Source of the DNA: Octopus sinensis
Taxonomy: Eukaryota
Assembly (NCBI RefSeq): GCF_006345805.1
Contig: NW_021832335.1
Location: forward strand, 1 to 30,941
Reading direction: 5' to 3'
Length of the DNA stretch: 30,941 nucleotides
Below the pieces are notes generated by a model, which was not told the DNA's origin, made no database searches, and saw nothing but the letters and a program-made list of their open reading frames with translations. Both the position numbers and the translations under genes were made by a program. Shown in pieces: positions 1 to 30,941 of the stretch (its first letter is position 1; every line of letters begins with the position of its first letter).

Positions 1-379
1 TATGCTTGGAGCATGAAGAGAAGAGGCCACCACAAAAATTACGGCATGAAAGAAATCACTTTAAACTTGCTAAAATGATATTCGAAACCTGTTATACAAC
101 CGGAATTTTAATGTCGAAGGGTTCATGGATTCATAGTTTGGAACTGATCGAAGACTTTCCAATAAAAAAAAGTAGAAAACTTTTCAAATATAAATAAAAT
201 AGGAGTATGCAAAAATAAACAATATTTTGCCTCTTATTGTTAGTTTTGTTTCCTTTTGAAAAATAAAAATTGGTTTCATAGTTTATTAATGCTTATATTT
301 TAACTTACTTATATATGGGGTTGAGGGCACCAAAATCTTGTAAGTGGTTAGGGCCTCGATGGGTCTTAATCCGGCACTG
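1..379 (+). mobile_element. Probable right end of a decayed hAT-type DNA transposon (transposase C-terminal remnant plus terminal inverted repeat)
   Basis: ORF 6-197 ends in ELIEDFPIKKSRKLF, similar to the I-x-D-F-A-x-K-K-x-R-K C-terminus of ZMYM1-like hAT transposases. 361-379 GGGTCTTAATCCGGCACTG is the reverse complement of CAGTGCCGGATTAAGACCC, a CAG-starting hAT-like terminus. The left end lies outside the window. Confidence 0.5.
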
Positions 380-429
380 TTGGTACTAGCACTGATGTCT
401 TTCTTAGGGACTGATCATATACATACCAT

Positions 430-549
430 ATGTGTGTGTGTGTGTATGTGTGCGTGTGTGTTTGTGTGTGGTGTGTGTGTGTGTCTATGCGTGTGCGTGC
501 GTGTTTGTGTGTGTGCGTGTGTGCGTCTATGTGTGTTTGTGTGTGCATG
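430..549. repeat. Degenerate (TG)n microsatellite
   Basis: Direct inspection. Confidence 0.95.
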
Positions 550-550
550 C

Positions 551-943
551 GTGGCTGTGTGGTATGAAGCTTGCTTCCCAACCACATGGTTCTAGGTTCA
601 GTCTCACTGCATTGTACCTTGAGCAAGTTTCTTATACTATACTCACGAGCCGACCAAAACCTAGTGAATGAATTTGGAAACTGAAAGAAGCTTGTCGTAT
701 ATATATATGTGTGTGTAGCTGTGTGTATACATATGTCTTTGTATCTATATTTGTCTCCCCGCATCACTGCTTGACAACTGGGGTTAGTGTGTTTACGTCC
801 CCGTAACCTAACGGTTCAGCAAAAGCGACCGATAGTAAGAGTACTAGGCTTTAGAAAATATCGTGGAGTCGATGTGTTCGACTAAAAGCTCTCAGGGCGG
901 TGCTCCAGCTTGGCTGTAAATGACTGAAGCAATTAAAAGAGTA
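551..943 (+). mobile_element. tRNA-derived SINE, family A (CORE-like segment, internal TA/TG tract)
   Basis: A-box-like TGGCTGTGTGG, B-box-like GGTTCAGTCTC and CORE-like ACCTTGAGCAAGTTTCTT. Its 3' half (765-943) recurs at 8316-8507 and its head recurs at 23981-24130. Confidence 0.85.
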
Positions 944-1128
944 ATATATATATATATATATACATACATAAACGCTATTATCTATAGCTTTATCTGCTTC
1001 GAGATCCACCGTTTCTAGAAAAGGATTAATTCAGGATCTTTTGGCTAACAACCAATTCTTGTGACGTAAACAACATACAATTCTCATTGACAAGAAGATA
1101 GCTTCTAAAATTGACATAGGAATATGGA

Positions 1129-1202
1129 GGTTTGCTTAGGCCCAGTGGTTGAGCGCCTCTCGTTATTGCAGGCAAAAATGGGTTCCAGTCCCTTGGGCAA
1201 CC
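1129..1202 (+). pseudogene. tRNA-like sequence (tRNA pseudogene or isolated SINE head)
   Basis: 74 nt with A-box TAGGCCCAGTGG, B-box GGTTCCAGTCC and imperfectly pairing ends GGTTTGC/GCAACC. A T-run lies about 27 nt downstream. The anticodon arm does not fold well. Confidence 0.4.
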
Positions 1203-1347
1203 TTCGACTTGTTCTCTGTAAAGTGTATTATTTTTGATACAATATTTATGCGCTATTATTAATAGCATTTTGTACACGGAGTTCAAAATTTCATAAAAAG
1301 AAAGTTATTTTACATTCCCTAGAATTTTACTAATTTTATGACAACAT

Positions 1348-1398
<51 letters not shown>

Positions 1399-1894
1399 CT
1401 CTCTCCTATATATATGTGTATGTATAATATATTCTCCTCTCCTACACACCCATACGTATATATATTTACAAAATTTTCTTCTTTAAGAAATACAATGATG
1501 ACATTGCGAGTGAAAGGTGTCAATTGTCAAACTTGACCTAAAAATGACAAAATGAAATTGAAACAAAAACAACAACAAGAACAACAAAAAAGACAAAAAT
1601 CAAAATAGACAAAAATATAAAATTATGAATGAAATACAAGTAACGAAGCATTTACCAAAAACTGAATGCAAAAATGATAGAAAAGAAAATAGAAAGTGAA
1701 TTTATTGTATATAATACAGTTTATCACAAAGTGCCATCTGTCGTCAGAGCATTAGATAATGCTAATATAAAGATATTTGATAGCGGCTATTTATTTCATA
1801 TTCATTTATATTCCATTCAAATCAATATGCAAATAACAATACACGAACAAAGAATAAACAATAAAGAAACACAAACACACACAAGCATACACAC

Positions 1895-1961
1895 ATGTGT
1901 ATATACACATAAATATATATATGCACATATATATATATGTATATACATATGCATATATATT

Positions 1962-2043
<82 letters not shown>

Positions 2044-2105
2044 GTATGTATGTATGTATATATATATGTATATATATATATATTATATTATGTATGTATG
2101 TAATA

Positions 2106-2146
<41 letters not shown>

Positions 2147-2167
2147 ATATATATATGTATGTATATA

Positions 2168-2226
<59 letters not shown>

Positions 2227-2227
2227 G

Positions 2228-2259
<32 letters not shown>

Positions 2260-2290
2260 TATATATGTATGTATATATATATATGTATAT
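1895..2290. repeat. (TA)n/(TATG)n compound microsatellite
   Basis: Direct inspection. A shorter (TA)n lies at 1350-1395. Confidence 0.95.
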
Positions 2291-2847
2291 GACAGAATTA
2301 ATATGAAGAAAATATAATAGAATACAATGATTCTTTGAGGTTATGTATTTATATTATTAAAACATTCTCTCTCTCTCTACATCCGGGCTACTTCGTGTCA
2401 TTTCATTTCTTCCTCACAACACCGCCATTATATTTCACTTCCGCCACCGCAGCTTTCACTGTAACAACAACAACTACAACAACAACAAAAAAGAGAAAAA
2501 AAGAAGAAAAGAACAGAAAAGCAAATATTTGGATGATTTCTTTATTATTTTTTGTGGCTTGTTTCTGTTTGAGATTTATATTTACACTTGGTTTTTTCAC
2601 TGCAATTTGATCCCAGGAGTTGCGATTAAACAGTGTATTGTAATTGAGATAGATGGGTTGTGGGAAGAGTTGGAAGTGTGATGGAGTGGTATGTTAGCCG
2701 TTGTTGATAATATATTGTCCTTGAAGTTGGTCAGATGGTGATTGTCTGTTTGTTGACATTATCGTAAACTAAATCTCCCTGTCCTTCCTGCAGTTTTTGT
2801 AACTATTAGAAACCATTAAAGCGTTAAAAAATGGCTTTCACAATTTG

Positions 2848-3012
2848 TTCTAGTTCTTTACATTCCGTGATCTAATCTCATCGAAGACCACTTTTCATTT
2901 TATTCACCCAGCGTCGATAAAATATAGTTCCAGCCAAATACCTAGAATGGTATAATCGACAAATTCCTACCTCTTCCAAACAGTCGGCTTGTTTTGAAAT
3001 TTGAAGGAAATA
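2848..3012 (+). mobile_element. Highly decayed family B SINE remnant
   Basis: GCGTCGATAAAATATAGTTCCAG...TATAATCGAC aligns with the family B core GGTCGATAAATTAAGTACCAG...TATAATCGAC and is followed by a tail-B-like end. Confidence 0.5.
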
Positions 3013-3553
3013 TAAGGCTACGAGCTATCAGAACGGTTACTTGTTATGAGAGAATTCTGAACACCCCCCACTTGATCAAGGTGGACTAACCGATTACAAT
3101 AAACAAGAACTGAATAAACTATCAGGAACGTAGCTAACGATGTTAGTTCGACCGTGTCGGTTTACCGTGTCAGTTCGTCTTGCGTTGGTTTAATAGTCGA
3201 GAGTTGAACGGTGAATACTGAGTATCATACCTATGTTCGAGTAGTATGGAGTGCATTCTGTGTTAACATATATTTCTGCAATAGATTATTTTGATGTTTT
3301 GCAAACAACTTACACATGCGAGTACTACCAGTCGAGAGCTCCGCAAACCAGAAGCCAGCAAATGTATGTGGTCACCAGGTGAGAATTCGCGCCGTTTTGG
3401 GGCCTACCTCTCGACAGCATCAATGTGCATCGCCCATCCCAACCCCCACTGAAATGAGGCCCCACTTGCTAGATCAACTGGTTATCAAATAAAGCTCAAT
3501 ATTCTCCCAGCCATCGCTCATCGTCTCTTTTTAACCAAATCCAGTGGCTATCC

Positions 3554-3624
3554 TGTAGGTGTAGGTAGTGTAGGTGGTGTAGGTAGTGTAGGTGGTGTAG
3601 GTAGTGTAGGTGGTGTAGGTAGTG
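3554..3624. repeat. 9/18-bp tandem repeat (GTAGGTAGT/GTAGGTGGT)
   Basis: Alternating 9-mers are directly visible. Confidence 0.9.
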
Positions 3625-3807
3625 TCAGTGATGATGGCTGTGGTGGTGGCGATGGTAATGGTGTTGATGGTAGGAATGGGGAAAATGGTTGTGGTGATGG
3701 TGATGGTTATGGTGGTGGTGGTTGTGATGTTGGTGGTGGTTACGGTGGTGGTGAAGGTGGTGGTGGCGGTGATGATGGTGATGGTAGTCGTGATGGCGAT
3801 GGTGTTG

Positions 3808-4780
3808 GTGGTGATGGCGTTGGTGATGGTGTTGGTGGTGGTGGTGATGGTGTTGGTGCTGATGGTGTTGGTGGTGATGGCGTTGGTGATGGTGTTGGTA
3901 GTGGTGATGGTGTTTGTGTGCTGATGGTGTTGGTGGTGATGGCGTTGGTGATGGTGTTGGTGGTGTGATGGTGTTGGTGCTGATGGTGTTGGTGTGATGG
4001 CGTTGGTGATGGTGTTGGTGGTGGTGATGGTGTTGGTGCTGATGGTGGTGGTGGTGATGGCGTTGGTGATGGTGTTGGTGGTGGTGATGGTGTTGGTGCT
4101 GATTGTTTGGTGGTGATGGCGTTGGTGATGGTGTTGTGGTGGTGATGGTGTTGGTGCTGATGGTGCTGGTGGTGATGGCGTTGGTGATGGTGTTGGTGTG
4201 TGATGGTGTGTGCTGAGGTGTTGGTGGTGATGGCGTTGGTGATGGTGTTGGTGGTGGTGATGGTGTTGGTGCTGATGGTGCTGGTGGTGATGGCGTTGGT
4301 GATGGTTGTGGTGGTGATGGTGTTGGTGCTGATGGTGCTGGTGGTGATGGCGTTGGTGATGGTGTTGGTGGTGGTGATGGTGTTGGTGCTGATGGTGTTG
4401 GTGGTGATGGCGTTGGTGATGGTGTTGGTGGTGGTGATGGTGTTGGTGCTGATGGTGTTGGTGGTGATGGCGTTGGTGATGGTGTTGGTGGTGGTGATGG
4501 TGTTGGTGCTGATGGTGCTGGTGGTGATGGCGTTGGTGATGGTGTTGGTGGTGGTGATGGTGTTGGTGCTGATGGTGTTGGTGGTGATGGCGTTGGTGAT
4601 GGTGTTGGTGGTGGTGATGGTGTTGGTGCTGATGGTGTTGGTGGTGATGGCGTTGGTGATGGTGTTGGTGGTGGTGATGGTGTTGGTGCTGATGGTGCTG
4701 GTGGTGATGGCGTTGGTGATGGTGTTGGTGGTGGTGATGGTGTTGGTGCTGATGGTGTGGGGTGATGGCGTTGGTGATGG
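3808..4780. repeat. 60-bp minisatellite, about 16 copies, built from GGT/GAT/GTT triplets
   Basis: Unit GTGGTGATGGCGTTGGTGATGGTGTTGGTGGTGGTGATGGTGTTGGTGCTGATGGTGTTG. Near-perfect 60-bp periodicity over 4321-4740, with small indels further left. Confidence 0.95.
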
Positions 4781-5145
4781 TAATGTTGGTGGTCATGATA
4801 ATGGAGATGGTAATGGTGGTGATGGTGGGAATGGGAGATGACGATGGTGGTGGTAGTGGTTATGATGGTGGTGATAATGTCGGTGGTGGCGGTGGTGGTG
4901 ATGGTGGCGTCGGTACCTGTGATCCCGCCTTCGCCGTCTTCACCATTTTAACAATCGTTTAGCTAATAACAATAAAAGCAGTTAGGGCGGATGTCTATGT
5001 AGGAGAGAGATAGTGGCTCCGGTGTGGTGTAAATAGAGCATGGGTGCGGTATAGGCAGTGGTATAGGCAGTTGTGGCGGTGGTGGTTGTCGTGACAGCTC
5101 TCATTTCTAATTCATCCACCGCATGCACACACGCACACACACGCA

Positions 5146-5186
<41 letters not shown>

Positions 5187-5240
5187 AACACACATCCGAT
5201 TCACACCTACCTCCTCTACTCTTCCTTTCTCTGATCCCCC

Positions 5241-5388
5241 TCTTTCTCTCATCTATACCCAACTCTCACTACCACTCACACATTCTCCCCTTCCTTTCTT
5301 CCTCTCATTCCAACCGTACCCCTTCCCCTTATCCCCACCTTCCGACTTTCTTTCCTTTCTTTTTTCTTCCTTCCTTTCTTCCTTCCAT

Positions 5389-5423
<35 letters not shown>

Positions 5424-5620
5424 CTCCCTCTCTCTCTCTCTTCTTTCTCTCATCTATACCCACTCTCACTACCACTCACACATTCTCCCCTTCCTTTCTT
5501 CCTCTCATTCCAACCGTACTCCCCTCCCCTTATCCCCACCTTCCGATTTTTTTTCCTTTCTTTCTTCCTTTCTTTCTTTCTTTCTTTCTTTCTCCCCTCC
5601 CTCTCTCTCTCTCTTCTTTC
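5241..5620. repeat. Tandem duplication (~201-bp period) of a pyrimidine-rich unit
   Basis: TCTTTCTCTCATCTATACCC...CATTCCAACCGTAC...ATCCCCACCTTCCGA starts at both 5241 and 5442. It is flanked by (CA)n at 5124-5193 and (CT)n at 5649-5712. Confidence 0.9.
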
Positions 5621-5651
5621 CTTCATCTCCTCCCTCCCTTCCGCACGCGTC

Positions 5652-5716
<65 letters not shown>

Positions 5717-6249
5717 CGCATCGATTTCATTTCATTTGTAACATTGTCGGAATTTTTATTCACAGGTTAACCATTCAAATGTGATCTTTGCTGACAGCTC
5801 TCCAAGAGAAGTCTTTACCATAATATTCTCTACGGTACCATGTAATCGCCTCCTCTCCACACTGACGTTGTTTTAAAGCTGTAATGACAAGGATTCTGAA
5901 GAAATCTTTTAATCCATATTCCTTAAGTCTGCCATAAACTTCCATCAATTCATTCACCACAAACACCATTTTTCTTCTAGTTTTTTGTTTCTTGATTCCG
6001 TTTGTTGATGTTGTTATTATTTCTGTTCTTGTTGATGTTGTTGTTTTTGTTATTATTAATGGTGGCGGTGGTGGTGCTGGTGGTGGTGATGTTGGTAGAT
6101 CTGTCTTCACTGTCGTCCTCGTTGGTATTTTCGTTGAAGTTGTTGTTGATGTTGTTGTTGTTTTTATTGTACAAGTTGTTGTTATTCATGGGACTAGTGT
6201 TGCATACTAATGTTGGTGATGTTGATAATTTCGCTGCTAGTGTTACTGC

Positions 6250-6282
6250 TATGATGGCGATGATGATGATGATGATGACGAC

Positions 6283-6353
<71 letters not shown>

Positions 6354-6750
6354 CGACGATGATGATAACATCGATGATGATGACGATAATAATGATGATG
6401 TTGCTGGTGATGATAATGACGATGTCGATGGGTGGTGATAATGGTTGCCGTGATAATGATGATGATGATGATGACGATAATAATGATGATGTTGCTGGTG
6501 ATGATAATGACGATGTCGATGGGTGGTGATGATGGTTGCCGTGATAATGATGATGATGATGATGACGATAATAATGATGATGTTGGTGGTGATGATAATG
6601 ACGATGTCGATGGGTGGTGATAACGGTTGCCGTGGTGGTGGTGGTGATGGCGGTGGTGGTGGTTATGGTGATGACTTTAATGATGATGATGATGATGATG
6701 ATGTTGTCGGTGGTGGTGGTTATGGTGATGACTTTAATGATGATGATGAC
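6250..6750. repeat. (GAT)n tract containing a 91-bp x3 minisatellite and a 57-bp duplication
   Basis: GATGTCGATGGGTGGTGAT at 6421, 6512 and 6603; GGTTATGGTGATGACTTTAATG at 6661 and 6718. Confidence 0.9.
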
Positions 6751-7219
6751 GGCTGCAGCGGGGGTAGCGGCAGCGGCAGTCGCGATGGCAAAATTCTCGG
6801 AAGTCATTCGAAAAAATAAAATAAAATAAAACAAAAACGAATCGGAAAAATGAACCTAAGGATGCTGGCGAAAGTGAGTAAACAGTTCAAAGAGAAAACT
6901 TGCCACTCATTTAGGATTTTCAAATTTTCTTCGTACCGCCAATGTACAAGTGACACATCATTTAAACATGCTACAGGAAGATTTATAGGTAGGTGAAGAG
7001 TTTTGTCACCAAGAAAGGGGCTCCGATAATGGAGTAGGGGCACATGAGAGACACGCCGGTGGCAGTGCAGAACACAATTTCAATTTTAACGTAGGCGCGG
7101 ATCCCTAGTCTATACATGAATCACTCACACTCTCTTGTCACATTGAAGCATGCCCATCGCCAAAAGGATGCACTGGACGGCACTGCCCTCCCCTCACTAT
7201 TCAATGGTTTCCCCTCAAA

Positions 7220-7450
7220 GGCGGCGAGCTAGCAGAATCGTTAGCACGTCGGGCGAAATGCTTAGCGGTATTTCGTCTGCCGTTACGTTGTGAGTTCAAA
7301 TTCCGCCGAGGTCGACTTTGCCTTTCATCCTTTCGGGGTCGATAAATTAAGTACCAGTTAAGCACTGGGGTCGATATAATCGACTTAATACCTATGTCTG
7401 TCCATGTTTGTCTCCTCTATGTTCAGCCCCTTGTGGGTAATAAAGAAATA
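7220..7450 (+). mobile_element. Full-length family B SINE with Tx1-like tail A and 14-bp target-site duplication
   Basis: Head GGCGGCGAGCTAGCAGAATCGTTAGC, B-box GAGTTCAAATTCC, core GTCGACTTTGCCTTTCATCCTTTCGGGGTCGATAAATTAAGTACCAG. Perfect direct repeat GGTTTCCCCTCAAA at 7206-7219 and 7451-7464. Confidence 0.93.
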
Positions 7451-7622
7451 GGTTTCCCCTCAAATTTATAGTGATACACTTATTTCGAAATTCCACTTTA
7501 ATTTTAGTACAAATTAATGTCCACGCAGAAATAGAATGCCCTGTTGATCTTCCTGTAGAAACTTTACAGGACATTCTATTCCAATCTCCTTCAACCATTT
7601 ATCTATATCTTCGCTTACTGTG

Positions 7623-7888
7623 TGGGGGCACGTGGCTTAGTGGTTAGGGTGTCAGCATCATGATCGTAAGATTGTGATTTCGATTCCTGGACCGGGTAAT
7701 GCGTTGGGTTCTTGAGCAAAACACTTCATTTCACGTTGCTCCAGTCCACCCAGCTGGCAAAAATGAGTAACGCTGCGATGGACTGGCGTCCCGTCCAGCT
7801 GGGGAAAACATACGCCATAGAAACCGGGAAACCTGGCCCATGAGCCTGGCTAGGCTTTAAAAGGGCGCATTTATTTTATTTTATTTTT
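7623..7888 (+). mobile_element. tRNA-derived SINE, family C (CORE-like), with (TTTAT)n-type tail
   Basis: A-box TGGCTTAGTGG, B-box-like TTTCGATTCC, CORE-like CTTGAGCAAAACACTT. Imperfect flanking repeat GCTTACTGT (7613) / GCTTACGGT (7889). Confidence 0.85.
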
Positions 7889-8001
7889 GCTTACGGTCCC
7901 AATGCACCAATTATTATAGACACAACCTTAACAATTTCCATTTTACAAATTCTTGCAATTTGAAATTTTGAGATATTGTATCTTTTCTTTTATTTTTACA
8001 G

Positions 8002-8315
8002 TGCATGCCATCGAAGTGACACTGGGGTACAAATATACGAAACCCTATATTCAAATCCTGACTGATAAGGGCACAACAGGCACATGCATAACAACCATAT
8101 GTGTGTGAGGTGGTAAGCTCATATCAAGTTAAACAGCATATGACCTTGCTGGTGGGACCAAGTTAGAATTTTCGTTGGGCCACGTAACGCATCCCGTTCA
8201 AAAGGACCCTGAATAAGGGTTGTTTTAAGATGGTGAGCGAAACACTCGTGTGTCCAGAGGTGAATTATTCAAACCCCAAATATTTCCTCTCAGCATATGG
8301 CCATGATGCTCCATC
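8002..8315. mobile_element. Fragment of an unclassified interspersed repeat
   Basis: Resembles a repeat I recall from octopus DNA (GTGCATGCCATC.AAGTGACACTGGGGT...CCCTGAATAAGGGTTG). There is no second copy in the window, so this is unverified. Confidence 0.45.
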
Positions 8316-8507
8316 CACCATCGCTTGACACCCGACGTTGGTGTGTTTACGTCCCCGTAACTTAGCAGTTCGGCTGAGAGACCGATAGAATAAGTACTAG
8401 GCTTACAAAGAATAAGTCAAGTCCTGGGGTTGATGTGTTCGACTAAAGGTGATGCTCCAGCATGGCCGCAGTCAACATGACTGAAACAAATAAAAGAATA
8501 AAAGAAT
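8316..8507 (+). mobile_element. 3' half of a family A SINE
   Basis: Aligns with 765-943 (GTGTGTTTACGTCCCCGTAAC...GTACTAGGCTT...GATGTGTTCGACTAAA...TGCTCCAGC...TGACTGAA) and is followed by (ATT)n to 8613. Confidence 0.88.
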
Positions 8508-8557
8508 TATTATTACTATTATCATGAATCATCATCATCATCTTCCTCCTCATCATC

Positions 8558-8614
<57 letters not shown>

Positions 8615-9689
8615 GTGAGGATGGCCCAAGTGCGTGTTTGTGTGTGTGTGCGTGTGTGTGTACTTAGATAAAGATATGTTGTAAGTATGTATATATGTAT
8701 GTAGATAGGCAGAGAAAACTAGAGGAAAAGGGAGCGGAAGAGAAAGAAAGAGAAAGAGATAGGAAAAAGTAAGAGAGAAAGAGAGAGAAAGTGAGTATTA
8801 CTGAGAATTACGAAATGTGTCATCCAGAGACAACGATATCTCCTACCAAATATATTGCTTTCTAGGTGGCTGAGTTATCGATTTACACACACAGACACAC
8901 ACACACACACAAACTCACACGCATGCATACACGTACACACACACACACACACATACGTACACACACACACAAGCGGCAAGATAAATATAAGGCTAAACAT
9001 CTTTCACACCTATAAATATTCACATATAGATATTACATGGAGAAATAGAAAGGAGAGTAAGGAGCAAGAAATAAATGACTTAAGAGAAACACAAGAGGAA
9101 ATTTGAAGAGCTCTAATACAAGGGAGTGAACTACACATTTCAAGTGGTTAAAATACGACATATGCTAAGTCTTCATTTTGATGTAGCTCAGCTGATGGAA
9201 TCAAAATGGAGGAAGATGAATTAATGGAAATATGATTCCATATCACGAACTCAATTTTCAAGAATGCCCTTTTCTATTGCGATATTATGTTAACTAAATT
9301 TACCAATTATATATACAGACATAGGGCAGATACTACGTGCTATACACGCATCACGGTTGGCTGATTAATGAAGATATATAAACTGCGTTATTCTATGAGA
9401 ATATATTTACGAATATGGTAGTATGTCGAAAGTAGATATACATAGACGAAGGCATATCGAAAACAATGTACAAATATATATTGATATGGTCACACACAGA
9501 TACACGCATATAGATATAAAGAGAAAGAGTGAGAGAGAGAGAGGGAGAGAGGTGGAGGTAGAGAGGGGTAAGTAGAGGAGAAGTGAGTTTTGCCTGTTGT
9601 GCTTTGCATATGTGTGCGTATCTGTCCATCTATTGACCGGTTTACCGATCTTTCACTGTATATGCACCTCTCTGTCTCTCTGCCCCTCT

Positions 9690-9720
9690 GTATCTCTCTC
9701 TTTCTCTCTCTCTCTGTCTG

Positions 9721-9763
<43 letters not shown>

Positions 9764-9957
9764 ATCTATCTATCTACCTATCTACCCCCTCTCTCTCTAT
9801 ATATATATAGATGTGTGTGTATGTGTGTATACCTAACTATACAGACGCACACACATATACATGATATGGGTATATATATATGTATATATATGTATATATT
9901 TATATATAAATATATATATTTATGTAAGTGTATATGTTTTAAGATGATATACAATTA

Positions 9958-9993
<36 letters not shown>

Positions 9994-10130
9994 TGTATAC
10001 AAATATTCAGGTAGTATATAAATTGTGCACAAACATATCGCTACACACAAACACACACACATATATACACACTTGTATATATGTATAAACCCGCACACAC
10101 ACACACACACACGCACACATACATGAGTGT
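9690..10130. repeat. Compound (CT)n/(TATC)n/(TA)n/(CA)n microsatellites
   Basis: Direct inspection. Confidence 0.9.
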
Positions 10131-10799
10131 ATGTATGCATACATTCTGATGCATAAAACGATATTCTAACGTAGTTTTCATTTACCATAGTCTTTCTGAA
10201 GGTTTAGTTCGCATCAAGGTTACAGTAAATAACACGTCTCAAGGTGACGCGTAGTGAAACTGAAACTGTGACGACGTGGTTGCAGACTGAAGTACTTAGC
10301 TGCGTAGTCATACGAACGCCTTGCTCGATAATGATTTGTAACCTACGAACAAAGCAACTCTTTTGAAGCGCGGCGGAGGTGGGCGTACGTATATTCAATT
10401 AATTTCTCGTACCCAGTAACGTAGTCCGTGGTTTTAATTTGCATTTTTCTATTCAAAATTCTTAATAAATCAAAGACAATTTTCTTCTTAAATGTGTTCC
10501 ATTTCGCTTGGGCATGGTTTTAACAAAATATACATACAGCACGCGTATTCCATGTCAGGTGATGAACTTCTGACGTAACTCTGTAAATAGTACGGAATAG
10601 ATTAATGCGCGACCTGTTTTCCGTTGTTATTTTTCGTTTACCAATCAAACCACGATGCACATTTGACTCAAAATATTTCGACTGGTTTGTGAATACGTTC
10701 CGTATATATAGGCGGGCTACACCTCTCTTTTTCAACAGTATGAAGAATACGAAATTGCGAGAAATAATTGAGTCATACACTAATATATACATATACGAA

Positions 10800-11029
10800 C
10801 ACACACAAACACACACATACATATATACATACATACATACATACATACACACATATATATATATTATATATATATATATATATATGTATGTATATATATG
10901 TATATATACATGTAAGCATATATATATGTATATATATATGTATACATATACACACATACATATATATACTAAATATAGATGTGTATGTATATGTATGTAT
11001 ATATATACATATATATATATTATATATAT

Positions 11030-11061
<32 letters not shown>

Positions 11062-11062
11062 C

Positions 11063-11148
<86 letters not shown>

Positions 11149-11602
11149 TGTATATAAACCTACCGAATTAACGTGTCTCCATTGCATGAGACACTTAGGA
11201 ATTCTTATTTTTAAAATGTACACATTAAATGATATTTATTTCTCGCTAGAGAGAATTCTCTTCGGATGATTCTACCTAATTACGTAATAGCTGAATAGAC
11301 ACACACACACATACATATGTATATACCAATGTGTGTGAACTTATTACAAATTCGCATACGATTCTGAGATATTTTAACCTGTGAAAAGGGTTTGCCCCGT
11401 ATTTGGTCATTGGAAAGTATTCATACTGGAGGCAAAAAAGGTATTAAACGTCATGCTTAACTCACAGCGCCTCCCTATTGGAAGGGGAATACAAGTATTT
11501 GCATGTAGTTTTCCAAAGGGAGACAACTACACACTGAGTAACAATCTAGGATTCTCTCATTAAAACTAAACAAAATTATCGAATGAATGTGTATTTCACA
11601 CA

Positions 11603-11652
<50 letters not shown>

Positions 11653-11731
11653 CGCACAATATTTGTATACTTATGTATATATATGCATGTATATATATAT
11701 ATATATACATATATGTATGTACGTATATATG

Positions 11732-11799
<68 letters not shown>

Positions 11800-11851
11800 T
11801 ATATATATATATATATACATATTATATATACATATATATATATATACATAT

Positions 11852-11884
<33 letters not shown>

Positions 11885-12323
11885 TATATATAATATATAT
11901 TGTTAGGTACATAAATACATAAATACAGACATATATGTATATATATTTGTATACGCACATACACACACACATACACACACACATATATATATATACATAT
12001 ACACACTCACACCATCACATGTACGGATACCATATGCAGACGCCCATGTATTAAGACAAAAACACACACACCCTTGCACACATAGACACACGAAATTATA
12101 ACGACATAATCTACTGTATGTGCGAAAGATTATGTTCGTGCGTGTGTATATAGACACATGCTCGCATATACAAATGCATTCACACATACATTCACATATA
12201 CATACATATACGCACACACACACATACACACATATATATATAAATAAATAAGTATGATATATGTATATATATATATTTGCATATATATATATTTATATAC
12301 ATATACATACATATATATATATA

Positions 12324-12375
<52 letters not shown>

Positions 12376-12400
12376 CATGCACACACATACACGTATACCA
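10800..12400. repeat. (TA)n/(CA)n/(TACA)n fields (10800-11155 and 11597-12390)
   Basis: Direct inspection. These produce the YI/CV/HT-rich spurious ORFs. Confidence 0.9.
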
Positions 12401-12674
12401 TTATGAATATAATAATATGAAGGCTTACACACTGTTACACCCGCAAGCACTAACGTACACATACATCTAAAGAAACATGGAAGTATACGTTGCACGGCTG
12501 CACACACATGCATACACACACATGTATGTAAATCTGTATACCCACCTCCACACACACACACACCAATACTCACACGCACACACTATCACACGCATGTACA
12601 TATACATGGAAATATCAAGCTTTCTTTGAATTTTTATCGAGTACACATTTAAGATGCTCTATCAAATCAAAGCT

Positions 12675-12760
12675 TTACCATTGGCTGATTTCAGAAAATG
12701 GCGGCTTCGAAATGGCTGACCTCTTGCGCTGACCAAAAAGCCAGTCACGTGTGAATATAC
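12675..12760 (+). promoter_or_regulatory. Candidate cis-regulatory motif cluster (inverted CCAAT, YY1, E-box)
   Basis: ATTGG at 12680-12684, AAAATGGCGGC at 12695-12705 and GTCACGTG at 12744-12751, within a CpG-retaining unique island. Motif match only. Confidence 0.3.
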
Positions 12761-12950
12761 GAGACATTCGCCTTAGCATTACAAGTGAAAAATGCTAGCT
12801 TTTGATCGGCGAGACACCGTCAACTCTGACCTCACTTAGTGGGATTGAAATGCGCAACATCAAGAAACATTAGCGCCGGAAAAGCTGAAACGCATAAACG
12901 TGTCCATTAGAATTGAGCTTGAACGGCAGGCAAGAGGATGTTCTTGTTGT

Positions 12951-12952
12951 TG

Positions 12953-13012
<60 letters not shown>

Positions 13013-13147
13013 AGGTAATAGCAGTAGGTGATGTTGTCATTATTATTATGATTGTTATTATTATCATCATCATCAACATCATTACTATAACCGTCATCAT
13101 CATCATCATCATTATTATTATTTCTTTTATTAATATTATTATTATTA

Positions 13148-13203
<56 letters not shown>

Positions 13204-13332
13204 ATTTTATTATTATTATTATTATTATTATTATATTATTATTATTATTATTATTATTAATATTGTTATTATTATTATTATTATTTTATTATATTATTAT
13301 TAGTATTATTATATGTTTTATTATTATTAATA

Positions 13333-13375
<43 letters not shown>

Positions 13376-13401
13376 GATTATTATTATTATTATTATTTAT
13401 A

Positions 13402-13466
<65 letters not shown>

Positions 13467-13559
13467 ATTGTTATTATTATTATTAATATTGTTATTATAT
13501 TATTATTATTATTATTATTTTATATTATTATTATATTATTATTATTATTATTATGATTA

Positions 13560-13605
<46 letters not shown>

Positions 13606-13688
13606 GCTGATGTTGTTACTGATATATGTTATAATTATGTTTGTTGTTGCAATTTTATTATCGCCATCATCATCATCATCATATTATG

Positions 13689-13725
<37 letters not shown>

Positions 13726-13810
13726 TATTATTATTATTATTATTATTATATTATTATTATTATTATTATTATCATCATCGTCATCATCATCATCATCATC
13801 ATTGTCATTA
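12951..13810. repeat. (GCA)n-(GTA)n followed by a very long (ATT)n/(ATC)n array
   Basis: Direct inspection. Confidence 0.95.
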
Positions 13811-13839
13811 TTATTGTTGTGATGGCGATATTTCCGATT

Positions 13840-14532
13840 TTCTGTGGTTGTTGCTGTTGTTGCTTTGGGATGGTGGTTTTTAGTGGTGGTAGTTGTGGTG
13901 GTGGTGGTTGTAGTGGTGGCGTTGACGGTGCTGCTGTAACATTGTGAAACATTTCTGTTGTTGTTGATTTTGGTGTTTGTGCTGCAGTTGAGATAGTGGT
14001 ATTGATTGTGGTAGTTCCAACTGCTGCTGTTGTTTTTGATGCTGTTGTTGTTGTGTGGTGGTGGTAGTGGTAGTGGTGGTGATTGATATTGTCGTCAAGG
14101 TTGTAGTTGTTATTACATTTATAGTAGTAGTAATAGTAGTAGTTGTAGTAGTAGTAGTAGTAGTGGTAGTTGTAGCACTGTGGTACCCATAGTAGAAGTG
14201 GTTCTGTTTGCCGTTGTGGTGATAGTGGTGGTGGTGGTTGTGGTGGTAGTGGTGGTGGCGGCTGCTGGTTTTGTAATAGTAGTCGTAGTCGTGATGGTGA
14301 GAATGATGATAATGGTGGCTGTGTTAGTGATGGTGGTGTTGGTGGCGGCTGTAACGATAGTGGTATAGGTAATGGTGGTGGTGTCGTAACGGTTGTAGAG
14401 GTGGTGATGTCAGCTGCAATGATTCTAGTAATGTTGTGCAGGTTGTAGTGGTGGTGGTGATGATGGTGGTGTTGGTTCTCGTTCTGTGGTTGTTTTTGGT
14501 GTAATGCTGGCAATCTTAATTACAATAGTAGC

Positions 14533-14583
<51 letters not shown>

Positions 14584-14762
14584 GGTGGCGGTGGTGGTTG
14601 TGGTGGTGGTGGACGTTGTGGTAGTAGCAGTCTTGGTGGTGATGGTGGTGGTGGTAGAAGTAGTAGCACTTGCAGTAGTAGTAGTAGTAGTAGTGGTTGT
14701 TGTAGTAGTAGTAGTAGTAGCAGCAGCAGCAGCAGCAGTAGTATTAGTATTAGTATTAGTAT

Positions 14763-14793
<31 letters not shown>

Positions 14794-15410
14794 CTGATTT
14801 TGAGTGATGGAGGATGTGGTAGCAGATAATTCTTTGTGGTAACGGTTGTGGTGTTGCTAAAGTAGTCTTTGTGGTCCTGATGTTGGAGTTGGTGTTGATG
14901 TTTTGGTTGTAGTATGATGATAGGGGTATTAGTAATTGTAGTAGCGTTGAAGGAGTATTGGTTGGTGACAGTCTTGGTGTTAGTAAGGTAGTGTGAGCGG
15001 TAGCAACTGTGGTAACGGTGGAAGTTGCTCTGGTGGTAGTTGCCGTCCTTTTGGTGGCGGCGTTGGGGGTTGCAATAAATTTACTTTTGGTGGTTGTGGT
15101 GGTGGTGGTAGTGATGATGGCGATGGTGATGATGGTTTGTGTTGATGGTTGAGGTGGTCGTGGTTGTGGCGTTGATGGTGGGTGGTGCTGGTGGCGAGAG
15201 GAAGTTGAATATTCTCTGATTGTTCTTTTTCTATGTGATCGTGGTGGTGGTAGTGGTGGTAGCGGTGGTGATGTTTTTGGTGGTTGTGATACATATGATG
15301 GTGATGGCTGTGGATGAGATTGTATTTTTGATTATGGTGGCGGTGGTGGTTGTGGTGGTGGTGGTGGAGGTGGTGGTGGTGGTGGTAGTGATGGTGGTTG
15401 TGGTAGGGGT
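13840..15410. repeat. Degenerate GGT/GTA/GTT/GAT triplet low-complexity region
   Basis: Cryptic triplet periodicity, with pure (GTA)n runs around 14526-14790. Confidence 0.85.
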
Positions 15411-15560
15411 GGTATTCGATGAAAATTTTGAAGATAACATGGCGGATAGAGGATGACAGAGACAGTTCGATGGAAAGTGGGTGAGATTTAAAAGTGGTTT
15501 CATGAAAGCATGTATGAGTGAATGGGGTGGTGGAGGTGAGTTACGAGAAAGAAAGCGGGA

Positions 15561-15564
<4 letters not shown>

Positions 15565-15610
<46 letters not shown>

Positions 15611-15724
15611 CAGACAGACAGAGAGTGTAAGTAGATGAAAGAGAGGAAGTTTTAAAGCTTGAACAGAGAAACATGGGAATAGGGCAGGAAAGACTGAAGC
15701 TTAAAAGCATAGCGTGATTATAGG

Positions 15725-15803
<79 letters not shown>

Positions 15804-16122
15804 TGTGTGTGTGTATGTATGTGTATGTGTTACTGTTTGTCGTCCACCGAAGCTGTGTGTGTGTATATATACTTGCATATATATATGTGTATACACACGC
15901 ATATACAGACACGCCCACACACATAAATACACACGCACACACACAGACACACACGTATATATATATGTCAATGTATGTGTGTATATGTATATATATATAT
16001 GTGTGCGTATGTATTTGTGGATCTACGTCTGTGTATAAATATATATATGCAAGTATTTATGAATATATGTATGTATAGATATACACATGCATATATACAT
16101 ATATAGGTATCTGTGTGCGTGA

Positions 16123-16160
<38 letters not shown>

Positions 16161-16545
16161 GTATGTGTGTGCATATGTGTATGTGTGAGTATGTGTGTTT
16201 GTGTGTATGTGTGTGTGTGTATGTGTGTGTGGATGTGTGTGTGTGTGTGTGTGTACACGTACATAGATATATGGAAAAGTGTGTGTTTGTCTTTATTCGT
16301 ATAAGAATGACACGGAGGTATAAAGGAAATTATGATAAAATAAAAGAGCGGGGGACTTCAATGTGGAGTTACCGAGAAAATCTTTGAGAGAATTAAAAGG
16401 AAAGAGACAAGGATCAAAAGAGTAAGAGATAGCTAGCAAATAGATCGACATAAGAACATTCACGTGTGTATGAGAGAAAGTGCATGCCTGTGTAGATATA
16501 TGAATATATATATGACTGTGTACGAGCATATATATTCATACATAA

Positions 16546-16578
<33 letters not shown>

Positions 16579-17215
16579 TAAATGTGTGTGTACACAGATT
16601 TATTGATGTATTTCTCGTTATAAGCTTATAACTTCAGAGTGTCATTGAAATGTAGAAAACGTGCAAGAGAATGCACTATATCTCTGTCCGTAGTAGAACT
16701 TACTCTCTCTCTCTCTCCCTATTTCTCTCTCTCTATCTCTCTCTTTCTCTTTCTCTCATATATGCATTCATACATATACCTATAATTATGTACACTTACA
16801 CGCACATGCATCACACGTATGTATATATATATATATATATAGATATATATATATATATATATCTATATATTATATACATAGGTATATATTAGTATATGTA
16901 TATCTATATGTATATATGTATATATAAATATATATATATATATATTATAGATATATATATATGTTATATATATGTATGAATATATATGTATATATATATA
17001 ATATATGTATATATATAATATGCATATAATATATGTATACATATCTATCTTATATGCGACTTTACGTACTGTATACTCACGCATAAACAGACACGTATAA
17101 AGAGTGAAGGGAGGGAAAATACAATTAGTTAAAGAAGAAGATAGAAAGGTGAAAATTGAGAGAGCGATAGAGAGAGTCCGGAACAAAGAGAGCATGAGCA
17201 CGAGATAGAAAGAAC

Positions 17216-17272
<57 letters not shown>

Positions 17273-17526
17273 GTGGATAGGTGTGAGAAAGAGGAAGATA
17301 GTAAAGGAGAAAGGGGGAAGCGTGAGATCTCTATTTGTAGTGAGGTTGGTGGAGGATTATAAATGGATGAATGGACGGATTGATGGATGGACGGTTAAAT
17401 CGATAGAAAAATAATAAAAATAACAAGCGGAATGATACAACAGATAGCTACAATGGAGGAAGTTGTAAAGAGAGATGGAAAAGAAATGCCAGATAGATAT
17501 GCAATGAGTAAGTGTGTGTGTGTGCG

Positions 17527-17569
<43 letters not shown>

Positions 17570-18015
17570 AAACTGGAACAAGAGAGTAAGAGTCAGTGAA
17601 AAAAAAAAGAAGAGAAACTTGTACTCTTGAAAATAACGTGTTCGTGATACGGAAAGAATCGAAAAGCAGACGACAGGCAGCCATATTGGATAGAAATGAG
17701 ATGTTGACGTCAGAATGGCAGAAAATGGTGGAGGTTTGAGGTTTGGGGAAGATATTAAGACGAGATTCCATTGCAAAGAGATGCAAAGATACGAGGCTAT
17801 TGTAAGAACAGTCACTGTTGTAACAAAAACTGAGTATTTCACTGCCTACTTAGATTCGTGAAAGGGGCGGTTACATATATAGTATATCTATAATATATAT
17901 ATTATATAGATATATATATATATACACGCATGTGCATGTGTGCGTGTGGTGTATGGATAAATGGTGACATATATAATACATAGTACACATTCAACGCACT
18001 CACCCCCGCCCATAA

Positions 18016-18060
<45 letters not shown>

Positions 18061-18095
18061 TATATATATTCAGATATATATATATATATATACAC

Positions 18096-18154
<59 letters not shown>

Positions 18155-18159
18155 GTGTA

Positions 18160-18193
<34 letters not shown>

Positions 18194-18195
18194 TA

Positions 18196-18228
<33 letters not shown>
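15565..18228. repeat. Series of (GA)n, (TA)n, (TG)n and (GATA)n microsatellites with short unique spacers
   Basis: For example (GA)n 15565-15607, (TG)n 15770-16255, (GATA)n 17216-17272 and (TA)n 18016-18228. Confidence 0.85.
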
Positions 18229-18230
<2 letters not shown>

Positions 18231-18573
18231 TTACTGCCATATTACATACATACTTAGATACACATGCTCATATATACATACGTATGCATAGTCATTGTTC
18301 GTTAAAGAATAGAACACCCAAAAACGCATCTGGAAGAGAGGGGGAAAATATGAATGCCAGAGAATGGATAAAAGAGTGAAGTTAAGAATATGAAACATAA
18401 TAGGAATCAGAATAAGTGGAAAGTATAAAGTAAATAAATACACAAGTATATTAATAACGAGGTGGAATAAATTATTGAATAGTTTACACTGAAGTGAAGT
18501 GAAGAGGAGAAACGTAAAACGAGGCAGAGTATTCGATAGCAGACTGGGAAGTGAAAATGCATCTATCTGTCTG

Positions 18574-18661
<88 letters not shown>

Positions 18662-18662
<1 letters not shown>

Positions 18663-18856
18663 TTTTTATTTTTTTTATTTAAAAAATTTTTTTTTGTTCT
18701 TCTTTTTCCCTTTTACGATCCCTCTTGATCGAAACTAACGCTACCACCCCGTTTTTTGTTTTCCTTTTGTTTTTTGTTTTTTTCATCCCCCAAAAGAAAG
18801 CTCTACCTTGTAACTGTCCCATCTGTTTGCAGCCCTGTGTGGCCAATAAAGAAACT
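18662..18856 (+). mobile_element. Tx1-like LINE, 5'-truncated copy 1 (3' UTR only)
   Basis: Homologous to about 20850-20991 (CCCTTTTACGATCCC...AAAGCTCTACCTTGTAAC...AGCCCTGTGTGGCCAATAAAGAAAC). Confidence 0.9.
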
Positions 18857-18874
18857 TATCTATCTATCTAATCT

Positions 18875-18906
<32 letters not shown>

Positions 18907-19029
18907 CTATCTATCTATATTGTCCATCCATCCATCCGCCCGTCCATCATCTATCTATCTATCTCTGTCTATGTATGTATGTATGTATGTATGTATCTCT
19001 ATCTATCTATTTATCTGTCTGTCTCTCTG

Positions 19030-19075
<46 letters not shown>

Positions 19076-19126
19076 CATCCATCCATCCATCCATCAACCC
19101 ATCCATCCATCCATCCATCCATCATC

Positions 19127-19174
<48 letters not shown>

Positions 19175-19180
<6 letters not shown>

Positions 19181-19344
19181 TTTTTGTTCTTTTTTCCCTT
19201 TTACGATCCCTTTTGATCGAAAACCTACGCCACCTTTCTTTTTGTTTCTTTTGTTTTTTGTTTTTTTTTCACCCCCCAAAAGAAAAGCTCTACCTTGTAA
19301 CTTGTCCCATCTGTGTGCAGCCCTGTGTGGGTAATAAAGAAACT
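19175..19344 (+). mobile_element. Tx1-like LINE, 5'-truncated copy 2 (3' UTR only)
   Basis: Same 3' UTR sequence ending AATAAAGAAAC, with TATC repeats on both sides. Confidence 0.9.
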
Positions 19345-19374
19345 TATCTATCTATATCTATCTATCTATATATA

Positions 19375-19447
<73 letters not shown>

Positions 19448-20634
19448 CGGTTGAGTTGCTCGGGGTCTGGTTTGGTCCGGACCTCCAAGTGGAGAAGAAC
19501 TGGAACGAGATAACGAGTAGGGTGGTCACTCTCGCCCGGCAATGGGCGAGAGGAAACTGTCCCTAAAAGGTCGAGCGAGGTGGCGAACACGTACATCGCG
19601 TCCGTCATCTACTACCGCCTGACCGTCGTACCTTGTCCCGACCCTACCATCACCAAAACTACAACGCATTCTCTTTCGCTTCTTGTGGAAAGGATGCGTC
19701 CCGATGGTCAGGCGATCCTTTGCTGTGAACACCCGTTAAAAGGAGGCTGGGCATGCCGTGGTTGATGATGCGCAGACACGCGCGCTGAGACTGCGACATC
19801 TCTGGCTCTATGTTGACGACGGTGAACAGGTGTGGTCGCCGTTTGTGAGGCACGCTTTCCCGCAGCTCGTCTCCATGACGAACTGCAGTCGTGGATCAAA
19901 AAGAGGAGGCCGAGAAGGGCGAATGGCACCGCGAGTGTCGCGTTGCTCTCAAGCAACTCTGCCGTCCTGGGTCGACCTTAAGTGACTTCAACACAACCAA
20001 AGCATTCTATAGGGGTTTAGTGGAGGGGAGGTACGACGACGGGCTCGGGGCGAACCTGGACGTCGACGAGGAGTACCTGACCCGCCTGTTCAGGACGACT
20101 TTCGGGTCAGGGCCCATGGACAACTTCCAGAGATCCCTGGCCTGGCAGTGCTACCGAGAAGCGCTACCCGTTCGGGATAAGCTCTACAGACACGGCTCGA
20201 GAAACTCGGGGCCGACAGCCCGAGATGCGGTCAGAGCGACGAAACCGCTCTGCACGCAATCGTGCAGTGTCCAACAATTTCCGACCCGTGGGCTTATGTC
20301 GAACAACTGCTGTCACGTGTGGGACGAGTCGGTTTATCAGCTGAGTCTATCGTCAATAGTGTCACGCCTCCTCCTTCAAACGGGAAGGAAGAGTATTTTC
20401 ATCATCCTTGTGGCTATGGCGAAAGAATGTATCTGGTGGACGCGTCTGAAAGGATTGGAGACAAACACTTTCCTCTCTGGTCAATCTCTCATCAGCTTCT
20501 TCAAGTACCACTTGAAAAGGAAAGTGAGAGTAGAGAGGCAAGTTTTGTCTAGCGAATGTTTTTAAAAAAAGATGGGCAATGTAGTAAGATGGCACGTATG
20601 ATATGACGGAGCCACCTTGAGCATAATCCTATGA
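19448..20634 (+). pseudogene. Frameshifted C-terminal part of ORF2 (end of RT/thumb region plus CCHC zinc knuckle)
   Basis: Joining frames gives VELLGVWFG...KNW...RKLSLKGRA.VANTYIASVIYY...LQRILFRFLWKG...PLKGGLGMP...LAWQCYREALPV...(C)PRCGQSDETALHAIVQC...CIWWTR. These match L1/Tx1 ORF2 motifs (YLG, LSxxGR, FLW, GGLG, CX2CX8HX4C, IWxxR). There are multiple 1-nt indels; the first zinc-knuckle Cys is restored across one of them. Confidence 0.9.
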
Positions 20635-20991
20635 ACCCAGAAATTGAAAACAGAGATTTGCTTATTTGCAAAAAAAAAAAAAAAAGAAATATAAAATGTG
20701 ACTTCATGACCGAGGTTACCCTGGTCTTTTCCGTAGGCTTTTCTTCCACGGGTAAACCTACCTGTCCTCCCCTTTACCTCATATTGACATTTCTGTGATA
20801 ACGATCCCTATTGATCAATTTTTTTTCCTCTCCACCCTTTTTTTAACCCCCCCCTTTTTTTTGTCCTTTTTCTTTCCTTTTACGATCCCTTTTGATGGAA
20901 AACCACCACTCTCCTTTTTTTACCCCAAAAGAAAAGCTCTACCTTGTAATTGTTCTATCTGTGTGCAGCCCTGTGTGGCTAATAAAGAAAC
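19448..20991 (+). mobile_element. Tx1/L1-clade non-LTR retrotransposon, 5'-truncated copy 3 (~1.5 kb)
   Basis: GC-rich ORF2 remnant plus T-rich 3' UTR (20635-20991) ending AATAAAGAAAC. Abrupt 5' junction with (TATC)n. Confidence 0.92.
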
Positions 20992-21005
20992 ATATCTACT
21001 TTATA

Positions 21006-21069
<64 letters not shown>

Positions 21070-21098
21070 CTTCTATCTATCTATCTATCTATCTATCT

Positions 21099-21198
21099 TT
21101 TTTTTTTTTTCTTTGTTTTTTGTTCTTCATCCCCAAAAGAAAAGCTCACCTTGTAACTTGTCCCATCTGTGTGCAGCCTGTGTGGCCAATAAAGAAAC

Positions 21199-21199
<1 letters not shown>
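21099..21199 (+). mobile_element. Tx1-like LINE, 5'-truncated copy 4 (last ~100 nt)
   Basis: CCCCAAAAGAAAAGCTCACCTTGTAACTTGTCCCATCTGTGTGCAGCC...AATAAAGAAAC between TATC tracts. Confidence 0.9.
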
Positions 21200-21243
<44 letters not shown>

Positions 21244-22065
21244 ATATCTATCTATCTATCTATCTACCTACCTATCTATCTATCCTTCTATCTATCTATT
21301 TAATACCTACAGCACTCCATCATTCCCTTTATTTTCTTCTGTATGACCTATCACAACCCTACTCAGGGCTTTAGCCCAATCACTTTCACCGCACGTCTGA
21401 AATGCAGTTCCAATCGCCCAGTAATAGTCGAGATCGAGATTTTCTTAGAAAATTTAATTGTCTAAAGAAACCAAGCTTTCCTTCAGCTGTCGGAACATAG
21501 ACAACATATAGGGCTGAAGTTAATGTTTTCTATGCCATTCGCATCTACCTACGTTCAGTTCGGGCCATGAATATAGCTCGTTCCTTGAAATCAAAGAATT
21601 TCATATACCTTCACCTGATCCAGACATACCCCGAAATGCGAATGTTTAATTATCGTCAGAACTATGTGGTGGTGCATGCAAGCCAGAGATCCCGGGGTCG
21701 CTGTTGATTCCCGCATTTACGTCTAGGGACAAGAGATTCTCCAGGAAGCGACTGTGCTTCGTTGATAAATCCTGGTCACTACGAACACAGCTCTCGTTAT
21801 GGTCATGTTTGTCGGAGAAAAGAAAATATACAATTTAATTAATTTGTCCTTATAGAAAGATTCATGGTCCGGCCACCGCATTTGTTAAGACCGGGTCTCT
21901 TTCTAAAAAGTCGATTATCAAAAACGTAACTTATATTTTAGGCGTCTCTAAGTTCGTGAGTCAGGCTTTTGCAAACTCAAACTCTGTTATTGATTTATGG
22001 GAGAGCTTTCTTAACCCTTCATCATTTGGATCAGTATATTATTATTATTATTATTAATAATCTCA

Positions 22066-22218
22066 TGAGCTCCAATTCCGTGGAGGTCGACTTTGCCTTT
22101 CGTCCTTTCGGGTTCGGTAAATTAAGTACCGGTTTAGCACTGGGGTCGATGTGATCGGATCGACTGTCCCCTTCCCCACATAATCCAGGCTTTGTACCTA
22201 TAGTAGAAAGGACTATTA
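22066..22218 (+). mobile_element. 5'-truncated family B SINE with tail B
   Basis: Family B core followed by CCCCTTCCCC...AGGCTTTGTACCTATAGTAGAAAGGACTATT. Confidence 0.88.
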
Positions 22219-22237
22219 ATCTATTGGTCACGTGTAA

Positions 22238-22820
22238 AGCGGCGAGCTGGCAAAATCGTTAGCACACCGGACGGAATGCTTTGCGGTATTTCGTCTGCCG
22301 TTACGTTCTGAGTTCAAATTCCGCCGAGGTCGACTTTGCCTTTCATCCTTTCGGGGTCGATAAATTAAGTACCAGTTACGCACTGGGGTCGATATAATCG
22401 ACTTAATCCGTTTGTCTGTCCGTGTTTCTCCTCTCTGTGTTTAGCTCATTGTGAGTAGTAAAGATATAGGTATTTCGTCTGCCGTTACGTTCTGAGTTCA
22501 AATTCCACCGAGGTCGACTTTGCTTTCATCCTTTCGGGGTCGATAAATTAAGTACCAGCTACGCACTGAGGTCGATATTATCGACTTAATCCGTTTGCCT
22601 GTCCTTGTTTGTCCCCTCTGTGTTTAGCCCCTTGTGGGTAGTTAAAGAAATAGGTATTTCATTCGTTTTGATGTTCTGAGTTCAAATTCCGCTCAGATCG
22701 AATTTTCCTTTCATTCTTTCGGGGGTCGATAAAATGAGTACCAGCTAAACACTGGGATCGTTGTAATCAATTTTCATCCCCTCTCCCGAGATTACTAGCT
22801 TCGTGTCAAAACTTGAAACC
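22238..22820 (+). mobile_element. Head-to-tail array of three family B SINE units
   Basis: Units at 22238-22468 (full, tail A), 22469-22652 (starts at GGTATTTC, tail A) and 22653-22820 (starts at GGTATTTC, more diverged, tail-B type). Confidence 0.92.
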
Positions 22821-22963
22821 GCGATTGATCACCTTTGCTATGAATTTGAACTTACCTTTCCGAACAACGAGTTGTTGTTGTTGTTGTTATTGCTGTTGTT
22901 GTTGCTTCTATGGTAATAGTTTCAGCTGCGGCTACTCTCGTTATAACTTATGTTAATTCTTAG

Positions 22964-23770
22964 GGCGGTGAGCTGGCAGTAACGTTAGCACGCGAGGCGA
23001 AATGCTAAGCGGCATTTCGCCTGCCGCTACGCTCAGAGTTCAAATTCCGCCGAGGTCGACTCTGCCTTTCATCCTTTTGGGGTCGATTAAATAAGTACCA
23101 GTTACGCACTAGAGTCGATATAATCGACTTAATCCGTTTGTCTGTGCTTCTTTGTCGTCTCTGTGTTTAGCCTCTTGTGGGTAGTAAAGAAATAGGTATT
23201 TCGTCTGCCTTTACGTTCTGAGTTCAAATTCTGCCGAGGTCGACTTTGCCTTTCATCCTTTCGATGTCGATGAAATAAGTACCAGTCACGCACTGGGATC
23301 GATATATTCTACTTAATCCGTTTGTCTGTCCTTTGTTTGTTCCCTCTGTGTTTATGCCCTTGTGGGCAGTAATGAAATCAGAAACGTTAGCATGCCGGGC
23401 GAAACGCTTAGCAGTATTTCGTCTGTCTTTAGGCTCTGAGTTCAAATTCCGCCGAGGTCAACTTTGTCCTTCATCCTTTCGGAGTCGATAAATTAAGTAC
23501 GAGTTACACACTGGGATCGATGTAATCGACTTAATCCCTTTGTCCTTGTTTGTCTTCTATGTGTTTAGCCCCTTGTGGGCAGTAAAGAAATAATAAACGT
23601 TAGCATGCCGGCGAAACACTTAGCGGTCTTTACGTTTTGAATTCGACTTTCCCTTTCATCCTTTCGGGGTCGATAAATTAAGTACCGGATGCGTACTGGA
23701 GTAGATGTAATCGACTGGATGTCCTCCCCCAAAATTTCGGGCCTTGTGACTAGAGTAGAAAAGGAATTAT
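22964..23770 (+). mobile_element. Head-to-tail array of four family B SINE units
   Basis: Units at 22964-23194, 23195-23380 and 23381-23592 (all tail A) and 23593-23770 (internally deleted, tail B). Confidence 0.92.
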
Positions 23771-23980
23771 AACGGGTAAAGTGACTTTATCAGGAGAAAC
23801 ACCTTTCGCCTGCCTCATTGCTTTTCCTTCGCCTTATATGAAAGAATTGGCAAAAGTTCCACATACTTTAGACTGGGAATAGAGTGACTTTGTACTCTTT
23901 TATTCAGAAGGAAACCACATACCTATCGGACGAAAATTTTGCGATTCCATATGTGACTAAAGTATTTTTCAGTATATATA

Positions 23981-24130
23981 GGTACAGTTGTGGCTCTGTG
24001 GTAAGAAGTTTGCTTCCTTCGCAACCGTACGGTTTCGGTTTCAGGATCGTTGTGTGACATCTTAGGCAATTGTCTTCTACTATAGCTTCGGGCAAACCAA
24101 AACTTTGCGAACGGATTTGGTAGAAAAGAG
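23981..24130 (+). mobile_element. Diverged family A SINE 5' part followed by (TG)n
   Basis: TGGCTCTGTGGTAAGAAGTTTGCTTCC...TCTTCTACTATAGC...CCAAAAC aligns with 551-690. (TG)n at 24158-24256. Confidence 0.8.
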
Positions 24131-24171
24131 TGCATATGACATATATGCGCGCGCGACTGTGTGTGTGTGCG

Positions 24172-24236
<65 letters not shown>

Positions 24237-24389
24237 GTGTGTGTGTGTATGAGTGTGTAGACAGTCGACAACTAATGAAAGGTCCTTTCTCTGTGTTTAC
24301 TTGTCTTGTTTTAATTTTTTTCGTTGTTTAGGTATTACATATCATTTGCACCATTGGTGATGTCCTGTACCCATATATGCATAGATACA

Positions 24390-24717
24390 TTCATACATAC
24401 ACACATATATACATACATACATACATATATACATACATACATACATACATACAAACATACATACATACATGCATACATACATAAATACATACATGCATGC
24501 AAGCATTACATACATACATGCACATATGTATACATACAAACATAATGTATACACACACACGTACATACATATCATTGATATTTACACAGAGATAGACAGA
24601 CAGTCTGACAGGCAGGCAGATAGATAGATAAATAAATAAAATAGACAGCTAGATAGACTGACAGATAGCTAAATAGATAAACAGACAGACAGACTGATTG
24701 ATAGATAGATCGATAGA

Positions 24718-24748
<31 letters not shown>

Positions 24749-26320
24749 GTAGGTAGATAGATAAATACAAAAACAGAAAGGTAGGTAGGTAGGTTGGTAG
24801 GTAGGTATGTAGGTAGGTAGATAAATAGATAGATAGACATACATACATACATACATATATTGATAGATAACACAACCTCTTCGTCTCTTGACCGCTCACT
24901 ACCTTGCCCTCTGTATATCTGCATGTATGTGTGTGTATGCGTGTGTGTACTTACGTGTATACGTGTGTATTTCATATATGTATATATATATATATATATA
25001 CATGTTTATATTTGAACATGCTCACAAGTGATACAATACAGCACATGCCCACACGCATACAATATGCATATAGACATATATTCATACATACATACACAAA
25101 CATAGATACATACATACATACATACATACATATTGCATATCTCGCGCAATATACCTGTATTTACTCATTTGTGCTTTATAACTTTCTCTTTCCCATCTTT
25201 CATATATTCTTTCTTCTTATTCCTCTCCCTCGCTCTCTCTCTCACTCTCTGCCTCTCTCTCTCTCTGTATCTGTCTGTCTCTCTTCCTCTCTCATTCTCT
25301 TTGTTGTTTTCTCTTTCTATTAAGTTTTATTCTTGTCTTCTCTTTCCCCCCAATTTTCAATACCTTTTCTAACATATTTCTTCGTTCTTCCTTCCTCGAA
25401 ATACTAACCATGTCGAAGATGCTTCCATAACCATAGAATTAAAAGCAACTAGCGAGGGAAGGGGCTAATTTATCTTTCGTCCGTAACAGAATGGCTTCCT
25501 TACGGAGCATGTGCTGTGACTTGGATTAACAACGAATGTGACCGTAACGCGGAACGTGCGCAAGACGCGAACCAAAAACTCCTCTACCATACAGCAAATT
25601 CTCCGCCATATCCTTTAACTTGGTAGTCTCCCTTCTCTTTCCCGCTCTTCATTATACACACTTCCGCTTAGAATTATGGGTCTCGGTTCATGGAACACGT
25701 ATCTAGCTTTTTTGTGTGTGAGTAAATAGTCTTATGCGAAGCATTGCCGATTCCAAGACATTTCTCCCTTTCTCCCTCTGCCTCCCTCTCTCCACCTCTC
25801 TCTTTACATATATATATATATTATATATATATATATATATATACGCATATACGTACACACATTCATAAATATATAAACATATATATATATATATACACAT
25901 ACACACGTACATATATATAAACATATATGTGTGTGTATATATATATAATGACGTCTATATTTTATTATATATAGTATAAAGAAGCAGGACTCGAACACGC
26001 ACACGGATGCTGATACATATATTGTATATATATTATATATAGATATATAATATATATAATATATATATATAATACATCGGTGCAAAATATCGATGCTTGT
26101 GTATATATATAATGCATACGTACATATATATTACATCTCTCTCTCTCATTCTCTTTTGATAGATATATATATATACATATATACACACGTATACATACGA
26201 GTGTATGTATGTATGTATGCATATATGTATATATATAGCATGTATATAGATATGTATATTTGTATTAAATCGGTGGGTATATATATGATATATACATACG
26301 TGCATGCACATATATATGAA
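24390..26320. repeat. (TACA)n, (GATA/GACA/GGTA)n, (CT)n and (TA)n microsatellite fields
   Basis: Direct inspection. Unique-looking spacer at about 25380-25780. Confidence 0.8.
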
Positions 26321-26499
26321 GGATATGTAGTGTTGAAGATTCACCCAGCCCACCACCAACGTTTTGTAATAATTATTTATAAATTTACAGTTCAGGGAAG
26401 AACTGAGCAAAGTCATGTGTTGTAAAGTAATTAAAATATATAAATCTTGAAAGAAAAGGAAAGAATAATCGATGCTATCCTTTCTGGCTTTTATACATA

Positions 26500-27042
26500 T
26501 CTTTGTTTGAAGATCGCGAGTTTAATTTTACGAGGTGTGACTGGTGTGAATTTGAGAAGCTTTAGCTTCTTTGGATTACGGTAGTGAGTTAATCATGTAG
26601 CATTCCATATGGGCGAATGAGAATAATTTTCGTTCTGTTGCGAAGAATTTTTGCGCAGTGTAATATATGTACGAGCAAAACGCCTCCCGTCCAATGGACA
26701 GTGCTGAGTTGTCAAACATTTAAACCAAATTTTCTCAAAGCTACTTGTCCAACCGTCCCATTTTGTGACATTATGTCAAGCCAACTACACGTGCATTTTT
26801 CTCGCGTACGTAGTATCAATCGCAACAGCTGATGTACTTGCGCGTACAAATGCACGTTCCCACGGCTTTATCGATCGCATTCGCACCTGGATTCGATTTT
26901 TGTAATTTTTTCAAGACTTATACACGTCCTGATACCGTCGGTATCTACATATCAAATTTGAGCGCAATCGGATGGAGGATGCCCGAGATCCTAGAAGACA
27001 CACATACACACAGACAGACAGAACAGATTTTACATAATAGAT
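26500..27042 (+). mobile_element. Probable non-autonomous Helitron/Helentron-associated (HINE/DINE-1-like) element; 5' boundary uncertain
   Basis: Ends CAAATTTGAGCGCAATCGG...GAGAT...(ACAC/ACAG)n...TTTTACATAATAGAT, the AAATTT..ATCGG + ACAG microsatellite + ATAGAT layout typical of such elements. The body is CpG-rich. Confidence 0.55.
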
Positions 27043-27097
27043 GTAACACACAATGTATTCTTTGGACTAACCGGAGTTAGTGTGTTTTGGCATGTAA

Positions 27098-27318
27098 GGA
27101 CGGGGAGCTGGCAGAATCGTTTGCACGCCGGGTAGCATACTTAGCTGCTTTTCGTCCGTCTTTATGTTCTGAGTTCAATTTCTGCAGACGTCATCTTTGC
27201 TTTTCATCCTTTAGCGTTAGATGAATTATGTACTAGTTGATTATTGGGGTAGCTGTAATTAACTAAGCGTCTGATCACAAAAATTATTGGCTTTGAGTCA
27301 AAATTAGAAATAATTAAT
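27098..27318 (+). mobile_element. Old, diverged full-length family B SINE (tail-B type)
   Basis: GGAGCTGGCAGAATCGTTTGCACGCCGGG...TTCTGAGTTCAA...CTTTGCTTTTCATCCTTT. Confidence 0.82.
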
Positions 27319-27334
27319 GGTATTATTATTAATA

Positions 27335-27483
27335 GGACCGCGTGCTGGTCGAATCAAATTCTGCCGAAGTCGCTTTTGCTTTTGGGATCGATGAAATAGT
27401 ACCCGTTGAGCACTCGGGTCATTGTAAACGACTTATCATCTACACTAGAAATACAGGCCTTGTGCCTAAATTTCTAACCAATT
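27335..27483 (+). mobile_element. Internally deleted, diverged family B SINE (tail B)
   Basis: The head joins directly to CAAATTCTGCCGAAGTCG and the copy ends AGGCCTTGTGCCTAAATTT. Confidence 0.7.
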
Positions 27484-27589
27484 CGTTATGGCATGTAGTT
27501 ATGTCCTTGTATAACGTTGATATATGCTAACTTGATGTTAAAATATATGGTTCCATATCTTTCTATCCTTTTTGGTACATATAATTACT

Positions 27590-27976
27590 TTTGGATTGGA
27601 AGCACTCCGTCGGTTACGACGATGAGGGATCCGGTTGATCCGAATCAACGGAACAGCCTGCTCGTGAAATTAACGTGTAGTGGCTGAGCACTCCACAGAC
27701 ACGTGTACCCTTAACGTAGTTCCTCGGGGATATTCAGCGTGACACAGAGAGTGACAAGCCGGCCCTTTGAAATACAGGTACAACAGAAGAGAAGTAGAGT
27801 GAGAGAAAGTTGTGTGAAAGAGTACAGCAGGGATCACCACCATCCCCTGCCGGAGCCTCGTGGAGCTTTAGGTTTTTCGCTCAATAAACACTCACAACGC
27901 CCGGTCTGGGAATCGAAACCGCGATCTTATGACCGCGAGTCCGCTGCCCTAACCACTGGGCCATTGCGCCTCCACT
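27590..27976 (-). mobile_element. Full-length tRNA-derived SINE, family D, with 11-bp target-site duplication
   Basis: The minus strand begins GGAGGCGCAATGGCCCAGTGGTTAGGG (A-box), has GGTTTCGATTCC (B-box) and ends in TCCAATCCAAA. Direct repeat ATATAATTACT at 27579-27589 and 27977-27987. Confidence 0.9.
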
Positions 27977-28825
27977 ATATAATTACTACTACGTAATCAA
28001 AAATGATGATAGTCTTTTGAAATTATTATGAACGTTGCATGTGTATAAATCCGCTGAAGATATCGTTAAAGAATTTCTTGTGTAAAGGTTCAGCACACTG
28101 CGTGGAAGTATACCTGAGTCGTTAAAAACACAATTTTACCTTAACCTTTACACTCATAATTATAAACCACAACATTATATTATAAATAGAGAATTTTCTG
28201 TCATCAAACACGAAAGCTTTTAGTTTTTACTTCTAACATTTTTAGCCGTCGACGGAAAGGTATCATAATGGATATCAAAACTCAGATACAAATTATGAAA
28301 TTGCTTATTTAAGAAGGTAACTTTGCAAGCACTTGATTTTGGTCCCAATGTTCAGTCCGGGATGATCTAATTTCTCTCATTCATCCTTTCTTTCCCTTCT
28401 CTGTTTCCCTCTGTATATATATATAACAGAGAAAAAGCCAGCAAGAATAAAACAGCAACGTGAGGACATGTCACATGCAAATTATTAATTATATACACGG
28501 AGAAGGCAATGAGTAGTTGTTTTATATTTCGAGCATAGCTCCTCTTTTGATAAAGGTAAAACGGGAAAGTCCAAAGTCAGAAAAAGGAATAAAAATGTTA
28601 CCAATAGTCCATGTACAGTTCCATATATAAACACATATATAGATATGCGTGTATATATATATATTTTATATGGATATATACATAAATAGATACAAACGTA
28701 TCTTACGATACACATTCGACGCTTCTAAAAAATCATATGTAAGATTGTTCATAAACTCACGTGGTTGTTACGTATATATATATATACATAAATTTATACA
28801 TATATACAGACACATACATACATAC

Positions 28826-28863
<38 letters not shown>

Positions 28864-29149
28864 CTATGTATGTATATTGAAGGAATGTATGACAGTGTGC
28901 GCAAATTTGAATAAAGTACTCAGTACCTCGAGTTCTACAATATTATTAAATTTAGTTGAAGTAATTTTAAACGGGAGTTAGCCACTCGAGACATCTGAAT
29001 GTATCGATATATTTACATCTGTATTACTAAAATCAAATATTTCTTAGGTCGAAATCTAGTCTCTCGCTAGAAATTTCCAAATTCGACTTAAATTCTAAAT
29101 TTTGAATATATGTGAATTTGTTTTCCACTCTATATATAGATGTGTTAAT

Positions 29150-29158
29150 TATAATAAT

Positions 29159-29208
<50 letters not shown>

Positions 29209-29239
29209 CTATATATATATGTAATATATATATATGTAT

Positions 29240-29270
<31 letters not shown>

Positions 29271-29502
29271 ATATATATTGTGTGAGTGAATACATGCACG
29301 AGGTAACCAATATATACGAACCTAAATACATACGTACAAAAGTATAGAATTATCATATATGCATTTGTATACAGTATATAAAGATATGTTATTCTATGGA
29401 GAAAAATATATTAATACAATCCTTTTATGGGTTTTAGATCAATAAAACAATAGATCGATAAAGATATAGATATGCAAGCATATCTATCTATATACATACA
29501 TT

Positions 29503-29541
<39 letters not shown>

Positions 29542-29851
29542 TGTGGTGTGTGTGTATGTATATATATATATGTGCGTGTATGTGTGTACATATAAAATAT
29601 ACAATATAGTATGAAATGATATAATATACTTTTATATACAAAATATAGGTAGATAGCTAGGCAGACAAATTGAGGAATTGATAGATAGATAGATTGATAA
29701 GTAGACAAGGATACTGATAGATAGAAATATAGATACATTCCAAGTTATCCATTTACAGATTCTCAAAAATCTATAGGAAAAGCGTATTTAGGTTAATATG
29801 TCTGTCCAGAAAAACACAATCAATGTGTGGTGTATAATATATATGTGTATA

Positions 29852-29907
<56 letters not shown>

Positions 29908-30225
29908 GTACATTATATATATATATGTATTGTATATATATGTATTACATATAATACATATATAATATATATACATATATACATATATTTATTTATATTA
30001 TATATATATTTATATATACATACACAACCTTACGCATATACGTGTTTCCACCACGTGCGTTCATTTATACATTGATACATACATAATACTTACATACATA
30101 TATACATACATACATACATACATACATACATACATACATACATACATACATACATACATACATACATACGTACATACATACATACATATGTACGTACAGA
30201 TTTAGATATAATATATATACACACA
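29150..30225. repeat. (TA)n, (GATA)n and (TACA)n microsatellite fields
   Basis: Direct inspection. Confidence 0.88.
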
Positions 30226-30579
30226 TGCAGAAATCACAAACACACTGACATACATAATCTTCAACATGTCTTACATATTGGAAAAACAGTGAGCCAAATT
30301 AAGAGAGTGGAATAAAATCTTTGAAGAAACCCTATCTGCTAGTGGAACGGAAGGAGTATGGGATAGATTATTTGGGCAAGGGAAAGTTCAGGGGCCAAAG
30401 GTCAACTAAAGAAACCAACGATCTTTGCTCTCTTCCTGTGTATTTACTTCTTTGGATTTTTCCAATATTTCCAATCTCTTGGACAGATATCACCTTTTCT
30501 TACGTTTCCTGACCTTTCGCTTGGGTCTTGATTCTTTATTTCTCTCTCTCGTTCTTTCCTTCTTATATAGTAGCATTGA

Positions 30580-30941
30580 CCATGTTGTTGTTGTTGATGT
30601 GGTTGTTGTTGTTGCTGTAGTTAATCTTATTGCTGCTGTCGCTGTTGAAGTAGCGTCTGCTGCTGCTGTTATTGTTGTGTTGTTGTAATTGTAGCTGAGC
30701 TTGTTTCTGTTGTTGTTGTTGTTGTTGTTGTTGTAATTGTAGCTGAGCTTGTTTCTGTTGTCGTTGTTGTTGTCATCGTTGTTGTTGAAAGTGATGATGA
30801 TAGAATCATCTTCTTCTTCTTCATCTTCTTCTTCTTCCTCCTCCTCCTCCTCCTCCTCCTCTACTTCTTCTTCTTCTTCTTCATTTTCTTCTTCTTCTTC
30901 TTCTTCTTCTTCTTCTTCTTCTTCTTCATTTTCTTCTTCTT
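30580..30941. repeat. (GTT)n with a 48-bp duplication, then (TTC)n/(TCC)n
   Basis: TAATTGTAGCTGAGCTTGTTTCTGTTG at 30686 and 30734. (TTC)n runs to the window end. Confidence 0.9.

What the first reader, a model, noticed from the sequence alone, without database searches (positions are those of the whole stretch)
7400..7450. Family B SINE tail A is homologous to the Tx1 LINE 3' end: a candidate SINE-LINE partner pair
Seen: the SINE tail CCTTGT---TTGTCCCCTCTGTGTTTAGCCCCTTGTGGGTAGTTAAAGAAA (22603-22650) aligns with the LINE end CCTTGTAACTTGTCCCATCTGTGTGCAGCCCTGTGTGGGTAATAAAGAAA (19293-19342). The 17-mer TGTGGGTAATAAAGAAA is identical at 7432-7448 and 19326-19342, and both elements stop at the same point. 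Known: many SINEs carry the 3' end of the LINE that mobilises them, usually L2, CR1 or RTE, whereas mammalian L1 needs only poly(A). Inference: this SINE uses a Tx1-type RT with stringent 3' recognition, which would be an uncommon pairing.
Basis: partly seen in the sequence, partly recalled or inferred. Interest (0 to 1): 0.78.

Follow-up and report, generated by a model that had tools for sequence, protein, structure and literature searches.

The report
Octopus SINE carries Tx1 LINE tail
A very abundant short jumping repeat in this genome, likely an octopus's, ends in the same roughly 45 letters and leaves the same kind of insertion footprint as a family of long, microsatellite-seeking jumping genes, so it likely borrows their copying enzyme through a small predicted RNA hairpin, a pairing rarely recorded for this group of enzymes.

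Summary
Two corrections: 19293-19342 is an isolated 3'-end fragment, not the end of the ORF-bearing copy, and the identical 17-mer partly rests on a private mutation. The LINE is an APE-RT-zinc-finger element of the L1/Tx1 group (best named hit Xenopus Tx1) that inserts in (TATC)n. Its older subfamilies carry the end closest to the SINE tail. SINE copies (over 50,000 exact tail matches) have target-site duplications of median 16 bp; three LINE copies outside the microsatellite show 15-21 bp duplications in the same register. A 4-bp stem with a CUUGU-type loop is kept, with compensatory changes, across three SINE tail types, and two Tx1 families end in a similar hairpin. The SINE does not share the (TATC)n target (0 of 50). 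Its first target bases follow its own subfamily and match its internal tandem junctions, which suggests read-through RNA pairs with the nick. Best reading: trans-mobilisation by this Tx1 lineage, stringent type. It is untested in cells and the Tx1 label is not settled by the tree. New variant of a known kind; I found no such pairing in the papers searched, but Repbase was not searchable.

The parts
7218..7450 (+). SINE monomer with tail A: tRNA-like head with A/B-box-like motifs (seen by eye), central domain, LINE-type tail ending AAAGAAATA. SINE positions in this report count from 7218.
7206..7219 (+). 5' copy of the 14-bp target-site duplication (its last two A's overlap the SINE start)
7451..7464 (+). 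3' copy of the 14-bp target-site duplication, starting GGT right after the tail
7408..7448 (+). Tail segment homologous to the Tx1 3' end (35/41 nt against 19302-19342)
7426..7438 (+). Predicted hairpin: 4-bp stem GCCC/GGGT with loop CTTGT
7267..7275 (+). SINE position 50 (GGTATTTCG), where tandem units restart after a GGGT-type tail
18690..18856 (+). Isolated 3'-end fragment of the (TATC)n Tx1 lineage, inside TATC repeats
19180..19344 (+).
19448..20992 (+). 5'-truncated Tx1/L1-type LINE: frameshifted ORF2 C-terminal part (residues 751-1145 of an intact copy, 19450-20631) and 3' UTR; both junctions in (TATC)n
21093..21199 (+). Isolated 3'-end fragment of the same lineage
22066..22218 (+). 5'-truncated SINE of the same head/core with tail B
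22236..22820 (+). Composite SINE: full tail-A unit, second tail-A unit restarting at position 50 (22469-22652), then a position-50 remainder ending in tail C
22964..23770 (+). Composite SINE: three tail-A units (restarts at positions 50 and about 16), then a remainder ending in tail B (hairpin at 23739-23751)

Best explanation
The SINE's last ~45 bases are homologous to the 3' end of a (TATC)n-targeting Tx1-type LINE lineage, and the SINE is likely copied in trans by that lineage's ORF2 protein, which is predicted to bind a 4-bp hairpin with a CUUGU-type loop just before the end. Inferred steps: the tRNA-like head drives Pol III transcription; the RNA reads a few bases past AAAGAAAUA into whatever follows the source copy; the endonuclease nicks weakly specific pyrimidine/purine steps; the read-through bases pair with the nicked strand and prime reverse transcription, giving 9-26 bp duplications and no poly(A). 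The LINE's read-through is (UAUC)n, so it homes to (TATC)n. The SINE's read-through is its own next tandem unit (GGUAUUUCG or AGAAACG) or (UA)n, so it lands at GGTA, AGAA or TATA sites. Multi-unit composites appear to move as single transcripts.
For: Shown: tail homology, 0 of 3000 shuffles. Other RT families score at background. 269 exact matches of a SINE-like LINE end; 29 of the 30 fetched were LINE ends, from subfamilies only 66-89% alike upstream. SINE TSDs in 26 of 46 monomers and 2 of 9 multimers, median 16 bp, 17 of 28 starting exactly 2 nt after AAAGAAA; mismatched-flank control 1 of 270. Three LINE copies outside the microsatellite have 15-21 bp TSDs starting 1-2 nt after AAAGAAA. 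The base before the TSD is a pyrimidine in 17 of 17. Hairpin pairs 1-4 are paired in 91.8% of cells against 65% with arms shuffled between copies (max 73.8% in 2000), anchored on the loop only, 85 of 173 SINE cores. Pair types switch C-G/G-C and G-Y/A-U/U-A between tails A, B and C. Subfamily letter predicts the first base after the tail: GGGT G:A = 29:5 and GGGC 0:9 in the random 1 Mb (p 4e-6); 34:3 and 1:20 in the rows, counted by hand. 26,908 exact tail-to-position-50 junctions, 98 of the first 100 GGGT. Ages overlap roughly: SINE A median 4.7% non-CpG (7% all sites); older LINE groups 4-9% on 3-4 copies each. Precedent for read-through pairing: R2Ol (PMC6530143, passages).
Against: The SINE is never followed by (TATC)n (0 of 50), unlike crocodilian SINEU, which shares its partner's target (PMC4494074). 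No LINE with the SINE's exact loop and ending was found (1 match each). The hairpin is small and not more stable than shuffles (z from -1.6 to +1.7); the TATC family has a 6-nt loop in a shifted register; covariation rests on about five family-level stem types, and alignment A1 was hand-picked. Only 3 of 14 non-microsatellite LINE ends showed a clear TSD, 20 of 46 SINE monomers and 7 of 9 multimers showed none or only a simple-repeat one. The RT tree places the family with Xenopus Tx1 only in a 31-row group at SH-aLRT 88, from an unfinished search without mammalian L1. LINE age estimates are from few or top-hit-biased copies.
Confidence: 0.65

Rival explanations
1. The partner is a sister Tx1 family (extinct or not found) whose endonuclease itself prefers RY|GGTA or RY|AGAA; different SINE subfamilies used different sisters, and RNA pairing plays little part.
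For: Several sister families with different microsatellite flanks exist (TATC; ATT; one TC-flanked end). The -1 pyrimidine and -2 purine cannot come from the RNA. The SINE avoids (TATC)n.
Against: Two pattern searches for such an end found one match each; two protein searches both returned the ATT family on top (only the top 150 candidates are scored, so rare families could be missed). GGGT and GGGC units alternate within one array, each followed by its own junction type (L146). The bases after the tail match the SINE's internal sequence over variable lengths.
Confidence: 0.2
2. The tail is a relic of a template switch onto a Tx1 RNA, and the SINE is now moved by another LINE or by relaxed recognition.
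For: RTE-like and CR1/jockey-like elements are abundant in the sample; targets differ; the hairpin is weak.
Against: The SINE ends at the LINE's exact end with matching TSD register; the stem is kept by compensatory change across three tails; no poly(A) or other LINE's terminal repeat is added.
Confidence: 0.1
3. The likeness is convergence on a poly(A) signal with a T/G-rich context, or the LINE took its end from the SINE.
For: The LINE end holds AATAAA; the match is short.
Against: Dinucleotide shuffles never reach the score; half the SINE copies have AGTAAA, not AATAAA; two Tx1 families 72.5% identical in the compared ORF2 part share the terminal motif and a second 3' UTR island, so the motif is old in the LINE lineage. 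Direction of transfer was not tested.
Confidence: 0.05

Closest known systems
Stringent SINE/LINE pairs: UnaSINE/UnaL2, ZfL2 stem-loop recognition (PMC3747384 passages and Table 1; PMC4176376 abstract start and passages)
   Same: Shared 3' end, terminal stem-loop with compensatory changes, no poly(A) seen in insertions.
   Different: Partner here is in the L1/Tx1 group, not L2, CR1 or RTE; the hairpin is much smaller; not assayed.
L1-clade stringent pairs: maize ZmSINE2/ZmSINE3 with LINE1-1_ZM; Chlamydomonas SINEX-3_CR with L1-1_CR (PMC3472496, PMC3747384, passages)
   Same: L1-group LINE whose conserved ~45-nt end with a hairpin is shared with a tRNA SINE.
   Different: Those are plant and algal. 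The survey found only 3 L1-tailed SINEs among 58 pairs; its Table 1 lists no Tx1 and no mollusc pair.
SINEU with Tx1-Mar in crocodilians (PMC4494074, passages and section 16)
   Same: A SINE inferred to be mobilised by Tx1.
   Different: There the link is a shared target and shared 5' heads, and SINEU ends in poly(A). Here the link is a shared 3' tail and the targets differ.
Kibi, Koshi and crocodilian microsatellite-specific Tx1 families (PMC4494074, passages)
   Same: Tx1-type element inserted in a microsatellite at both junctions.
   Different: Targets here are (TATC)n and (ATT)n, in a cephalopod; relation to Kibi/Koshi not tested (no sequences held).
Octopus OR1/OR2 CORE-SINEs of Ohshima and Okada 1994 (paper not read; named in PMC4758252 and PMC4824008 passages; likeness recalled)
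   Same: tRNA-headed, very abundant octopus SINE with a shared centre and alternative tails.
   Different: No reference sequence was available, so identity is untested; no partner LINE is given for them in the passages read.
R2Ol read-through pairing with 28S target (PMC6530143, passages)
   Same: A few read-through bases pair with the target and promote insertion.
   Different: R2 has a strictly specific restriction-like endonuclease; here pairing is proposed to set much of the target choice for an APE element and its SINE.

Membership tests
Tx1 clade (L1 group) | ORF2 with N-terminal APE endonuclease, RT and C-terminal zinc finger | tested here: met
   PF03372, PF00078, PF13966 in two intact copies; this architecture is shared with L1
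Tx1 clade (L1 group) | ORF1 with a CCHC zinc knuckle | tested here: inconclusive
   A CCHC-type motif is visible in a frameshifted ORF1 of L037; Pfam found nothing in the adjoining frame scanned
Tx1 clade (L1 group) | RT groups with Tx1 rather than other L1 branches | tested here: inconclusive
   Best named non-cephalopod hit is Xenopus Tx1, 328 bits, against 196 bits for human L1; L1 group separated from jockey/CR1/RTE-like rows at 96, but grouping with Tx1 only 88, quick tree, no mammalian L1
Tx1 clade (L1 group) | Target-sequence preference | tested here: met
   29 of 30 3' ends run into (TATC)n; 29 of 36 detected 5' junctions lie in (TATC)n; sister family 4 of 7 5' junctions in (ATT)n
SINE (tRNA-derived) | Short, interspersed, over 100 copies, TSDs | tested here: met
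   233 bp; 50,328 exact tail matches; TSDs
SINE (tRNA-derived) | Head at least 60% identical to a tRNA, with A and B boxes | tested here: inconclusive
   A- and B-box-like motifs seen by eye; ARAGORN and Rfam found nothing; no tRNA set was aligned
SINE (tRNA-derived) | Pol III transcription from the internal promoter | not testable with these tools
   Needs capped/uncapped RNA-end mapping or Pol III inhibition
CORE-SINE OR1/OR2 | Central ~60-bp CORE domain and identity to the published consensus | not tested
   No reference sequence held; PMC15861 not available
Stringent-type SINE/LINE pair | Shared 3'-terminal sequence | tested here: met
Stringent-type SINE/LINE pair | Terminal stem-loop with compensatory changes | tested here: met
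   at family level; not thermodynamically significant alone
Stringent-type SINE/LINE pair | Overlapping activity periods | tested here: inconclusive
   Ranges overlap but LINE samples are small or biased
Stringent-type SINE/LINE pair | 3' tail required for retrotransposition by the partner | not testable with these tools
   Needs a cell assay

The most novel reading that the evidence does not exclude
All three tails of the dominant octopus SINE superfamily (A, B and C) are read by Tx1-lineage reverse transcriptases through one 13-nt hairpin with a CUUGU loop, so Tx1 drove a major part of the octopus SINE expansion. The microsatellite 'specificity' of these Tx1 families is largely RNA-guided: whatever follows the source copy is read through and picks the landing site, so the same enzyme sends the LINE to (TATC)n and the SINE to copies of its own internal sequence.
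Probability: 0.35. Interest if true: 0.75.

Novelty: new variant of a known kind. Interest (0 to 1): 0.57.

Why it matters
L1-group elements are the textbook 'relaxed' (poly(A)-reading) LINEs; one survey found only 3 L1-tailed SINEs among 58 pairs and listed none for Tx1 (PMC3472496, PMC3747384). An animal Tx1-type element with a stringent, hairpin-based tail and a SINE partner of about 200,000 units (extrapolated from 74 per Mb) would support stringent recognition as an old state of the L1 group. It would also name an engine for octopus SINEs, 11.6% of the O. vulgaris assembly (PMC13282606). Because intact ORF2 copies exist, tail recognition and RNA-guided versus endonuclease-guided targeting can be tested directly.

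Tried and rejected
Looked for a sister Tx1 family ending like the SINE: patterns gave one match each; protein searches with two cephalopod-like relatives both returned the (ATT)n family on top (the loci were not classified separately, many are the same places). A supposed (ATC)n family (L175) was not supported: of 10 matches, 9 were ATT-family ends. The idea that tail-A copies insert into host SINEs at position 50 and keep the host's head was not supported: heads of 11 of 11 composites ending in tail B, C or unclassified carry the A-type letter at position 38 (one of the 11, L067, is a misfiled A-A dimer), and TSDs flank whole composites. Thermodynamic folding gave no signal. ARAGORN and Rfam found nothing. 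No LINE with a B- or C-type tail was found: 3 of 30 B/C hairpins lacked a core upstream and none looked like a LINE end; only 3 of 14 B/C monomers had a TSD. The PF00078 search returned mostly unplaced contigs that may be foreign, so it is a weak control. Sequencing runs: no RNA holder listed. Earlier scan findings: none for this genome or sequence. Literature searches for the pairing; one search gave nothing useful; the SART1 paper (PMC7265360, passages) did not bear on pairing.

Full report
Observation. The SINE tail hits the LINE end at 35 of 41 bases, and none of 3000 dinucleotide shuffles reached the observed score in any of four pairings. Two corrections: 19293-19342 is one of three isolated 3'-end fragments, not the end of the ORF-bearing copy at 19448-20992; and the GGGT letters that make the 17-mer perfect occur in only this copy among about 50 lineage ends.

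The genome. It is a 2.72-Gb animal assembly. An octopus is inferred from a 65%-identical Argonauta protein and from the SINE's likeness to octopus SINEs, which I recall and did not test.

The LINE. Intact copies encode APE endonuclease, RT and a C-terminal zinc finger. The best named non-cephalopod relative is Xenopus Tx1 (328 bits); human L1 scores 196 bits. A quick RT tree puts it firmly in the L1 group but joins it to Tx1 only at support 88. All 30 top loci end in the same motif and 29 run into (TATC)n; 29 of 36 detected 5' junctions also lie in (TATC)n, so it targets the microsatellite, as Kibi and Koshi do (PMC4494074, passages). A sister family, 72.5% identical over the compared ORF2 part, ends in (ATT)n and keeps a related terminal hairpin plus one upstream 3' UTR island; 28 of its 30 loci gave an end by the pattern, one more by eye, one was interrupted. 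Older subfamilies of the TATC lineage carry the end closest to the SINE: 269 exact matches, 29 of 30 fetched being LINE ends from groups only 66-89% alike upstream (one 100% pair is the same place twice). These were selected by the pattern, so their identity to it is by construction.

The SINE. It is 233 bp with 50,328 exact matches of a 24-base tail end (the pattern excludes perfect position-50 junctions). In 1 Mb sampled at 100 fixed places, 74 of 173 core-bearing hits had tail A; the rest had tails B, C or were unclassified. After setting aside 13 composites followed by another SINE remainder, TSDs were found for 26 of 46 monomers and 2 of 9 multimers, median 16 bp (9-26), against 1 of 270 mismatched controls; this set mixes random, pattern-selected and window copies. 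Three more multimers show a whole-composite TSD by eye (L161, L188, L189). Seventeen of 28 TSDs start exactly two bases after AAAGAAA, and all 17 follow a pyrimidine. Of 14 LINE ends outside a clear microsatellite, 3 have 15-21 bp TSDs in the same register.

Other LINEs. Tail A scored 12-23 against the 3' regions of 15 non-Tx1 RT fragments (some regions may not reach the true end) and 16-21 against 30 jockey/CR1-like loci, against up to 55 for Tx1-lineage ends and only 24-25 for the ATT family. This is a sample, not a full library.

The hairpin. Folding alone shows nothing beyond shuffles. But tails A, B and C all hold a CTTGT loop closed by four pairs whose letters differ: GCCC/GGGY, AGGC/GCCT, TGGC/GCCA and TGCC/GGCA. 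Anchoring on the loop only, 85 of 173 cores could be scored: 91.8% of cells pair, against 65% when arms are dealt among copies (maximum 73.8% in 2000), and the fifth position mostly does not pair. A hand-picked alignment of 12 shows double changes at all four pairs; it is illustrative only. The ATT family has GCC-CTTGT-GGC and the TATC family AGCC-CTGTGT-GGCT. The number of independent events is small.

Targets. The SINE is never followed by (TATC)n (0 of 50), which is the main point against a simple pairing. Instead the base after the tail depends on the SINE subfamily: GGGT copies are followed by G, GGGC copies by A (29:5 and 0:9 in the random sample; 34:3 and 1:20 by hand; T-starting rows left out of both). 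These continuations match the SINE's own positions 50 and 17, where tandem units restart; 26,908 exact position-50 junctions exist, 98 of the first 100 GGGT. In monomers the same bases appear in the 5' TSD copy, so they were in the target before insertion. The simplest reading is that read-through RNA pairs with the nicked strand, as reported for R2Ol (PMC6530143, passages). The older LINE copies show the same graded match to TATC. The rival, sister endonucleases with different tastes, is not excluded.

Ages. Tail-A copies are 4.7% (median, non-CpG) from their majority, B and C about 12-13%; young TATC and ATT copies 1-2% (top hits, biased young); older TATC groups 4-9% on 3-4 copies each. The ranges overlap.

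Literature. Passages read: PMC3472496, PMC3747384 (also part 1 of its tables), PMC4494074 (also section 16), PMC4824008, PMC4758252, PMC5786205, PMC11481361, PMC4176376, PMC13282606, PMC8967140, PMC3531059, PMC6530143, PMC7265360. None describes a Tx1-derived SINE tail; bivalve SINE partners are CR1, CR1-Zenon, L2 and Nimb (PMC11481361). Searches. Ohshima and Okada 1994, Repbase, Dfam and supplements were not seen and may already note the match.

Verdict. Real homology, very probably a real partnership at lineage level, with a plausible recognition hairpin and an unexpected subfamily-linked target choice. New variant of a known kind; interest 0.57.

Noticed in passing
L270-L299 (unplaced contigs of G000): The 30 best PF00078 matches are jockey/CR1-like and lie on unplaced contigs with no SINE hit in about 110 kb, where the random sample predicts about 24; these contigs may come from another organism.
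   Followed up: partly
L186:1-10000; L031; L032; window 18570-21300: Tx1 copies of several ages pile up head-to-tail in one (TATC)n tract; L186 holds at least five.
   Followed up: partly
window 7624-7868: A second, unrelated tRNA-headed SINE-like repeat (up to 24 hits in the 1-Mb sample).
   Followed up: no
window 562-943, 7998-8515, 23950-24124: Further very abundant repeats (79-103 hits per Mb); not classified.
   Followed up: no
window 27584-27988: Another interspersed repeat (24 hits per Mb), apparently on the minus strand; not classified.
   Followed up: no
L049, L050, L054, L065, L170, L194, L218: An abundant RTE-like family has a long 3' UTR with internal tandem units; where the end was in view it finishes in (ATG)n; unrelated to tail A.
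   Followed up: partly
L060:705 (minus strand): A Tx1-lineage end followed by (TC)n, a possible further target variant; single copy seen.
   Followed up: no
L037 and L083 3' UTRs: The TATC and ATT families share a second conserved island of about 50 nt some 200-250 nt before the end (score 43, 0 of 1000 shuffles), a candidate second RNA signal absent from the SINE.
   Followed up: partly
L063:1781 (minus), L147: Tail-A copies inserted antisense into the SINE core at a GGTACT site, so self-insertion also happens in the opposite orientation.
   Followed up: no
window 3517-4860: A long degenerate GGT-rich tandem tract; not studied.
   Followed up: no
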